64,000 nucleotides of DNA, taken from the NCBI GenBank assembly GCA_000146045.2, contig BK006948.2, positions 832,001-896,000 of the forward strand, given 5' to 3'. How positions within the stretch are numbered: the stretch's first letter is position 1; every line of letters begins with the position of its first letter. The translations under genes and the position numbers were made by a program. The notes under the pieces are model-generated. The model had not been told where the DNA came from. It saw nothing but the letters and a program-made list of their open reading frames with translations, and made no database searches. This document shows positions 1-64,000 of the stretch, piece after piece. This stretch comes from TPA_inf: Saccharomyces (taxonomy: Eukaryota).

Positions 1-642
1 GGATTCGGGCAAATCGATGGGCCCTGGGACTGATGATGCCATATTTCTCTGCCTTGTTTATTTTTTTCTTTCGATGCTGTGTGGTTTTATTATTGCTAAC
101 TTGCAGTGGTCGACGCCTTTGAAAACTGTAAAGCTGATGCGAAGACCTAACAGTCTCTTATCCAATTACCTCAATCTGGTACGCTCCGGTACCGGACGCC
201 AGTACGAAAGAAAAACTTTTCGTTCGTCTCGGGCACCATTGGTATAAAAAGCGCCGAGGCAGCGATCATTTTTCTAGTATTACTCTTCTTTCATTTTTTA
301 GTTATCTTTGATTTTCGGTTCCGAAGAAGGCATGATACATATTAAACATGCCTTCTATTCACTGTGCCATCTTACATCCGTAGGTGATCAGAGGGGAAAA
401 GAAGAGCTAGAGCAACTCCCACACTCATGAGCGTCCTCATACTGTTCTGGGCGCTTCTCACAGGTGCTTCTTTTAGTGTCTCCCATTGGCCCAGATCGGT
501 AGCTGCGCGAGTGAGATATCTTTCATTCATTTATATTTATCTGTAGCAATAGCTTCCTTTACTATTTTATTCTTAGGGAGAACTTTAGCTTATTTCTTGC
601 ACAAGAGGGTTTGACAGTTTTCTGTTACCCGGCCAGTACTTC

Positions 643-683
643 AAAAATTTTTCAAAAATTTTCTGAAGTGCTCATCTCATCGC
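643..683 (+). promoter_or_regulatory. tandem RRPE (AAAAATTTTTCAAAAATTTTC) plus PAC (GCGATGAG on the minus strand) ribosome-biogenesis motifs 130-170 bp upstream of YTM1
   Basis: The sequence tcAAAAATTTTTcAAAAATTTTctgaagtgCTCATCTCATCGC contains ctcatcgc, whose reverse complement is GCGATGAG. Confidence 0.7.
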
Positions 684-812
684 AAACCGTAGGAGCAGTG
701 AAAGGCATATGCTCATCTGTATAATTGCAAAAAGACATATTCTATGTTCGCAGAACCAATACGTTACCTAAAGTTTTAAAGACAATACCAAGGGAAACTG
801 CACAAATTCAAT

Positions 813-2195
813 ATGACAGAAGATAAATCGCAGGTTAAAATCAGGTTTTTCACGCGTGAGAAAGATGAATTACTACATGTACAAGATACTCCAATGTACG
901 CCCCCATCTCATTAAAGAGATATGGGTTGTCCGAAATTGTCAATCACTTGTTGGGCTCGGAAAAGCCTGTTCCTTTCGATTTCTTGATTGAAGGTGAATT
1001 GTTACGTACTTCATTGCACGACTATTTGACCAAGAAAGGTTTATCGAGCGAAGCCTCGCTGAATGTAGAATATACCAGGGCAATTCTTCCACCATCCTAT
1101 TTGAATAGTTTCAGCAATGAGGACTGGGTTAGCTCATTGGATGTCGGCGACGGTTCCAAGCATATTATTAGTGGTTCTTACGATGGTATAGTTCGCACCT
1201 GGGATTTATCAGGTAATGTGCAAAAGCAGTACAGTGGTCATTCTGGCCCAATCCGTGCAGTAAAATACATTTCCAATACAAGGCTAGTTTCGGCTGGTAA
1301 CGACCGTACTTTGAGATTATGGAAAACCAAAAACGATGATTTGAAATTAACTTCACAACAACAGGCACAGGAAGACGATGATGACGAAGTAAACATAGAG
1401 GACGGTAAGACACTGGCTATCTTGGAAGGTCATAAGGCACCAGTAGTCTCTATTGATGTTTCAGACAACTCAAGAATATTATCTGCATCATACGACAATT
1501 CTATTGGGTTCTGGTCTACTATTTATAAGGAAATGACAGTTGTTGATCCATTAGAAGATATAAACAATCCAAACAATAAAATATCCACTGCTGCTAGAAA
1601 AAGGAGAAAATTGACAATGAAAGATGGTACCATTAGAAGACGTGCCCCTCTGTCTCTGTTAGAATCCCATACAGCTCCTGTTGAGCAAGTGATCTTCGAT
1701 TCTACAGATAATACCGTTGGTTATTCAGTATCACAAGATCATACCATCAAGACATGGGATTTGGTCACCGCGAGATGTATAGATACAAGAACAACATCGT
1801 ACTCGTTGCTTTCCATTGCTCAATTGTCGACTTTGAACTTGTTAGCATGTGGGTCCAGCGCCAGACACATCACATTGCATGACCCACGTGTGGGAGCGTC
1901 TTCCAAAGTTACTCAGCAACAACTAATTGGTCATAAGAACTTCGTTTCCTCTCTGGACACTTGTCCCGAGAATGAGTATATATTATGCTCGGGTTCTCAC
2001 GATGGTACCGTGAAGGTATGGGACGTCAGGTCTACTTCTCCGATGTACACCATAACAAGAGAAGACAAATCGGTCCAAAAGGGCGTCAATGACAAAGTTT
2101 TTGCTGTCAAATGGGCTGAAAAAGTGGGTATTATCAGCGCTGGTCAAGACAAAAAGATTCAAATAAATAAAGGAGACAACATTTTCAAAAACTGA
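813..2195 (+). CDS. YTM1: WD40-repeat ribosome biogenesis protein (60S assembly, Erb1/Nop7 partner), 460 aa
   Basis: ATG at 813 checked. Multiple WD repeats are visible (GHSGPI, SYDGIVRTWDL, GSHDGTVKVWD). The N-terminus MTEDKSQVKIRFFTRE is recognised as yeast Ytm1. PAC and RRPE motifs lie upstream. Confidence 0.85.
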   Translation: MTEDKSQVKIRFFTREKDELLHVQDTPMYAPISLKRYGLSEIVNHLLGSEKPVPFDFLIEGELLRTSLHDYLTKKGLSSEASLNVEYTRAILPPSYLNSFSNEDWVSSLDVGDGSKHIISGSYDGIVRTWDLSGNVQKQYSGHSGPIRAVKYISNTRLVSAGNDRTLRLWKTKNDDLKLTSQQQAQEDDDDEVNIEDGKTLAILEGHKAPVVSIDVSDNSRILSASYDNSIGFWSTIYKEMTVVDPLEDINNPNNKISTAARKRRKLTMKDGTIRRRAPLSLLESHTAPVEQVIFDSTDNTVGYSVSQDHTIKTWDLVTARCIDTRTTSYSLLSIAQLSTLNLLACGSSARHITLHDPRVGASSKVTQQQLIGHKNFVSSLDTCPENEYILCSGSHDGTVKVWDVRSTSPMYTITREDKSVQKGVNDKVFAVKWAEKVGIISAGQDKKIQINKGDNIFKN

Positions 2196-2451
2196 GAAAA
2201 AACTGTTGTTGTTTTTATGTAGAATAATGTACTGATATACTTGAAATAAATTTGGTTTTGCCAACAGCTTTCGCAAATTTCTGTCACCTTCTTCTTTATG
2301 TAAAACGACATTACTTGCTAAAAAAAAAAATACTTCTATGATAATGTGTACTTGTATGAAACTTCTATAAATTTAAATTGGTGAATTTTATCCAGCTATC
2401 CCCCAATTTACTATTTGAATATATGCAATTGTGATCTGTCTTAAGACCTTT

Positions 2452-4431
2452 TCAAACCATTCTGGCGGAAGCATCGGTGGCCATTTCCGTATACGAATAA
2501 CCGTCTTCATTATCCTTGATAGCTGAGTATAAACTATTGGAAATGGGTTCATTACGATTTTGCGCATGTTGCCCGTCCTCGCGATCAAACGAGGCAGGAA
2601 CGGGCTGCGTATGGGTCCTGCGCAGAGATAGCCTTTCACCTGGTTTTTCTCTAGTCGAAGGGTCTGTTTCCATGGTCCTTAACGTGGTCATCCTTGTTAG
2701 ATTCAATTCACCATCGACAGCATTTACGTCATCTATACCACCTTCGGTCTCAGCCTCCTTTTCCATGGCGGCATAACCAAATTGTGACTTGTGTCTTAAT
2801 TTGCTCCCCCATTTTTCAAAAACCCATGGAATTGGAATCATCACAACGCAAACTAATGCAAATAAAGTGCTTGCCCATTTGATTTTCATCTTTGTGTACA
2901 TTTGGATGGTAAACAATGGGAATACACTACTCATAACGTATCTTAATAGATTATTGGCAGCCAAACAGGATGCCACAGTTAATGGCGGATAGCATGTAGA
3001 GAAGTACATTAAAACGCTGAAAAAAATCAAAATTAAACCAAAACCAAATGGCACACCGGCAGCCACAGGAGCCATCCAGTGGACATCTGATCTAGCAGTC
3101 CAGGCTTGCCAAAACAGGCCGATAGGCAAAGCTACAGAACCAAATTTACAGGCAATTAAAAATTTTTCTGGAACAACGGGTAGCAATTCACCTGTTTCAG
3201 CGTCTCTTGCACCTCTGTAAGGGGTAGTCCTTTTAGAAGTTCTCTCTTTTTCGGTGAGTGGTTGAGTGCCAGCTGGTGGTTTAGGGAAGAGATATTTTCT
3301 GTCGATGTAAAGGTAAAAGAAAGCACCTATCCATAACCCGACACCAATACCAATAAATGGCAAGCCAGATATCCCCATAGACATGTGGTAAACACCACGA
3401 TAAATGACAGCGTATGCTTCGAAAAATCCAAATAAAATGGCGAATATGAAAGCGACATAAACACTGAAAACAAATACAATAGGTTCAACGACAAGCATTT
3501 TTAAAGGCCTTAAGATTGTAATAGTGACAGTGGTTTTTAAAAATTCTTTCTGAGCTTCCCTGCTGAACTTCTTCAAGGCTATATTTCTCTTCTTGGCACG
3601 CTTTCTTAAAATAATACCTTTATGGGTCTCTGGCATGAGCGCAATAAATGGCAAGATTAGACCGCCCGCAATCAATTGGATCCATTCAGACCAACGCCAG
3701 CCTTTGGCTTCAGTAGCAAATCCTGCCATAATAGGAGATAAAACTGGCCCTAAGAATGGAGATAGAACAAAGTATGTCATTGCGACGGAGACCTGGTCCA
3801 CGTCAAAGATATCCAGGATGGTACCTGATCCAACGGATAAGGCGGGGGATGCAAAGACACCTGATAAAAACCTTAGGGGTAGAATTATTCTCATGTGGCC
3901 ATTGGATAACCCAACACCCATGGTGAAAAGCATTGACACAGGTAGGGAAAATAAATAGACAGGCTTACGACCAAACACTTCACTTAATGGAGCGCCGATG
4001 ACAGTCGATAAACCCAGAAGATAGAAAGTTAAACCAGCAAGCGCCAAAGTCTGACTAACGTGATATCTTTCTACCAATTCTGGTACGGAAGAAACATATA
4101 GGGAACTACCCATTGTGACGACCAAACAAAGAAAAGCTGAAGTCATAGTAGTATACCATTTCTTCAAAGAGGACCAATTATGCGGATTGTCTGGGTCATC
4201 GGGCCCGTCCCAATCGAGATCTCTTGGGTCAATTGGCTCGCCCCCTGTCATGTTATTGGAATCTGCATTCGGTTCTGATCTTTTTTCGTCCTCTGTTATT
4301 GACCCTGTCGAAGAAGAAGTCGAATCCAAGTTGCCGCTATTAGTTACATTTTTGTCCAAGGCTTTTGGTACCTGCTGTATGTTTGTTCGAGGATCTGAGT
4401 TAGATTCGGTTTTTGTCAAAGAAGAAGGCAT
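2452..4431 (-). CDS. TPO4: MFS polyamine transporter (DHA1 family), 659 aa
   Basis: The complement of 4429-4431 is ATG. The protein has 12 predicted TM segments, a long hydrophilic N-terminal tail, and matches Tpo4 in length and sequence as I recall it. Confidence 0.8.
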   Translation of the reverse strand: MPSSLTKTESNSDPRTNIQQVPKALDKNVTNSGNLDSTSSSTGSITEDEKRSEPNADSNNMTGGEPIDPRDLDWDGPDDPDNPHNWSSLKKWYTTMTSAFLCLVVTMGSSLYVSSVPELVERYHVSQTLALAGLTFYLLGLSTVIGAPLSEVFGRKPVYLFSLPVSMLFTMGVGLSNGHMRIILPLRFLSGVFASPALSVGSGTILDIFDVDQVSVAMTYFVLSPFLGPVLSPIMAGFATEAKGWRWSEWIQLIAGGLILPFIALMPETHKGIILRKRAKKRNIALKKFSREAQKEFLKTTVTITILRPLKMLVVEPIVFVFSVYVAFIFAILFGFFEAYAVIYRGVYHMSMGISGLPFIGIGVGLWIGAFFYLYIDRKYLFPKPPAGTQPLTEKERTSKRTTPYRGARDAETGELLPVVPEKFLIACKFGSVALPIGLFWQAWTARSDVHWMAPVAAGVPFGFGLILIFFSVLMYFSTCYPPLTVASCLAANNLLRYVMSSVFPLFTIQMYTKMKIKWASTLFALVCVVMIPIPWVFEKWGSKLRHKSQFGYAAMEKEAETEGGIDDVNAVDGELNLTRMTTLRTMETDPSTREKPGERLSLRRTHTQPVPASFDREDGQHAQNRNEPISNSLYSAIKDNEDGYSYTEMATDASARMV

Positions 4432-5019
4432 TAGTAAAACTTAAAATATATGTATACGATGTCTATGCTTCTTTGTGTGTGTATGTGTGTGTATAAGATG
4501 GTATCTTTATTCTGTAATTTTCAGGAAAGTGATGACTAGAAAATCGATGTGTCAGGTACAACAAATTGACAACCTATAACTTTCCATACAGGCGAATATA
4601 TATATACACATAAACACATTCAAGCCTCCGGTACCGTTTGCTCTGACAAGGACAATTAGCATGTAAGCACGAGTGCGGGTATGCAATCATTTCAGTGTTT
4701 CCTTCATTTGGCATAGTGTCGTAACACGGATTTAAGGTGAGCCGTCAGGGGCTTTTAAGCGGAGCCCCTGCAGCTTCATGAAGACGGAACCGCACGGGCC
4801 TATTACCTCGGGGATAGATCAATTATCCGAAGCGGGTCACAACCCGGAAATAATAACCACTATGCCCGACCGTACCGACGTGGCACTATTTTTGGGATCC
4901 GTGGAAGTCGGCCATTAGTGGTAATCGGCGAAAACAAGTTTATTGCAGCTAAAGCACGCCATACGGTTGATATAAACAGCAATTAGGCACTTTTTCTCTT
5001 ATTATTCATATGCCTTATT

Positions 5020-5040
5020 GGCTTGTGGCTTGTGGCTTGT
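5020..5040. repeat. (GGCTTGT)x3 tandem heptamer
   Basis: ggcttgtggcttgtggcttgt. Confidence 0.8.
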
Positions 5041-5673
5041 AGCCTATGCAAATGCATTTGCTGATAGCAGCATAAGAAAGTTGGGAAGAAACGCTAACTG
5101 TACTTTTTATATCCAGAGTTCATTAGTTGATCTTTTACCCCAATAATTTCTTCCACTTGCGGCCTGCTTCTTCGCATTTCTCCCATTCCGGGCCGCGACT
5201 CCGTAGTTCTTACAGAAACAGCCGCCTCCATAACCATCTATGATAGGAAAAAGATGGACAAACAGGAAAAGAGCTAGGGAGTATAACCTGATTCCTGACA
5301 TGTATAGGATTCGGGTAATTTTGAAATACGAAGCTCTTTGCATTCCGAGACCGGTTTAGGAAGATTTATTTACATATCTACTTGCGCTATTGTGGTCATG
5401 CCTTCGAAAGATAAAGAGCGAATTTTGCTCGTATAAGCTAAAATCAGGTAAAAGTTCCTTATGTTGCTGCTCCTCGATGGCAACGTCGATCTAAGATCTT
5501 GATTACTGAATCAGGCGAAAGCACACGTTCATCTTTCGCTCATCGGAAAGAAAATTAAAACAGAAAAAAATTCTAAAATGGCAAAAAAGAAGAAAAGCTC
5601 AGTGAGGGCTGTATAGTTTATTAGATAAGCTACTATACGTACATATCTTTTGTAAATAGAACCAAAAATCTTC

Positions 5674-6960
5674 ATGCTAAAGGGACCGCTTAAAGGTTGC
5701 TTAAATATGTCTAAAAAAGTTATAGTGATTGCTGGTACAACAGGAGTAGGAAAGTCTCAGTTGTCCATACAATTGGCACAAAAATTTAATGGCGAAGTTA
5801 TCAATTCGGATTCTATGCAGGTATATAAAGATATTCCTATTATAACAAATAAACATCCGCTTCAAGAAAGAGAGGGCATTCCTCACCATGTAATGAATCA
5901 CGTAGATTGGTCAGAAGAATACTATTCCCATCGTTTTGAAACTGAATGCATGAACGCTATTGAAGATATTCACCGGAGGGGTAAGATACCCATCGTTGTT
6001 GGGGGTACTCATTATTATTTGCAGACTCTTTTCAATAAGCGGGTCGATACGAAATCATCCGAACGTAAGCTCACAAGGAAGCAGCTCGATATTTTGGAAT
6101 CGACTGACCCTGATGTGATTTATAACACACTTGTGAAGTGTGATCCTGATATAGCTACCAAATACCATCCTAATGACTACAGGAGGGTACAACGAATGTT
6201 GGAAATCTACTATAAGACGGGCAAAAAACCAAGCGAGACATTTAACGAACAAAAAATAACTTTGAAGTTTGATACCCTATTTTTATGGCTATACAGTAAG
6301 CCGGAGCCACTTTTCCAAAGGCTTGACGATCGTGTAGACGACATGCTAGAAAGAGGCGCCTTGCAAGAAATCAAGCAATTATATGAATATTACAGTCAAA
6401 ATAAATTTACGCCGGAGCAATGCGAGAATGGTGTTTGGCAAGTTATTGGCTTCAAAGAATTCTTACCGTGGCTAACCGGGAAAACTGATGACAACACAGT
6501 AAAATTGGAGGATTGTATAGAAAGAATGAAAACGAGAACACGTCAATACGCAAAAAGGCAGGTAAAATGGATCAAGAAAATGCTGATACCTGACATCAAA
6601 GGCGATATATACTTACTGGATGCCACTGACCTTTCTCAATGGGACACGAATGCATCTCAAAGAGCGATAGCTATTTCCAATGACTTTATTAGCAATCGAC
6701 CCATCAAGCAAGAAAGGGCACCTAAAGCCCTAGAGGAGCTGTTGTCTAAAGGCGAAACTACGATGAAGAAATTGGACGATTGGACACATTATACTTGCAA
6801 CGTCTGTCGTAACGCAGATGGTAAGAACGTTGTAGCTATTGGCGAAAAATATTGGAAAATTCATTTGGGTAGCAGAAGACATAAATCCAACTTGAAAAGA
6901 AACACTCGTCAAGCTGATTTTGAAAAATGGAAAATAAACAAGAAGGAGACTGTGGAATGA
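5674..6960 (+). CDS. MOD5: tRNA dimethylallyl (isopentenyl) transferase, 428 aa; second in-frame ATG at 5707 (Met12)
   Basis: P-loop GTTGVGKS is at the N-terminus and a C-terminal C2H2-like zinc finger reads YTCNVCRNADG...HLGSRRHKSN. MLKGPLKGCLNMSKKVIV gives two in-frame AUGs, which are known to produce the mitochondrial and the cytosolic/nuclear isoforms. Confidence 0.9.
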   Translation: MLKGPLKGCLNMSKKVIVIAGTTGVGKSQLSIQLAQKFNGEVINSDSMQVYKDIPIITNKHPLQEREGIPHHVMNHVDWSEEYYSHRFETECMNAIEDIHRRGKIPIVVGGTHYYLQTLFNKRVDTKSSERKLTRKQLDILESTDPDVIYNTLVKCDPDIATKYHPNDYRRVQRMLEIYYKTGKKPSETFNEQKITLKFDTLFLWLYSKPEPLFQRLDDRVDDMLERGALQEIKQLYEYYSQNKFTPEQCENGVWQVIGFKEFLPWLTGKTDDNTVKLEDCIERMKTRTRQYAKRQVKWIKKMLIPDIKGDIYLLDATDLSQWDTNASQRAIAISNDFISNRPIKQERAPKALEELLSKGETTMKKLDDWTHYTCNVCRNADGKNVVAIGEKYWKIHLGSRRHKSNLKRNTRQADFEKWKINKKETVE

Positions 6961-7083
6961 AAATATTAGGAAAAAGGAGTTTATCCTGAGTGTATATATC
7001 TACATAAGTGAAGCTGGGTTTTGATAATGGAAAGGGAGGATGACAAGCTCAAAATATACTTTATAGATGAATGAGGACAGGTA

Positions 7084-9069
7084 TCATTGGTCTTCAAATG
7101 TCAAACTCTTATCAAGCCTAGCTTTTTCTGCTCTTCTTGCTGTATCATATTCCTGTACCTCATTGTACAGATTGCTGGTAGAAGTAATTAAATTTTCGTA
7201 AAATGCTGTGCCGGCACTTAAATTTTCTTTCACCTCATCAAGCAGTTTGAAGGAATATCTCAGATCTTCAATATATAGCTCTCTGGGATCTATTCTTACC
7301 ATTTTCTTTGGTTCAATCCCGCTTCTGCCGGGGTTATTCTTCTTACTTAGGTTTACTTCCTCAATAAGTTTGATATTTTCTTCCTTTGTACTATTAACGT
7401 ATCTTAAATCTTCGTCAAAGTATTTTAAATGGCCTATGAAAATGGGTTCAAAGTCGACTGTTCCATTTTTTTTATACGATGTAATGATCTTTGGAAGTAT
7501 TCTATATTCTGAAGATTTCCGCCTCGTCCTATCAATATAATCATTTCTTTCCTGTATGATCATCTTAATCTTATTCGTTAGAGGATCATTAGATTCCGGT
7601 AACCTGATCTCTGATCCAATCAAATTTTTATCGATGCTTTGAAATAGTTCATTTGTTTGTTTGTCAATCGCACTACCTTCATCAAGGTATCCTCTCAGCT
7701 TTTTTAGTTTTTCATAATATGCTGTGTTAGTAGTTGAAGATTCGGGTAAAGTCCAATTTAAGGTTCCGTGTTTTAGTCGGAGCTGATTGTCAGTAAATGC
7801 TTCTTCATTTAAAATTTGCTCAATGTTATCGAGTTGTACCTGCACATTTTTATTATTAATGAGAAGATTATTCAGTGATGCCTGGTAATGACTCAGTTCT
7901 GCTTCACTCACCTTTGTAAGCCCTTGTGGTATTTGGAAAGTAGTCAAGGACTCCTTCAATAGTTTATTTAGGGAAGCAAGGGGATTGGTAACACGTTGTT
8001 CAACGTATTCATCTTGCCTTTCATTGTATGCTGTGCAATATTCCATCACTTCTATAGGGATTAGGTCTTTGAATAAAGTCTCATCCTTTTTAATAGAAGG
8101 CAACAATGTTGCTGAAGAAGATGGTTTAACCATGAGAGCTGGTTTGATCGATGGTAATTCCGAAGGAACTTCTTGTAAGTAGATGAATTCATTGTCTCTT
8201 TGGGCTTCTTTCAGAGAAGATTCGACAACAGTTTTAAACTTAGCTTGCGAAGATAGTGTTGATTCATTTATAAATTGCAATCCCATTTGCAGAGCTTTCA
8301 CAACATTTCCGAACTGCTTCTTCTCATTAAAAGATAAGGCTATTCTGTAATAAGTCACCGCACTAAAGTAAGCCTTTTTAGCCTTTAAGTGGTTTATCCA
8401 ATCACTTCTAATAAGTTTCCCCCTTTGGGCGTCATTAATAGCCTCGCAGTAGAAGTCCACGATCTGTTGTGACAACTTCGCGATTAAGGAGTCCTTGTGT
8501 TTATCTTGCACGGCTTTAAACCAGAAGCATTCTTGCGCTTGTGCTAGCATCAGGGAGGTTAAAGCGTTCAATGTGGCGTCATCTACCACTGGGATTGTCT
8601 CAAGATTTTTTTGGTGGTCTAAAACATGTTTAAAGCATCCGGCGGCATTCTGGAAGTACAGACATGACGTTTTGAGGGATTCGGCTGCATCATTGTTGCT
8701 ATTTAGAGCCAACAGTGAATACATGCAACCAATATTATAAATAATGGTTAATTTTTCCCATTGTAATGAGTATTGACTAGTACCACGAGATTTTTGTGAT
8801 AGCGTTTGAAACCATGTAAATTCTATTTGATTATTGGGAAACTTTTTCTCTAATTGCAACAATATTACATAGTATTCCTTCAGTGCAGAAAGACCGTCGA
8901 TTGAGATATCGGGTGCAATCGCATTGTTTCTTGCATCAACAACTTTGAGTATGTCTGATTGGAAAAAGGATGCCGTTTGAAAGGAAGTAGTATCAATTAG
9001 TTTTGACAACTCCGTGGCAAAGTCCACTTCTAAAGTTCGCTTAAGTGGAATGGCAAGCAGTTCACTCAT
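7084..9069 (-). CDS. RIM20: BRO1-domain protein of the Rim101 pH-response pathway, 661 aa
   Basis: The track ORF is 676 aa. The true N-terminus MSELLAIPLKR starts at the ATG whose complement is at 9067-9069. A BRO1-like N-terminal domain is followed by a long coiled region. Confidence 0.75.
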   Translation of the reverse strand: MSELLAIPLKRTLEVDFATELSKLIDTTSFQTASFFQSDILKVVDARNNAIAPDISIDGLSALKEYYVILLQLEKKFPNNQIEFTWFQTLSQKSRGTSQYSLQWEKLTIIYNIGCMYSLLALNSNNDAAESLKTSCLYFQNAAGCFKHVLDHQKNLETIPVVDDATLNALTSLMLAQAQECFWFKAVQDKHKDSLIAKLSQQIVDFYCEAINDAQRGKLIRSDWINHLKAKKAYFSAVTYYRIALSFNEKKQFGNVVKALQMGLQFINESTLSSQAKFKTVVESSLKEAQRDNEFIYLQEVPSELPSIKPALMVKPSSSATLLPSIKKDETLFKDLIPIEVMEYCTAYNERQDEYVEQRVTNPLASLNKLLKESLTTFQIPQGLTKVSEAELSHYQASLNNLLINNKNVQVQLDNIEQILNEEAFTDNQLRLKHGTLNWTLPESSTTNTAYYEKLKKLRGYLDEGSAIDKQTNELFQSIDKNLIGSEIRLPESNDPLTNKIKMIIQERNDYIDRTRRKSSEYRILPKIITSYKKNGTVDFEPIFIGHLKYFDEDLRYVNSTKEENIKLIEEVNLSKKNNPGRSGIEPKKMVRIDPRELYIEDLRYSFKLLDEVKENLSAGTAFYENLITSTSNLYNEVQEYDTARRAEKARLDKSLTFEDQ

Positions 9070-9332
9070 GTCACACTGCCTGGATCTCCATAGATAATAA
9101 TACTCTCTCTGCAAGGGTATAGTAGTGTTTTAATAAGGCTTTATAGTCCCTTTTCTTATGCTATATTATAAAGCCGGGTAGTAGCGAGGCTTGAATATCT
9201 CTTTTCCTGGACGAAAAATAGTGAAAAATTGGAAAAAGTATTTGGCGTAAAGCATATTCTACCGATTGCGATAGACATTATTTGAGCTGTAACCTGAATA
9301 TAGGATTAAGAACTTTTATTTAATTTCACGAC

Positions 9333-9818
9333 ATGATCAAGTATACTATCGATGAGCTTTTTCAACTGAAGCCAAGTTTAACTTTGGAAGTTAATTTCGA
9401 TGCGGTGGAATTTAGAGCCATCATTGAAAAAGTTAAGCAATTGCAACACTTGAAAGAGGAAGAGTTTAACAGTCATCATGTTGGTCATTTCGGTCGTAGA
9501 AGATCTTCCCACCATCATGGTAGACCAAAGATTAAGCACAACAAGCCTAAGGTTACAACCGATTCAGATGGTTGGTGCACATTTGAAGCCAAGAAGAAGG
9601 GTAGTGGAGAAGATGATGAAGAAGAAACAGAAACCACACCAACTTCTACTGTGCCAGTTGCTACCATTGCCCAAGAAACTTTAAAAGTCAAGCCAAATAA
9701 CAAAAATATTTCTTCCAACAGACCTGCTGATACCAGAGATATTGTTGCGGACAAGCCAATTCTTGGTTTCAACGCATTTGCTGCTTTGGAAAGTGAAGAC
9801 GAAGACGACGAAGCATAA
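9333..9818 (+). CDS. CAF20: eIF4E-binding protein (cap-dependent translation inhibitor), 161 aa
   Basis: The N-terminus is [16 protein letters not shown], which carries the eIF4E-binding motif Y-x4-L-Φ. The acidic C-terminus reads ESEDEDDEA. Confidence 0.85.
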
Positions 9819-10816
9819 GTCATTCGCTCATGCTTTCTTCAGGCAGCTGTACGTGTACTATGTATAAATTTTGAATAACATTTTTTTTAATAAACAGTTT
9901 TTACTCTTTTAGGTTACTTTCCAGATTGAAAATATACAACGTGGTTACATAAAGAAATTAAAATGTAGAACGAATCATGACCAACTGTATCAGGTGTTTA
10001 AAAAGGCGAGGTGAAAGAGAAAGGCTTCCCCCTCTAATATCAACAGCTGGAGATACATCTTTCTAATAATTAATCTACCATGAGCCGTACGCACTGAAGC
10101 AACGCCCATCAAACATCCGAAGCCACATTATGAGTACAAAAGAGGCTGACGTTAATAGGAACTCATGGTGTAATTTTGCTTCACTTTTCTGAATTCAAAT
10201 GGAAATAGAAGTAAAAATGGGCAGAAAAGTTACCTCATGCTTTAAATATACTCAACTTTTCTCTACCGACAGTAGGAGCCCTAAGAGATAAAGCGAAAAA
10301 TTTTCACAGCGCGCTCCTTGGTGCGGCGAGGGTATAAAAGGCGATTTCATTTCAATTCTTTGAACTTACTTCATTTGCAGGATCCTTCAGGATAAGAAAA
10401 CCATCATTCAATAAACTGATCTTCCGGATTACCATGCTTAAGACATCACGCCTCCATATGTCTATATAAAGCGCAAATGGCTGGAAGTAGACCAATTTTT
10501 TTTGTTCCTAGCTTTTCATTATTGAAATCTAATCCAGTTTTAATGGTTTTTCTTAATTAAGAAAACAAATTATCATTGGTTCGCTCTAGGTGTACATATC
10601 TTCACTTCATTACTCTCTTGTTTACATTGTATACATCGTACATATACTTCAATTATGGAAATACCATAAATTCTCTTAGTGTGTAGTTCACTAGTTTTTG
10701 GGGTTGGGTTGTGCTGTAGTCAGCTAAGGCGCTTTAGTGAACTTTCTAGTGAGTTTTTTGAATTTTAGTGTCAAAGGATAAGGAAACAGAAAGGTAAAAT
10801 AGACCTTGCTCGAGAG

Positions 10817-11644
10817 ATGTCTAGTCGTAAAAAAGTCAGAGTATTACTGCTCAAGAATAAAACTGTCCCCATTGATAAATATGAATTGGAGTGTAGGAGT
10901 AAGGCGTTTGAACCCATATTCGTACCGCTTATTAAACATACACATGTAATTCAAGATTTTAGAAATGTTTTGAATACCATCCCAAACTATTTGAATACTA
11001 TCAATTACATTATTATTACCTCTCAAAGGACTGTAGAGTCATTGAATGAAGCGATCATTCCCACATTGACAAGTGAACAAAAAGCTGCATTGCTCAGTAA
11101 AACAGTTTATACTGTAGGCCCTGCTACTGCTAACTTCATCAGAAGATCAGGTTTCATTAATGTTAAAGGTGGAGAAGACGCTGGTAATGGTTCAATCCTT
11201 GCTGATATAATTATTGATGACTTGAGTACGGATATTAAGGCATGCCCACCAAGTGAACTATTATTTCTCGTGGGTGAAATTAGAAGAGATATCATCCCAA
11301 AGAAACTCCATAGCAAGGGAATAAAAGTAAGAGAAGTGGTTACTTATAAAACTGAAGAATTAAGCGACGGTTTTAAAAGATTCATACACGCCATGAAAGA
11401 ATGCGATGAGGATGAAGTATTCTCGGACTGGGTGGTAGTTTTCAGTCCCCAGGGAACGAAAGAAATTACTCAGTATTTGGGTGACAGTAACCGCCTACCA
11501 GGTTCCCATCTACGGGTTGCGTCCATCGGACCTACCACTAAAAAATATCTGGATGATAATGATGTAACCTCTGATGTGGTCAGTCCAAAACCGGACCCCA
11601 AGTCGCTATTAGATGCTATTGAATTATACCAGCGCCATAAATAA
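10817..11644 (+). CDS. HEM4: uroporphyrinogen-III synthase, 275 aa
   Basis: Length and sequence MSSRKKVRVLLLKNKTVPIDKYE are recognised as Hem4. The gene order CAF20-HEM4-RFM1 is consistent with that. Confidence 0.75.
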   Translation: MSSRKKVRVLLLKNKTVPIDKYELECRSKAFEPIFVPLIKHTHVIQDFRNVLNTIPNYLNTINYIIITSQRTVESLNEAIIPTLTSEQKAALLSKTVYTVGPATANFIRRSGFINVKGGEDAGNGSILADIIIDDLSTDIKACPPSELLFLVGEIRRDIIPKKLHSKGIKVREVVTYKTEELSDGFKRFIHAMKECDEDEVFSDWVVVFSPQGTKEITQYLGDSNRLPGSHLRVASIGPTTKKYLDDNDVTSDVVSPKPDPKSLLDAIELYQRHK

Positions 11645-11697
11645 TATTGATACGTCATATTTCTCTCTATTTATATTTATTTACTTCTTCAAAGAAG

Positions 11698-12630
11698 CTA
11701 TTGGGTAGAGTCCCAATCTCTTTTGCGTATACCCGCTACACCACCTTCAAATCTAGATAATATACTTCGTATTCTTTTATTCCCGACAAGTTCATTAATC
11801 TTTATGCTCTTGAATGACGGTTTGGTCCTCATTTGCTTTTCTGGTGTATATCTTGCCTTAGGAGGGAGGATCCAATCAGACCTTCTACGTGACTCCAAAA
11901 TTTTGGGTACCAAACTCTCATATAGGTCTTGGATTTTGGTCTCCCCTTCATCTCCGTCATGTCCGTCGCCTTCTTCATCTTCTTCTGACCCCAGTCTAGA
12001 CTGTGAACGTCTTTTGTCTCTTTCTGATATCCTTGATGATCTCCTTCTAATACCATCCCTTTCAGTTATATCTGAAGCAATGTCAATATTTTCCACTTCT
12101 GATATTGGAATTGGAAATGGCAATTCACTTCCATTTATTTCAGAAATAGTAACATCATCATTGTTTGCATTCGCTTCACTAATTGAGGGTAAAGATGCTG
12201 GTAGACTATTTTCTCTTTGAATAGCTCGAGATCTCGTACGTCTTCTTCGACTGGCAGCACCAGTAGTTGTAGGAGTGTTCTCACCTGAATATTCTGTATC
12301 GCTGATATCAGCTGATGAGTTTGATCTAGTAGAAGAGGAGGAGGAGGATGTGTTGCGAGGGATTGGTTCGCCGACTTCTTGTGTAGAGTTCCTCTTGATT
12401 TTCTTGTAGTATATTCCATATTCTTTATTTCTTAAACTGTCAATATCCACATGGCCACTTGCAGATATTCCTTTTTTGAACGTTTTTATCAGGAAATAAT
12501 CCTGATACGATTCAAACTCCAAGGGTTTAATGGATTTATTAAAGTCTTTTATTTCATTTATTAACCTCCTCTTATCATTGATTAAACTTTGCAAATCACT
12601 ATTTTTTATGATTTCCGTATTTGTACTCAT
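11698..12630 (-). CDS. RFM1: Sum1/Hst1 repressor-complex adaptor, 310 aa
   Basis: The track ORF is MRMSTN. The known N-terminus MSTNTEIIKNSDLQSL starts at the complement of 12628-12630. A Ser-rich low-complexity middle region is present. Confidence 0.65.
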   Translation of the reverse strand: MSTNTEIIKNSDLQSLINDKRRLINEIKDFNKSIKPLEFESYQDYFLIKTFKKGISASGHVDIDSLRNKEYGIYYKKIKRNSTQEVGEPIPRNTSSSSSSTRSNSSADISDTEYSGENTPTTTGAASRRRRTRSRAIQRENSLPASLPSISEANANNDDVTISEINGSELPFPIPISEVENIDIASDITERDGIRRRSSRISERDKRRSQSRLGSEEDEEGDGHDGDEGETKIQDLYESLVPKILESRRRSDWILPPKARYTPEKQMRTKPSFKSIKINELVGNKRIRSILSRFEGGVAGIRKRDWDSTQ

Positions 12631-12991
12631 TCGCACTTTCTTATAACACCTTCCTGTTGTTCTAATTAAATTCTTTTAATTAAAATTAATAGTTATTTTA
12701 TATGCAATGTCTTATGATCACTTCTAGCTGTCAGTGTTCCTAGGATAGTGTTCAACAGCGTTTAATATTAATATATTGAGATACTTCCGCCAGATAAAAG
12801 AAATCCTTACGTTAAATATATATCATTCGTGTGCCGCGAAAATTCTTTCTTTAGCAACAGATATAAATCAGGTATAGAAAATCAAACGTCAAAGAAGGCG
12901 GCAGAAAAGTCACACTATTCCTTTTTCTCGTCGATATTTTCAATAGTTTTATAAAAATTGTATGTAGCTCATATAAATATCAATTATCGAA

Positions 12992-13792
12992 TTACAATTT
13001 ACCCAAGGAATCGATCATATCTAACAAATCATCTTCCAATTGAGGTTTGTCAAATTGTTTCCGATCTACTTCAGGTTGGGCATTATGCTCTTGACCCTCT
13101 TTGCTAGTAATTCCTTGGATCCAATTGCAAACTTGGGATACGAATGGTTTCGAGTTTGGGACAAAATGGGCTCCAGGATGAACCAACAATGTCCTTTTGT
13201 TATCGGGCCATGACTCGTACAATGCCATGATTCTAGATTCTGCTACAACTTCATCTAACTCCCCCCTTACATGTAGAGAGGGCACCTGGATAATCCTATG
13301 ATATTCTTTCTGGTAGGATTGATCTTCTAATTTGAATCCACTAAATGAAATAAAAAATTTTAAAGCGGGCTGTTGTTCATCAGTAAGATTTAATATTCTG
13401 TTAAAGTCAGTGACTAAGTAGCCCCCAAGACCTGCACCTTGGCTGAATCCAATGACACCATCAAATGGTCCATTTTCTAGCACGTAGTTACGTAAATAGT
13501 TAAACACCTTTTGATCTATTTGAAAGGAATTGAAAGATTCGGGATTTCTAAAGAACCACCCGTATACTTCATCACTAGTCGCTGAGGTGTTGAATTCCTT
13601 CGCAGCATCTCTACCCTTTTCTGACTCTGATTGGAATAACGCTTTTTTATCAATTGAATGTGGGGCGCAAGGATAGTATAAATCGTAACCTAACTTCTTC
13701 AAATTCTTTCGTAATCCTCCAGTCTTCGCAGAAAATATCTTATCGGATTGGACAAAACCATGTAGCATTAGAACTTTCTTCTTTTCACTCAT
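12992..13792 (-). CDS. FSH3: family-of-serine-hydrolases protein (alpha/beta hydrolase), 266 aa
   Basis: The nucleophile motif GFSQGA (GxSxG) and a C-terminal His are present. The length matches Fsh3. Confidence 0.7.
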   Translation of the reverse strand: MSEKKKVLMLHGFVQSDKIFSAKTGGLRKNLKKLGYDLYYPCAPHSIDKKALFQSESEKGRDAAKEFNTSATSDEVYGWFFRNPESFNSFQIDQKVFNYLRNYVLENGPFDGVIGFSQGAGLGGYLVTDFNRILNLTDEQQPALKFFISFSGFKLEDQSYQKEYHRIIQVPSLHVRGELDEVVAESRIMALYESWPDNKRTLLVHPGAHFVPNSKPFVSQVCNWIQGITSKEGQEHNAQPEVDRKQFDKPQLEDDLLDMIDSLGKL

Positions 13793-14268
13793 AATAATAA
13801 TTCTGGGGTTTGTGGTAGAATTCAGTTTGAAAATGCACCGAAGTAGAACAGATTACTTTCTGTATTACTGCATCCATAGTGTTCTTTATACGCACAACTA
13901 GAAAAAGTAAATTTCTATCCTCTGACAACAAAGCGAAAAAGTAGTAAAACTTGATACCAGACCATGCTCCATATGACGATTTAAAAGGTTTATTCTGTCA
14001 AGATGTGCCTGCTCGAACTTAATAAGGGGTTTTATTGTATCTGTATCCTAAGTATGCTTGACGGTAATTAAAGAGCTTTAATTGGTTGCCATGACAACGG
14101 CTCTTACTAAAATCCATGCTGCAGCGATGTTCAATCATACATACCGTAATCCTCGCGTAAACATTCAGAGAAGTACATGACAAAGTTTGCTGTTCTTTAT
14201 ATCTGTATATATTAAATAATGGGGATAGTGACACCACTTAGCCTGTAAATAAGGAATATTCGCACTAT

Positions 14269-15129
14269 TTAGTCAAAAAATCCATCATCATCATCATTAA
14301 TGTTGCCATCATCATTTCCACCTATGCCGACATTAAATTTTCCTCTAATACCTGACCTGATCGATTTTTTTTCACCGTAATGCAATTTTCTCTCTTCCCT
14401 GGATTCTTCATCGTCTCGGTTCATTATCAGTCTGTTGTCTCCTTCTGCAACAGCGCCAACTTTTACCATAAAATCTTCAAAGTCTTCCATCTTGGAATTA
14501 TTACCACCCAGTTCTAGTAGCGTTATCATGTTTTTGATTACCTCACCCCGGTAATATACAATTAATGTCGGGCAATTGGATTCGGGATAGTTTTCAATTG
14601 CTCTATTGGCAGGTATTTCTACAAATTTTATTTCTCTGAATTTGCATGCAGCAGATTGGAAAAGATGAGACAGAATTCTGCTTTGTAGTTTACTTTGAAG
14701 CGAGAGATGAACGAATACGTAGACACCACCGTCATCCTCTTCACCATTGTCATTGGTTTGTGCACCTTCATATTTCTTTCCCTGACTGGCCAAAGTAACC
14801 TCTTTGTTGTATTCAGGTTTGTTAATGTGGAAAACTTCTCCAAATTTGGAACGTTCCTGTAATTTGCGGATTTCATTTAATCTTTTGATCTTGTAAGCTT
14901 CCAAGAAATCTTCATCTTCATCGTCTTCTAGTTCTTCCAAATCCGACAAGTCTTTATCTTCTAGTCTATTTTCATGCTGCTTGGCAATTGCTTCTTCTAA
15001 TGCTTCTTCTAACTTTGCAGTGGGCGAAGGTGCACGTTCTGGTATTACACCCTTCGCTCTTAAAATATCGTTCCATTCACTGTCTTCAGATTCGTCCACC
15101 TGGACCTGAAACATTGGTTCATTCTGCAT
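14269..15129 (-). CDS. PLP2: phosducin-like protein (thioredoxin-fold, CCT/actin-tubulin folding cofactor), 286 aa
   Basis: An acidic N-terminal half ([11 protein letters not shown]) is followed by a thioredoxin-like C-terminal half. Recognised as Plp2. Confidence 0.75.
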
Positions 15130-15452
15130 TATGTCTGCTGAATATGCCTTTCTTCTCAGTGATGTTTACTCGAAGGCGTTATCTTGTACTGCAGATTTCT
15201 TCAGGTCGATCATATAACCTTTTCTTTTTTTCCTCTAGCGGGATTTCCTCTTTTTTCAGTAATTTTTTTTCCAGCGATATTAATACAATGGGAAAATCAG
15301 GTCGTCACAATATTACTTAATTCTTTTTTGAATTGTAGAACATAAAGTATTGCTTTATTCATTCTGGTTCGAATTAGTCTCATACTGTAAGATCAAAGCG
15401 GCAACGAAGCTCGAAGCTATACAAGCACCCAAAAATATATTTATACCCAAGA

Positions 15453-16145
15453 ATGACTAAGGAAGTACCATATTATTGCGATAATGACGATAACAACATC
15501 ATCAGATTATTCATTATTAGGCATGGACAAACAGAACACAATGTAAAAAAAATTTTGCAAGGTCACAAAGATACCTCGATCAATCCTACGGGAGAAGAAC
15601 AAGCCACTAAATTGGGGCATTACTTGCGTTCAAGAGGTATTCATTTTGATAAGGTTGTCAGTAGTGATTTAAAAAGGTGTAGGCAAACTACGGCTTTAGT
15701 TTTGAAACATTCAAAACAAGAAAATGTGCCTACTTCCTATACTTCGGGGTTAAGGGAGCGTTATATGGGTGTTATTGAAGGTATGCAGATTACTGAGGCT
15801 GAAAAGTATGCTGATAAACATGGTGAAGGCTCCTTTAGAAATTTTGGGGAAAAAAGTGACGATTTTGTTGCTAGGTTAACTGGATGTGTCGAAGAAGAAG
15901 TTGCTGAAGCATCTAATGAAGGTGTCAAGAATCTAGCCCTAGTTAGTCATGGAGGTGCTATCAGAATGATTTTACAATGGTTAAAGTATGAAAATCATCA
16001 AGCTCATAAGATCATTGTTTTCAACACCTCTGTCACTATAGTTGATTACGTCAAGGACTCCAAGCAGTTTATTGTGAGACGTGTCGGAAACACCCAACAT
16101 CTTGGTGATGGCGAATTTGTCGTCAGTGACTTAAGATTACGTTAG
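15453..16145 (+). CDS. histidine-phosphatase / phosphoglycerate-mutase family protein (YOR283W-like), 230 aa
   Basis: The catalytic RHGQTEHN motif (RHG) is near the N-terminus, and the C-terminal SHGGAIR has the second catalytic His. Confidence 0.75.
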   Translation: MTKEVPYYCDNDDNNIIRLFIIRHGQTEHNVKKILQGHKDTSINPTGEEQATKLGHYLRSRGIHFDKVVSSDLKRCRQTTALVLKHSKQENVPTSYTSGLRERYMGVIEGMQITEAEKYADKHGEGSFRNFGEKSDDFVARLTGCVEEEVAEASNEGVKNLALVSHGGAIRMILQWLKYENHQAHKIIVFNTSVTIVDYVKDSKQFIVRRVGNTQHLGDGEFVVSDLRLR

Positions 16146-16477
16146 ACACTATATGGTTATTCACTGTTGGGTTTTTCTCATTTTGTATTAGAAATGCGGT
16201 TTAGGTAGTAATAGAAATTTCGCATGCGTGTATTTTATTTTAAAACATATAGTTCGTAAGGGTTTATCTAAATGCAGTAGATGTTCATAAATTATAGGGG
16301 TTTTATGTTTTTATATTATTGATATAGTTTTTCACATGAGATGAGAACGACGCGTTTATTTTAAAGGAAAGAAAACTGTGTCGTAATATGTAACAAGACT
16401 ACATTGATACTCCATAGCAGAGAAATGGATATGTTCTGTCGGTGGTAAATTCAGGTGAATTGTATATCAGTGAAACT

Positions 16478-17209
16478 ATGCAACAAACAAAATTTGGCAA
16501 GATGTATTTGGACCACGATTCGGTAGTTGAGTACTCAGAAGATGAAATTGTCGAAGCCGATCGTATTACATTGGGCTATAAAAAGAGATTGTCAATGATT
16601 GAAAATCAAATGCGACATCTTTTGGAGGATTTTAGTTTGGACGTTCAGCAGATTGAACCCATTCTTGCCGACTTGCAGAAGTACTACGACGCGTTTCTAC
16701 AACTTTTACAGAAAAGGAACAAATCATTACAATGTAAGAGGTCCACTCACCAGCCGGTCCCATCCCCAATGAATAGCCAGACATCAACAAATGCAAAGGT
16801 TAATTTGAGCGGAAAGCTTATGAAGTTTCAGCTAAATAGTGTACAAAAGTTCGACGAAGAAAATATACTAAGGATTCTGCAAAATAAAATAGAATTCGAA
16901 CATTATTTCCAAATTGATAAAGGTAAGAAGCAAAAGGTGCTATTACTTGCCGTATATCAATGCCTCAATGGGCCAACACGTTTGCATAAAGTGCTTAATA
17001 TTGAGGGAATTATACATAATAATAGTATCAGAACTATACTGGGCAAACAAGTGTCCAGTTCTAAGTGGACAGTGTTTCTGTACGATGTAAAACTAGTTTT
17101 ATTGGCGCATAGACAAGATGTTCCGAACTTAGAAACTAGCAAGATGATCGTCAGATATGGTGATTTATTTCCCTGTGCATTGTACTTCAAAGATCATACA
17201 GCATACTAA
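16478..17209 (+). CDS. HUA2: cytoplasmic protein of unknown function linked to actin patch assembly, 243 aa
   Basis: The track ORF carries 12 extra residues. The in-frame ATG at 16478 gives MQQTKFGKMYLDHD and 243 aa, as I recall for Hua2. Confidence 0.55.
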   Translation: MQQTKFGKMYLDHDSVVEYSEDEIVEADRITLGYKKRLSMIENQMRHLLEDFSLDVQQIEPILADLQKYYDAFLQLLQKRNKSLQCKRSTHQPVPSPMNSQTSTNAKVNLSGKLMKFQLNSVQKFDEENILRILQNKIEFEHYFQIDKGKKQKVLLLAVYQCLNGPTRLHKVLNIEGIIHNNSIRTILGKQVSSSKWTVFLYDVKLVLLAHRQDVPNLETSKMIVRYGDLFPCALYFKDHTAY

Positions 17210-17634
17210 GCGCTTTCCAGGGACACCTTCTGTCGCAAAATATCAGAATTTTTCTTGATTAAACGCAGCATATTGAGTATATGAAATTAACGGGACACTG
17301 TGTGAAAAATTTGTAGTTGTACTTTTTTGTTATCCCCTTTGGTAGACATATGGACGAATTACTACTAAGATTGGCTTCCATAAGGCCCAAATCCAGATAT
17401 CACCTACGGTATGTCCTTTTCCTACTTGCAATGACAAATAATTTGTTATTTATCTTGGAACCTATATAAGTTACATCTGATTGCTTTTGTATTTTTTTTG
17501 GAGAATATTATTACCCGCGGGGAAGGAAGTAAGGGGAGAATTTTTGAGGTGTATAAAAGAGAGTGGAGGCTTAATCAATCAAAGAATTCTTTCTCGTTTA
17601 TTTTCAGGGTTTGTGACTAAGAAACGATATTAAA

Positions 17635-18054
17635 ATGTGGAAGGCCGTGATGAATGCTTGGAATGGAACCGAGAGTCAAAGTAAGAATGTTTCAAATATT
17701 CAATCTTACAGTTTTGAAGACATGAAAAGAATCGTTGGAAAGCATGATCCTAATGTGGTTTTGGTAGATGTTAGAGAACCATCTGAGTACTCGATTGTTC
17801 ATATTCCTGCTTCCATCAATGTGCCATATAGATCGCACCCTGACGCATTTGCCTTAGATCCTTTAGAATTTGAGAAACAGATTGGCATCCCAAAACCTGA
17901 CAGTGCCAAGGAGCTAATATTTTATTGTGCTTCTGGCAAACGCGGGGGAGAAGCTCAAAAAGTCGCCTCCTCACATGGATATTCAAACACCTCACTATAT
18001 CCTGGCTCTATGAATGATTGGGTTTCTCATGGGGGTGATAAACTTGACTTATAG
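17635..18054 (+). CDS. RDL1: single-domain rhodanese (thiosulfate sulfurtransferase), 139 aa
   Basis: The rhodanese active-site loop CASGKRG is present. It is a clear paralog of the downstream ORF; shared motifs include LVDVREP, ELIFxCA and YPGS. Confidence 0.85.
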   Translation: MWKAVMNAWNGTESQSKNVSNIQSYSFEDMKRIVGKHDPNVVLVDVREPSEYSIVHIPASINVPYRSHPDAFALDPLEFEKQIGIPKPDSAKELIFYCASGKRGGEAQKVASSHGYSNTSLYPGSMNDWVSHGGDKLDL

Positions 18055-18279
18055 CCTTGTATACTCTAGGTATGTACCCTGTGTATTTTCGTAAGCTAGT
18101 AACGTATTATGCCATTTATGTCACACCGTTCATAATATTTGCCTATTGCATTGGCTGTGATAGCGGCGGCGCAAAGAAATTAGGAAGTATAAAAAAAAAA
18201 ATACAAAACTTAATCTGAATGGAATAAGATAGCGATAACTCTCAACAAATGGAAGCGAGACAGAAGAAAAAGACCAACG

Positions 18280-18729
18280 ATGTTCAAGCATAGTACAGGT
18301 ATTCTCTCGAGGACAGTTTCTGCAAGATCGCCTACATTGGTCCTGAGAACATTTACAACGAAGGCTCCAAAGATCTATACTTTTGACCAGGTCAGGAACC
18401 TAGTCGAACACCCCAATGATAAAAAACTATTGGTAGATGTAAGGGAACCCAAGGAAGTAAAGGATTACAAGATGCCAACTACAATAAATATTCCGGTGAA
18501 TAGTGCCCCTGGCGCTCTTGGATTGCCCGAAAAGGAGTTTCACAAAGTTTTCCAATTTGCTAAACCACCTCACGATAAAGAATTGATTTTTCTTTGTGCG
18601 AAAGGAGTAAGAGCCAAAACTGCCGAAGAGTTGGCTCGATCTTATGGGTACGAAAACACTGGTATCTATCCTGGTTCTATTACTGAGTGGTTAGCTAAAG
18701 GTGGTGCTGACGTTAAGCCCAAAAAATAA
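18280..18729 (+). CDS. RDL2: mitochondrial single-domain rhodanese, 149 aa
   Basis: The N-terminus MFKHSTGILSRTVSARSPTLVLRTF looks like a presequence, being rich in Arg, Ser and Thr with no acidic residues. The active-site loop is CAKGVRA. It is a tandem paralog of RDL1. Confidence 0.85.
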   Translation: MFKHSTGILSRTVSARSPTLVLRTFTTKAPKIYTFDQVRNLVEHPNDKKLLVDVREPKEVKDYKMPTTINIPVNSAPGALGLPEKEFHKVFQFAKPPHDKELIFLCAKGVRAKTAEELARSYGYENTGIYPGSITEWLAKGGADVKPKK

Positions 18730-18936
18730 GCCAAAAAGAAACAAGTATAATCGATATATCCTGTATATAGACAACCTTTTGTGTATTTCAAATTTTTTGT
18801 TGTCACCTCTCCGATTCATTCGATTTTCTCCTTGTGGTTCGCGGATAACCTCTTACTTCCATTAGTTTATGTGTGCGTTTATTTTTTTATCTTTCTCTAT
18901 ATATTACTTTAATGTGCATTCTTTTGCTTAAATACT

Positions 18937-19839
18937 CTACCTACGATTATGAAATTCAAATTGTTTAAACTCTTTACCCAATCTCTTCTTCCTTTTCCTT
19001 TCCATGACCTTTTCACGTTGCTTGGCCTTCATGTGATCAAATTTCCACTTTTGCACCACTTTACGTTTCTCAGACTTTTTCAAATGGTATCTCGTATTAT
19101 TGTTTTTATTCATATCATTTTCGTATTCCTTGAGAATTTCACGCTCGAGATCTTTGTTTTTCATTGATTGCAATCTCGATTTCATACTTTTCAGTCTTTG
19201 TTCCATTTCTTCACGTTCTCCCTGGTCTATTTTTGATAGAAATTTTCTTTCTTGTAACAGCTTCTGCAGTTCATCAATTTCTTTTTCTCTATATTCGTCC
19301 AAGAACTGGTAACGTTTTCTTATGATAGAACTATCAAGGGCTTTACCGGTGGACTTATCAAATCTGATGTCCTGATAGAGGTTAGACCTTTTATTCCTCG
19401 GTATTTCCAGCCCAGGGATATTTCGGACTCGTGGTACCCTTTTCTTGGATGATTGTTCTACTGGAGCGTGTTTGCTCTTCTTTTTTGGTACTTTCTGACC
19501 ATGATGAGTTTCATCCTCACTATCTTCTTCAAAGAATCCAGCATCCTCGTCTGATTGGTCCTCACTGTCCTCATCTTCATCAAAACTTTCTTCTCTGTAT
19601 GTAGTTGTGATCGGTTTTTTGTGAACGGGTTTCGTATCTTTGAAATCTTCTTCATCTATTACCGTTTCAGCCTTCTTCAAAGAACCAAAAGACAAGGTTT
19701 TCAACTCATCGTCACTTGATTCTTGTTCGTCAATTTCTCGCTTACTTTTGTTCGCCATTATGCTCTCCAATAAGTTTCCGTCATCTTCTTCTACGTCGGA
19801 GTTCAAGTCTGGCTTCAGATTTTTAAAGTAATACGACAT
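18937..19839 (-). CDS. RRP36: 18S rRNA processing / SSU processome component, 300 aa
   Basis: The ATG whose complement is at 19837-19839 gives [15 protein letters not shown]. The protein has an acidic Ser-rich N-terminus and a C-terminal basic coiled coil. PAC-like and RRPE motifs lie upstream. Confidence 0.65.
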
Positions 19840-19945
19840 TTTTAACCTTCTAGTGCTTATTGACCCTCTATACAATTTTTGGATGGCAATTTAATTATAC
19901 TATTTAGTACTTATTCTTATGCCCCAGTTTTCCGGTAGAAAGGCA

Positions 19946-19966
19946 AGCTCATCGGTTGAAAATTTT
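19946..19966 (-). promoter_or_regulatory. PAC-like (CCGATGAGC) plus RRPE (GAAAATTTTC) motifs about 110-130 bp upstream of RRP36
   Basis: The plus strand reads gctcatcggttgaaaattttc. Confidence 0.55.
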
Positions 19967-20120
19967 CAAAGCGGGTAATAAACGTGTCTTTCGGTATTTA
20001 ACCGCTCAGATAAAAGTTATTATTGCAAATAAAAGTAAACGTCCATGCCATCAGTTAGTGGACTATATAGATACATATGTTGTGTTTAATTAGATAATCA
20101 TTGAATGAGGAAACGTACCA

Positions 20121-21077
20121 CTACAATTCGTCGTGCTTGTTTCCTGAGGAGGAATGGTTCTTTTTAATTGGCTTCTTGCCAGTTTTTAAGTAAGCAATAT
20201 ATTCAGAACGTCTACTAAAAGGACCCTCATTGGGGGTAATACTAAAAGTGTCCCGCAGAAATTTGGAAATGTCATTTTTGTTGATTGAGTTCCCTTCATA
20301 CTCCCAAAATTTATCTTTGTCTGCATCAAAAACGACAAGCTTACTTTTATCGCTCTGTCGCTGTTCAGGAATGACCTTCTGCAAATATTTGAAAATCTCA
20401 GGAGTTTTTTCATATGTTGGGTTCATATCGGTTAGTTGCTTGAGTTTTTTGTTTGAAATTGAATAAAAATCGAACTTTCCTAACCAATCAAGGGCAATGC
20501 TTTTATAAACCGGTGAAATTTTGTCTTGTTTGGAAAACAACACCACGGAAAGTTTGGGTGACTTTCTAAGTAAAGAGCCAAGTGTATCTATACGGACAAA
20601 CTTTTTGACATATGACCTTATTCTTGAAAGAGAAAAATCAACAATAGGCGCGAGAGTTCTTGCACCTGAGTACACTTCATTGGCATGAGCGCTGAAACTT
20701 TTTTTGGCGTTATCTATTGGCTTAGATAGGTCAATTTTTGGGGGCCTAAATACCATTAACGTGGGAAATCCGTTTACGTCGTATTTAGCACACAAAGCCT
20801 TATTCTTGTTAAGGTCACAGTTTACAGCAGCAACTTGGACTACACCATCCAATCTTTTTGCTGCCTTGCGGAACGTACTAGAGAGCTTCTTACAATGGCC
20901 GCACCACGGAGCATAAAATTCCACTAATGATGTGTAATTTGTGTTATGGATCGCTTTATCGAAGCTTTTTGGCGTTAACTCTGATATATGAGGATCGGAA
21001 TCGTAAAAGTTTTGCGCCTTTACTTCATTCATAATAAAAAGTCCCAAAAGGAGCTTAATAATATTAAGAAATAACAT
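20121..21077 (-). CDS. MPD1: ER protein disulfide isomerase family member, 318 aa, C-terminal HDEL
   Basis: There is a signal peptide, the thioredoxin active site APWCGHCKK, and the ER-retention signal HDEL at the C-terminus. Confidence 0.85.
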   Translation of the reverse strand: MLFLNIIKLLLGLFIMNEVKAQNFYDSDPHISELTPKSFDKAIHNTNYTSLVEFYAPWCGHCKKLSSTFRKAAKRLDGVVQVAAVNCDLNKNKALCAKYDVNGFPTLMVFRPPKIDLSKPIDNAKKSFSAHANEVYSGARTLAPIVDFSLSRIRSYVKKFVRIDTLGSLLRKSPKLSVVLFSKQDKISPVYKSIALDWLGKFDFYSISNKKLKQLTDMNPTYEKTPEIFKYLQKVIPEQRQSDKSKLVVFDADKDKFWEYEGNSINKNDISKFLRDTFSITPNEGPFSRRSEYIAYLKTGKKPIKKNHSSSGNKHDEL

Positions 21078-21356
21078 TATATGTCAAATTTTGTCTCTCC
21101 TAATTGTGTTAAGTGGATGCTTACTGTTGAAAATGACTGCGAAAAGATATTTCTCTTCATGTTATTTAACTTTTACGTGTCAATTTTAATTTTTACCAAA
21201 TTTTTATACGCCTCGCAAGGCTCGAACAACGGCCCTTTTTTCAAGGGATAAGCACATGACACTGGGCGACAAAGGAGGAATATAAAGAGAAATTTGCGTC
21301 AATTTGTATCCAGATAAGATCCTTTGAAAAGATGGTTTTTGGCTTGTGCGATAGTA

Positions 21357-22112
21357 ATGGCTTTAAGGCTATTTCGAAAATCCAGTTTTTTTGCAAAGAT
21401 ATCAATGGAAGGCCCTAAAGGTTCATCGCCATTTGCGTTTTACGCATTTTATCAACTTTATTCGCACTTGAATCCGGGGAAATCGAGCAGCCTTTCTTTA
21501 GAAGATATTAGAAGAAGGCTATACCCCGACTTTAAAATAGATTACAATGAGAAAACTTCGTTGTTCATAACTTGGAAGAAAAAGTCCAATAAACATCACA
21601 CAATAGACACTAACGAAGAGAATTATATACTTAGAGGATGTATCGGTACATTTGCTAAGATGCCGATTGCACATGGTATTGAGAAATATTCCTTGATTGC
21701 TGCTTTAGAGGATAGGAGATTTTCTCCGATCCAGAAAAGGGAATTGGTGGACCTGAAATGCAGTTGCAACATCTTAGGCAACTTCAAAACTATTTTTCGA
21801 GGTGGTGGTAATCCAAATGGGGACATTTTCGATTGGGAACTCGGAAAGCACGGTATTGAACTGTATTTTAAGCATCCCAAAACAGGCACCACATGTAGCG
21901 CAACCTTTTTACCTGATGTTATGCCTGAGCAACATTGGAATAAAGAAGATACCTTTGCCAATTTAATCGAGAAGGCGGGTTACTGGGGCAATATTAGTGA
22001 AGTAATGGATAATTTTGAAACTTATTTCATTGAAGTAATAAGGTACGAGGGCAAAAAAAGTTCCATAACTTATGAGGAATTTAACAAACAGTTAAAAGAT
22101 ATAGAGGCTTAG
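21357..22112 (+). CDS. AMMECR1-domain protein of unknown function (YOR289W-like), 251 aa
   Basis: The conserved AMMECR1 motif LRGCIGTF is present. The track start at 21324 is a TTG codon. The first ATG, at 21357, gives MALRLFRK. Confidence 0.7.
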   Translation: MALRLFRKSSFFAKISMEGPKGSSPFAFYAFYQLYSHLNPGKSSSLSLEDIRRRLYPDFKIDYNEKTSLFITWKKKSNKHHTIDTNEENYILRGCIGTFAKMPIAHGIEKYSLIAALEDRRFSPIQKRELVDLKCSCNILGNFKTIFRGGGNPNGDIFDWELGKHGIELYFKHPKTGTTCSATFLPDVMPEQHWNKEDTFANLIEKAGYWGNISEVMDNFETYFIEVIRYEGKKSSITYEEFNKQLKDIEA

Positions 22113-22180
22113 AAAATAACCCTCGTTAGTTAGTCTTAGAAACATTAAAAAAAATATGCTTTTATACATTGATCAAGCTT

Positions 22181-22186
22181 AAAAAT
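22181..22186 (-). terminator. Pol III terminator T-run just 3' of the tRNA (TTTTT on the minus strand)
   Basis: The plus strand reads aaaaat directly downstream of the tRNA 3' end. On the minus strand that is ATTTTT. Confidence 0.7.
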
Positions 22187-22259
22187 TGGACGCAACCGGA
22201 ATCGAACCGATGACCTCTTCCTTGCAAGGGAAGCGCGCTACCAACTGCGCCATGTGCCC
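22187..22259 (-). tRNA. tA(UGC): tRNA-Ala, anticodon UGC, 73 nt, no intron
   Basis: The reverse complement reads GGGCACATGGCGCAGTTGGTAGCGCGCTTCCCTTGCAAGGAAGAGGTCATCGGTTCGATTCCGGTTGCGTCCA. A box (TGGCGCAGTTGG) and B box (GGTTCGATTCC) are present. The anticodon loop CTTGCAA gives TGC. Position 3 is G and its pairing partner at position 70 is T on the minus strand. Confidence 0.9.
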
Positions 22260-22275
22260 TGATGACTGTTGAAAC

Positions 22276-22615
22276 TGTTGTATCTCAAAATGAGATATGT
22301 CAGTATGACAATACGTCATCCTGAACGTTCATAAAACACATATGAAACAACCTTATAACAAAGCGAACAACATGAGACAAAACCCGTCCTTCCTTAGCTG
22401 AACTACCCAAAAGTATAAATGCCTGAACAATTAGTTTAGATCCGAGATTCCGCGCTTCCACCACTTAGTATGATTCATATTTTATATAATATATAAGATA
22501 AGTAACATTCCGTGAATTAATCTGATAAACTGTTTTGACAACTGGTTACTTCCCTAAGACTGTTATATTAGGATTGTCAAGACACTCCGGTATTACTCGA
22601 GCCCGTAATACAACA
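22276..22615 (+). mobile_element. solo Ty3 LTR (sigma element), 340 bp, TG...CA termini
   Basis: It starts TGTTGTATCTCAAAATGAGATATGTCAGTATGACAATACG and ends CCCGTAATACAACA. It lies 16 bp upstream of the tRNA 5' end, which is the canonical Ty3 integration position at Pol III start sites. Confidence 0.85.
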
Positions 22616-22811
22616 GAAACTCATTTCTAATGAGTGGTAAATACATTTGTGGGAAATATCTTTAAGGCCATCTCGGACCTGTATATAATCTCCGAGTATT
22701 TCCATTAAAGATGAATCAAATACATGAAATATCTATTAAAGACATATACTCAAGGAAAAGAAGTAGTAGATATATCTTCTTTATATATATTGCCCTGTGT
22801 TGCTAGCAGGG

Positions 22812-22985
22812 TGTTGGAACAAATAATTTGTTCCGTATTGGAAAATTTATAATTAGGTCCAAGAACAAGTTCACTATGATGACGACATATTACTTTGTTC
22901 AAAGAGATGGTTTAAAATAAATATGTATAGCAGAATTATAAGAGGCGAAATCGATCAATTAGTTGAACAATTAACTTAAAATCTA

Positions 22986-23016
<31 letters not shown>

Positions 23017-23100
23017 GGAAATATACGGCACGTTATACTAGAGATATTAAACATCCCAACTCGGTTAATGGGTACAATAAAAAAAAGAGGGATTAATGTT
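22812..23100. mobile_element. possible degenerate LTR remnant of uncertain family (starts TGTTGGAAC) plus a (TA)n microsatellite
   Basis: The TGTTGG start is typical of yeast LTRs. The segment lies next to a tRNA/sigma hotspot and is AT-rich without a conserved ORF. I could not match it to delta or tau from memory. Confidence 0.25.
22986..23014. repeat. (TA)n microsatellite
   Basis: atatatataaatatatatatatatatata. Confidence 0.85.
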
Positions 23101-23146
23101 TGTCTACGTATAAACGAATAAGTACTTATATTGCTTTAGGAAGGTA

Positions 23147-26100
23147 CTATACACTCGCTTCTGTCATGCTCGAGTCCGCTTCATCTGTGAAAGATTCAGC
23201 CACGCTTGAAGTAACAACAGGAGGCAAGACGAGGGGTCTGGTGCCATACTGTTCATCAAATTCAGTAAAGTCGAGTTGTGAGTTATCGCCCATTATCTCA
23301 CAGTATTTCTTCGTAACCACTTTTTCCAGTTCTAAAGAGTCTTCGTATACTACTGAACCCTCAGTATTGTATATCCTAGCATTGGAAAATATCAGATGAA
23401 AGTCTTGAAGGGTCTCTTTAAGGGAGTTGTAAGCTAGCGTTTCAATATGCGTGTTAATATTATCAAAGGCGACAGGGTACTTAATAATCATATAGTAGTC
23501 GGGATATAGTGCTTTGGAAGGTTTGGAGAGGAAAATGTCAGAAAGTTTCCTTCCAGCTTCATTTTCATAATTGAGAGCAAAGTGGTATAAGTCTAGAGCT
23601 TGTTTAGCAACTTTCTCTCTAATATCAATAGGACTCGTTGCCGCAGCGGGCGTGCGGACATAATCAAGCCCATTTCTTGCTTTTGGCGGCCTTCCTCGTC
23701 CACGTCCTCGCCCTCGACCACGACCACGACCGCGACCACGGCCCCTTGTTGAAGTTCTTGCTGATTTAACAGATGTTTTTCCCGCTGTACGTGGTTTTGG
23801 AATGTCCATAAAATCCTCACTGGGAGAGTTATCGCCAGTAACTGGACTTGATTCAAGCGCTGGTGGTTCAGAATTTTCAGATCCTTCAAGTTTCACTTTC
23901 TTAGGTCTTCCACGGGGCCTTCCTGCCTTTCTCTTTTTAGACAAGAAATCATCGTCATTCATTGCCAAATCCGTATCTGCCCGATCTTCGGCCGATATAT
24001 TATTAATTCTAGGACCGTCATTATCAGCGTCAATGTTTTCGCCTTTAATTTCTCCATTCCCATCAATCGCCTCGCTCTTATCTTCCTTCTTTGTTCGTTG
24101 TTTTCTTGCCTGCTTGTCATTTTTTTCATCATCGCTAACTTCAAATTGTCTTAACCACTGTTCTTCAGACATATTATCGTTGTAAGTTGCCGTCTTACGT
24201 TCTCTTGCACCCCTTCCATTGTAAACAGCAGCAGATTCTGATTCTTCACGTTTGAGCTCGGCACCAATATCTCTACTGTAAATATCAGGTAATTCACTCT
24301 TTTCTAAGAGACGGCTCTTTACTCCCAATTCTTCCTCCTTCTTTGATCTATCTTCATCCATCCTTGTAAGAACAGCCATTTCTTCGTCATTTCGAGCAAG
24401 AATTTCGTTGATTTCTGAGTCTTTTAACTCCTCTTCTTCTTCAACACCAGACTCTCTTTTCTTTCTACGTTCCTCTTCTGCATCCAGCAAAGATCTAAGC
24501 AACGCTTCTTGTTCCTCCGATGTAGATTTGTTATCGAATTTACCTGCTTGAATGACTTTACCATCGATATCTAGCTTCTTGTAGGCTCTCTCTAGGATAA
24601 CTTCTTCAACTGAATTCGTAGTAATCAATCTTAGAATTCTAACTTCATTCTTCTGACCTATTCTATGCGCTCTATCCTGAGCTTGCAAATCTTGATGAGG
24701 ATTCCAGTCAGTATCAAAAATAATGACAGTGTCTGCAGTTTGTAAATTTAAACCCAAACCACCCGCTCTAGTTGATAAGATAAAGCACAAGTATTCAGAA
24801 TCAGGGGCGTTAAATAGACGTAACAACTCACTACGTTCATCAGATTTTGTATGACCATCTAACCTCAGGTACTTGATATTAATGTACCTTAAAAAATCTT
24901 CCATAATATCCATAATTTGGGTCATTTGAAAAAAAATTAATACTCTATGCCCAGTTGCCTTAAGCTTAGGCAAAATTCTATCTAATAGTTCAAATTTACC
25001 AGCAACACGCCAAATATCATCATTCGTTTCTCTTGTTGGATTGATTTGGTCCTCAACTTCTTCAAATACAAAAGGATGATTACAGATTTTCTTTAGTTGC
25101 ATGATTTGATTATTGAAACCTCTTAAACCTACCATTTTCTTATTATTTTGATCACCGATAAAAAGACGACGATATTTCAACATTTGTTGGTACATAATTT
25201 GTTGTAAAGCGCTCATTTTGCACTTCACTACCTTCTCAACTTTATCCGGTAATTCTTTTTCTACATCCTTTTTCAAACGACGCAATAAAAAGGGTCTCAA
25301 GACTTTATGCAATCTCCTGATAACCAAAAGCGTCTCTTCTTCACTCAACTCAATTTTATCTTGCCCACCGGTGTTGGCAAAGGGTGTATTGAACCATTCA
25401 TCAAAAGATTTCACGGAATTGAAAATCTTGGGTAACACAAAATTCAATAAGGCCCATAATTCTGGCAAGTTGTTTTGAAGTGGTGTACCTGTCAAAATTA
25501 ATCTATAATCTGCATGGTAATGTGTGTTCAAGGTTAAAGAAAGCTTGGATTGCGCATTTTTCATTCTATGGCCTTCATCAATAATCATATGGACCCACTT
25601 GACCTTGGATAAAAGTGCTCTTTCTTTAATAATATACTCAAAGGTAGTCAGAACTACATCAAATTCACCTGCCCTTATTTTAGCCTGTTTGGCTTTCCTC
25701 TCATTTGGCGAACCTTTAAATGATATAGTTCTTAAGGTAGGAGCCCATTTCGCGAATTCACTGCTCCAATTTGACAGTGTAGATAAAGGAACAATGACTA
25801 AATATGGCCCACGAATATTCTTCATTTCATATAAATATGTAAGTAAGGATATCGTCTGGATAGTCTTACCAAGACCCATTTCGTCTGCTAAAATACCATT
25901 TAAATGATTATTGAAAAGCGAAACCATCCACTGTAAACCCTTGATTTGATAGTCCTTTAAGGTACCACCAACCAATATTGAAGGCTGCTTCTTGATATCT
26001 TCTTTAATTCTATGTGCGACATTGTAATAATCGACGTTAGAATTGTCGTCGTCGTCATCATATTCTTCATCCTTCATCTTGGGGACCATGGACAAATCAT

Positions 26101-28258
26101 CCACTTCCTCCGATGCTTCCTTTATGTGGGAATCAATCATTTCTTTAGTGTACTTTTGTTGATCTTTCACGGCTCTTGTTAAAGAATCTAAAAATGCGTT
26201 TGTTTGCCTTAGAAGATGTGTAATTCTTGTATCTTTGGTTTGGTCTAATAATTTTATATAGGCTTCCTCATCGTTCGCCTTTAAAGCCTGTAAACGTTCT
26301 TTTGCCTTTTTTTCAGCTCTCTTTTGCTCATCCCTTTCTAAATTAGTATGCGTAGCAATGAGTCTATGGCCAAACTTCAACCTTTTATTCTTTTTATCTT
26401 GTCTTCTATTATATTGATTGATGGCGGATTTATTCATCGACTTTAATCTGGCCACTGCCTCAGTCTTCTTCCTTTCTAACTTAAGTAATTCATGATTCTT
26501 ATAAAGTTGGTTTGTTAGCAATGCATCTTGAACGTTGATGTTTCTTATTTTCGAAAGAAAATTTGGATGTGTATTGGTTAATAAAGAATTTTGATGCCAT
26601 TCAAATTGTAATACATGACCTCTTACGGCTTTTTGTAACGGTAATAATTGTAAGGCGTAGTAATCGTAAAGAGCATTTTCCCTGGTTGATTCCGTACATT
26701 CGTCATTTAGTAGCTTATCCAAACAGTCATTTACCGTAGTATCTAGGTTCAATGCAATTAAAGTTTGGTAAATGTCAGTAGCGGTATGTGTGTCAATACC
26801 AACCGGTAGAACGCCAGGTTCAATAGTAAACTTTGCATGATCCGAATTGGCCAATAAAGTCTGATAATCGATATTACTATGTGAGATATTGGGCATCGTA
26901 AAAGAATCAACCATCATATCAGGATCATCTATATCTACCACTTTTATTCCTTCCTTATATTGATCTTGAAGGACGTTTAAAGGAACGGGTTTCTGCGGTT
27001 TTGGCGGGTTATTTTGCTCGGTGTGGGTCTTATTACTATTAGGAGCTGTTTTAGCTACGTTTGAAATGGTTTCGTTTTCCTCTTTTTTCGATTCTGTTTG
27101 CGTGATTGGAGTGCCACTTACAGTTTGCGAATTTTTATCGAGGGTGCCATTCTTCGCATTATGTACACTAGATGGACCAGCTGGTGAAACAGATGCAAAA
27201 TTTTCGTCTTTGCTATCTAAAGGTGCATTTCTGGTAAGCCCAGAAACGTTGTCAGTGTTAGTGTTATTGTAGTGGGAATTGGTGCCGGGTTGCTGCGTAT
27301 TGTTGCCGCCATTGAGATTTGATTGGTTATTTTGATCTGTGGGTTGTCTTCTTCTCGCAAACTCACTCAAAGACAGTAACATTCTTTTGAAATCTGGAGG
27401 ATGGTTAATAGATTTTTGGATAACAGCCTGAAATTCAAACGGAATAGGCTTTCTATTTACTAGACATTTTAGAGATGTGATTTGGGCCTTTAACAGTTCG
27501 GATTGCTCGGCAGTAAACATTGTCATGGGTAATCTTCTCCCCTGTTGCAGTCTCGCTTGTGCTTGTTGTGCCTGTTGTGCCTGTTGCGCTTGTTGCGCCT
27601 GTTGTGCTTGGAATTGTGCCTGCTGCATCTGCGCCTGCTGGGGCATAGGAGAATTTATCTGCGAACCTGGCATCACATTTGAATCCTGTATGTTGTGTTC
27701 TTGTAATGATCGATTTTGCGGTTGAAGCTCGGAATTATTAAGGTTTAAGTTATTATGGTTTGAGTTATCTGGTTTCTCCGCAGCATTTTCTCCATTGTTT
27801 GCTGGTGTTGGTGAAAAATTAGTTGCATTTAATGAACCAACCGAAGATTGCCGTTGTGGTAGCATGTTATTACCACCATTGCTATTTAATGGCATCTGTG
27901 TTTGCATGATTGGTGATTGATGAGCAGAAGTGCTAAAGGTCTCATTTCCATTCAATTGCATATTCGGAGCTAAATGCGGGGAAGCAGAAGCAGAAATGTG
28001 CGAGGAAGCATTATTCGGCAGTTCTGCTTGATCTGAAGAATTTGGAACAATATTTTGCTGAGAACCTGAAATGCCTTGCTGTTGGCGTTGCATTTGTAAT
28101 TCTTGTCGCTGCTTGGCAGCAAATTGCAACACTTTAGTCAAATAGATAAATTCCGGCACACTCGGAGCGTTCATTCCGTGTTCATTTCTCAAATGCTGCC
28201 ATCTTAAATAGCAGCGGTTGACCTCTTCGTTGCTAAATTGACGCTGTGGTATGTTCAT
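23147..28258 (-). CDS. SNF2: SWI/SNF chromatin-remodelling catalytic ATPase, 1703 aa
   Basis: It has an N-terminal Q-rich region (QQAQQAQQAQQAQQAQ), an HSA region, the SNF2-family helicase motifs ([26 protein letters not shown], the helicase C), an (RG)8 AT-hook-like stretch and a C-terminal bromodomain (YYMIIKYPVAFDNI). Confidence 0.95.
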   Translation of the reverse strand: MNIPQRQFSNEEVNRCYLRWQHLRNEHGMNAPSVPEFIYLTKVLQFAAKQRQELQMQRQQQGISGSQQNIVPNSSDQAELPNNASSHISASASPHLAPNMQLNGNETFSTSAHQSPIMQTQMPLNSNGGNNMLPQRQSSVGSLNATNFSPTPANNGENAAEKPDNSNHNNLNLNNSELQPQNRSLQEHNIQDSNVMPGSQINSPMPQQAQMQQAQFQAQQAQQAQQAQQAQQAQARLQQGRRLPMTMFTAEQSELLKAQITSLKCLVNRKPIPFEFQAVIQKSINHPPDFKRMLLSLSEFARRRQPTDQNNQSNLNGGNNTQQPGTNSHYNNTNTDNVSGLTRNAPLDSKDENFASVSPAGPSSVHNAKNGTLDKNSQTVSGTPITQTESKKEENETISNVAKTAPNSNKTHTEQNNPPKPQKPVPLNVLQDQYKEGIKVVDIDDPDMMVDSFTMPNISHSNIDYQTLLANSDHAKFTIEPGVLPVGIDTHTATDIYQTLIALNLDTTVNDCLDKLLNDECTESTRENALYDYYALQLLPLQKAVRGHVLQFEWHQNSLLTNTHPNFLSKIRNINVQDALLTNQLYKNHELLKLERKKTEAVARLKSMNKSAINQYNRRQDKKNKRLKFGHRLIATHTNLERDEQKRAEKKAKERLQALKANDEEAYIKLLDQTKDTRITHLLRQTNAFLDSLTRAVKDQQKYTKEMIDSHIKEASEEVDDLSMVPKMKDEEYDDDDDNSNVDYYNVAHRIKEDIKKQPSILVGGTLKDYQIKGLQWMVSLFNNHLNGILADEMGLGKTIQTISLLTYLYEMKNIRGPYLVIVPLSTLSNWSSEFAKWAPTLRTISFKGSPNERKAKQAKIRAGEFDVVLTTFEYIIKERALLSKVKWVHMIIDEGHRMKNAQSKLSLTLNTHYHADYRLILTGTPLQNNLPELWALLNFVLPKIFNSVKSFDEWFNTPFANTGGQDKIELSEEETLLVIRRLHKVLRPFLLRRLKKDVEKELPDKVEKVVKCKMSALQQIMYQQMLKYRRLFIGDQNNKKMVGLRGFNNQIMQLKKICNHPFVFEEVEDQINPTRETNDDIWRVAGKFELLDRILPKLKATGHRVLIFFQMTQIMDIMEDFLRYINIKYLRLDGHTKSDERSELLRLFNAPDSEYLCFILSTRAGGLGLNLQTADTVIIFDTDWNPHQDLQAQDRAHRIGQKNEVRILRLITTNSVEEVILERAYKKLDIDGKVIQAGKFDNKSTSEEQEALLRSLLDAEEERRKKRESGVEEEEELKDSEINEILARNDEEMAVLTRMDEDRSKKEEELGVKSRLLEKSELPDIYSRDIGAELKREESESAAVYNGRGARERKTATYNDNMSEEQWLRQFEVSDDEKNDKQARKQRTKKEDKSEAIDGNGEIKGENIDADNDGPRINNISAEDRADTDLAMNDDDFLSKKRKAGRPRGRPKKVKLEGSENSEPPALESSPVTGDNSPSEDFMDIPKPRTAGKTSVKSARTSTRGRGRGRGRGRGRGRGRGRPPKARNGLDYVRTPAAATSPIDIREKVAKQALDLYHFALNYENEAGRKLSDIFLSKPSKALYPDYYMIIKYPVAFDNINTHIETLAYNSLKETLQDFHLIFSNARIYNTEGSVVYEDSLELEKVVTKKYCEIMGDNSQLDFTEFDEQYGTRPLVLPPVVTSSVAESFTDEADSSMTEASV
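23691..23744 (-). repeat. in-frame hexanucleotide repeat (CGN CCN)n encoding RGRGRGRGRGRGRGRGRPPK in SNF2
   Basis: The plus strand reads cctcgtccacgtcctcgccctcgaccacgaccacgaccgcgaccacggcc. Confidence 0.85.
27553..27640 (-). repeat. imperfect CAG/CAA/GCN trinucleotide repeat encoding the (QQA)n tract of the SNF2 N-terminus
   Basis: The plus strand reads gcttgttgtgcctgttgtgcctgttgcgcttgttgcgcctgttgtgcttgg... and it translates to QQAQQAQQAQQAQQAQARLQQ. Confidence 0.8.
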
Positions 28259-29174
28259 GGCAGATAATTAATCGAAAGTCGTGAAAATAGCAGAAAGTCG
28301 CGATTAGAGAAACAACAGAATAGCTGACCTTCCCGATGATTTATATACAAAAGGTCCACGTACGTCACAAATATCTTCTTTATTGAGACTAGAGGTAACC
28401 TTTCTTTTAACTTATTGTCCTACCGCCTCAGGATGGCCCCGTTTCGTCAATCAATTTGTTGATATTTGTCTTTCAAACGCGGTTTTAACATATCGCGAAC
28501 AACGGTATTCGGGTAACAGCCTATCACTATTTTTACCGGCGGCTATTTTTCCTAAACCTAGTATATATACGCGAAAATTGGCTACCTGCAAAATTCCAAT
28601 AGTGGCGAATGTATTGGAATTAATCTGCAAGGAAAATAAGCGTTAGGAACTTCAACTGTATTTTGCTCACTAATTCTTCTTCATCATGTCTTCTTCTTTT
28701 TTTTTCAATTACTTGTTAGTTCTTAGTGTCCTTATGTTCACTCAGAATAGCCATTAAGAATCGTGTCTTTTTGGAAGTGAAGGAGTTTCAATAAAAAGAA
28801 AAAAGCGAATATTTCAACACTGTGTTCTAAGAAAAGGCTCTATAGCTTTTTTTATTAGTTTTATTAATTTGAAAAATGCCTTGTTTGTTTTATATATATA
28901 TATGTGTGTATTTAGGGCAGCCGCGGCCAACAGGGGGTATGGGTATGAAGAGGTGATAGAAGAGTGAAAAATGAAAAAAAATGGAAATCAAGGAAAGAGT
29001 AGTGAAAAAAAGAAAAAAAGGAAAAAAGGGCAAAAAGAGAACGCAATACCATAGAGTTGGAGGTGTTGGACTTGTGAATTTATTTTTGATTGAAAATAGT
29101 TCAGAGTCAATAGATTCTTCTTTAAAATAAAAAGGAGCCCAGACTTACTGATAGATCTTGCATATACTCCGGTA

Positions 29175-32100
29175 ATGGATATTCCCTCTTCAAACCAAAT
29201 TCAACATGGCCAAAGGAGTGAAAGGAACCGAAGAATGCCGAGGGCTTCTTTTTCTTCTACAGCCACTACTTCTACGGCGGCCACATTGACTTCCGCGATG
29301 GTACTGGATCAGAACAATTCGGAACCGTACGCAGGTGCAACATTCGAAGCCGTGCCAAGTTCTATTGTATCATTCCATCACCCTCATTCTTTTCAATCAA
29401 GCAACCTCCCAAGTCCGCATTCTTCAGGGAACCTAGAGCAGAGAGGCCGCCGATTGACTGAATCAGAGCCTTTAGTATTATCCTCGGCTGAACAGTCTCG
29501 AAGCTCTTCTAGAAACCCTTCTCATTTTCGATTTTTCACTCAGGAGCAAATATCCAATGCTGAAGGCGCTTCCACGTTAGAAAATACAGATTATGACATG
29601 GCCTGGGATGCCACCCCCGCTTATGAACAAGATAGAATCTATGGTACGGGCCTATCTTCCAGGCGTTCTTCTATTCGAAGTTTTTCCAGAGCATCATCTC
29701 TCTCAAATGCAAAGTCTTATGGATCTTTCAGTAAGAGGGGTCGCTCTGGTTCAAGGGCACCACAAAGGCTGGGAGAAAATTCTGACACTGGGTTCGTTTA
29801 TCATTCCGCTACACATTCATCATCCAGTTTATCGAGATATACGACCAGAGAAAGAATTCCTATTGAACTAGAAAGTCAAACAGATGAAATACTAGAAGAC
29901 GAGTCTTCTACACATTCTTTAGAATCTTCAGATAGTAGGCGATCTGCAAGCGAAAATAATAGAGGAAGCTTTTCTGGTCATGATGATGTTCATAATCAGC
30001 ATAGCGAATATCTAAAACCTGACTATCATGAAAAGTTTTATCCACAGTATGCACCAAACTTGCATTACCAAAGGTTTTACATTGCGGAAGAGGATTTAGT
30101 TATTGGTATCGCTGCTTACCAGACCTCAAAATTCTGGTATATTATTTACAACCTGTGCTGCTTCTTGACTTTCGGATTAGTTTATCTTTTAACGAGATGG
30201 CTTCCCCATCTCAAAGTTAAATTATATGGCGTGAAAGTGCCATTGGCTAAAGCAGAATGGGTCGTGATAGAAAATGAGTTTGGTGAGTTTGTCATACAAC
30301 CTATCGATCGACAGTGGTATAATAGACCATTAAGTACTGTTTTACCTTTTGAAAATTACCCTAATCCGTCATATGAACCAAATGATATCAATTTGAGCCA
30401 CCACCATGCCAATGAAATTAATCCAAATGTGCCTATCTTGATCACATTTGAATACAGATATATTAAGTTCATATATTCACCGCTCGATGATCTCTTTAAA
30501 ACTAACAATAACTGGATAGATCCTGACTGGGTGGATTTAAGTACCGTATCAAATGGTTTAACTAAGGGGGTTCAAGAAGATAGAGAACTTGCGTTTGGTA
30601 AAAATCAAATTAATTTGAGAATGAAAACTACTTCAGAAATTTTATTCAATGAAGTGTTGCATCCGTTTTATGTCTTTCAAGTATTTTCGATAATTTTGTG
30701 GGGCATTGATGAATACTACTACTACGCCGCATGCATTTTTTTGATTTCTGTACTGTCTATTTTTGATTCATTGAATGAACAGAAGAAAGTATCGAGAAAC
30801 TTAGCTGAAATGTCGCACTTTCATTGTGACGTTCGTGTTTTGAGGGATAAGTTTTGGACAACGATAAGCTCATCAGAACTAGTTCCGGGCGATATATATG
30901 AAGTATCTGACCCAAATATAACAATATTGCCTTGTGACTCTATTCTTCTGTCCAGTGATTGTATAGTCAATGAATCCATGCTAACTGGTGAATCTGTGCC
31001 CGTTTCGAAATTTCCAGCTACGGAAGAAACAATGTACCAATTATGTGACGACTTCCAGAGCACCCAAATATCGAGTTTTGTTTCCAAATCCTTCTTGTAT
31101 AATGGTACAAATATAATTAGAGCAAGAATTGCCCCCGGGCAAACCGCCGCTTTGGCGATGGTTGTAAGGACAGGATTCTCAACAACAAAGGGCTCCTTGG
31201 TTCGTTCCATGGTTTTCCCAAAACCAACTGGTTTTAAATTCTATAGAGATTCCTTTAAATATATTGGATTCATGTCATTAATCGCAATTTTCGGTTTTTG
31301 CGTCAGTTGCGTTCAGTTCATTAAACTTGGTTTAGACAAAAAGACAATGATATTAAGAGCTTTAGATATCATAACAATTGTAGTGCCACCAGCTCTGCCC
31401 GCGACTTTAACCATTGGTACCAATTTTGCTTTGAGTAGGTTAAAGGAGAAGGGAATATTTTGTATCTCTCCAACAAGGCTTAACATTAGTGGTAAAATCG
31501 ATGTTATGTGTTTTGATAAAACTGGAACACTTACCGAAGATGGCTTAGATGTACTTGGAGTACAAATATCGGAGCCAAATGGGGTTAGAGGCCAGAAGTT
31601 TGGAGAACTATTGAGTGATATTCGCCAAGTATTTCCTAAATTTTCTTTGAACGATTGTAGTTCGCCATTAGATTTTAAGTCCAGGAACTTTTTCATGTCA
31701 TTATTAACATGTCACTCGCTGAGATCAGTTGATGGAAATTTACTCGGTGACCCACTAGACTTTAAAATGTTTCAATTTACCGGTTGGTCATTCGAGGAGG
31801 ACTTCCAAAAACGAGCATTCCATTCATTATACGAGGGAAGACATGAAGATGATGTTTTCCCAGAAAATTCAGAAATCATTCCTGCGGTAGTTCACCCTGA
31901 TAGTAATAATAGAGAAAATACGTTTACTGATAATGATCCTCATAATTTTCTAGGGGTGGTGAGAAGCTTTGAATTTTTATCTGAGCTGAGACGTATGAGC
32001 GTAATTGTTAAAACGAATAATGACGACGTATATTGGTCGTTTACTAAAGGTGCGCCCGAAGTTATTTCAGAAATATGTAATAAATCAACTTTACCTGCAG

Positions 32101-33593
32101 ATTTTGAAGAAGTACTACGTTGTTACACTCATAACGGATATAGGGTTATTGCATGTGCTGGGAAGACACTTCCAAAAAGAACTTGGTTATATTCCCAAAA
32201 AGTATCTAGGGAAGAGGTTGAGTCAAATTTGGAATTTTTAGGTTTCATTATCTTCCAAAATAAACTAAAAAAAGAGACCTCTGAAACTCTGAAAAGTTTA
32301 CAAGATGCAAACATCAGGACGATAATGTGTACGGGTGATAACATACTTACTGCTATTTCCGTAGGTAGGGAAGCTGGTTTGATACAATGCTCTCGCGTTT
32401 ATGTTCCATCCATTAATGATACACCCTTGCACGGTGAGCCCGTAATAGTATGGAGGGACGTCAATGAGCCAGATAAAATTTTGGATACCAAGACTTTGAA
32501 ACCTGTCAAGCTGGGGAATAATAGTGTTGAAAGTCTACGTGAGTGTAACTATACTCTTGCAGTTAGCGGCGATGTATTTAGACTGTTGTTCAGAGATGAA
32601 AACGAGATACCAGAGGAATACTTAAACGAGATTTTATTGAATTCATCAATCTACGCAAGAATGTCGCCTGATGAAAAGCATGAATTGATGATACAGCTGC
32701 AGAAGCTAGATTATACAGTTGGGTTCTGTGGTGATGGTGCAAATGATTGTGGGGCACTCAAAGCGGCAGACGTAGGTATTTCCCTTTCGGAGGCTGAAGC
32801 TTCAGTTGCTGCTCCGTTCACTTCAAAGATATTTAATATTAGCTGCGTACTTGATGTCATTAGGGAAGGGCGTGCTGCGTTAGTTACATCTTTTGCATGT
32901 TTCCAGTACATGAGTTTGTACTCTGCCATCCAATTCATCACTATTACTATACTTTACAGCCGTGGTTCTAATTTGGGAGATTTCCAATTCCTGTACATTG
33001 ATTTATTGCTGATCGTTCCGATCGCAATTTGCATGTCATGGTCCAAATCCTATGAAAAGATAGATAAAAAGAGGCCTTCCGCTAACCTAGTTTCACCTAA
33101 GATTTTGGTTCCTCTTTTGATTAGCGTATTCTTGGTGTTTTTATTCCAGTTCATTCCATGGATAATCGTACAAAAGATGAGCTGGTACATCAAGCCAATC
33201 GTTGGGGGCGACGACGCCGTGCAATCTTCAGATAATACCGTATTGTTCTTCGTCTCAAATTTTCAATATATTTTGACTGCTATAGTTTTGTCTGTGGGTC
33301 CACCATATAGAGAGCCGATGTCAAAAAACTTTGAATTTATCGTTGATATCACTGTCTCTATCGGTGCAAGTCTACTGCTAATGACTTTGGATACAGAATC
33401 ATACCTTGGTAAGATGTTACAGCTGACCCCTATATCAAACAGTTTTACAATGTTTATCATTGTATGGGTGATATTAAATTACTATGCTCAACTGTATATA
33501 CCGCCATCGATAAAAGGTTGGTTAAAGAAAAAGAAGAGTAGCAAAAAGTATAAACTACTGATACAAGAAGAAATGAAATTAAAAGAAGTTTAA
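29175..33593 (+). CDS. YPK9: vacuolar P5B-type ATPase (ATP13A2/PARK9 orthologue), 1472 aa
   Basis: The P-type ATPase signatures DKTGTLT (phosphorylation site), TGDN and GDGANDCGALKAADVG are present. A long Ser/Thr-rich N-terminal extension precedes them. The length matches Ypk9. Confidence 0.9.
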   Translation: MDIPSSNQIQHGQRSERNRRMPRASFSSTATTSTAATLTSAMVLDQNNSEPYAGATFEAVPSSIVSFHHPHSFQSSNLPSPHSSGNLEQRGRRLTESEPLVLSSAEQSRSSSRNPSHFRFFTQEQISNAEGASTLENTDYDMAWDATPAYEQDRIYGTGLSSRRSSIRSFSRASSLSNAKSYGSFSKRGRSGSRAPQRLGENSDTGFVYHSATHSSSSLSRYTTRERIPIELESQTDEILEDESSTHSLESSDSRRSASENNRGSFSGHDDVHNQHSEYLKPDYHEKFYPQYAPNLHYQRFYIAEEDLVIGIAAYQTSKFWYIIYNLCCFLTFGLVYLLTRWLPHLKVKLYGVKVPLAKAEWVVIENEFGEFVIQPIDRQWYNRPLSTVLPFENYPNPSYEPNDINLSHHHANEINPNVPILITFEYRYIKFIYSPLDDLFKTNNNWIDPDWVDLSTVSNGLTKGVQEDRELAFGKNQINLRMKTTSEILFNEVLHPFYVFQVFSIILWGIDEYYYYAACIFLISVLSIFDSLNEQKKVSRNLAEMSHFHCDVRVLRDKFWTTISSSELVPGDIYEVSDPNITILPCDSILLSSDCIVNESMLTGESVPVSKFPATEETMYQLCDDFQSTQISSFVSKSFLYNGTNIIRARIAPGQTAALAMVVRTGFSTTKGSLVRSMVFPKPTGFKFYRDSFKYIGFMSLIAIFGFCVSCVQFIKLGLDKKTMILRALDIITIVVPPALPATLTIGTNFALSRLKEKGIFCISPTRLNISGKIDVMCFDKTGTLTEDGLDVLGVQISEPNGVRGQKFGELLSDIRQVFPKFSLNDCSSPLDFKSRNFFMSLLTCHSLRSVDGNLLGDPLDFKMFQFTGWSFEEDFQKRAFHSLYEGRHEDDVFPENSEIIPAVVHPDSNNRENTFTDNDPHNFLGVVRSFEFLSELRRMSVIVKTNNDDVYWSFTKGAPEVISEICNKSTLPADFEEVLRCYTHNGYRVIACAGKTLPKRTWLYSQKVSREEVESNLEFLGFIIFQNKLKKETSETLKSLQDANIRTIMCTGDNILTAISVGREAGLIQCSRVYVPSINDTPLHGEPVIVWRDVNEPDKILDTKTLKPVKLGNNSVESLRECNYTLAVSGDVFRLLFRDENEIPEEYLNEILLNSSIYARMSPDEKHELMIQLQKLDYTVGFCGDGANDCGALKAADVGISLSEAEASVAAPFTSKIFNISCVLDVIREGRAALVTSFACFQYMSLYSAIQFITITILYSRGSNLGDFQFLYIDLLLIVPIAICMSWSKSYEKIDKKRPSANLVSPKILVPLLISVFLVFLFQFIPWIIVQKMSWYIKPIVGGDDAVQSSDNTVLFFVSNFQYILTAIVLSVGPPYREPMSKNFEFIVDITVSIGASLLLMTLDTESYLGKMLQLTPISNSFTMFIIVWVILNYYAQLYIPPSIKGWLKKKKSSKKYKLLIQEEMKLKEV

Positions 33594-33652
33594 AGCAAAG
33601 ATTTTTATCTATGTATGTGTACAAGTACCATGTTCTATAATTAAAATTATTA

Positions 33653-34582
33653 CTATTTAGACGCATTTCTCATCGAAAGGAAGCAATTCCATACCACTCC
33701 AACTGAAGAGCTAAAAGGTGCTTGGAAATCTCTAGGCATTATAAGGAAATTAATGAATTGTACCATTGGCCACACCAGATAGTTACAACCAAGCGTAGAT
33801 ATATATAGCCTTTGGATTTTCTTGCCAAGGGTGTCCTTATCTCCACCTTCCATCACATAGTTTGAGAACATAAAGAAACAATAGAGAGAGATTGGCGAAT
33901 AAAGGAGCTGATCCGAAAGAACCCTTTCAAAAACCTGTACCACTGTCGGATCTTCAGTGTAAAAGAAATTCAAGAACTTGTACCAAGGAGCCTGGAAAAA
34001 TGATATAAAAAATCCCCAGAACATAAAACACCCCCACCTGAAGAAGTCAAATGTGTCCGTTTTGAAAGTAGCTAATGGCCTATCAAGTTCAGGATAGTCG
34101 TCGTTATCCGTGTAGGAGCTATGTTCCGAGGTAAAATCATTGAAGATAGATAGCTCATCACTTTCATAACCTCCTCCATTTTCTACATCACGGTTGTTCT
34201 GAACATGATGAAAGGTATCGTTAAGTATTTGCGGTATAGGGTCCACGTGATATGAATAAAAGCAGGCTATACTTTGTGCTAGTATGTCAGATATCCCAAA
34301 TAAAAGAATGTTCGTGCATAAAGTTGCAAAAACAGCAGAATTAGCATACAGCTGTCTATAATGACTGGTAAATTTCCATAGGCTAGTAACCCATATGACT
34401 AACAGCAACCAGTGCGTAAGTGTTATACGTTGTATTCGCTTGTTCATTAACGTTCTTAATGCTGCTGCTGCCCTTCTTGTCCAAGATCCGAGAACACTTT
34501 GGTGATTCTGGTCATCGTTACTCATGTTGCCGTTATCATAATGTACAACGATCTGATCCCTGCCAAAAAGTTGAAGAGGCAT
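33653..34582 (-). CDS. Mpv17/PMP22-family vacuolar membrane protein (YOR292C-like), 309 aa
   Basis: It has four predicted TM segments in the C-terminal half and a hydrophilic N-terminus. Recognised as YOR292C. Confidence 0.7.
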   Translation of the reverse strand: MPLQLFGRDQIVVHYDNGNMSNDDQNHQSVLGSWTRRAAAALRTLMNKRIQRITLTHWLLLVIWVTSLWKFTSHYRQLYANSAVFATLCTNILLFGISDILAQSIACFYSYHVDPIPQILNDTFHHVQNNRDVENGGGYESDELSIFNDFTSEHSSYTDNDDYPELDRPLATFKTDTFDFFRWGCFMFWGFFISFFQAPWYKFLNFFYTEDPTVVQVFERVLSDQLLYSPISLYCFFMFSNYVMEGGDKDTLGKKIQRLYISTLGCNYLVWPMVQFINFLIMPRDFQAPFSSSVGVVWNCFLSMRNASK

Positions 34583-34750
34583 CTACAGAATTGAAAAAAC
34601 TTTCGAAATATATACTCTGAGTTCTTGCTCCCCGTTTTGTACGATGTTCCTAATGCAAACACACGTCCTTTAAAGATCCCCTGATAGGTTTCATTAAAGG
34701 CAACTTCCATACACGTTGAAGTGCCAATTTTTTCCCTACATCCAAGCATT

Positions 34751-34768
34751 CTGGGTTTGTATGGGTGT
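34751..34768 (-). promoter_or_regulatory. Rap1-binding site (ACACCCATACAAACC) in the RPS10A promoter, about 330 bp upstream of the ATG
   Basis: The plus strand reads ctgggtttgtatgggtgt, whose reverse complement is ACACCCATACAAACCCAG. This is the canonical ribosomal-protein-gene Rap1 motif. Confidence 0.65.
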
Positions 34769-35097
34769 TACACCGGTTTTTCTTTTTTATTTCCAGAGAA
34801 GTACAATTTTAGGCGGGTTTCAAATTTCCCCTGTGTGCGAGAAACGCTCCGGTACGCCTAGGCTCACTCCGGTCCTTCTCCCCATTTCTATCAGCGCGAT
34901 AGGCATACTGTGGGAGAGCGGCACTAGGGAGACCGGTGGGAAGCACCGTATCTAGTAACGCACGCTCTTTTGCAAAAATATCCATTAATTGCATGTAACT
35001 TAGATTAACACTGGTATTAAGATTTCGCAATTTTGGGCTGGATTATTAAGGTCGAGTAGCAAAGTTTAGCAAGAACAGTACGAACTAAGTAGCCAAG

Positions 35098-35852
35098 ATG
35101 TTGATGCCAAAGGAAGACAGAAACAAGATCCACCAATACTTATTCCAAGGTATGTTTTAGAATAACTTTCAGAAAGCATGAAGATACACGGAAAGTCAAG
35201 CGAGGGAAGTTATGCGTATACACAGTAGCGGTAGTGTGCATTCACATACACGATGTTTCAAACACACAGATGGATACCATGCATATGAGGTTAAAGGATT
35301 TCTTATGAATATATTAGTGGATTACATAGAAGAAATTACAAGGAACCGTGTGACGACATTTTCGAAAGGACAGCACAAGGCCATCGACCCTGGAGACGTA
35401 TGAAATATGGTATACGTCCTATATTTGGGCAAGAAAACGGTAAAACTGTTTTACGCGGAGATCCAACTTTTGATCCTTACCGAGTACCACGAATCATCTA
35501 TATGATCTTTTTACTAACTTATCTTCAATTTCAACGGAGAGATGTAAACATCATTCTCTCCTATGATAATTTCTTTTTTTATACAGAAGGTGTTGTTGTC
35601 GCCAAGAAGGATTTCAACCAAGCCAAGCACGAAGAAATTGACACCAAGAACTTGTATGTCATTAAGGCTTTACAATCCTTGACTTCTAAGGGTTACGTCA
35701 AGACTCAATTCTCATGGCAATACTACTACTACACCTTGACTGAAGAAGGTGTTGAATACTTGAGAGAATACTTGAACTTGCCAGAACACATTGTTCCAGG
35801 TACCTACATTCAAGAAAGAAACCCAACTCAAAGACCACAAAGAAGATATTAA
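35098..35852 (+). CDS. RPS10A: ribosomal protein S10 (eS10), 105 aa. Exon 1 is 35098-35149, the intron is 35150-35586, exon 2 is 35587-35852
   Basis: Exon 1 reads ATG TTG ATG CCA AAG GAA GAC AGA AAC AAG ATC CAC CAA TAC TTA TTC CAA G. The intron starts with GTATGT and ends with atacAG. The spliced product is MLMPKEDRNKIHQYLFQ-EGVVVAKKDFNQ...RPQRRY, which is conserved with human RPS10. Confidence 0.85.
35150..35586 (+). other. spliceosomal intron of RPS10A (437 nt). 5' splice site GTATGT, branchpoint TACTAAC at 35512-35518, 3' splice site AG at 35585-35586
   Basis: The consensus signals were read directly. The reading frame is restored across the junction only with the distal AG. Confidence 0.8.
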
Positions 35853-36203
35853 GGAATTCGTAGCTCCAATTGAATTTTCTCTTTTGTAACATTCTTCTGG
35901 TTCTATATATCTAGGTTTATATTTTGATGTGTTGTACTTTCAATTACATTGAACTTATGTATATTTTTTAATTAATAAAGTGAAATCAAAAGCAAAGTCA
36001 AGGTTGCCGAGTAAACGGTTTGTATGGTATTTCTGTCGTATATAGCAGATAATCACCATATATATATATATACCATGGTGATAGTCTGTAGCTTTTACAA
36101 TGCAAATGGCGGCGCACGACTATAATATTCAGAAATAGTAATTTCATCATCTTTTGCTTCTCTTGCCGAAATAGATACTTTTTTCGCGATCACCCTACGC
36201 ATA

Positions 36204-36229
36204 AAAATTTTTCCAAGTGATGAGATGAG
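36204..36229 (+). promoter_or_regulatory. RRPE (AAAAATTTTT) plus PAC-like (TGATGAGATGAG) ribosome-biogenesis promoter motifs upstream of RRS1
   Basis: The sequence ataaaaatttttccaagtgatgagatgagc lies about 110-135 bp upstream of the RRS1 ATG. Confidence 0.6.
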
Positions 36230-36339
36230 CCTTTAACAAAAAAAGTGCAGTTTGATTTCAGAAGGGTCGTTTCTTAGTGTACTTTATATCATCGACTAAG
36301 CCGTATATCCAGACAGCATATACCTATATACTATTCTAG

Positions 36340-36951
36340 ATGTCAGCAGAAGATTACAAGAACTTACCAGTCACCGTTGAAAAGCCTATCCCAGTGGTAT
36401 ACGATTTGGGTAACCTGGCAGCATTCGATAGTAATGTCTTGGATAAAAACGATTTAGATTCTTCGAATGCTAGGCGTGAAGAAAAGATAAAGAGTCTTAC
36501 TCGTGATAATGTTCAGTTACTAATCAATCAACTATTATCACTACCTATGAAAACAACAACGGAGTCTGTAGGTGGCACCGGCGGTCAAAGTTCCGTGATG
36601 ACCTTGTTGCAGCTTCCTGACCCTACCACTGACTTACCAAGAGAAAAGCCACTGCCAAAGGCTAAGGCTATGACCAAATGGGAGAAGTTTGCAGCTAAGA
36701 AGGGTATTAAACCAAAGGAAAGGGCAGGAAAGATGATTTATGATGAGGCATCCGGTGAATGGGTTCCAAAGTGGGGCTACAAGGGCGCAAATAAGAAGTT
36801 AGATGATCAATGGTTGGTGGAAGTTGATGATAAAGTAAAAGGCACTGACAATGAATTGATCGATCCAAGAACTTTGAATAGGGCAGAAAGAAAACGTTTA
36901 GTCAAGAAGAACGAAAAACAACAAAGGAGAAATATGAAGAATGCCTTATGA
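36340..36951 (+). CDS. RRS1: ribosome biogenesis regulatory protein (60S assembly, 5S RNP recruitment), 203 aa
   Basis: The N-terminus MSAEDYKNLPVTVEKPIPVVYDLGNL is recognised as Rrs1. The basic C-terminus is present. Confidence 0.85.
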   Translation: MSAEDYKNLPVTVEKPIPVVYDLGNLAAFDSNVLDKNDLDSSNARREEKIKSLTRDNVQLLINQLLSLPMKTTTESVGGTGGQSSVMTLLQLPDPTTDLPREKPLPKAKAMTKWEKFAAKKGIKPKERAGKMIYDEASGEWVPKWGYKGANKKLDDQWLVEVDDKVKGTDNELIDPRTLNRAERKRLVKKNEKQQRRNMKNAL

Positions 36952-37207
36952 TAGTGAAAGACGTTGTTGCTTCCTACTTGCGTCCCCAATCGATCCGCTA
37001 ACCTTTTTTTTAACTACAGCATAACCTCACATCTACGTATCCTTACATCTATAATATTTTTAAATAATTGTAAATTAGAAAAACATCAAAATTCCGTTCT
37101 ATATTTTGATACATTTTTTTGCAGTAGTCCAAGATGAGATCAGAATAAGATAGGTGAAAATTTTAACAAGTACTAAAGCGTTCGTTGACAGCTTTCTTTG
37201 CGTTGCC

Positions 37208-37894
37208 ATGGCTGAATTAAACGATTATAGTACGATGATCGATATTCTTCTCTCTGATATGGATTTGGAAACGGTCACAACTAAAAAGGTTAGGATGGCT
37301 TTGAAAGAAGTATATGCAATCGACGTTGAATCACAGGGAAAAGCAATTAACAAATTGATTAGGAAACATCTAGATCTTGTAAAAGAAAGGCCGCGCTTCG
37401 AAAGATCTCTTGAGGATCTGCTAAAGGAAAATGCTACTTTGGCGATTGAGCTCACCAAGGAAATTACCGTAAGCAAACGATCATCTGGAGAGGAAAAGAA
37501 CGATAGCGAAACCAAAGGTACTCATGTTGAGAAGAAAAAAGGGACTGTTAGTAAGTCACCTATTTCAACACGAAAAGTTACACTATCTAAATCATTAGCG
37601 AGTTTGCTAGGAGAGCATGAATTGACGAGGACCGAAGTAGTACGACGACTCTGGGCATATATTAAAGCGCATAATCTGCAGAATCCTAACAACAAGAAAG
37701 AAATACTGTGCGACGAAAAATTAGAATTAATACTTGGCAAGAGTACCAATATGTTTGAGATGCACAAAATTTTGGCAAGTCATATGACAGAGCCTAAAAA
37801 AATAAGCGACTGTCCTCCTCTTATCCAAGAAGTCCGTAGAAAGGAAAAGCCCATCGTTTCAGATTCCGAGCAATCAGATACAAAGGGCATTTGA
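37208..37894 (+). CDS. UAF30: SWIB/MDM2-domain subunit of the Pol I upstream activating factor, 228 aa
   Basis: The in-frame ATG at 37208 gives MAELNDYSTMIDILLSD. A DEK-C-like N-terminus and a SWIB domain (LLGEHELTRTEVVRRLWAYIKAHNLQNP) are present. Confidence 0.75.
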   Translation: MAELNDYSTMIDILLSDMDLETVTTKKVRMALKEVYAIDVESQGKAINKLIRKHLDLVKERPRFERSLEDLLKENATLAIELTKEITVSKRSSGEEKNDSETKGTHVEKKKGTVSKSPISTRKVTLSKSLASLLGEHELTRTEVVRRLWAYIKAHNLQNPNNKKEILCDEKLELILGKSTNMFEMHKILASHMTEPKKISDCPPLIQEVRRKEKPIVSDSEQSDTKGI

Positions 37895-38201
37895 ATCAAG
37901 GATATCATGAAAATTTCAAGGCGTTGAAATTTGTGTTGTTAAGGCAACACTATAGGAATGAAAAATGGCCTCTCTATTATAAAGTCCTTTTGCCTTATTT
38001 TTTCGGTAGCTGCCTACAATTTGTAACGTTAACATTCCCGGGTGAAAAGATACATGAGTATGTAGAGATTTGTATATATATACCTACGTAGAAAATAGAA
38101 AGGCGAATAGCTCTGCTCCTAGTTGAATATTAGTAGCGTTCTCACATCATTAAGAGGATAAGCCGGCATTTTATAGGGCTTTTGCAGCTAGTGTGAAACT
38201 T

Positions 38202-41200
38202 ATGAATCGAACAGTCTCCACATTATCATCTACTGTATCTGATGTATCCGTGGAAATACCGTCAATATGCAACGTCATTAATACCGAATTACCAACATCA
38301 GATGTCTATCTTTACACTTTAAAACTAATTTTGTTGGATTATATCAACGAACCGCGATTTAAAGAAGCAGCTTTGCTATCGAATAGGACAGGAACGTCAA
38401 GGGTTTTATCTGACAAAACGAATCATCAGCAAACGCAACATGGGAAGAAACTAGTGGTTGACAAACAAGACGATATGTCGGAACGCGATATAGTACAGGC
38501 AACTTTACGTATATTAAAAGGGAAGTTGGCACAAATTTCAGGAAATAAAAACTTGGCGCCGAATGAGATGCATTGGAAAAGTATTGTTAAGATGTATTAT
38601 AGCATGCTCGATTCTTCTAGTGCAGATACATTTTCCAAGATGGGTCAAATGGAGGAGGTGGTCGGTTATTTCACAAATATTGCCAGTAATGAACTAAAGA
38701 AAATGACTATTAAAAATTCTCGTGACGAGCTGTTCAGTGAAGTTGCTTATTTTATAGACCTAGTAATTGATGTACTTCCAGATAGTTGTGCAAATATCAT
38801 AAAGAGACTGCTTGATTATAAGATTAATCTTAAAAAAGGCGAGACAACAGTAAAGAAGAAAAGAGCCGCCTCACCTGCCACAGTCCCTCAATATAGAAGC
38901 ATTTCCGGGAGCACGATTAGCAATAAGCAACCCTCTTTCAAAGTCCAAGATATTTCACATATGAAGTATTTTATGCAGTTATTCGAAACAGATGAAACAA
39001 AGCTTCACCAAGACGTAATGGCTGTTAAGGACGATTGTACAAATCCCATATTTTGCGGTGAACTAAGATATCTTAGGAAAAAAATCAAGAAAGACAACGG
39101 TACTTTGACGGCTTCTGATTTTTCAAGTGACAGAGAATACAATTTATGGAAGAATTATGAACTTCTTGAAATTGCAAATTTAATGGATCGATTTGAGATA
39201 GGCGAAAAGGTTACCTCTCACGGAAACCGTCTTATACCCAAGGATGCAAAAAGCGTATTTGTCCGTCTCATAGGCCTTGTTTTAAAAAAAGAGTGTTCTA
39301 ATGCTGTAAATGCCATAAATCTTTCTCAAGAAGCTCTATTCTTCTTTCATAAATCAGCGAGGTATTGGAGAATAGAATATCCTTCCACCATCTCCTCGTT
39401 GGTTTATTCAGCAGCAAATTTAAGTGTTCTAGGAGATGAAGAGCTAAATATCCCAATAACTGAAAACTTGTTTTCTGTCATCCGCAATAAATATTTATGT
39501 TCAGAGGATAATCTGGATCCATCCGCTTGGAATGCTCAGGATCGCTATTTATGGGCTGCAAACCTTTTTCATACGACTGATCAGTCTATGAGGACAATAA
39601 ATAACCTTTTAACTGCGATATTTTCAGGTACAAAGCCAAAATTTTCTCCAGTTTTGTCATTTTATTATTCAAACATTGTTGGGGATCCAGTAATGGAATT
39701 CTATGAAACGCAGTCCGTAGCTGTAAAGAAATACTGGATCAAATTATTTAAGAAGACTCTTTTTAAAGCATCAGAGGATTATTTTGTCTCCCTTCTGCAG
39801 GATATGCTAAAGGCTAACGCAATAGAAATTCAAAACGTTCAGAATCTCGTAGAAACAATTATAGAAGCCATAAAAGCGATTCAAAAACGTTACAATAAAC
39901 CTTTATTGGACGAAATATCTCTGCCTAGACAATGCGCAGTATTTCTATGTGAAGTATACGGTTCGGATTCTTTAAATCTAATAAAAACCGCTGAAAAGAG
40001 TACCATGAAAATGACTGGACAAAAGTTGGGTCCAATAGATGCGCTAGATATGTATGATGTACTGAAAGAACTGAGACAGATTTACCTGCAGGTAAAGCCA
40101 AAAGGGAAATTTTTCTTTAACCTTGAAAATTATTTCATCAAATATTTGACTCGATTATGTGATGATGTGAGCCGTAATGTTCAAAAAGTTATTAAATCTT
40201 CACTAGAAAGCGAGAATTGGCAACCCGTAAATGACCAGGACCATTTCAGTAGATCAGTTTTGGACATATTCAAAATGATAAATGAATCAACTAGCATGTT
40301 GGAGAAATTTGGTTGGCAAAATGAATTTCAACTGGCACAAATGATCACGGTAATATTAAAGGCGTTTTCAGATGGTATGCTTTCATACTCAGCTCAACTA
40401 ATGGAATTGATCCAGAGAGATTTACAGGAGGGTGATGAACCATCCTACTCTTTAGAAAGCTCAGACACTCGATCTTCACTTAGCCTGAATAACGCTAACG
40501 TAAATCATGAAAAATCAAGAAGTAGTAGGCTGTTTGAAGATTTGAAAAATGTAGTTAAATCAACTCCGAAGATGGTAGCTCCTGCTCCATATCAGTTCAA
40601 GAAGCGTACGTGCGTACTGCTAAATGATCTTGATAAAACACTTTTTCTGTTAGAGAGCTTCGAAGAAAAAGCAGATCCATCAAAAATATCCTCTGTTATT
40701 GCACAGTACCACTCCTCCCATAATTTAGAGGATAATGGGAAGTCATTCGATGACCAGAATATGAAGCAAGTTTATACCCTTCGAATTATCGGTGCTGAAA
40801 ATATTAAAGGCTTCAGCAAAACGGGGCTTTCAAACACCTACGTTTCCATGAGAAACATCACTTTACAACGGGAAATAGGTACTACTAAGATTGTTGCAAG
40901 ATCGATTACTCCCAAATGGGACGAAGAGTTTGTGTTTGAGTCTCCATTCGGAAAGTCGAACGATATTATGTTTACTATATGGCACCACCCACACAGCAGA
41001 TTAAAGAATTTAGCGGAAGATGATCTATGTGGAAAAGCCAATATGAAATTCACTCCGAGAAAGCTCAAGGATGATGGGTTTCCTATCGATTTTTCGCTCA
41101 CATTGAATCCGCAGGGAACTTTATATTGCCAAATATCCCTGGAAAGTGAGAAAATAGATGCCGTTTCTTCTATGGGAAGAATATATAGATCTTTTAGCAG

Positions 41201-42071
41201 GTCAAGAGATCGTGCAATAAACCTAATAGTCAACAAATTTTCTGATTTTATTGCATTTGCCTTCTCGAGAACCACATTAAAAACAGTGTGTGGTCACCAT
41301 GGTTCTGCACTTGCGTCTGACGAAGCAGTATATGACGCAATTTTACCACTATTTGACTATTTAAACGCAAATTTGAACATTCTGGCATCAGAACTTTCAC
41401 AGAGATTGTTGTTTATGGTAATGCTAAGAGCGTGGAACCTCGTTTTAGAGAACGCTGATTTACTTCTTCTACCTGCATTGAATAGCGCTAAAGTTAATAT
41501 ATTGCGTTCAGCAAAGAAATCTTTGTGGGAAAATACTCTTTCAACCACAAAAACGGTATCAGGATACGGTCGTCCTTTGACTCAAGCGGAAATCGAGGCT
41601 GTATTCAAATGGCTTGATGCGCTGTGTGTAGATTTTTTTCATAATAAAGGAGAAGGTCCCCCTCTTGCAGAATTGAAAAATGAGTATTACCAAAATATAT
41701 TGCTGATCCCAGCTTTTTATGATAAAAGTGTCTCCGAATTGAAGGATGAAGTTCAGCGATTGATTCCCCTATATGAAGAGTATTTGAGATGGTTTTATCT
41801 GAAGAAAACTCCGATTACTTTTACGAATAAATCCGCTGGAACAATATCTCGAAAAAAGTCGCTAGTAGCTAACATTGTAAAAGAGCCTAAGGAACAACTG
41901 GAACGTGATGCAGAAGTAATGAATATTATATTGAGAATATTGATCGCGAAAGGCCAACATGATTACGTTCATCGAATTTTACATGACAGAAAAGAACTTG
42001 TTAATACTATGAAAAATAGAAGAGCGGTGAGTAGAGCGGTCACTCCTACAGGAAAAAAGGGCAGAAACTGA
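38202..42071 (+). CDS. large uncharacterised protein with a C2 domain and Munc13-homology (MHD/MUN-like) regions (YOR296W-like), 1289 aa
   Basis: The track start is a GTG codon. The first ATG, at 38202, gives MNRTVSTLSS. The C2-like segment is VYTLRIIGAENIKGFSKTGLSNTYVSMRN...WDEEFVFE. The length matches YOR296W. Confidence 0.7.
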   Translation: MNRTVSTLSSTVSDVSVEIPSICNVINTELPTSDVYLYTLKLILLDYINEPRFKEAALLSNRTGTSRVLSDKTNHQQTQHGKKLVVDKQDDMSERDIVQATLRILKGKLAQISGNKNLAPNEMHWKSIVKMYYSMLDSSSADTFSKMGQMEEVVGYFTNIASNELKKMTIKNSRDELFSEVAYFIDLVIDVLPDSCANIIKRLLDYKINLKKGETTVKKKRAASPATVPQYRSISGSTISNKQPSFKVQDISHMKYFMQLFETDETKLHQDVMAVKDDCTNPIFCGELRYLRKKIKKDNGTLTASDFSSDREYNLWKNYELLEIANLMDRFEIGEKVTSHGNRLIPKDAKSVFVRLIGLVLKKECSNAVNAINLSQEALFFFHKSARYWRIEYPSTISSLVYSAANLSVLGDEELNIPITENLFSVIRNKYLCSEDNLDPSAWNAQDRYLWAANLFHTTDQSMRTINNLLTAIFSGTKPKFSPVLSFYYSNIVGDPVMEFYETQSVAVKKYWIKLFKKTLFKASEDYFVSLLQDMLKANAIEIQNVQNLVETIIEAIKAIQKRYNKPLLDEISLPRQCAVFLCEVYGSDSLNLIKTAEKSTMKMTGQKLGPIDALDMYDVLKELRQIYLQVKPKGKFFFNLENYFIKYLTRLCDDVSRNVQKVIKSSLESENWQPVNDQDHFSRSVLDIFKMINESTSMLEKFGWQNEFQLAQMITVILKAFSDGMLSYSAQLMELIQRDLQEGDEPSYSLESSDTRSSLSLNNANVNHEKSRSSRLFEDLKNVVKSTPKMVAPAPYQFKKRTCVLLNDLDKTLFLLESFEEKADPSKISSVIAQYHSSHNLEDNGKSFDDQNMKQVYTLRIIGAENIKGFSKTGLSNTYVSMRNITLQREIGTTKIVARSITPKWDEEFVFESPFGKSNDIMFTIWHHPHSRLKNLAEDDLCGKANMKFTPRKLKDDGFPIDFSLTLNPQGTLYCQISLESEKIDAVSSMGRIYRSFSRSRDRAINLIVNKFSDFIAFAFSRTTLKTVCGHHGSALASDEAVYDAILPLFDYLNANLNILASELSQRLLFMVMLRAWNLVLENADLLLLPALNSAKVNILRSAKKSLWENTLSTTKTVSGYGRPLTQAEIEAVFKWLDALCVDFFHNKGEGPPLAELKNEYYQNILLIPAFYDKSVSELKDEVQRLIPLYEEYLRWFYLKKTPITFTNKSAGTISRKKSLVANIVKEPKEQLERDAEVMNIILRILIAKGQHDYVHRILHDRKELVNTMKNRRAVSRAVTPTGKKGRN

Positions 42072-42742
42072 AGTCTCTTTTATATATATACATGGGGTGC
42101 TGACTAAACAGTTCCACCCTATATTTGAGCGTCGATAAAAAATGAATGAACGTGTATCATCGTTTATTATAAGAATCATAGTTTTATGGACAAGTTTTCC
42201 GTTTAGCATTTATACCCATATAGTAAAAAGTTTCGCAGATAGTGCGATAGTTGTATTCTGATTGCCTTATTATTATTTCACTAATTCTTTATTCACGTAG
42301 AGCATGACACTTTTTTTATGTGTTTCCTTTTGATTGTGAAATAAAGGCGAATCCTAACAAATATTAAAATGTTTCAATACATTGATAAAAATTGTAAACA
42401 TTATTTTTTTGTAGTATAAAAATTCGTTCCTCATCATTAAAGAAACAAAAAGCATACAGATAATAATAAAAAAGGCACTTTAGACAGAATGAGAATACTA
42501 GCAATCACGAATTCCTACTTTTCCTTTCTGTATCCCTAGGCGTTTCACTCGACAAGAATTGATCGTCTTGTACCAATCCAAGCAGATCGATATATACATA
42601 TATATCTGGATTTCGAGAAGAAGGATATATTTTATTGCTTATTTGTCTTTTTATAAAATCTCTCCTAAGTTAAGTTCATGGGGAATCTGACTCTAAAAAT
42701 GAAATCTTAGAAATGCAAAAAAAAAGAAAAAGTATGGGTGAG

Positions 42743-43321
42743 TCAGTTTCTTCCAAATATATACAAATGGTCATCATTTTCATTCCAAAGTTTCTTTACC
42801 AGGTCAACAAAACCATTATTTTTCGTTTCCAATTCGTAGATACCGTACAGGGACAACATGGATCCTCCATAGAGGCAATAAAGGGCGAGCTTATGCCATC
42901 TTGGATACTTTTCCTTCGGTATATAGTCAATAATACAACTTGTGAAGCCATACTGTAAATATATCAAAAAAATGGACGATAAAGACGCATCGAGTAAAGG
43001 ATTTATAACCCCGCCGGTAAAGGAGGCATAAAAAGGTACCATTGTTAATGGAATCAAAGTATATTTTGCTATTCTCTCATAGTCTTTTTGATAAGAGTCC
43101 TTAAATTGAGAGAACTCTGGGGGCTTAAACATCTGCACTGAAGAGGATGCCTCTTTTGACGTATTTGCAATATCGTTTATTTTATTTTCAGCATTTAAAC
43201 GATTAATGCTATAAAAGGATCTTTTGGTTGAAAGTACTAATCCTGGAAAAACAGCTCGTACAGGATTTACAATGACAGTGGAAGCATTAAGAACAGGCTT
43301 CAAGCCAGGAAACAATAGCAT
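42743..43321 (-). CDS. TIM18: TIM22-complex subunit, Sdh4 paralog, 192 aa
   Basis: The ATG whose complement is at 43319-43321 gives MLLFPGLKPVLNAS. A presequence is followed by 3 TM helices of an Sdh4/CybS-like fold. Confidence 0.7.
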   Translation of the reverse strand: MLLFPGLKPVLNASTVIVNPVRAVFPGLVLSTKRSFYSINRLNAENKINDIANTSKEASSSVQMFKPPEFSQFKDSYQKDYERIAKYTLIPLTMVPFYASFTGGVINPLLDASLSSIFLIYLQYGFTSCIIDYIPKEKYPRWHKLALYCLYGGSMLSLYGIYELETKNNGFVDLVKKLWNENDDHLYIFGRN

Positions 43322-43472
43322 TACCAAAGGTATTAAATTACTCAGTTGTTGCACCTCGCATCACCGTTAATTAATGTGTGCATTCCACTGTCTGGAAGTT
43401 TTCATTTTTATCCGATCTTTTGCGAGAATGGTTTGTTTTTCAAAAAAACCGAGTGTCAACAAGGCATGTAGC

Positions 43473-43482
43473 GACACAAAAT
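43473..43482 (+). promoter_or_regulatory. middle sporulation element (MSE, gNCRCAAAW; Ndt80/Sum1 site) about 120 bp upstream of MUM3
   Basis: gACACAAAAt matches the MSE consensus. MUM3 is a sporulation gene. Confidence 0.5.
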
Positions 43483-43598
43483 GAAAAATTGAAAGTTAAC
43501 AGGGCAAGATATGCACCATAATAGATTCATTGTTAATCTTAATCAAATAAAATTTCTCTTTTCCACACAGAAAACTAAACGAAAGGTATAACTTTAAG

Positions 43599-45038
43599 AT
43601 GGGTTTTGTTGATTTCTTCGAAACATATATGGTCGGTTCTAGGGTCCAGTTCAAACAGTTAGATATTTCTGATTGGTTGAGTCTGACCCCAAGGTTGCTT
43701 ATTCTTTTTGGCTATTTTTACCTTCATTCTTTTTTTACTGCAATCAATCAATTCCTACAGTTCATTAACACGAATTCCTTCTGTCTTAGACTGCATTTAC
43801 TATATGACAGATTTTGGTCGCATGTGCCCATAATAGGTGAGTACAAAATTCGGCTGCTCTCGAGGGCACTGACATATAGTAAACTGAAAATAATACCAAC
43901 TTTAGACAAGGTGCTGGAGGCGATTGAAATTTGGTTTCAGCTACATTTAGTTGAAATGACCTTCGAAAAAAAAAAAAACGTCCAAATTTTCATAACCGAG
44001 GGAAGTGATGACCTAAACTTTTTTAAAGATAGCAAATTCCAAACCACATTAATGATATGTAATCATCGATCAGTGAATGACTACACATTGATTAATTACC
44101 TTTTTCTCAAAAGTTGTCCCACCAAGTTTTATACTAAATGGGAATTTCTACAAAAGCTGAGGAAGGGGGAAGATCTAGCTGAATGGCCTCAGTTAAAATT
44201 TCTTGGTTGGGGAAAAATGTTTAACTTTCCTCGATTGGATCTACTAAAGAACATATTCTTCAAAGATGAAACACTCGCACTCTCATCGAATGAGTTAAGA
44301 GATATTTTAGAAAGACAAAACAATCAAGCTATTACTATTTTTCCCGAAGTCAATATCATGAGTTTGGAACTATCAATTATTCAAAGAAAATTACACCAAG
44401 ATTTTCCCTTTGTTATAAACTTCTATAATTTATTATACCCAAGATTTAAAAACTTTACCACTTTGATGGCTGCTTTTTCATCAATTAAAAACATCAAAAG
44501 AAAGAAAAACCGTAACAATATAATCAAAGAGGCCCGATACCTGTTTCACAGAGAACTTGACAAATTAGTTCACAAGAGCATGAAAATGGAGTCTTCCAAG
44601 GTATCCGATAAGACGACGCCGCCCATGATCGTAGATAATTCATACTTACTTACAAAAAAGGAAGAAATCAGCAGCGGCAAGCCCAAGGTGGTACGAATCA
44701 ATCCATACATATATGATGTCACCATAATTTATTACCGAGTCAAATATACTGATAGTGGGCATGATCATACCAACGGAGATTTGAGACTTCATAAAGGTTA
44801 TCAATTAGAGCAAATATCTCCGACAATCTTTGAGATGATTCAACCAGAAATGGAGTCTGAAAACAACATAAAGGATAAGGACCCCATTGTTGTGATGGTA
44901 AATGTAAAAAAGCATCAAATTCAACCATTACTCGCATACAATGATGAGAGTTTAGAAAAGTGGCTTGAAAATAGGTGGATAGAAAAAGATAGATTAATCG
45001 AGTCCTTGCAAAAAAATATTAAAATTGAGACCAAATAA
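43599..45038 (+). CDS. MUM3: sporulation-specific acyltransferase-like protein (outer spore wall), 479 aa
   Basis: An acyltransferase HxxxxD-type motif (CNHRSVNDY) is present, and the length and sequence are recognised as Mum3. There is an A13 run inside the coding sequence at 43966-43978. Confidence 0.7.
43966..43978 (+). repeat. A13 homopolymer inside the MUM3 coding sequence (encodes EKKKN)
   Basis: ttc GAA AAA AAA AAA AAC gtc. Confidence 0.9.
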
Positions 45039-45229
45039 AGATCCTGAATCATAATATATACGTGTGTACTTCACTTTCTATAGAGGAAAAAAAGCTAAAA
45101 AAAAAAAAAAATGATAAAATAAACGAAAAAAACCATAAAACGATCATGATAGAATAATGTACATTATTAAGAATGCTTCATTGATGACATGCAGTGCGAA
45201 AAGAAAGGAACAAATGAAAGAAGACCTCT

Positions 45230-45685
45230 TCATTTCTTCTTTGGAGCTCCCAAAGGCGAACCGATGTTGTTACCTCTCAATTTAACGCCTAAGGCTCTTT
45301 CCAACTTAGACAAAACTTGTTGGTTTGGAATAGCTCTAGCGGCTTCATAATCGTTTACCACGGTTGGCTTTTCGTTAATTTTGGTTGCCAAATCCTTCTG
45401 CGACATTTTCTTGTCTGTTCTGGCACGCGAGATGGCCCTACCGACATTTGGATCCAATTTCTTGGGTTTGACAATATCTGTCTCACGGTCGACCTTGGTC
45501 AACCTCTGACCCTCGTTGTCACCCCTCGTATTGGTTGATCCGTACTTCTTGTCAACGGAAACAACCAACCCCTGTCTTCTTGCAGCATTAATTTGGCCTT
45601 GAGATCTGGCAACGTTGGCCCTTGGGCCAGAACCACCAGCTCTTGCTCTGCTACCAATAATAGTATTTGTATCCCAGTCAGACAT
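45230..45685 (-). CDS. MBF1: multiprotein bridging factor 1 (HTH transcriptional coactivator / ribosome collision factor), 151 aa
   Basis: The full-length match is [18 protein letters not shown]...PLGAPKKK. The Cro/C1-type HTH is [22 protein letters not shown]. Confidence 0.9.
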
Positions 45686-46434
45686 TTTTCTTTACGATTT
45701 TGCTCGTTAACTTTTTTGTTTTCTAGCTTATTAGCTTTTACAGTTATGGAAGCGTAGATTCAACCTTCCCTAACACATGAAACTATTATTGGTTAAGCGA
45801 CAGGCGCCTTTCCAGCTACCTAATATATACCACCACCGTCAAGGGGCGCCCGTTCATGAAAGAGGCAACGATGGTGATCGATTATTTCCAGGAATTGTTC
45901 CATGACGTTCTACGTGGTTCTCTTGGTCGGGTAATACAATCAGGGTAACATAGTCAGGGTAACAGAATCCTTGCTTCTATTACCCTCCAATGCAAAGTTG
46001 ACTGGCGTACATTTGGGCCAAGTATCAGGCCTACCATCTTTTCATCAGTGTTCGATAAATGAGACGTAGTGACCCAAATTCAGTATGTCTTGATAGCTTA
46101 GTAAGACTTATAAGCATTTTCACGCATCTTGGAAGAAAGTTGCGAGCATTGCCTTAAGATTCTGTCATGCGGGTGTCGATAGCGTCACGTGAACACATTC
46201 CAAGTCCTTTTTTCTTCACCTTTTTCGGTACCTGGTACCTGAGCCAGGAATAGAAGAAGGATCTGAAAAACGTATGCAAATATAGCAAGAGGGCGTAAGC
46301 TTAGCCTCGAGGCAATGGCGTTTTAATTATTTTAAGATTTTTTTTCCATAAATAGTGCTGTTATTAAGTTGAAGTGTTTGAGAAGGGAGTGAGCGCAAAA
46401 AAATAAAGAACTAAGGAAGAAGAGCTTCCCTCAG

Positions 46435-48675
46435 ATGATTACGCAGAATTCTATACCAGAGGTAAAAGAAGATTTTATTGGTTATGCTTTACATGAGAGA
46501 AGAATTCGGTTACCGCAGTTTCAAGACTTAGGGCCGGCAGACTTGGTCACACTAACAAAGTATTTGCCCACTTCAAGTAACACAAATGCCATAAACAGTA
46601 CGAGTAGAAATGGTGCGGCCATTATTCAGTCCCCTGCAGCCGTTGTAGCCGATGACTCTGCCGCTTCCATGGCAACCAATGGCGATGCTAGTGACACCGC
46701 CGTTACCACAAATTATACAAATGCATCTATATACAGTAGCAGCAGAAATGCCAATGATGGAGCCCCGATGGTCGCTGAGCTCCATCCACTTGATAAACTG
46801 AAGGACGAAGTAGGGACATTTTTTTACTCAATGGGTGTCGATACATCCGGTCCAACTTCAATCGCAATTTTTTTGAAGGAGATTTCAGAGGTCATCAGCG
46901 AGAAACCCCAAGTTTGGTTTGGCAGGAAGAAAACCTTCAATGTTGCTCGAATTTCATTTTCCACTTGGAATGCGTTCAGGAGATGCGACATAAATGTCGT
47001 CGTTCATATTCCAGGATCGATTCAGAACTTTATAGTGGATTGCAACGGTGAAAGTCAAAATATAGAGATGTGTGCGGATTATGACTTAATTTGGGCTGAA
47101 ACGTTCGTAAGTGGCGTAGTACGGTCAATCATGTTAATGAAGGAAAACGCTGAAGAGGGAGAATTACAAAATTTAGTGGAAACCTTGATTTTGAACCCGT
47201 TTACTGCAGGACAAATCGACGATGTACCAGAAATGTTCATTGATCTGTTCCCTATAGTTTACCATAAGGGCCCATTATTGGGAGCTCCGTATTATATTAC
47301 CAATGTGACGAACACTAATAACTATTTGGTAGAAACACTCGTTGAGATAGTTAAGCTGACTCGTAATGTTAGCAGGGCGGAAATAATGTTGAAGAATCTG
47401 GCTACCGACAACCCTGAGGCGATCATAATACTAATCAAGATCTTTTTGGTGTGTGATCAAGAATTAGACGCAATAAAGCTCACATACGATATGCTTTCGC
47501 AGGATAAAATAATAAACAACACTAATAACCGCATGGATTATAAATCTGAATTACTGTGCTTACAAGCGCAATTTTTGATAGACAAAAGGCAGGATTACAG
47601 CTTGGCGCAAAACATAGCGCAAGAGGCAGTCAATTGTTCTCCCAGTGAATTTAGACCTTGGTATCTTTTATCCAAGGTGTATGTAAAGCTAAATGATATT
47701 GAAAATGCCTTACTGATACTGAATTCATGCCCTATGTCTCCATTAAAGGAAAAATACGTACTGAAAAGAGTAGCTCCGTTGCCTTCGAATAATAGTCTTC
47801 ATTTGCCATTGCCAATTGACGTTGTACTGGATGAAGTGACGTCGTTGAATCCACAAGACGTTCAGAATGAACACCGCTCTGCGGATCCAATGCTGGTCAA
47901 TTTAGCTGCGTCGAACTTGAAATCTACTTTCCAATTGGCATACCGATTATTGACAGAAATTGTGCAGATCACCGGCTGGGAAAATCTGTTAAAGTACAGA
48001 TCAAACATTTTCGTTATGGAAGAAGAGTACCAAAAATCATCATCTTCGTTACCAAAGGACGTTAACAAACAAGAAGAACAGCCTCTGAGGGCTAAACGGC
48101 TGTGTGAACGATGGTTAGACAACCTCTTCATGCTTTTATATGAAGACCTGAAGATGTATACATTATGGCAAACCGAACAACTGTACATGGATGCACAGAA
48201 TAACAACCACAATAAGTTGACTTTCGAATGGGAGTTATTTGGCCTTTGTGCACGTCGACTGGGCCATTTCCCTGAGGCCGCCAAGGCCTTCCAGAACGGT
48301 TTATCGCAGAGATTTTCATCAAGGTGCGCGAGGAAACTGCTGGAATATTGTATAAACGAACGCCAACGGGTCAAAAATTTTATAAACTCACCTAATTCGC
48401 ATGACATGGTCCCTGAAATAGTAAGCTCACGCATAAGAGAGCTAGACAATAGCATTATCGACCTTTGCGTGAAGATATGCTGCTGGAACCACCGTTGGTA
48501 TACGGAATTTTCCATAAGTTTACTTGATTGTTTAAGTGTGGTTATTCAAGATATGAGTCTGACCAAAGTTTCGAATGAAATCTCGTCAAGATATCCAGAA
48601 ACTGTTCTCAACTTGGTGCAGGAGAATTTGCTCAATTTCTTCACTACTTGCACCATTGGATGCTACGATGCATAA
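46435..48675 (+). CDS. BUD7: ChAPs-family exomer cargo adaptor (Chs5-Arf1 binding), 746 aa
   Basis: Length and sequence are recognised. TPR-like repeats lie in the C-terminal half. Confidence 0.75.
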   Translation: MITQNSIPEVKEDFIGYALHERRIRLPQFQDLGPADLVTLTKYLPTSSNTNAINSTSRNGAAIIQSPAAVVADDSAASMATNGDASDTAVTTNYTNASIYSSSRNANDGAPMVAELHPLDKLKDEVGTFFYSMGVDTSGPTSIAIFLKEISEVISEKPQVWFGRKKTFNVARISFSTWNAFRRCDINVVVHIPGSIQNFIVDCNGESQNIEMCADYDLIWAETFVSGVVRSIMLMKENAEEGELQNLVETLILNPFTAGQIDDVPEMFIDLFPIVYHKGPLLGAPYYITNVTNTNNYLVETLVEIVKLTRNVSRAEIMLKNLATDNPEAIIILIKIFLVCDQELDAIKLTYDMLSQDKIINNTNNRMDYKSELLCLQAQFLIDKRQDYSLAQNIAQEAVNCSPSEFRPWYLLSKVYVKLNDIENALLILNSCPMSPLKEKYVLKRVAPLPSNNSLHLPLPIDVVLDEVTSLNPQDVQNEHRSADPMLVNLAASNLKSTFQLAYRLLTEIVQITGWENLLKYRSNIFVMEEEYQKSSSSLPKDVNKQEEQPLRAKRLCERWLDNLFMLLYEDLKMYTLWQTEQLYMDAQNNNHNKLTFEWELFGLCARRLGHFPEAAKAFQNGLSQRFSSRCARKLLEYCINERQRVKNFINSPNSHDMVPEIVSSRIRELDNSIIDLCVKICCWNHRWYTEFSISLLDCLSVVIQDMSLTKVSNEISSRYPETVLNLVQENLLNFFTTCTIGCYDA

Positions 48676-48964
48676 ATACGATAAAAAGACATTAATACGT
48701 ATATATAATCCAAAAAAAATTGGCGATACGCTTCAACGTTGTGTCAAACTCTTGGGTCACTTTAAAGAAAACCCAGCATACATTAATACAGAGCAATGCT
48801 GGTTATGTAACTTCGCCGCCCGCCGCCATTCGAGGAAAAATATTCGTGTTTCGAGAATGCGGGCAAAACGAAAATATCAATAAAACACATACGGGAAATT
48901 CATTGTGCACAACGACCTCTAACAATTTCTGCCAAAAAGAAAGTTCAAGAGCGTCCCATTCATC

Positions 48965-50272
48965 ATGAAGGAAGAGCTCAGCAAAGTGAGCAGTATGCAA
49001 AATTTCGAGATGATCCAGCGTGAACGATTGCCAACATTGTATGAAGTGTTAATACAGAGGACATCGCAGCCAGTTGATCTCTGGACTTTTTATACATTTC
49101 TTTCACAATTCCCATATGCCATCAACTATCTGGACTTTTGGGTTGACCTTATGACACATACACGACTTTGCAAAAACTACATAGAGTTGGTAAGAAAATC
49201 ATTAATCAACTTTCCACAAGAACAACAGCAGAATGGAAGTACATCTACGGCTACATTTGACTTGCTGAACGCACTGATAGAAGAAGGGCACCTAGACCCG
49301 GAAGCACCTGATAAACTCTTAGAAAATAGCGGCCCAGACGTGCCCTTTTCACCAAAATTAAACGAATTGCTGGGTGATTGGAAGCACCAATCGGGTATCG
49401 GTCAAGAAGCCCTGAGAAACGAAGACGTAGCGCTGATCGTCGACGAGATAATGAAAAGGCGCTCCCAACAAGACGGAAAACCGCAGATAACTACAAAACA
49501 ACTGCTGCACAGCGCAGTTGGTCTCTGCAACACCTATTTAGTATCGCCCGAACAAAGCGAACGGTACCTGAGCAACATCCCCATGGAAACGCGGAACCGC
49601 ATAATAGAAAGCGTACAAATCGAGCGAAAGTACGACATTGAGATTTTTGACGACCTAAAAAACCTAACTTACCAATTCCTAGAAATGGATTGTTTCCCAA
49701 AATTTCTAAGCCGCGTCGCACTACACAACATCCACGATGAAATATCTGATTGGAGATTCCACTCAGTGGGCGTCACCAACGAAAAAAGCAATCGCTCTCG
49801 AGGCCAGACGCACATTTCTCGCTCGCCATTCTCCAATCACACGTCAATCAGTCGTATTGGCTTTGGTTTGCTCTGGCTAGGCATCGGCTTTTGGATCGGA
49901 TATGTTCTAATCTTCCTGGCGTATAGTCGCGCAATCCGTGTCGTTACGGTCGTGCCATTTACACTGGGATGCTACTGCATTGTGTGTGGCATGTATCAAG
50001 TGGACATTGTGTATTCCTGGTTTGGCGTCACACAGAGACTTCTCCACAGACACAAAAACGCTGGCAATGACGAAGGAGATGCTTCTAGTGATACCGATCA
50101 CGTGCCAATGATACTTGCGGTGTTCGGCGGTAGGCGCCGTCTTACCCGCATAGAGCACCCATTTACTCGGCAGCTTCTACGTAAGCGTGGACTGTGGTGT
50201 CTGCTTCTCGTAGTGGGTGCCACTGCCGCATTCACAGTTATTTTCAGCTGTGTTCCCGGCCGTCGTGTATGA
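48965..50272 (+). CDS. RAX1: bipolar bud-site selection membrane protein (RGS-like N-terminus, C-terminal TM segments), 435 aa
   Basis: The sequence MKEELSKVSSMQNFEMIQRERLPTLYEVL has an RGS-like domain, and C-terminal TM helices are present. The gene order BUD7-RAX1-CPA1 fits. Confidence 0.7.
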   Translation: MKEELSKVSSMQNFEMIQRERLPTLYEVLIQRTSQPVDLWTFYTFLSQFPYAINYLDFWVDLMTHTRLCKNYIELVRKSLINFPQEQQQNGSTSTATFDLLNALIEEGHLDPEAPDKLLENSGPDVPFSPKLNELLGDWKHQSGIGQEALRNEDVALIVDEIMKRRSQQDGKPQITTKQLLHSAVGLCNTYLVSPEQSERYLSNIPMETRNRIIESVQIERKYDIEIFDDLKNLTYQFLEMDCFPKFLSRVALHNIHDEISDWRFHSVGVTNEKSNRSRGQTHISRSPFSNHTSISRIGFGLLWLGIGFWIGYVLIFLAYSRAIRVVTVVPFTLGCYCIVCGMYQVDIVYSWFGVTQRLLHRHKNAGNDEGDASSDTDHVPMILAVFGGRRRLTRIEHPFTRQLLRKRGLWCLLLVVGATAAFTVIFSCVPGRRV

Positions 50273-50414
50273 TGTAATCCATCACCCCCCTATAAAAACA
50301 CCTGTGCACCGCATATTTCCATAGCGCGTGACGCTAAGTACAAGAAACAGCGAGGGGCCGTTAAGTGCAGGCTTTACCGAGGGCGCCGGCTGGCGCTTCC
50401 CGTGGAAGGGTGTT

Positions 50415-50421
50415 TGACTCA
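50415..50421 (+). promoter_or_regulatory. Gcn4 response element TGACTCA in the CPA1 promoter, with an inverted weaker copy (TTACTCATCAT) at 50451-50463
   Basis: The sequence reads gtgtTTGACTCATCATcgc...cctcATGATGAGTAAAt. CPA1 is under general amino-acid control. Confidence 0.6.
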
Positions 50422-50623
50422 TCATCGCATCGCATTACCTCATGATGAGTAAATAGTTGCGATTTCACTTATCACCTCTCGCGGAAAAAAAAGGCGATGA
50501 CATGATATATAAGGCTCTCTCGTAAGACACTTAACTATCCAACGTTCATTAGATTATTCGGTCAATTTCTTTTTTCATGCCCCTCCTTTTTCTTTTCTTT
50601 TCTTGACTCGTCGTTTCTTTTTC

Positions 50624-50643
50624 TTTTTTTTTTTTTTTTTTTT
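50624..50643. repeat. T20 tract plus flanking (TTTC)n in the CPA1 promoter
   Basis: A run of about 20 T residues. Confidence 0.85.
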
Positions 50644-50764
50644 CTTCAGAACTATAACACATAGATACACTCGAACATCTAATTGTTTAAATACTGCAAA
50701 GAATACAAGGTAATCGACTCTTCTACATACCCTTTTTGCAGATTTGAAATAAAAAAAACATTAT

Positions 50765-50842
50765 ATGTTTAGCTTATCGAACTCTCAATACACCTGCCAA
50801 GACTACATATCTGACCACATCTGGAAAACTAGCTCCCACTAA
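50765..50842 (+). CDS. 25-codon uORF: CPA1 arginine attenuator peptide ([25 protein letters not shown]), YOR302W
   Basis: ATG TTT AGC TTA TCG AAC TCT CAA TAC ACC TGC CAA GAC TAC ATA TCT GAC CAC ATC TGG AAA ACT AGC TCC CAC TAA. The ORF ends 56 nt upstream of the CPA1 ATG. Confidence 0.9.
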
Positions 50843-50898
50843 TTTCATTGCTTAATAATCAGAAATTCTATCACAAACCACTCCTAAAAATATTTCAA

Positions 50899-52134
50899 AT
50901 GTCCTCCGCTGCAACAAAAGCTACTTTCTGTATCCAAAATGGTCCTTCCTTTGAAGGTATATCTTTTGGTGCAAACAAATCTGTTGCTGGTGAAACAGTT
51001 TTCACTACTTCTCTGGTTGGTTACCCAGAGTCCATGACTGATCCTTCCTACCGTGGTCAGATATTAGTCTTCACGCAACCCTTGATTGGTAACTACGGTG
51101 TCCCATCCGGCGAAGCCCGCGATGAATACAATTTACTGAAGTATTTTGAATCTCCGCATATACATGTGGTCGGCATCGTTGTCGCTGAATATGCTTATCA
51201 ATATTCGCATTGGACCGCTGTTGAATCTCTGGCACAATGGTGTCAGAGAGAAGGTGTTGCTGCTATTACTGGCGTAGACACCCGTGAACTAGTGCAATAC
51301 TTGAGGGAACAAGGTTCTTCTTTGGGCCGTATTACGTTGGCTGATCATGACCCTGTCCCCTACGTGAATCCCATGAAAACTAACTTGGTTGCTCAAGTCA
51401 CCACAAAAAAGCCTTTCCACGTCTCTGCCTTACCTGGGAAGGCTAAGGCAAATGTGGCTCTTATTGACTGTGGTGTTAAAGAAAACATTATCAGATGCCT
51501 AGTCAAAAGAGGTGCCAATGTAACTGTTTTCCCCTATGATTACAGAATTCAAGATGTTGCTTCTGAATTCGACGGTATTTTCTTATCCAATGGACCAGGC
51601 AACCCAGAACTATGCCAAGCTACAATTTCCAACGTCAGGGAATTACTAAATAACCCTGTTTATGACTGTATCCCTATTTTTGGGATTTGTCTAGGCCATC
51701 AACTCTTGGCTCTGGCCTCCGGTGCCTCTACTCACAAATTGAAATATGGTAATAGGGCTCACAACATCCCTGCCATGGATTTGACTACCGGCCAGTGCCA
51801 CATTACATCTCAAAATCATGGCTATGCAGTTGATCCTGAGACCCTACCAAAGGACCAATGGAAACCTTATTTTGTTAATTTAAACGACAAATCAAACGAA
51901 GGCATGATACACCTTCAAAGACCCATATTTTCTACCCAATTTCACCCAGAGGCAAAAGGTGGTCCCTTAGACACAGCTATTCTTTTTGACAAATTCTTCG
52001 ATAATATAGAAAAATACCAATTACAATCTCAGGCAAAAAGTTCAATCTCACTAAAAGTAACATACAGTACCGATAAATCGAGATTGCAGAGTATAAATGT
52101 TACTAAGTTGGCCAAGGAAAGAGTGTTGTTCTAA
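50899..52134 (+). CDS. CPA1: carbamoyl-phosphate synthase (arginine-specific) small glutamine-amidotransferase subunit, 411 aa
   Basis: The in-frame ATG at 50899 gives [20 protein letters not shown]. The class-I GATase triad has the Cys in [10 protein letters not shown] and the His in FHPE. Confidence 0.9.
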
Positions 52135-52513
52135 AAACAAAATTTATACATTACGTAACACATACGTACATCTAAATACGATTCAATTCAGTTCATGGTA
52201 TTTTGCGCTACTCGTCGTTGCTTAGTATCTACTCGCAGTTGTCATAATTAACGGGCGCTTCTTGTAATTAAATGAACAAAAAAACGTAACGTACGTACAA
52301 TGGCTCTAATTTCATCCTGCCATCCTAAAAAAAAAATCAAATAAAGCAGACTCAAAAATTTTCAGCTTCAGTTAAATTTTGATAAGTATATTTGCATAAC
52401 TCAAGGAGTTTGTGCAAACGGTTTTCTTTCTTTGTGGTTTGTTTTATTTACTTTCCAATAATACCCGTCTTGTTGGTTTAAGTCGTAACAAAAGGAAAAC
52501 TTACAATCAGATC

Positions 52514-55500
52514 ATGACGACCCAGCAAGAGGAGCAACGAAGTGATACCAAGAATAGCAAAAGCGAGTCACCTTCAGAAGTTTTAGTCGATACTCTCGAC
52601 TCAAAGTCAAATGGCAGTAGTGATGATGATAATATCGGACAAAGTGAAGAGCTATCAGATAAAGAAATATATACAGTAGAAGATAGACCACCAGAATATT
52701 GGGCTCAAAGAAAGAAAAAATTCGTACTTGATGTAGATCCAAAATACGCCAAGCAAAAGGACAAGTCCGATACGTACAAAAGATTCAAATATTTATTAGG
52801 CGTCACAGACCTTTTCCGTCATTTTATTGGAATTAAGGCAAAACATGATAAAAATATTCAAAAACTCTTAAAACAGTTAGATTCTGATGCAAACAAACTT
52901 TCCAAATCACACAGCACCGTCAGTTCGTCATCACGTCACCATAGAAAAACAGAAAAGGAGGAAGATGCTGAATTAATGGCTGATGAGGAAGAAGAGATTG
53001 TAGATACATATCAGGAAGACATATTCGTCTCAGAATCTCCCTCCTTCGTCAAGTCAGGAAAATTAAGAGACTATCAAGTTCAAGGCTTAAACTGGTTAAT
53101 ATCGTTGCACGAAAACAAACTATCTGGTATCTTGGCCGATGAAATGGGGCTGGGTAAAACCTTACAAACAATTTCATTCCTAGGTTATTTGAGATACGTC
53201 AAACAAATCGAGGGACCCTTTCTAATAATAGTACCGAAGTCAACACTAGATAATTGGAGACGAGAGTTTCTTAAATGGACTCCAAACGTCAATGTCCTTG
53301 TGTTACATGGTGATAAAGACACAAGAGCTGATATAGTACGGAATATAATATTAGAAGCTAGATTTGATGTATTGATTACATCTTATGAAATGGTCATTAG
53401 AGAAAAGAATGCTTTGAAAAGATTAGCTTGGCAATATATTGTTATTGATGAGGCTCACAGGATCAAAAATGAACAAAGCGCGTTATCTCAAATAATTAGA
53501 TTATTTTACTCTAAGAATAGATTATTGATTACGGGCACGCCTCTACAAAACAATCTACACGAATTATGGGCCCTGCTAAATTTCTTATTACCTGATATAT
53601 TTGGAGATTCTGAACTTTTTGATGAATGGTTCGAACAAAACAATTCGGAACAAGATCAAGAAATTGTAATCCAACAGCTACACTCAGTACTAAACCCCTT
53701 TTTACTGAGAAGAGTCAAAGCGGATGTCGAAAAATCTTTGCTACCTAAAATCGAAACGAATGTTTACGTGGGGATGACAGACATGCAAATACAATGGTAT
53801 AAATCATTATTAGAGAAGGATATAGACGCTGTTAACGGTGCTGTTGGAAAAAGAGAAGGCAAAACGAGGTTACTGAATATTGTTATGCAATTAAGGAAAT
53901 GCTGTAATCATCCATATCTTTTTGAAGGCGCAGAACCTGGACCTCCATACACTACCGATGAACATTTGATTTTCAATTCCGGGAAAATGATTATATTAGA
54001 TAAGTTACTGAAAAGACTGAAGGAAAAGGGATCTAGAGTATTGATTTTCAGTCAAATGTCGAGACTATTGGATATCTTAGAAGATTATTGCTATTTTAGA
54101 GATTTTGAATATTGCAGAATCGACGGTTCTACTAGCCATGAAGAACGTATAGAAGCTATCGATGAGTATAATAAACCTAATTCTGAAAAGTTCGTTTTTT
54201 TGCTAACAACACGTGCCGGTGGTTTAGGTATTAACCTTGTCACAGCCGACACTGTTATTCTTTTTGATTCTGATTGGAACCCTCAAGCTGATCTACAAGC
54301 AATGGATAGAGCGCATAGAATTGGTCAAAAGAAACAAGTTCATGTTTATAGATTTGTCACAGAAAATGCTATTGAAGAGAAAGTCATTGAGCGTGCCGCA
54401 CAAAAGCTGAGACTAGACCAGTTGGTTATCCAACAGGGCACGGGCAAGAAAACTGCATCTCTTGGTAACTCAAAGGATGATCTGTTGGATATGATTCAAT
54501 TTGGCGCTAAAAATATGTTTGAAAAGAAAGCAAGTAAAGTCACTGTTGATGCTGATATCGATGATATTTTGAAAAAGGGGGAACAGAAGACACAAGAACT
54601 AAATGCCAAATACCAAAGTTTAGGACTTGACGACTTACAAAAGTTCAATGGGATCGAGAACCAATCTGCTTACGAATGGAATGGTAAAAGCTTTCAAAAA
54701 AAATCCAACGACAAAGTAGTTGAATGGATTAATCCTTCCCGAAGAGAAAGAAGAAGAGAGCAAACCACTTATTCAGTTGACGATTATTATAAGGAAATTA
54801 TTGGTGGTGGCTCTAAATCAGCAAGCAAGCAAACTCCGCAGCCAAAAGCACCCCGCGCTCCAAAGGTTATACACGGTCAAGATTTCCAGTTCTTCCCCAA
54901 GGAGTTGGATGCCTTACAAGAAAAGGAACAGCTTTACTTCAAGAAAAAGGTCAACTATAAGGTTACTTCTTATGATATTACGGGAGATATACGTAATGAA
55001 GGAAGCGATGCTGAAGAAGAAGAAGGAGAATACAAAAATGCCGCTAATACAGAAGGTCATAAAGGCCATGAGGAACTTAAAAGAAGGATTGAGGAGGAGC
55101 AAGAGAAGATTAATTCAGCACCGGATTTTACCCAAGAAGATGAATTACGAAAGCAAGAATTGATATCAAAAGCCTTTACTAACTGGAATAAGAGGGACTT
55201 TATGGCGTTTATCAACGCCTGCGCCAAATACGGTAGAGATGATATGGAAAACATTAAGAAATCTATTGATTCCAAAACACCAGAAGAGGTTGAAGTGTAT
55301 GCAAAAATATTCTGGGAAAGACTAAAGGAAATCAATGGGTGGGAGAAGTATTTACATAATGTAGAACTTGGTGAAAAAAAAAATGAAAAACTGAAATTCC
55401 AGGAAACTCTATTGAGGCAGAAAATCGAACAGTGTAAACATCCATTACATGAGCTGATAATACAGTATCCACCTAATAATGCTAGAAGAACTTACAATAC

Positions 55501-55876
55501 CTTAGAAGATAAATTTTTATTATTAGCTGTTAACAAGTACGGACTTCGTGCTGACAAGCTCTATGAAAAATTAAAGCAAGAAATCATGATGAGTGATTTG
55601 TTCACTTTTGATTGGTTTATAAAGACAAGAACGGTGCATGAGCTATCAAAAAGAGTCCATACGCTATTAACTTTAATTGTAAGAGAGTATGAGCAACCTG
55701 ACGCAAATAAGAAGAAAAGGAGTAGAACTTCAGCGACTAGAGAGGATACTCCTTTATCCCAAAATGAAAGCACTAGAGCTTCAACGGTTCCAAATCTCCC
55801 GACGACGATGGTGACAAATCAAAAAGATACAAACGATCATGTTGATAAAAGAACCAAAATTGATCAAGAAGCATGA
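52514..55876 (+). CDS. ISW2: ISWI-family chromatin-remodelling ATPase, 1120 aa
   Basis: The track start is a GTG codon. The ATG at 52514 gives [11 protein letters not shown]. The SNF2-family motifs are [21 protein letters not shown] and [11 protein letters not shown] plus the helicase C, and HAND-SANT-SLIDE modules lie at the C-terminus. Confidence 0.9.
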
Positions 55877-56519
55877 ATCATGTATTGTGCATTAAAATAA
55901 GTGACGTGAGAGATATAATTTTTTATATTACTTTTTCATTGAATACAATTAAACTAACGAGCCTTATAGACCGCATTATATAATGAACCGTAGCCACTTC
56001 TTGACCACTATCTTCAAGTTTGATAATGATAAATGACAGGTAATCATATTTCAGTCACCTTTTTCCCTTCAATGAAATGTGATATCGCTGCAAAAATGGT
56101 GAATGAAGAGGACAAATTAAGTCTAACTGGGTCGAGCCGCTTTAACTAATTCATATCCATTCTAAGATAATTGAACTGCTGAAAACTAAAGCCTGCTTTG
56201 ATACTTGTCATATTGTATTTATCTACAAACTTACATTAACAACAGTGTACTGAATTATAAGAGAGCAATTGCCAAAAAAGTCATTTAGTTAAAACTTCTC
56301 CATTTCAAGTTTCCAAGGATAGGTGAAGTGCTATCCCAGAGACTCCAAAAACATGCGAATATATTATTAAGTTTCAGTTGATTAATATTTCTAAACCATA
56401 TAAAAAAGCACGTATTTGGCACGATCTGTAGTTAATTGCAACCTAGTTACGCGATAGCACGCGTTTTCTTTTTTATGAATAAAAGCATTAGAAGTTTCCA
56501 TGTTACTACTCACCTGCTC

Positions 56520-56750
56520 TCACCGACTCATTTTGTTAAGCTTGTCTTCAATTGCTTGTATACTGCGTGAAAACTCATCATCATTTTCCTTCATTTGCCT
56601 CTGAACATCCTTTAGTGATTTTTCTATTTCATTTGCCAGGTCAAACACGGTTACAATATTTTCTGTATCTCCCTTTATTGAGTTAGTCTCAGATGTATTG
56701 GCCAAGGGAGCCTGTGGTTCCTCCGAAGCTTCCAGTTTTTCAGTACTCAT
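56520..56750 (-). CDS. BIL1: small 76-aa protein (YOR304C-A; Bud6-interacting)
   Basis: The intact 76-codon ORF MSTEKLEASEEPQAPLANTS... is on the minus strand. The length and locus between ISW2 and RRG7 match my recollection of YOR304C-A. Confidence 0.55.
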   Translation of the reverse strand: MSTEKLEASEEPQAPLANTSETNSIKGDTENIVTVFDLANEIEKSLKDVQRQMKENDDEFSRSIQAIEDKLNKMSR

Positions 56751-56848
56751 TACAGTGCTCCTTCAGAAGATGCAAGTCACATTTACAATATCATTTAGCG
56801 CTAAGGTAAAATGTACCTGTAAGCCAAGCCGCTTCATTGGTTTGCTAG

Positions 56849-56872
56849 TTTTTTTTTTTTTTTTTTTTTTTT
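56849..56872. repeat. about 24-nt poly(dA:dT) tract in the BIL1/RRG7 divergent promoter
   Basis: An uninterrupted run of about 24 T residues. Confidence 0.9.
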
Positions 56873-57021
56873 CAAATTATTTATCGAGGCCAACTGAAAA
56901 GCAAAACAACATGGTTGATCGATACATAGAAATTAACGACCAGGAAGCGAAATACTGCAGCAAATTTCTAAAGCTTCTTCCTATATAAAACACGGTAAAG
57001 AACGGTAAAACATGATAAAAC

Positions 57022-57750
57022 ATGATAAAAAACTATTTGGGACGAAGATGGCTCAATAATCCTGCAATTCAAGCATATGTGAAACAAAATGCTGCTGTCG
57101 CCCATTCTACGGTGTTTCAAGGAAATCTTTATGAATATACGGTGATGAGGGAGTTATCTGAGAAACTACGAATGACAAAGTTGAGAAAAACCGGTGGCGC
57201 CCATGATGGTGGCGTAGACATAAAGGGAAGCTGGCCAGTAGATGATATTTATTGGAAAATTTCATCGTTAATGCCCAATTTGGAAATGGCTAGTAACATA
57301 AAAAGAACGAACTCGCAAAATGGCTTCGTATTGAAACCTTTAAAGTATAGGATAATCGACCATACTTTTGAACCATTGAAAGTACTAGTCCAATGTAAGG
57401 CTTTCACTAAATCAAAATTATCTCCTAGAGAATTCCGTGAGTTAGTAGGAACATTCACCTCACTAGTATCACATAGTCAACGCAACAAAACAGTATGCAT
57501 TATGTGTTCCCCTCATATGTTAACAAAAGATACCTTAAATCTTATCAATAACATCACGCTTCCTCTGATATATTTACGTGTTGAGATGCTGAAAGAGAAG
57601 ACTGACGGGCACTTTGACTTAATCAATTCAGGAAAACTAATTAATTATTACGAGAATTCATACGCCTCTACGTTAATGCAAGATTGCAAGATTTCTGAAT
57701 GGCTGAAGTTGAAGTTGTACAAAAATAGTGACTTTAATTCGGAAAAATAA
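57022..57750 (+). CDS. RRG7: mitochondrial protein required for respiratory growth, with Mrr-like PD-(D/E)xK nuclease-fold motifs, 242 aa
   Basis: The motifs [12 protein letters not shown] and VLVQCKAF resemble the catalytic core of Mrr-type restriction endonucleases. The length matches Rrg7. Confidence 0.65.
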
Positions 57751-57766
57751 AAAAAAAAAAAAAAAC
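57749..57766. repeat. A18 homopolymer beginning inside the RRG7 stop codon (3' UTR)
   Basis: ggaaaaaTAAaaaaaaaaaaaaaaaaaacat. Confidence 0.9.
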
Positions 57767-57866
57767 ATAAGGAAATTTTAATTAAATAGTCTATCTACAC
57801 ATTTCCTAAAAGAAAATATTATTGCATTACTTTTTTGAAGATCTATAAAGGGCACTGTCTTACTTT

Positions 57867-59432
57867 TTAAAATCTGACCCACTTGAAGCCAACACAGTAT
57901 GCTCTCGAAATTATGTAGCAAACAGCGCTTACAAAAGTTGCCAAACCGCAAAAAATAATATAGTGTTGGTAATCGGCCGTTGTCTTGATAGAGATAATGG
58001 CACCTGTTATCGGAATGCCGACTAAAGTACCGAAACCGACAACGAAGTACATTGTAGAGTAACGTTTACCGAACTCTTCCGTTTTAGATATCTGGCCACA
58101 GCAAACAGGAAGTAAGGAGAAAACGCTTCCAGAACAAAATCCATATAGGGCACTAATAACGTACATATTTGTCAAATTGGTACCAAATGGTAACCAACCA
58201 ACAAACATGACGATAAATAGAGTGAGTAGAGTTGCAATTGCGACGTTAAACCTACCGAACTTATCGCTCAAATAGCCAGGAACCCATCTCCCGGGTATGC
58301 CGCAGACATTTATAATCATAATCAAGGTGTAGGCGTCATTAGCAGAAATTCCATGGCTGGTGGCGTATGATCCATAATAAGTAAGAGCTGAATTAATGGA
58401 TAACTCACTAAATACCGTTCCCAGGACACAAAAAAGATATTTCATATCCAGGAAAGCCTTCGCATCAAAACATTGCAGAATATAAACTCTGAGTATGTAT
58501 CTCCAACGTGACTCACCATCTTTGGAATTTTCGATAACATGTGGTAACCTCTCTTTGACTAAAATGATTGACAGAGTTAGCAAAGCCAAATCTAAAAATC
58601 CTAAAGTTCTAATGCCCCAAACAAATCCATAAGTTGGATCAGTGTCTGACTTCATAGAGAAGAAACTACGCAACATAATTGGGAAAACGACGCCACCCAC
58701 ACTACCACCAATAGTGGCCATTGCCAATGCAGTACCACGTCTCTTAAAAAAATAGTGGGCGGGAACACTTACTAGGGGACTCAGTACAATACCATTACCG
58801 AACCCGCAGACAATGGCAAAGGACAGTATGAAGTGCCAATATTTAGTAGAGTTGGCGGTAGCGAACAGACCGGCTACATGAAAAACCGTGCCCACAATCA
58901 TAATTGTCCTAAATCCATTTCTATCAAAGTAAGTACCACTAATGATACATGAGGCAGAGCAAACAAAAAGAAACAAAGAAAACAGCCAACCAATGGTAGA
59001 AACACTTTCACTGGATAATTGATTGTCCTGTAGATGACTTTCTATGACCCCCGTTGAGTTTAATAAACCAAAGCATGCAATTAGACCCAAGAAGCAACCA
59101 AATGTCACAACCCAAGCCTTGAATCCACCCTCCGGGAAGCTTTCAATTTCTTCATTGGAATCTTCTTCTTTGTCACTGTCGTGCGTGCTCGAGGTATTTT
59201 CACCCCAATGTGGTTGGCTTTCAATGTCAGTTCCTTTATTTACTTCCTTCTTGGTATACACCTTTGCCGACACCGACGTTGACGCGTAAGAGGCAGTAGT
59301 CTCTAATGACTCTAAATCATCAGCTTCTGGATCATAATGTATGCTATCCTCATCTAAATCAGGTTGCCGCAGTTGGTTGGTTTGTTCTTCTGGAACTATA
59401 GTGTCTTTAGGCGTTAAACTGTCTGAGCTCAT
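57867..59432 (-). CDS. MCH5: MFS monocarboxylate-transporter-family protein (plasma-membrane riboflavin transporter), 521 aa
   Basis: It has 12 TM helices and an acidic N-terminal tail. Recognised as Mch5. Confidence 0.8.
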   Translation of the reverse strand: MSSDSLTPKDTIVPEEQTNQLRQPDLDEDSIHYDPEADDLESLETTASYASTSVSAKVYTKKEVNKGTDIESQPHWGENTSSTHDSDKEEDSNEEIESFPEGGFKAWVVTFGCFLGLIACFGLLNSTGVIESHLQDNQLSSESVSTIGWLFSLFLFVCSASCIISGTYFDRNGFRTIMIVGTVFHVAGLFATANSTKYWHFILSFAIVCGFGNGIVLSPLVSVPAHYFFKRRGTALAMATIGGSVGGVVFPIMLRSFFSMKSDTDPTYGFVWGIRTLGFLDLALLTLSIILVKERLPHVIENSKDGESRWRYILRVYILQCFDAKAFLDMKYLFCVLGTVFSELSINSALTYYGSYATSHGISANDAYTLIMIINVCGIPGRWVPGYLSDKFGRFNVAIATLLTLFIVMFVGWLPFGTNLTNMYVISALYGFCSGSVFSLLPVCCGQISKTEEFGKRYSTMYFVVGFGTLVGIPITGAIISIKTTADYQHYIIFCGLATFVSAVCYIISRAYCVGFKWVRF

Positions 59433-60730
59433 TATTTTTCTTTTTAATCTATAGTAAAATCAGAGCTTTTTAATCGATAGTATGCCCCCGTGATCTTAGT
59501 TATTCAGATCTTAGTATGTTTTTACAGATATAACCTATCCTTCACTAACTTTGAAGAGAGAATTGCTATTTGAGAATTTCCAAACGTACATCAAGCAGTT
59601 TATATATCTAGTCCCCGTAACTACTGGGAGATCTAACCAAATAGCTTCTTTATTATATTCATTTCTCTGAGCAAAATAGATATTTTTGAAAAATTTTCCT
59701 CTAGTTTCTTTTCAGAGATGTCTCTCTATTATTAGCCTCATACAATACCGCCTAGGGCGATTCAGCAGAACAGTAATTATTCCGCTGTATTTCTTTTTCA
59801 GGTGCCTCAAACGTCTATAGAACAGCGCGCAGCAGGTTGAGAAAAATGTCAAAAATTCGATCCTTTCCTATCTTTTCTTTTTCGGACGCCAAAGCGCAGT
59901 ATTCAACCGACGATGTTCGGGAAGCCACCCCCGAGATCATAATAACAGGTGCGTTGTGACTCTATTGTTAACACGAGGGAAAAGATGGAATAATTTTGGA
60001 GAAACACAATGTCGTTCTAGCGGGAAAAAAGGGCAAAACCAAAAAACACGGAGTCTGTCCAATATTAATTTGGTTAAAGCAGTTCGTATAACCAAACTTT
60101 ATTGGCATTGTCCGTCGACTAGTCTATTTTTATTTCTCTCAACCTTTCGAGTACTTGGAAAAAGGAGTAGATCCGCTTTCAGCAATCGAAGCAATAGGCA
60201 TTAGGGGTAGAGCAATCCTCAAAATCCTTGTGCCTCGACTGTGGGTTCTAGTATGATCGCTATTTTTTCTTATTCTTTCCTAGTTAAAGCAATAGTTGTT
60301 CGTTCTATAAGTTTTTCCGCGAGATCGTGGAAATACCTTAAAAAAGACGCGTGTATGGCTCCTGCATGCGAATCTTCTCTTTTGCTTTGTAATCGCATGT
60401 GAGATAATCAAGGGATTGTAGCCATTGTTTTCGAAAAATAATAAAATGACCGCACTTTATCCTCCACGGAGCGGAAGGCCATTCCCGTACGCATATTAAT
60501 GTAAATGAGATAAATAACCAAATAAGTACCGCCACATCGGATTTTTAACCTTGATATGGTGCGGGGGTGGGGTAACAGTTTAGGATCTTGAAGTAATGCT
60601 AGCAACAGAGGTAGTAGCAGTAAATAAGATAAAAAAGACCTTCGAGGGTTTTTTTTTTGATTATATATTTGATATAGTACTAAGTGTCCTACCTTGAATG
60701 ATGGTTTGTACTCAATAGTATTACTTCATA

Positions 60731-62092
60731 TTATGCCTGACGTCCATCTTTTTTGGAAAGCCCCCATTTGTCATAACCGTACAATCCGGCAATTGTCAAG
60801 ATAACACCAAACACCTGAAAAAAATTTAACTTTGTTTCCCAAAAGAGTGCCACGGATATAACAACAATCCTCTTCATGATGTTTGCTACCGAATAATTAA
60901 TGGAAGATAGTAAACCGATCAACTGGAAAGCAAGCATTGCTTGGAAAAAATGGGCTATTCCATGAATCGCTACAAGGGCTACTGTTTCTAGCGTTAAATC
61001 GTTGATAACGCTACCGCCATGCATTAATTCGCCGGTTAAAAAAGGTAATAGGGTTAAAGAAAACCCAATGCAGGAGCAGTAGAACAATATGGTAATCTTA
61101 TCCACTTGCAATGGAGAAAATCTTGTTTTGTCTAGACTCGGTTGCCCTTCCTTCGACGTGACGTCATCCGTAGAAGAAGACGGCAGTATTCCTACCTTCC
61201 TTCTGATGGTTAAAATATTCTTTGCAAAAATATTCTGTGCTACAAATATTATCATGGAAATAAAGGCAAAAAGCAACCCGATTAATGAAGATCCGCTTTT
61301 GTTATCTGAAGCCCTCTTACTGCCATGTGTTGACCAGCAAGTAGTCATAACGCCAAAAATTAAAAGTAACAAGGTATAATAAGTCATGGAATTGTAATAA
61401 CGATGTTCGAAAAATTTATAGTAGCCAACTGTTATTATTGGGGATAATGCCTTCACGGAATGCACTAGTGATACTGGTATCATAGATACCGCCTTGTGCG
61501 ATGTGATATGACCAATAAATTGGAATATTCCCATAGGGAAAGTGGTCATCAAAACCAGCTTTGAGGGAACTAAAAACTTGTGCAGGATAGAACTCCTGAA
61601 ATTGCCATCGAGATATTCAGGAAGGATACCGTCAGGGAAACTATTGAGTGCCTTTGAAAACTTCGTATGCTTCAAACGAGGTAGTCGGAATAAATTTACG
61701 ATGGAAGCAAATCCAACACATAGAACAGCACTAACAAGAAATTGCAATTCTGTGAGAGCTATGGGATGGTTGAAAGTTCTTAAAATGGCTTTAGATAGGT
61801 TACTTGAAATAGATGACGTGACGTACCATATAGAACAAATAATGGTTATTCTTAGGTCAACTTCAGGTAAGTACCCTTGTATATTACTAGGAAATAGTTG
61901 CGTGAATCTTTTTTTAAGGCTAGTAATATCATATCCAAAGACTTGATTACTGAATGTCTCCTTACTGTATTCTTTTTTTTGGTGTTGGAACCCCCCACGT
62001 GGTGGTTCTGGTATTTGATACAGTGATGGATCAAAGAGGTTTTTATGAACAGAATTACGTCGTTTGATCGCTGTACTTTGCGTTTGAATCAT
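60731..62092 (-). CDS. SLY41: triose-phosphate/phosphate-translocator family membrane protein (ER-Golgi transport suppressor), 453 aa
   Basis: The ATG whose complement is at 62090-62092 gives MIQTQSTAIKRRNSV. Two EamA/TPT repeats with about 8-10 TM helices are present. Confidence 0.75.
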   Translation of the reverse strand: MIQTQSTAIKRRNSVHKNLFDPSLYQIPEPPRGGFQHQKKEYSKETFSNQVFGYDITSLKKRFTQLFPSNIQGYLPEVDLRITIICSIWYVTSSISSNLSKAILRTFNHPIALTELQFLVSAVLCVGFASIVNLFRLPRLKHTKFSKALNSFPDGILPEYLDGNFRSSILHKFLVPSKLVLMTTFPMGIFQFIGHITSHKAVSMIPVSLVHSVKALSPIITVGYYKFFEHRYYNSMTYYTLLLLIFGVMTTCWSTHGSKRASDNKSGSSLIGLLFAFISMIIFVAQNIFAKNILTIRRKVGILPSSSTDDVTSKEGQPSLDKTRFSPLQVDKITILFYCSCIGFSLTLLPFLTGELMHGGSVINDLTLETVALVAIHGIAHFFQAMLAFQLIGLLSSINYSVANIMKRIVVISVALFWETKLNFFQVFGVILTIAGLYGYDKWGLSKKDGRQA

Positions 62093-62623
62093 GTTAGGCC
62101 GGTATTGTTTCTCCTTTATAAAAACGAATGGCTCCTTATTAAACACTTTTATCGTCAATCCACTTACTCTCTAAATATCGTAAGCTTTGCATATATAAGC
62201 ATATAATAAAAATAGTTGGTATATGCTGCACGTGTAGTCTAATGTTCTTTTCTTTTTTTTCTTTATTCTTTTTTCTCCTCTTTATGAATACAGATATTCA
62301 ATTTTTTGAATATCTGATTGTTTTTATTTTCATTTCAATTTTTTTTTTTTTTCAATTTTTTTTATCCGATCGTTGCGCCAAGCTTCTATCGCTTAAAACA
62401 ATGACACTTCGCTGTGAAATGACACAATGGCTTGAGATTCAGGCACAACGCAAAAGGTCTTTACAAATGTATATCACAGAATATTAATGTTTGAAAAGTA
62501 CTTCCGAATTCAAGGCCACCACGTAGCCTTATACACCAAATACAATTATACACAGGTTTCAAACTTGAGAAAAACAAGATATTGAATATTAAAAGCTGGG
62601 GCTAGTAGAATTTGCTGATTAGG

Positions 62624-64000
62624 TTAATTGTCATCAAATTCAAACAAACTACCATTTTCAGGGGTATTTTTCCTTGCTTCAATTCTGGATTTCATTTTTG
62701 CTCTCTTTTTCTTGTTGCTTTTTGTACCATGAAATTTCTGTGACAGTTTTTTATATGCCTCCTTAGTAGTCAGTCGATTTCCCTTTTCGTCTCTGTAAAC
62801 CAGTTTTATGTCAGGATCATAATGATCTTGTCTTTTTGAATGAGTATTTGCATTGGAAGAGTCACTAGATGTGAATTGTTCCAGTCCGTGTAGCTTATCT
62901 TTTGTATAAGTGCCAGTGCCCGTATGCTCTTTATTTCGGACATCCCTTCGAAGTGATTCACTATTATTAACATCCTTTCCTGGTTTCAAATCGACGTCTC
63001 CTGTGGTGAAAACACTCTTTTTCCGAAGATATCCTAGTGTTGATGCAAGACCAGAAAAAAAGTTCGGTGCATTTTCAGCATCTCCCTCGTAGTTTGGTTC
63101 ATTATTAACTGCTTCAGTCAGTGTATTGTTTCCACTCCCTTCCTTAGTATGTCCATTGGTAACATCTCCGATATTTTTCTCTCCTTCACCATGCACTTTC
63201 ACTTTATTCTCAGTAGCACTTCGTTCGGAGAGACTGGTATCCAAAGTATTTAAAAAAGTTACCTTTTCGTCGACGACAATACTGTTGGAAATTTCACGCA
63301 TTTTCAAAATGCTTTCAGTGCGTCGCTTCTCTTCGTCTCTTGCCTTTTCAATTTCTCTAGCGAGGTCCTCTGGCCCTTTCAATTCATTGTTTGAGCTTGT
63401 TCTGGGATTTATTATGGTGACTGGCTGTTCTTCTTCCATCCAGGATAAACTTTCATCTTCATCTACTAACTTAACAATTTCCATCTTATCAGTAATTTTT
63501 GACTTCCTAGCTTTAGTAGATCTTGGGTCCTTGATCTTACGTTTTTTAATTTTTAAAGGTTTAAAGTCTCCACCATCTTCATCTGACATATTATTTGCGC
63601 TATCGAAATTCACTTTAACTTTTCCCGTTGGTGGTTTTGCTGATATAGTATTCGGTGCCTTCATAACACCCTGTTCTGCTCCGATGATTAGATGTGTAGT
63701 TGTAATTGAGTGTTTCTCTCCTTCTTCTTCTTCTTCAATATCTAAGCTAGATACATTTAAAATTTTTTTTTTTTGTCTTCTATCTTTATTCATTTGTCGT
63801 AATCGTAGTTTCTCTCTATCAGCGTTTTCCTCGGCAGCTTTCACATTCTCTAACACTTCGGTAGAATCAGTATCATCAAAAATACTGCTCTCTTTCAAAG
63901 TTAGAATCGTATCTTTCTTTGGGCTAAGCGCCTCGATATTATATGATACTTGAACATTATGCAGATCAATATTTTCGTCTTCCTTCGTGGCGCCTTTTCT
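62624..64000 (-). CDS. SNU66: U4/U6.U5 tri-snRNP 66 kDa protein, C-terminal about 458 codons. The N-terminus lies beyond the window edge
   Basis: The reading frame stays open to position 64000. The track start at 63898 is a TTG codon, not a real start. The sequence is Lys/Glu-rich and low-complexity, typical of Snu66/SART1. Confidence 0.7.
   Translation of the reverse strand, partial: RKGATKEDENIDLHNVQVSYNIEALSPKKDTILTLKESSIFDDTDSTEVLENVKAAEENADREKLRLRQMNKDRRQKKKILNVSSLDIEEEEEGEKHSITTTHLIIGAEQGVMKAPNTISAKPPTGKVKVNFDSANNMSDEDGGDFKPLKIKKRKIKDPRSTKARKSKITDKMEIVKLVDEDESLSWMEEEQPVTIINPRTSSNNELKGPEDLAREIEKARDEEKRRTESILKMREISNSIVVDEKVTFLNTLDTSLSERSATENKVKVHGEGEKNIGDVTNGHTKEGSGNNTLTEAVNNEPNYEGDAENAPNFFSGLASTLGYLRKKSVFTTGDVDLKPGKDVNNSESLRRDVRNKEHTGTGTYTKDKLHGLEQFTSSDSSNANTHSKRQDHYDPDIKLVYRDEKGNRLTTKEAYKKLSQKFHGTKSNKKKRAKMKSRIEARKNTPENGSLFEFDDN

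What the first reader, a model, noticed from the sequence alone, without database searches (positions are those of the whole stretch)
38202..42071. YOR296W-like 1289-aa uncharacterised protein with a C2 domain and Munc13-like architecture
This is the largest ORF in the window without a well-defined function. A C2-type beta-sandwich (about 40798-41110 in nucleotides; VYTLRIIGAENIKGF...WDEEFVFESPFG) is flanked by long helical regions. The overall layout resembles Munc13/CAPS/BAIAP3-type vesicle-priming factors (MHD1 - C2 - MHD2). If that relationship holds, this would be the budding-yeast member of a family for which S. pombe Ync13 (cytokinesis and membrane trafficking) is the characterised fungal representative. 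The S. cerevisiae protein remains poorly characterised.
Basis: inference. Interest (0 to 1): 0.55.

Follow-up and report, generated by a model that had tools for sequence, protein, structure and literature searches.

The report
Budding yeast's Munc13-family protein YOR296W
This gene is S. cerevisiae YOR296W, a Munc13-type protein with a C2 domain that matches fission-yeast Ync13; the literature already names this relationship, so only its untested cellular job is open.

Summary
The ORF is real: window 38202-42071, + strand, 1289 aa, identical to S. cerevisiae S288C YOR296W.

- **C2 domain.** It passes Pfam's C2 model (45.9 bits against a cutoff of 22).
- **MUN homology by sequence.** The single sequence fails Pfam's MUN model. 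Profiles do not: a 9-ortholog profile hits MUN-only Munc13-1 crystals at E about 4e-7, and a 58-sequence pan-fungal profile hits them at about 1e-37 (full Munc13-1 at 1.7e-58).
- **Architecture.** The C2 is inserted inside the MUN rod, between MHD1 and MHD2. This is the fungal arrangement, not that of animal Munc13, CAPS or BAIAP3.
- **Relation to Ync13.** YOR296W aligns with S. pombe Ync13 over nearly its full length (hhalign probability 100%, 1042 columns).

Zhu et al. 2018 (citing Pei 2009) define the fungal subfamily, and a 2025 PLoS Biology paper names YOR296W as the Ync13 homolog.

New details found here:
- The C2 has lost the canonical Ca2+-ligand aspartates that other fungi keep.
- The Munc13-1 NF motif is not conserved.
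- The N-terminal ~490 aa has no solved structural relative.

The function is inferred, not shown.

The parts
38202..42071 (+). Complete YOR296W coding sequence (1289 aa plus stop codon)
   Evidence: ORF list. Exact match to NP_014939.1. ATG context read directly.
38202..39671 (+). N-terminal family-specific all-helical region (aa 1 to ~490), with disordered stretches at aa 1-13, 61-90 and 214-238
   Evidence: AF2 model of aa 1-600 has pLDDT 85.7 and is all-alpha. Foldseek against PDB finds nothing significant, best E 0.2. The region is conserved across fungi and colinear with the Ync13 N-terminus by hhalign. The boundary at ~490 is approximate.
39837..40631 (+). First MUN segment containing MHD1 (aa ~546-810). 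It aligns with Munc13-1 7t7c chain positions 539-789, which is about rat residues 1059-1309
   Evidence: Profile against PDB; hhalign against animal Munc13; conservation peak at aa 660-720. It includes a disordered loop at aa 746-789.
40764..41147 (+). C2 beta-sandwich (aa 855-982) inserted inside the MUN rod. The canonical Ca2+-ligand Asp positions are S872, N878, H928 and P930
41316..41765 (+). Second MUN segment containing MHD2 (aa ~1039-1188). It aligns with Munc13-1 7t7c chain positions 833-967
41880..42041 (+). C-terminal pair of helices (aa ~1227-1280) with the conserved D-I-I-L-R-I-L motif. These are lost in natural frameshift alleles
   Evidence: AF2 helices at model residues 1138-1191; family consensus; truncated 1220-aa alleles.

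Best explanation
**Shown.** The locus encodes YOR296W, the single S. cerevisiae member of the pan-fungal branch of the UNC-13/Munc13 family. It belongs to the Ync13 lineage. The protein has three parts:
- an N-terminal helical region of about 490 aa that is specific to the fungal family;
- an elongated MUN-type (CATCHR) helical rod;
- one C2 domain spliced into that rod between MHD1 and MHD2.

**Inferred.** By analogy with S. pombe Ync13, the C2 and the N-terminal region place the protein on PI(4,5)P2- and PS-rich plasma membrane at sites of polarised growth and at the bud neck. There the MUN rod helps tether or dock a subset of secretory vesicles, probably those carrying cell-wall synthases. 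It would hand them to the Sec1-Sso1/2-Sec9-Snc fusion machinery, possibly positioned by the F-BAR RhoGAP Rgd1, the Rga7 homolog.

This action should not depend on Ca2+, because four canonical Ca2+-ligand aspartates of the C2 are replaced (S872, N878, H928, P930). It is unlikely to use the Munc13-1 'NF' syntaxin-opening contact, because those positions are D616 and D619. The role is auxiliary rather than essential: the gene is present in non-essential deletion collections.
For: **Identity.** Exact match to YOR296W.

**MUN by sequence.**
- The 9-ortholog profile hits Munc13-1 at E 6.9e-11 and MUN-only crystals 3swh, 5uf7, 4y21 and 6a30 at 4e-7 to 2e-6.
- The 58-sequence profile gives 1.7e-58 to Munc13-1, about 1e-37 to MUN-only crystals and 3e-40 to Munc13-4.
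- hhalign against animal Munc13 MUN regions gives 99.3%, E 1.1e-20.
- Pfam MUN passes its gathering score in 3 of 9 close orthologs, in six distant fungal members and in Ync13.

**Ync13 lineage.**
- BLASTP to S. pombe Ync13 gives E 7e-40.
- hhalign gives 100%, E 2.3e-50, over 1042 columns (aa 104-1269 against 89-1224).
- Early-branching Saccharomycotina sequences link the two at full length.
- The tree of 105 representatives roughly follows the fungal species tree.

**Function of the homolog, from the literature.**
- Ync13 binds Rga7 and recruits Sec1. The same paper names YOR296W and RGD1 as the budding-yeast homologs (PMC12574955).

**C2 ligand loss.**
Against: - No experiment on YOR296W itself was found. 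The eight papers that mention it give only screen lists or one sentence.
[quoted passage not shown] A SNARE-priming role is therefore unproven even for the characterised homolog.
- The Munc13-1 NF residues are not conserved.
- The Saccharomycetaceae clade is fast-evolving: 22% identity to Ync13, and only the C-terminal 680 aa align pairwise.
- Truncating alleles exist in some isolates.
- From my memory of the SGD description, a GFP fusion was reported as cytoplasmic. One paper calls the gene copper-deprivation induced (PMC2767370). Neither observation points to the bud neck.
- The paralog Git1 could not be compared directly.
Confidence: 0.6

Rival explanations
1. YOR296W works like the other S. 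pombe paralog, Git1. On this reading it is a C2/MHD adaptor that binds and helps activate adenylate cyclase (Cyr1) in glucose-cAMP signalling, and it is not a membrane-trafficking factor.
For: Git1 belongs to the same fungal MHD1-C2-MHD2 subfamily and acts in cAMP signalling (PMC6249806, citing Kao 2006). S. cerevisiae has only one family member visible here, so it could be co-orthologous to both paralogs. Git1 was not available for direct comparison, so a Schizosaccharomyces-specific duplication is not excluded.
Against: The two Schizosaccharomyces representatives identified among the top 150 (P0102, P0120) are both Ync13-lineage. I found no Git1-like protein among the 20 representatives whose names I looked up. 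If one lies outside the list it scores worse than about E 1e-26. Ync13 aligns at full length with Pezizomycotina, Basidiomycota, Mucoromycota and early Saccharomycotina members, which makes it the canonical form. YOR296W is colinear with Ync13 over 1042 columns, N-terminus included. From memory of Kao 2006, Git1 was described as only distantly related to the other fungal members.
Confidence: 0.08
2. It is a Munc13-fold protein that acts mainly as a spatial scaffold. It would organise Rgd1/Rho signalling, endocytic site selection and cell-wall synthase distribution at the cortex, with no direct SNARE or Sec1 chaperone activity.
For: Ync13 fragments did not support fusion or tethering in vitro, and ync13-delta affects endocytic site selection and enzyme distribution rather than vesicle accumulation (PMC6249806). 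The NF syntaxin-opening residues are not conserved. The large conserved N-terminal region has no MUN counterpart and no solved relative, which suggests extra partner-binding surfaces.
Against: Mistargeted Ync13 recruits Sec1, and Ync13 overexpression increases Ypt3-vesicle accumulation (PMC12574955). The most conserved blocks of the family are the MHD1 and MHD2 cores shared with Munc13, which argues that the MUN surface itself is under selection.
Confidence: 0.25
3. In S. cerevisiae the gene is a decaying relic of the fungal Munc13, with little remaining function.
For: The gene is non-essential, since it appears in deletion-collection screens. The Saccharomycetaceae branch is fast-evolving. 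Ca2+ ligands are lost. The single sequence fails the Pfam MUN model. Frameshift alleles lacking the last ~86 aa occur in at least two strain entries.
Against: The full-length ORF is intact in the listed members of a 207-member cluster, with only 3-8 substitutions each. It is 84-88% identical across Saccharomyces species with no length change. The AF2 model is confident (pLDDT 83.4), so the protein is a folded, maintained one. Many invariant residues lie in the MHD1, C2 and MHD2 cores.
Confidence: 0.07

Closest known systems
S. pombe Ync13 (SPAC11E3.02c), the fungal UNC-13/Munc13 protein of cytokinesis
   Same: Same architecture: an N-terminal helical region, then MHD1, C2 and MHD2. Length is similar (1237 against 1289 aa). 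The two are colinear over 1042 profile columns, with BLASTP E 7e-40. Both C2 domains lack the canonical Asp pattern. The literature names YOR296W as its homolog (PMC12574955).
   Different: Pairwise identity is only 22%, and only the C-terminal ~680 aa align without profiles. Ync13 passes Pfam MUN (71 bits) while YOR296W does not. Ync13 is needed for viability on rich medium (PMC6249806), whereas YOR296W is in non-essential deletion collections. No localisation, lipid-binding or partner data exist for YOR296W.
Mammalian Munc13-1 (unc-13 homolog A)
   Different: YOR296W has no C1, no C2A and no C2C, and no Pfam C1 hit appears. Its single C2 sits inside the MUN rod rather than before or after it. 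The Ca2+ ligands of C2B are replaced. NF N1128/F1131 align with D616/D619. YOR296W also has a large N-terminal region with no Munc13 counterpart.
Munc13-4 / BAIAP3 and CAPS
   Different: Munc13-4 and BAIAP3 place their C2 domains at both ends of the MUN. CAPS has C2-PH-MHD1 and lacks MHD2. No PH domain is found here. Similarity is weaker than to Munc13-1.
S. pombe Git1 (glucose/cAMP pathway)
   Same: It is in the same fungal MHD1-C2-MHD2 subfamily, according to PMC6249806.
   Different: Its function is different: adenylate cyclase activation. I found no Git1-like protein among the named representatives of the top 150. It was not compared directly.
Exocyst and other CATCHR tethering subunits (Sec6, Sec10, Exo70), and plant PATROL1
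   Different: Scores are clearly lower than to Munc13 MUN. There is no significant sequence match: Sec6 reaches only E 4e-4 in one distant member. These proteins carry no C2 domain.

Membership tests
UNC-13/Munc13 (MUN-domain) family | Sequence homology to the MUN domain (MHD1 and MHD2) | tested here: met
   The single sequence gets no Pfam MUN hit and only phmmer E 7.7e-5 to Munc13-1. The 9-ortholog profile gives E 4e-7 to 2e-6 against MUN-only crystals. The 58-sequence profile gives about 1e-37 against MUN-only crystals and 1.7e-58 against Munc13-1. hhalign against animal Munc13 gives 99.3%, E 1e-20.
UNC-13/Munc13 (MUN-domain) family | Elongated MUN / CATCHR helical-rod fold | tested here: met
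UNC-13/Munc13 (MUN-domain) family | At least one C2 domain | tested here: met
UNC-13/Munc13 (MUN-domain) family | Ca2+-coordinating aspartates in the C2 top loops (a feature of Munc13-1 C2B, not of every family member) | tested here: not met
   The positions aligned with the loop-1 and loop-3 Asp of Munc13-1 C2B and Syt1 are S872, N878, H928 and P930. Pezizomycotina, Lipomycetaceae and Mucoromycota members keep the D...D / W-D-x-D pattern.
UNC-13/Munc13 (MUN-domain) family | NF motif (rat Munc13-1 N1128/F1131) used for syntaxin opening | tested here: not met
   HMMER and hhalign use the same register and align N1128/F1131 with D616/D619. Family columns are D/E and K/R/S. The residue numbering relies on my memory that construct 5ue8 starts at residue 529. 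Alignment confidence in this stretch is moderate.
UNC-13/Munc13 (MUN-domain) family | Promotes SNARE complex assembly with an SM protein | not testable with these tools
   This needs reconstitution with Sso1/2, Sec9, Snc1/2 and Sec1. For Ync13, only Sec1 recruitment by mistargeting is reported (PMC12574955).
Fungal Ync13-type subfamily (MHD1-C2-MHD2) | A single C2 inserted inside the MUN domain, between MHD1 and MHD2 | tested here: met
   Family positions before the C2 align with Munc13-1 7t7c 539-789 and those after it with 833-967. The C2 itself matches C2B, which sits elsewhere in Munc13-1. hhalign leaves the C2 as an unaligned insertion. MUN-CD crystal 3swh positions 9-162 align before the C2 and 210-279 after it.
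Fungal Ync13-type subfamily (MHD1-C2-MHD2) | Full-length colinearity with Ync13, including the N-terminal region needed for Ync13 localisation | tested here: met
   hhalign of A1 against the Schizosaccharomyces Ync13 alignment gives probability 100%, E 2.3e-50, 1042 columns, aa 104-1269 against 89-1224.
Fungal Ync13-type subfamily (MHD1-C2-MHD2) | Orthology to Ync13 rather than to the paralog Git1 | tested here: inconclusive
   The Ync13 lineage is found at E 8.6e-60 and 4e-42, and I found no Git1-like protein among the named representatives of the top 150. The tree roughly follows the species tree. Intermediates link the two at full length. No Git1 sequence could be obtained, so the timing of the duplication is untested.
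Fungal Ync13-type subfamily (MHD1-C2-MHD2) | PI(4,5)P2/PS binding, division-site localisation, and Rga7 (Rgd1) and Sec1 interaction | not testable with these tools
   These are reported for Ync13 only (PMC6249806, PMC12574955).
CAPS (CADPS) family | C2-PH-MHD1 (DAMH) architecture with a PH domain | tested here: not met
   No PH domain appears in Pfam at E<=1. Only a marginal hit to a CAPS fragment is seen, E 0.044. MHD2 is present here.

The most novel reading that the evidence does not exclude
Yor296w could be a Ca2+-independent Munc13-type factor for constitutive yeast exocytosis. On this reading it cooperates with Sec1 to assemble Sso1/2-Sec9-Snc complexes for a specific vesicle class at the bud neck, such as Fks1/2 or chitin synthase carriers positioned through Rgd1. 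It would use a SNARE-engaging surface different from the Munc13-1 NF pocket, and a C2 that lost its Ca2+ ligands in the Saccharomycetaceae lineage. That would add a Munc13 step to the textbook yeast secretory pathway, which is usually described without one (this last point is from my own knowledge).
Probability: 0.3. Interest if true: 0.55.

Novelty: already known. Interest (0 to 1): 0.27.

Why it matters
YOR296W is one of the remaining uncharacterised S. cerevisiae ORFs, and it is the only Munc13-family gene found in this genome. Yeast exocytosis is the founding model for SNARE/SM/tether biology. It is usually drawn without a Munc13-like factor (from my own knowledge). Showing what this protein does would say whether a MUN-domain step is ancestral to eukaryotic exocytosis and cytokinesis.

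The family assignment itself is not new. The useful additions from this work are concrete, testable details:
- a Ca2+-ligand-less C2;
- a non-conserved NF motif;
- a conserved N-terminal ~490 aa with no solved structural relative;
- natural C-terminal truncation alleles.

Tried and rejected
- **Pfam on the single sequence.** It gave no MUN or MHD hit, only a sub-threshold PATROL1-like match.
- **Second word-indexed homolog search.** Running it with the 9-sequence alignment returned the same 9 proteins and wasted one capped search.
- **Exhaustive search with the full-length alignment.** It was redone with a trimmed alignment.
- **First structure job.** 106 sequences was too large. It was redone with 58.
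- **NF motif register.** I first took 'LNQSF' (aligned with YOR296W INESTS, N694) for the Munc13-1 NF motif. Index arithmetic on 5ue8 and 7t7c showed that stretch is about residue 1210. The real NF is 'YMNLHF', which aligns with D616/D619.
- **Git1.** Neither its sequence nor Kao 2006 or Pei 2009 could be retrieved, so the orthology test against Git1 stays open.
- **Copper regulation.** One paper calls the gene copper-deprivation induced. A Mac1 CuRE scan (TTTGCKCR) found no site in the 307-bp promoter, and the window-wide count equals chance. This lead was dropped.
- **N-terminal 600 aa fold search.** It found no significant relative in PDB.
- **Gene neighbourhood.** It gives no functional information in a eukaryote and only confirms the locus.
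Full report
**Observation.**
Window 38202-42071 (+) holds an uninterrupted ORF of 1289 codons plus a stop. The ORF lister starts it at an in-frame GTG at 38193, but the ATG at 38202 is the eukaryotic start. The translation is identical to NP_014939.1, 'uncharacterized protein YOR296W [Saccharomyces cerevisiae S288C]', and sits in a 90%-identity cluster of 207 S. cerevisiae sequences. Flanking ORFs carry P5-ATPase, Mpv17, RRS1, SWIB+DEK_C, CybS and ChAPs domains. I recognise this order from memory as the chromosome XV right arm; in a eukaryote it carries no functional information. Pfam C2 scores 45.9 bits against a gathering score of 22, E 7e-12, over aa 859-952.

On the single sequence, Pfam finds no MUN or MHD family, only a sub-threshold PATROL1-like match (19.8 bits against 27). 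phmmer against PDB sequences nevertheless ranks Munc13-1 first (E 7.7e-5). It gives three weak stretches: two helical stretches on either side of the C2 match the MUN domain in order, and the C2 matches C2B.

A profile of nine orthologs made this significant. These were five Saccharomyces species at 84-100% identity and four unnamed yeasts at 35-42%. Munc13-1 scored E 6.9e-11. MUN-only crystal chains with no C2 (3swh, 5uf7, 6a30, 4y21) scored E 4e-7 to 2e-6. Three of the nine orthologs pass Pfam MUN on their own.

An exhaustive profile search of 1.84 billion representatives found 795 relatives, 131 of them at E<=1e-30. The 20 that I looked up by name span these groups:
- Saccharomycotina (Kuraishia, Dipodascopsis, Myxozyma);
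- Pezizomycotina (Verticillium, Orbilia);
- Schizosaccharomyces;
- Basidiomycota (Phlebiopsis, Malassezia, Tilletia);
- Mucoromycota, Zoopagomycota and chytrids.

Six of these distant members pass Pfam MUN at 45-86 bits against a cutoff of 24.2. A 58-sequence pan-fungal profile built on YOR296W hits Munc13-1 at E 1.7e-58, Munc13-4 at 3e-40 and MUN-only crystals at about 1e-37. My own hhalign run against eight animal Munc13 MUN regions gives 99.3%, E 1.1e-20.

**Fold.**
An AlphaFold2 model of aa 90-1289 (58-row alignment) has mean pLDDT 83.4 and pTM 0.64. It is all-helical except for an eight-strand sandwich at aa 855-982.
- Generic CATCHR tethers score lower: Sec6 15.0, Munc13-4 14.6, M-Sec 13.3, Sec10 12.4, Exo70 11.7.
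- Foldseek agrees. Its top hit is 7t7c at E 4.5e-8, with target-normalised TM-scores of 0.61-0.65 to the MUN crystals.

**Architecture.**
The family segment before the C2 aligns with 7t7c chain positions 539-789, and the segment after it with 833-967. The C2 itself matches C2B, which lies elsewhere in Munc13-1. hhalign leaves the C2 as an unaligned insertion. So the C2 is spliced into the MUN rod between the MHD1 and MHD2 parts. In the MUN-CD crystal 3swh, chain positions 9-162 align before the C2 and 210-279 after it. This is the arrangement that Zhu et al. 2018 (PMC6249806, citing Pei et al. 2009) describe as the hallmark of the fungal subfamily.

The N-terminal ~490 aa is confidently helical (model of aa 1-600, pLDDT 85.7) and conserved across fungi. 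It has no significant Foldseek match in the PDB, best E 0.2.

**Relation to Ync13.**
The search recovered 'Munc family exocytic/endocytic regulator Ync13' of S. osmophilus and the 1237-aa S. pombe protein, whose length matches the published Ync13. YOR296W against S. pombe Ync13 gives BLASTP E 7e-40 at 22% identity, aa 613-1247 against 592-1194. That range covers the published MHD1-C2-MHD2 fragment, 591-1130. Profile-profile comparison extends the match to 1042 columns, aa 104-1269 against 89-1224, at probability 100% and E 2.3e-50.

Ync13 aligns at full length with members from other fungal phyla, and with early-branching Saccharomycotina proteins (P0055, P0058) at E 1e-117 and 1e-111. Those proteins in turn align at full length with YOR296W at 8.6e-115 and 1e-95. 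A neighbour-joining tree of 105 representatives roughly follows the species tree.

S. pombe has a second paralog, Git1, which acts in glucose/cAMP signalling (PMC6249806). I found no Git1-like protein among the named representatives of the top 150. I could not obtain its sequence, nor Kao 2006 or Pei 2009. Orthology to Ync13 specifically is therefore well supported but not formally closed.

**New details.**
1. *C2 calcium ligands.* The positions aligned with the Ca2+-coordinating aspartates of Munc13-1 C2B and synaptotagmin-1 are S872 and N878 in loop 1 and H928 and P930 in loop 3. These residues are fixed in Saccharomyces and its close relatives. Pezizomycotina, Lipomycetaceae and Mucoromycota members keep the canonical pattern, for example Verticillium 'CDPNGFSDPYVV' and 'VWDDDMFGDHD'. 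The budding-yeast C2 is therefore predicted not to bind Ca2+ in the canonical way. Ync13's C2 is also non-canonical, yet it binds PS and PIP2 (PMC6249806).
2. *NF motif.* The Munc13-1 NF motif ('YMNLHF', N1128/F1131) aligns with D616/D619 by both HMMER and hhalign. I identified it by index arithmetic on 5ue8 and 7t7c, taking the construct start at residue 529 from memory. The family columns are D/E and K/R/S. That particular syntaxin-opening contact is not conserved.
3. *Conservation.* It peaks in MHD1 (aa 660-720), the C2 (870-930) and MHD2 (960-1080 and 1140-1170).

**Mechanism (inferred).**
By analogy with Ync13, Yor296w most likely sits on the plasma membrane at sites of polarised secretion and at the bud neck. 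The published Ync13 data behind the analogy are:
- PS/PIP2 binding, tip and division-site localisation, and septum defects with lysis on deletion (PMC6249806);
- direct Rga7 binding, Sec1 recruitment, and delivery of Bgs4 and Ags1 vesicles (PMC12574955).

The MUN rod of Yor296w would then help dock a vesicle subset and couple it to Sec1 and the SNAREs, perhaps positioned by Rgd1. Nothing in the searchable literature tests this for YOR296W. The eight papers that mention the gene give screen lists, the label 'copper deprivation induced ORF', or one sentence naming it the Ync13 homolog.

There are caveats. [quoted passage not shown] A scaffold-type role therefore remains a serious rival. I put the family and fold assignment above 0.95 and the specific trafficking mechanism at about 0.5. 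The 0.6 given for the best explanation is a blend of the two.

**Verdict.**
It is already known. The fungal MHD1-C2-MHD2 subfamily was defined in 2009 (according to Zhu 2018), Ync13 was characterised in 2018 and 2025, and YOR296W is explicitly named as the budding-yeast homolog (PMC12574955). What stays open is the biology of the S. cerevisiae protein. Interest is modest. This is a sound candidate for wet-lab study with clear predictions, not a surprise.

Noticed in passing
window 41808-41864 (codons ~1203-1220 of YOR296W): Two entries of the S. cerevisiae cluster (P0008 = KAF4004563.1; P0015 = CAI4806984.1/CAI7360384.1) are 1220 aa. They read KK[T/L]RLLLRINPLEQYLEKSR*, which fits loss of one C in 'ACTCCG' and a new TAG stop. 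They lack the last ~86 aa, including the conserved C-terminal helices. This is either a natural truncating allele or an assembly error.
   Followed up: partly
window 40815-40835 and 40983-40991 (C2 loops 1 and 3; aa 872-878 and 928-930): The canonical C2 Ca2+-ligand aspartates are replaced (S872, N878, H928, P930) in Saccharomyces and close relatives. They are retained in Pezizomycotina, Lipomycetaceae and Mucoromycota members of the same family. This looks like a lineage-specific loss.
   Followed up: yes
window 38202-39671 (aa 1 to ~490): This is a confidently predicted, conserved all-helical N-terminal region with no significant Foldseek match in the PDB. Precomputed annotations list a Pfam family PF27826 first for Ync13 and some relatives. 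The local Pfam copy does not hold that family, so I could not read its name or confirm its position.
   Followed up: partly
window 40838-41275 (- strand): A 145-aa antisense ORF with a GTG start lies wholly inside the C2-coding part of YOR296W. It is most likely a chance ORF under the bacterial start-codon rule. It was not examined.
   Followed up: no
window 37895-38201 (YOR296W promoter): One paper calls YOR296W a copper-deprivation-induced ORF (PMC2767370). There is no Mac1-type CuRE (TTTGCKCR) in the 307-bp upstream region, and the window-wide count of 9 equals chance.
   Followed up: yes
window 43599-45038 (+) and 48965-50272 (+): Two sizeable ORFs (479 and 435 aa) near the locus have no Pfam family at E<=1e-5. 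They are not part of this finding.
   Followed up: no
P0134 (Kuraishia capsulata, 1108 aa), related protein: This family member, found at E 2e-37 by the profile, matches no Pfam family at all, and its C2 loops are degenerate. It is an example of extreme divergence of this family within Saccharomycotina.
   Followed up: no

Follow-up and report, generated by a model that had tools for sequence, protein, structure and literature searches.

The 25-codon upstream open reading frame (uORF) that precedes CPA1 in the 64,000-nucleotide stretch of DNA analyzed here (the window) is the arginine attenuator peptide (AAP) of Saccharomyces cerevisiae itself, the type specimen of its family and not merely an AAP-like sequence. 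This uORF almost certainly serves as a cis-acting nascent-peptide arginine sensor of CPA1, in which leaky scanning past the uORF start codon is combined with stalling of the ribosome at the uORF stop codon. The uORF is an already known textbook element, which was described in 1987 and has its own gene name, its own Pfam family, and entries in UniProt and PDB. The AAP of CPA1 and arg-2 is the founding example of a eukaryotic nascent peptide that senses a small molecule inside the ribosome, and it serves as a model in studies of ribosome arrest, of control by uORFs and of the triggering of nonsense-mediated decay (NMD). The present analysis adds a correction concerning leaky scanning and an independent comparative confirmation of selection at the peptide level, and no new biology.

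The anatomy of the locus, the identity and family membership of the peptide, the selection on its amino acid sequence, the conserved poor context of the upstream AUG (uAUG) and the unstructured state of the leader RNA are seen directly in this analysis. The features of the locus are as follows.

50415 to 50513, + strand: candidate promoter elements, namely a putative Gcn4-type site TGACTCA at 50415-50421 and a putative TATA box TATATAA at 50507-50513.
50759 to 50768, + strand: uORF start codon in a poor context (cattatATGt, T at -3) that permits leaky scanning, according to orthologue comparison and published papers.
50765 to 50842, + strand: AAP uORF, YOR302W, 25 sense codons and TAA, supported by the ORF listing, Pfam, the PDB match and exact-sequence look-up.
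50792 to 50827, + strand: conserved functional core of 12 residues, T10-K21, supported by alignment, codon comparison and papers.
50801 to 50803, + strand: D13 codon GAC, encoding the residue whose change to Asn (D13N) abolishes regulation.
50840 to 50842, + strand: uORF termination codon TAA, the site of the arginine-dependent ribosome stall, with published disome footprints.
50843 to 50898, + strand: intercistronic spacer of 56 nt, which contains no ATG and is conserved among orthologues neither in length nor in sequence.
50899 to 52134, + strand: CPA1 (YOR303W), the regulated main ORF, encoding the small (glutaminase) subunit of arginine-specific carbamoyl-phosphate synthase (CPSase), 411 aa, with its ATG at 50899-50901.

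The uORF AUG is located 134 nt from the CPA1 AUG, and the two ORFs are in different frames. Besides the uORF AUG, the region 50521-50898 contains a single ATG, at 50577. This triplet (50577-50579) is located 188 nt 5' of the uORF AUG; apart from these two, no ATG occurs from the TATA box to the CPA1 start. It may or may not be present in the mRNA, depending on the position of the transcription start. The CPA1 leader was reportedly estimated in 1987 to be ~250 nt long, and, going by this length, the ATG at 50577 would lie 5' of the transcription start.

The uORF peptide is identical to S. cerevisiae S288C YOR302W (UniProt AAP_YEAST, 'Arginine attenuator peptide') and the main ORF is identical end to end to S. 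cerevisiae S288C CPA1 (NP_014947.3), when both are examined by exact-sequence look-up. The main ORF contains the Pfam domains CPSase_sm_chain (E=3e-44) and GATase (E=1e-53). The uORF peptide matches the Pfam family PF08252, Leader_CPA1 ('arg-2/CPA1 leader peptide'), with 58.8 bits (E=3.1e-16) against a gathering cutoff of 18.5 bits, and this match spans positions 1-23 of the 23 positions of the profile. It is also aligned with PDB 2xl1_A, the Neurospora 'arginine attenuator peptide' (E=0.001); this 2010 model is the only PDB chain found in a sequence search with the uORF peptide. A nascent chain of 25 residues has no fold of its own that could be predicted. The original prediction that this uORF encodes the arginine attenuator peptide upstream of CPA1 is therefore borne out by the exact match, PF08252 and 2xl1, and its coordinates, its peptide and its 56-nt distance to the CPA1 ATG agree exactly with the sequence and the ORF listing. 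The core given in that prediction, D-x-I/L-S-D-H/Y-I/L-W, is present in the peptide, and it is aligned as a conserved block when the peptide is compared with Neurospora arg-2 and other fungal AAPs, as had been proposed as a check.

All sequence-level defining features of the AAP family that were examined are found at this locus. The uORF has 25 codons (about 18-25 are expected) and is located on the same strand in the 5' leader of a CPSase small-subunit gene. The peptide contains the critical Asp, which is D13 in yeast and D12 in Neurospora, followed downstream by DH-[IL]-W. The context of the uAUG is weak, with T at -3 in S. cerevisiae. CPA1 is flanked by a RAX1-like ORF at 48965-50272 and by a SNF2/ISW2-type ATPase from 52412, in the same gene order as in related yeasts, and these RAX1-like and ISW2-like neighbours support the identity of the CPA1 locus.

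The ORF call for the downstream neighbour, 52412-55876 on the + strand (GTG start, 1154 aa), over-extends the ISW2-type ATPase, which is about 1120 aa long when counted from the first in-frame ATG, the length of the Isw2p entries. A protein-database cluster at 90% identity holds Cpa1 (411 aa) together with Isw2p (1120 aa) under a representative of 1154 aa. This shared cluster looks like a clustering artefact. S. cerevisiae Cpa1 is missing from the list of CPA1 homologues because it is clustered under the 1154-aa representative. Elsewhere in the window, three H/ACA snoRNA genes score well over the Rfam gathering thresholds, snR8 at 332-521 (+), snR31 at 9961-10182 (-) and snR5 at 10403-10599 (+), of which snR31 and snR5 are divergent and about 220 nt apart. 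A tRNA-Ala gene with the anticodon UGC, at 22187-22259 (-), is detected by both ARAGORN and Rfam.

The length of the uORF is not in itself beyond chance, because ORFs of this size are common in random leaders. In random leaders of 250 nt with the composition of the window, the mean number of ATG ORFs with 25 codons or more is 0.56, and 74 ORFs of at least 20 aa are listed in 4.5 kb. The core motif D[YFW][ILVM]SD[HYF][ILVM]W, in contrast, has a single match when the 64-kb window is translated in all six frames, with an expectation of 1.2e-4, and the motif with its central S position left free is not matched in any of 300 shuffles. A chance ORF is rejected, because the uniqueness of the motif and the PF08252 match rule chance out despite the unremarkable length.

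To follow the uORF in other fungi, a search with the CPA1 protein was used to collect genomic DNA around 11 orthologue loci, ranging from Saccharomycetaceae to Eurotiomycetes. The CPA1 orthologues across Ascomycota are 63-79% identical. A homologous AAP uORF is located upstream of CPA1 at eight of these 11 loci. It is present as an unsplit, same-strand, AAP-like uORF directly 5' of CPA1 in Naumovozyma dairenensis, Torulaspora delbrueckii, Kluyveromyces lactis, Eremothecium cymbalariae and Komagataella phaffii, and is split by one or two introns in the other three of the eight, Yarrowia lipolytica, Exophiala dermatitidis and Uncinocarpus reesii. A scan of the loci with the strict motif detects it at four of the 11, and the count was raised by a later similarity scan and inspection of the DNA. 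The weak conservation suggested by the strict scan is rejected, because the core is substituted in K. lactis and three uORFs are split by introns.

The uORF of Yarrowia lipolytica is interrupted by one intron of 703 nt (GTGAGT...CTAACCCAG), and those of Exophiala dermatitidis and Uncinocarpus reesii are each interrupted by two introns at identical codon positions. Removal of these canonical introns gives the intact peptides MRVSSHSTSQDYLCDHIWKCSTH, MCFPSIFTSQDYISDHLWKAQAN and MRVIPSEFTSQDYISDHLWKASVN. All seven orthologue peptides tested, including the three spliced reconstructions, exceed the Pfam threshold when searched alone. The introns are located at 1705-2407 of locus L004 (Yarrowia), at 2254-2367 and 2381-2435 of L006, and, with lengths of 96 and 68 nt, within 2206-2444 of L007. 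A phase-1 intron inside the D17 codon is common to Yarrowia, Exophiala and Uncinocarpus, and a second intron, after the Q12 codon, is common to both Eurotiomycetes. The common position in the D17 codon suggests that this intron is ancient and was lost in Saccharomycetaceae.

An AAP is not detected in the 2.5 kb upstream of CPA1 in Ogataea polymorpha, Candida pseudojiufengensis or Starmerella bacillaris, when all six frames are searched with a half-motif and with the profile (loci L008, L009 and L011, region upstream of position 2501). This result indicates that the AAP device is not universal among budding yeasts, because three of the 11 orthologue loci are without the uORF. Judged from the distribution among these loci, the absences in Ogataea, the CTG-clade Candida species and Starmerella are probably lineage-specific losses. 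The intergenic DNA between CPA1 and the divergent RPL3 gene is only 183 nt long in Ogataea polymorpha; Komagataella phaffii has the same RPL3-CPA1 arrangement and keeps the AAP uORF. There is a slim chance that the pattern of independent AAP losses in some budding yeasts and of an anciently split uORF is undescribed; a 2007 survey by Hood, Spevak and Sachs probably covers much of it. If undescribed, these losses would provide natural loss-of-sensor comparisons, by which it could be asked what replaces arginine-specific translational control.

T10, D13, Y14, D17, H18 and W20 are invariant in an alignment of 10 sequences that includes the Neurospora fragment from 2xl1, and Q12 and K21 are nearly so. 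The core S varies among the aligned AAPs, being replaced by Q in K. lactis and by C in Yarrowia, and the position allowed as H or Y in the core is H in every aligned sequence. All degenerate codons of the 12-residue core, in contrast to the invariant residues, show synonymous variation between species, and the codon differences over 36 species pairs comprise 184 synonymous and 63 nonsynonymous changes. This result indicates that selection acts on the peptide, because the codons vary synonymously while the residues stay invariant. Retention of the reading frame and the sequence across introns also points to selection on the peptide.

These comparisons bear on the explanation that the uORF is a generic, sequence-independent ribosome sink, or that CPA1 is regulated by the sequence or structure of the leader RNA rather than by the peptide. 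The frequency with which comparable ORFs arise by chance (0.56 per random 250 nt) would fit a generic uORF. However, the codons have diverged under a conserved amino acid sequence, the peptide remains intact even where one or two introns break up the genomic sequence, and the single change D13N abolishes regulation according to published papers. Nor does the leader RNA show any unusual structure. The minimum free energy of the region 50650-50920 is -26.1 kcal/mol, as compared with a shuffle mean of -24.6 (z = -0.41), and Rfam gives no match at E up to 1 in the region 50300-51100. A riboswitch-like structured element in the leader is rejected because of this z value and the lack of an Rfam match. 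The probability that a generic uORF or the leader RNA accounts for the regulation is negligible.

CPA1 is under general amino-acid control. The motif TGASTCA is not enriched in the 64-kb window, where six copies are found against 8.25 expected. The single, perfect Gcn4-type site upstream of CPA1 is therefore only a lead and is not significant on the sequence evidence alone. The promoter region of CPA1 also contains a T-run of about 27 nt at about 50620-50646.

The position of the conserved residues relative to the stop codon is nearly constant. The distance from the critical Asp to the C-terminus is 12 residues in eight of the nine full-length peptides and 11 residues in K. phaffii, and the core Trp is located 4-5 residues before the stop codon. 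In the cryo-EM structure of the Neurospora AAP (24 residues), Asp-12 is placed against uL4 at the constriction of the exit tunnel, and mutations in the uL4 loop weaken the arginine-dependent stalling of this AAP. The spacing of the Asp and Trp from the stop codon is consistent with recognition of the peptide by the tunnel just as the ribosome arrives at this codon. The same near-fixed distance from core to stop fits a role within the ribosome and argues against the proposal of a free micropeptide of 25 residues that leaves the ribosome and acts in trans, for example on the CPSase enzyme or on arginine sensing. The CPA1 uORF was reportedly found by Werner and colleagues in 1987 to act only in cis. 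The published papers describe an action of the nascent peptide from within the exit tunnel. No support for a trans-acting micropeptide is found, the peptide being simply annotated as the protein YOR302W, and we attach practically no probability to this proposal.

The arginine-dependent stall at the stop codon, the effect of D13N, leaky scanning, NMD and the contact with uL4 are taken from the literature, in which both the stall and NMD are reported for this same locus. At high arginine, ribosomes stall at the uORF termination codon once they have synthesized the AAP, and the D13N mutation, which is used as a loss-of-function control, abolishes AAP regulation of CPA1; the D12N change of the Neurospora AAP also causes loss of function. 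The published disome profiles show footprints in which the leading ribosome occupies the uORF stop codon of CPA1, such that the ribosome-profiling peak expected at this codon in the original prediction is already documented. When His-tRNA charging is limited, the CPA1 uORF disomes move one codon upstream, to the final His codon. Longer occupancy of the uORF stop codon leads to NMD of the CPA1 mRNA, according to papers that summarize Gaba et al. (2005). In a single-molecule study, the 80S dwell time increases by only about 22-42%, and enhanced uORF initiation and ribosome clustering are proposed as extra layers. The simple picture of a single roadblock is therefore incomplete, because the increase in dwell time is modest and extra layers are proposed.

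The original prediction also stated that the stalled ribosome blocks reinitiation at CPA1. According to this explanation, CPA1 is normally translated by ribosomes that reinitiate after finishing the uORF, which the arginine-dependent stall would prevent. The ATG-free spacer of 56 nt would in principle allow it. However, the papers describe leaky scanning, in which the stalled 80S ribosome blocks scanning pre-initiation complexes. The context of the CPA1 uAUG is poor; when arginine is low, this uAUG is passed over by most scanning complexes, which then start translation at CPA1. An improved uAUG context lowers main-ORF output at any arginine level, and relaxed stringency of eIF1 also lowers translation of the CPA1 main ORF. 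Scanning complexes that arrive behind the stalled ribosome are held up by it, and initiation at the main ORF persists in the presence of cycloheximide.

The orthologues also argue against reinitiation. The -3 position is a pyrimidine at all nine uORF AUGs compared (T at eight, C at one). Spacer lengths in the orthologues run from -8 to +133 nt, and no spacer contains an ATG. The uORF stop codon is located beyond the annotated CPA1 AUG, out of frame with it, by 8 nt in K. lactis (uORF at 2431-2508 of locus L003) and by 4 nt in K. phaffii (2448-2504 of L005), such that ordinary downstream reinitiation is impossible in these two species. The pyrimidine at -3 in all nine cases and the two overlapping uORFs fit leaky scanning. 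The annotated N-terminus of K. lactis CPA1 is aligned with that of S. cerevisiae, which suggests that the annotated start is genuine. In K. lactis or K. phaffii, a ribosome held at the uORF stop codon would cover the main AUG. On the basis of the papers, the uAUG context and the uORF overlaps, the stall mainly blocks leaky scanning, not reinitiation, and the original prediction named the wrong step. It is very improbable that prevention of reinitiation explains the control of CPA1.

The mechanism by which the AAP uORF controls CPA1 through leaky scanning and stalling would thus be described as follows. Most scanning 43S complexes would skip the uORF AUG, which has T at -3, and initiate at the CPA1 AUG, and the minority that translate the uORF would make the 25-residue peptide. 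When the ribosome reaches the TAA codon, the core T10-K21, including D13, would be located in the exit tunnel near the constriction formed by uL4 and uL22. At high arginine, the complex of peptide and tunnel would inhibit the peptidyl-transferase centre, such that termination becomes slow and the 80S ribosome is held on the stop codon. Inhibition of the peptidyl-transferase centre by the AAP is said to have been described by Wei and colleagues in 2012 and by Wang and colleagues in 1998. The stalled 80S ribosome, together with the queue behind it, would physically block later scanning subunits from the CPA1 AUG, and the long occupancy of an early stop codon would expose the mRNA to NMD. The predicted outcome is that less carbamoyl-phosphate synthase is made when arginine is abundant. 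No observation in this analysis speaks against this mechanism.

When the uORF is compared with known systems, no difference is detected from the S. cerevisiae CPA1 uORF (AAP_YEAST); the peptide and CPA1 are identical, and the position, the spacer and the neighbours fit. The Neurospora crassa arg-2 AAP is similar in that a gene of the CPSase family is located downstream, the core has the form ..T-x-QDY-[IL]-SDH-[IL]-W-[KR], the critical Asp is 12 residues from the C-terminus, and the papers report an arginine-dependent stall. Its N-terminal third and its final four residues, however, are not related in sequence to those of the yeast AAP; in addition, I is replaced by L at two positions of the core, and K21 by R.

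Other eukaryotic stalling uORF peptides, namely hCMV gp48 uORF2, mammalian AMD1 MAGDIS, the Arabidopsis AtAMD1 S-uORF and CGS1, resemble the AAP: as nascent chains in the exit tunnel, they halt the ribosome that is making them and repress the ORF downstream, several of them at termination and in response to a small molecule. However, their sequences and ligands (polyamines, AdoMet, or none) are unrelated to those of the AAP. In uL4, the hCMV peptide contacts loop 2 rather than loop 1, and MAGDIS is not long enough to extend to the constriction. Bacterial TnaC, which responds to tryptophan, is named as an analogy in the literature, in that a complex of ribosome and nascent chain senses a free amino acid and termination is inhibited. 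Unlike the AAP, TnaC acts in a bacterial ribosome and its output is transcription anti-termination rather than a block of scanning; the two show no sequence similarity. The GCN4 uORFs share with the CPA1 uORF the use of uORF-based translational control in amino-acid biosynthesis, applied to a regulator or to an enzyme. GCN4, however, is controlled by regulated reinitiation that depends on the ternary complex and is largely independent of the uORF peptides, whereas CPA1 is controlled by leaky scanning and a peptide-dependent stall.

What the first reader, a model, noticed from the sequence alone, without database searches (positions are those of the whole stretch)
57022..57750. RRG7: a mitochondrial respiratory-growth protein with restriction-endonuclease (Mrr-like PD-(D/E)xK) catalytic motifs
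The sequence [15 protein letters not shown]...[10 protein letters not shown] matches the catalytic core pattern of the Mrr nuclease family: G-x-x-D-G-G-x-D hairpin, followed by hydrophobic-Q-x-K. A restriction-enzyme fold in a nuclear-encoded protein required for respiration suggests a role in mitochondrial DNA or RNA metabolism that, as far as I know, has not been defined biochemically. It is the closest thing to a defence-type domain in this window.
Basis: inference. Interest (0 to 1): 0.5.

Follow-up and report, generated by a model that had tools for sequence, protein, structure and literature searches.

The report
Yeast RRG7: Mrr-type nuclease fold
The ORF is the annotated yeast mitochondrial gene RRG7, and its protein really is a restriction-enzyme-like (Mrr-type) nuclease domain with every catalytic residue conserved across fungi; that resemblance was already published, and only the substrate and biochemical activity remain unknown.

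Summary
The + strand ORF at 57022-57750 encodes a 242-aa protein containing both quoted strings. It matches Pfam RRG7 (PF10356) at E = 1e-72.

- A profile of the family aligns with E. coli Mrr's catalytic domain at 95-97% probability. A reversed control gives 0.4%.
- 80 of 100 family members hit Pfam Mrr_cat, the best at 2.6e-11. This protein alone scores 17.9 bits, below the cut-off of 21.
- E38, D62, D66, Q124 and K126 are invariant or nearly so in 197 relatives; named members come from Ascomycota and Basidiomycota. D66 aligns with Mrr D203, whose D203A mutant is catalytically compromised.

None of this is new. Yor305wp was listed as a known PD-(D/E)XK member in 2005, and DUF2034 was grouped with Mrr_cat in 2012.

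RRG7 differs from Mrr: it has no DNA-recognition domain, a variable insertion of about 47 aa, and an invariant Cys125. It is not a defence gene.

My best guess, which is inferred, is a Mg2+-dependent endonuclease acting on mitochondrial DNA and needed for its long-term stability. Interest is modest.

The parts
57022..57750 (+). RRG7 (YOR305W-type) ORF, 242 aa including the stop codon
57022..57105 (+). N-terminal 28 aa ahead of the Pfam domain. This is the presumed mitochondrial targeting region. There are no acidic residues before E38, and aa 1-37 hold 4 K/R.
   Evidence: for the composition. Localisation comes from the literature cited in PMC2768984. Its role as a presequence is inferred.
57109..57168 (+). 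Helix alpha1 (aa 30-49). It carries E38 (codon 57133-57135), which aligns with Mrr E172.
   Evidence: (E38 in 191 of 191 aligned sequences)
57193..57219 (+). The beta1-beta2 hairpin GGAHDGGVD (aa 58-66). D62 aligns with Mrr D199. D66 aligns with Mrr D203 and is the 'PD' aspartate at the start of beta2.
   Evidence: (D62, G64 and D66 in 197 of 197 sequences). D203A as a catalytic mutant: PMC5435990.
57235..57375 (+). RRG7-specific insertion between beta2 and beta3 (aa 72-118). In the model it forms a helix, a short beta-hairpin and a helix. It is absent from E. coli Mrr and varies in length and sequence between fungi.
57382..57399 (+). Strand beta3, VLVQCK (aa 121-126). Q124-x-K126 is the Mrr-type variant of (D/E)xK and aligns with Mrr Q219 and K221. 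Cys125 is invariant.
   Evidence: (Q124, C125 and K126 each in 196 of 197 sequences)
57424..57465 (+). Helix alpha2 (aa 135-148) with conserved R139, E140 and G143. G143 aligns with Mrr G237.
57490..57525 (+). Strand beta4 and the S-P-x-x-L-T motif (aa 157-168). This block is collinear with Mrr 'ITTSGFT'.
   Evidence: (T168 is T or S in 197 of 197 sequences)
57637..57657 (+). C-terminal strand LINYYEN (aa 206-212) with near-invariant N212. This is a family-specific feature.
   Evidence: N212 in 195 of 196 sequences
56751..57021 (.). 270-bp divergent intergenic/promoter region shared with the 76-aa ORF on the - strand. It contains a T24 tract (56849-56872) and a 10-bp tandem duplication (57010-57029) that creates an out-of-frame upstream ATG at 57012.

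Best explanation
Shown: the ORF is the nuclear gene RRG7. Its product is essentially one Mrr-type PD-(D/E)XK nuclease domain behind a short, basic, acid-free N-terminus. The domain has the full Mrr-style active site: E38 in helix alpha1, D62 and D66 in the beta1-beta2 hairpin, and Q124-x-K126 in beta3.

Inferred: after import into mitochondria it acts as a divalent-metal-dependent phosphodiesterase. E38 and D66 (probably with D62) would hold the metal, and K126 would position the attacking water, as in other PD-(D/E)XK enzymes.

Inferred further: it has no separate recognition domain. It therefore more likely recognises DNA by structure, by damage or through a partner than by sequence or methylation. 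Its most likely substrate is mitochondrial DNA. Its loss would lead to slow, cytoplasmically inherited deterioration of the mitochondrial genome rather than an immediate block of replication or gene expression.

My rough probabilities are: Mrr-type fold with an intact site, about 0.95; catalytically active nuclease, about 0.7; substrate is mtDNA, about 0.4.
For: Fold and family:
- Pfam RRG7 at 1e-72, with Mrr_cat as the only other family hit.
- 80 of 100 family members hit Mrr_cat, the best at 2.6e-11.
- hhalign gives 95.2% and 96.9% probability against E. coli Mrr. The alignment is collinear from alpha1 to beta5. The reversed control gives 0.4%.
- The AlphaFold model has pLDDT 82.4 and pTM 0.84, with alpha-beta-beta-beta-alpha-beta order.

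Active site:
- D62, G64 and D66 are present in 197 of 197 sequences. Q124, C125 and K126 are each present in 196 of 197. E38 is present in 191 of 191 aligned sequences.
- D66 aligns with Mrr D203. D203A is a catalytically compromised Mrr (PMC5435990).

Mitochondrial location and phenotype:
- PMC2768984 reports mitochondrial localisation by GFP. It places the deletion among class II pet mutants, which are rescued both by mating to delta-mip1 and by cytoduction.
- The pet score is 1.00, yet the mutant is absent from the list of mutants that fail to express ARG8m after cytoduction (PMC7453639).
- The deletion strain was reported to have lost its mtDNA (PMC4149433).
- Together these fit gradual mtDNA instability.

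Weak support for DNA as the substrate:
- The protein has a net charge of +13.
- Lys-rich extensions and AT-hook-like (K/R)GRP motifs sit at four different positions in four homologues.
Against: - No nuclease activity has been measured for any family member in the literature I could search.
- This protein alone falls below Pfam's Mrr_cat cut-off (17.9 against 21 bits).
- Sequence searches of the PDB find nothing, and Foldseek is not significant (best E = 0.064).
- The AT-hook enrichment is weak: 4 observed against 1.17 expected, and 33 of 1000 shuffles reach 4. Several of those proteins are automatic gene calls.
- The class II behaviour shows that the delta-rrg7 strain still held functional mtDNA in one collection. 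The phenotype could therefore be an acquired mitochondrial defect that does not involve DNA.
- I had no access to the model coordinates, so the spatial clustering of the five residues was not measured.
Confidence: 0.45

Rival explanations
1. RRG7 is an active PD-(D/E)XK nuclease, but its substrate is mitochondrial RNA. It would carry out an endonucleolytic processing or decay step.
For: The fold and active-site evidence is the same as for the best explanation. Mitochondrial PD-(D/E)XK proteins that act on RNA are already known, namely Pet127 and the RAP-domain proteins (PMC3424549). Defects in mitochondrial RNA metabolism often lead to secondary loss of mtDNA in yeast (PMC2768984).
Against: Delta-rrg7 regains respiration after cytoduction, and it is not among the 89 mutants that fail to express the mitochondrial ARG8m reporter. 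An essential RNA-processing step would not behave this way. The nearest relatives, the Mrr family, are DNA endonucleases. AT-hook-like motifs in some homologues point weakly to AT-rich DNA.
Confidence: 0.2
2. RRG7 keeps the nuclease fold but does not cleave. It would act as a nucleic-acid-binding or scaffolding protein, as inactive PD-(D/E)XK domains such as RPB5 or Sen15 do.
Against: Gln at that position is the normal Mrr configuration and aligns with Mrr Q219. E38, D62, D66, Q124 and K126 are essentially invariant across 197 sequences, while the rest of the protein averages 17% column identity. That pattern is typical of a site under catalytic constraint.
Confidence: 0.12
3. The motif resemblance is a coincidence, and RRG7 is not a PD-(D/E)XK protein.
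For: The single-sequence Pfam match to Mrr_cat is below the cut-off. A narrow E. coli-type Mrr HMM scores the ORF at only E = 0.34 among the window's ORFs. Foldseek against the PDB is not significant.
Confidence: 0.02

Closest known systems
E. coli Mrr (EcoKMrr, type IV methyl-directed restriction endonuclease): catalytic domain, Pfam Mrr_cat PF04471
   Same: The core aligns collinearly from alpha1 to beta5 (RRG7 34-213 with Mrr 168-284). The active-site configuration is the same: E38=E172, D62=D199, D66=D203, Q124=Q219, K126=K221. The GGxxDGGxD hairpin, the VQxK strand and the S/T-x-x-[FL]-T block are shared.
   Different: RRG7 has no N-terminal winged-helix DNA-recognition domain, and no other Pfam domain was found. 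It carries an insertion of about 47 aa between beta2 and beta3, Cys instead of Ala between Q and K, and an extra C-terminal strand with invariant N212. It is a nuclear-encoded mitochondrial protein of fungi, not part of a prokaryotic restriction system. This protein is below Pfam's Mrr_cat cut-off.
AF1548 of Archaeoglobus fulgidus (PDB 1y88), an Mrr_cat-type protein of unknown function
   Different: Only 9% sequence identity. It lacks the RRG7 insertion and the C-terminal extension. It is archaeal.
FokI cleavage domain (PDB 2fok/1fok)
   Different: FokI has a canonical D-D-x-K site and a large recognition domain. There is no detectable sequence relationship.
Other yeast mitochondrial PD-(D/E)XK proteins: Exo5/Dem1 (ssDNA 5'-exonuclease) and Pet127 (RNA 5' processing)
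   Same: They belong to the same superfamily and the same organelle, and their loss gives mtDNA or respiratory phenotypes (PMC3424549).
   Different: They belong to different families (PF09810, PF08634). Neither was detected by the Pfam scans of RRG7. Their activities are known, whereas RRG7's is not.

Membership tests
Pfam PF10356 RRG7 (formerly DUF2034) | Full-length match to the family HMM above the gathering score | tested here: met
   243.8 bits against a cut-off of 22. E = 1.1e-72, covering aa 29-219 and profile positions 1-185 of 185.
PD-(D/E)XK phosphodiesterase superfamily | An alpha-beta-beta-beta-alpha-beta core fold | tested here: met
PD-(D/E)XK phosphodiesterase superfamily | Acidic residue at the start of beta2 and an x-K motif in beta3 (plus Glu in alpha1), conserved in the family | tested here: met
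   D66 lies immediately before E67-71, Q124 lies in strand E119-125 with K126 at its end, and E38 lies in H30-49. Conservation is 197/197, 196/197, 196/197 and 191/191. Spatial clustering was not measured because no coordinates were available.
PD-(D/E)XK phosphodiesterase superfamily | Metal-dependent phosphodiester cleavage | not testable with these tools
   No biochemical report was found in the searchable literature.
Mrr_cat (Pfam PF04471) | Match to the Mrr_cat HMM above the gathering score (21 bits) | tested here: not met
   This protein scores 17.9 bits, E = 0.0035, over aa 118-152 only. At family level, 80 of 100 members match at E <= 0.01 and the best reaches 2.6e-11. RRG7 is therefore a sister family rather than a curated member.
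Mrr_cat (Pfam PF04471) | Profile-level homology across the whole catalytic domain | tested here: met
   hhalign gives 95.2% (E = 2.6e-8) against the E. coli Mrr sequence. It gives 96.9% (E = 1.4e-10, 113 columns) against an Mrr profile. The reversed control gives 0.4%.
Mrr_cat (Pfam PF04471) | Mrr-type active-site variant: GxD hairpin plus Q-x-K instead of (D/E)-x-K | tested here: met
   GGAHDGGVD and VQCK align with Mrr GGTGDGGID and VQAK.
Type IV (Mrr-like) restriction enzymes | N-terminal DNA-recognition (winged-helix) domain fused to the nuclease | tested here: not met
   Only 28 aa precede the domain, and no other Pfam family was found. Extensions in homologues are low-complexity and Lys-rich, not folded domains.
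Type IV (Mrr-like) restriction enzymes | Modification-dependent cleavage of foreign DNA | not testable with these tools
   This is a nuclear gene for a mitochondrial protein in fungi. A restriction role is implausible but was not assayed.
Anti-phage defence systems (PADLOC models) | Match to any defence-protein HMM | tested here: not met
   No hits at E <= 0.1 for RRG7 or for three diverse homologues.

The most novel reading that the evidence does not exclude
RRG7 is an active, recognition-domain-free descendant of Mrr-type (type IV) restriction nucleases, retained in both Ascomycota and Basidiomycota as a guardian of the mitochondrial genome. It would cut aberrant, damaged or branched AT-rich mtDNA. 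Without it, defective genomes would accumulate slowly, which would explain the odd 'acquired', cytoduction-rescuable petite phenotype. The invariant Cys125 next to the catalytic Lys might make the enzyme redox-sensitive.
Probability: 0.25. Interest if true: 0.55.

Novelty: already known. Interest (0 to 1): 0.27.

Why it matters
RRG7 is one of the few yeast genes with a maximal respiratory-deficiency score (pet score 1.00) that still has no assigned function. A conserved and apparently intact nuclease active site gives a concrete, cheap hypothesis to test: point mutants plus nuclease assays. If RRG7 proves to be an mtDNA-directed endonuclease, it would add a component to fungal mitochondrial genome maintenance. 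It might also explain why the deletion phenotype behaves as an acquired, cytoplasmically transmissible defect. As a piece of genome annotation, however, the finding repeats what Pfam and three published surveys already say.

Tried and rejected
- Sequence searches of the PDB with the protein and with two family profiles found no true hit. The only match was a guanylate kinase at E = 1.6.
- Foldseek against the PDB was not significant: FokI at E = 0.064.
- The afdb50 library was unavailable, so the structural neighbours outside fungi were not surveyed.
- NCBIfam gave only noise, and PADLOC gave nothing.
- A narrow HMM built from close E. coli Mrr relatives ranks the RRG7 ORF first among 226 window ORF segments, but only at E = 0.34. 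It is too shallow to be useful.
- I suspected that long homologues (P0107, P0116) were true fusions with a domain like the neighbouring 76-aa ORF. BLASTP similarity is not significant (E = 9.8 and 0.11). The P0107 locus shows two separate ORFs joined by a predicted intron of about 600 nt, so this is probably a gene-model artefact.
- AT-hook motifs as evidence for DNA binding are only weakly enriched.
- Literature searches for a biochemical characterisation of Rrg7, or of any mitochondrial Mrr-like nuclease, found none.

Full report
**Observation**

The window has a + strand ORF at 57022..57750, running from ATG to TAA and encoding 242 aa. These are exactly the coordinates given. The quoted strings are present: [15 protein letters not shown] at aa 57-71 and [10 protein letters not shown] at aa 119-128.

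The combined pattern G..DGG.D followed by [hydrophobic]Q.K occurs once in the six-frame translation of the 64-kb window. In 200 residue shuffles the full pattern never appeared, and the first half-motif appeared 0.005 times per window.

The protein is 100% identical to a database entry and 88% identical to S. paradoxus Rrg7p. It matches Pfam PF10356 'RRG7' over its full length at 243.8 bits and E = 1.1e-72.

The neighbours are a 76-aa ORF on the - strand (56520-56750) and a 521-aa MFS transporter on the - strand (57867-59432; PF07690). This is the arrangement expected for YOR305W on S. cerevisiae chromosome XV; that identification of the locus rests on my own knowledge.

**Is it an Mrr-type PD-(D/E)XK domain?**

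*Sequence profiles.*
- The only nuclease family in Pfam that the protein touches is Mrr_cat (PF04471). It does so below the curated cut-off: 17.9 against 21 bits, E = 0.0035, over aa 118-152 only.
- At family level the link is robust. All 25 Saccharomycetaceae orthologues hit Mrr_cat at E <= 1.
- 80 of 100 diverse family members hit it at E <= 0.01, with a best E-value of 2.6e-11. No other PD-(D/E)XK family appears except Mrr_cat_2.

*Profile-profile comparison.*
- The 100-sequence family alignment against the E. coli K-12 Mrr sequence (taken from NC_000913) gives 95.2% probability and E = 2.6e-8.
- Against a profile of 120 Mrr relatives it gives 96.9% and E = 1.4e-10. The alignment covers 113 columns, RRG7 aa 34-213 with Mrr aa 168-284.
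- Reversing the Mrr alignment drops the probability to 0.4%.
- The alignment is collinear through five blocks: alpha1 'YE/FE', the GGxxDGGxD hairpin, the VQxK strand, the alpha2 glycine, and the beta4 'S/T..[FL]T' block.
- The residue correspondences are E38=E172, D62=D199, D66=D203, Q124=Q219 and K126=K221. Mrr D203A is the published catalytically compromised mutant (PMC5435990).

*Structure.*
- An AlphaFold2 model built on 25 orthologues has mean pLDDT 82.4 and pTM 0.84.
- Its element order is H30-49, E52-56, E67-71, [insertion 72-118], E119-125, H135-148, E157-163, H169-176, E182-187. This is the PD-(D/E)XK core, with D66 at the start of beta2, Q124 in beta3 and K126 at its end.
- Foldseek is not significant (FokI at E = 0.064). 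Sequence-only searches of the PDB find nothing.

*Conservation.*
- An exhaustive HMMER search of 1.84 billion representative proteins found 654 relatives at E <= 1e-3 and 125 at E <= 1e-10.
- The 197 sequences I aligned are listed representatives plus Saccharomycetaceae orthologues. The members that carry names are from Saccharomycotina, Pezizomycotina and Basidiomycota.
- D62, G64 and D66 are present in 197 of 197 sequences. Q124, C125 and K126 are each present in 196 of 197. E38 is present in 191 of 191 aligned sequences. R139, E140, G143 and N212 are at least 97% conserved.
- Mean column identity in the 100-sequence alignment is only 17%.

**How RRG7 differs from Mrr**

- Only 28 residues precede the domain, and no recognition domain is detectable.
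- About 47 residues (aa 72-118) are inserted between beta2 and beta3. In the model they form a helix, a small hairpin and a helix. In other fungi this segment varies in length and is often low-complexity.
- The residue between Q and K is an invariant Cys, where E. coli Mrr has Ala.
- There is an additional C-terminal strand (LINYYEN) with a near-invariant Asn212.
- No anti-phage defence model matches.
- The N-terminal 37 residues contain no acidic residue and four K/R. This is compatible with a mitochondrial presequence. Localisation itself rests on the literature (GFP study cited in PMC2768984; 'mitochondrial' in PMC7453639 Table S2).

**What is already known**

[quoted passage not shown] In the same context they cite the 2001 paper on Mrr.
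- UniRef already labels a basidiomycete member 'Restriction endonuclease type IV Mrr domain-containing protein'.
- From memory, Pfam also places PF10356 in the PD-(D/E)XK clan. I did not check this here.
- The fold inference is therefore not new.

**Phenotype and mechanism**

- Merz and Westermann 2009 named the gene and found delta-rrg7 to be a class II pet mutant. Respiration is restored both by mating to a rho0 delta-mip1 strain, so functional mtDNA was still present, and by cytoduction of fresh rho+ mitochondria. They interpret this class as 'acquired' damage.
- Stenger et al. 2020 give RRG7 the maximal pet score (1.00). They do not list it among the 89 mutants unable to express a mitochondrial ARG8m reporter after cytoduction.
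- Zhang and Singh 2014 list the YOR305W deletion among strains that had lost mtDNA completely.
- Other screen phenotypes are a roughly 7-fold rise in CoQ6 and hypersensitivity to CTBT.

Taken together, RRG7 is not acutely needed for mtDNA replication or expression. Its absence leads to a reproducible, cytoplasmically inherited loss of respiratory competence that can end in mtDNA loss.

With an intact, strongly constrained nuclease site, the explanation I consider most likely is a Mg2+-dependent endonuclease acting on mtDNA. It might act on recombination or repair intermediates or on aberrant molecules, and it would be needed for long-term genome stability. All of this step is inferred.

Weak supporting hints are the basic character of the protein (net charge +13) and Lys-rich extensions in many homologues. 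AT-hook-like (K/R)GRP motifs also occur in four homologues at four different positions: an N-terminal extension, the beta2-beta3 insertion, the extreme N-terminus and a C-terminal tail. The enrichment is marginal, however: 4 observed against 1.17 expected, with 33 of 1000 shuffles reaching 4.

The rivals are an RNA substrate, a non-catalytic role and coincidence. An RNA substrate has precedents in Pet127 and RAP domains, but the ARG8m and cytoduction data disfavour it. A non-catalytic role is disfavoured by the conservation pattern. Coincidence is excluded for practical purposes.

**Verdict**

The residual interest is that a maximal-score respiratory gene with a complete nuclease active site still lacks an assigned substrate. 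That is directly testable, but it is not surprising to a specialist.

Noticed in passing
window 57010-57059: A 10-bp tandem duplication (ACATGATAAA twice, 57010-57029) puts a second ATG at 57012. It has exactly the same context (TAAAACATGATA) as the RRG7 start at 57022 but is out of frame. It opens a 15-codon uORF ([15 protein letters not shown]) that overlaps the main start. If the mRNA 5' end lies upstream, this uORF could reduce RRG7 translation.
   Followed up: partly
window 56849-56872: An uninterrupted T24 tract sits in the 270-bp divergent intergenic region between the 76-aa ORF (- strand) and RRG7. This is a typical poly(dA:dT) promoter element.
   Followed up: no
window 57748-57765; protein P0001: The TAA stop codon is embedded in an A-rich run and is followed by A17. 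A database variant (P0001, 252 aa, 67 member sequences) is the same protein with a 1-nt loss there. It reads through into ...[13 protein letters not shown]. This is either homopolymer length variation between strains or a sequencing error.
   Followed up: partly
L002 3001-4934 (GCA_001661425.1, KV453850.1), compared with window 56520-57750: In another yeast, a 96-aa ORF (ATG at L002 3001 to 3291) lies upstream of the RRG7 homologue (3864-4934) on the same strand. Its C-terminal half faintly resembles the 76-aa neighbour of RRG7. The NCBI gene model (P0107, 440 aa) joins the two through a predicted intron. BLASTP similarity to the S. cerevisiae 76-aa ORF is not significant. The adjacency may be conserved with the orientation changed, and the fusion is probably an annotation artefact.
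   Followed up: partly
homologues P0077 (aa 87), P0119 (aa 128), P0182 (aa 13), P0197 (aa 272); also P0165 aa 1-260: AT-hook-like (K/R)GRP motifs flanked by basic residues occur at four different positions relative to the nuclease domain. One homologue has a long Lys/Ala/Pro-rich, histone-H1-like N-terminal tail. Statistical support is weak.
   Followed up: partly
window 57394-57396 (Cys125): The residue between the catalytic Gln and Lys is Cys in 196 of 197 family members, whereas E. coli Mrr has Ala. A cysteine this conserved beside the catalytic lysine is unexplained. It could be structural or redox-sensitive.
   Followed up: no
homologue P0140 (Dipodascopsis tothii): P0140 is the one family member examined that reads VVSCK instead of VQCK. 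It has Ser in place of the conserved Gln, while D62, D66 and K126 are kept.
   Followed up: no
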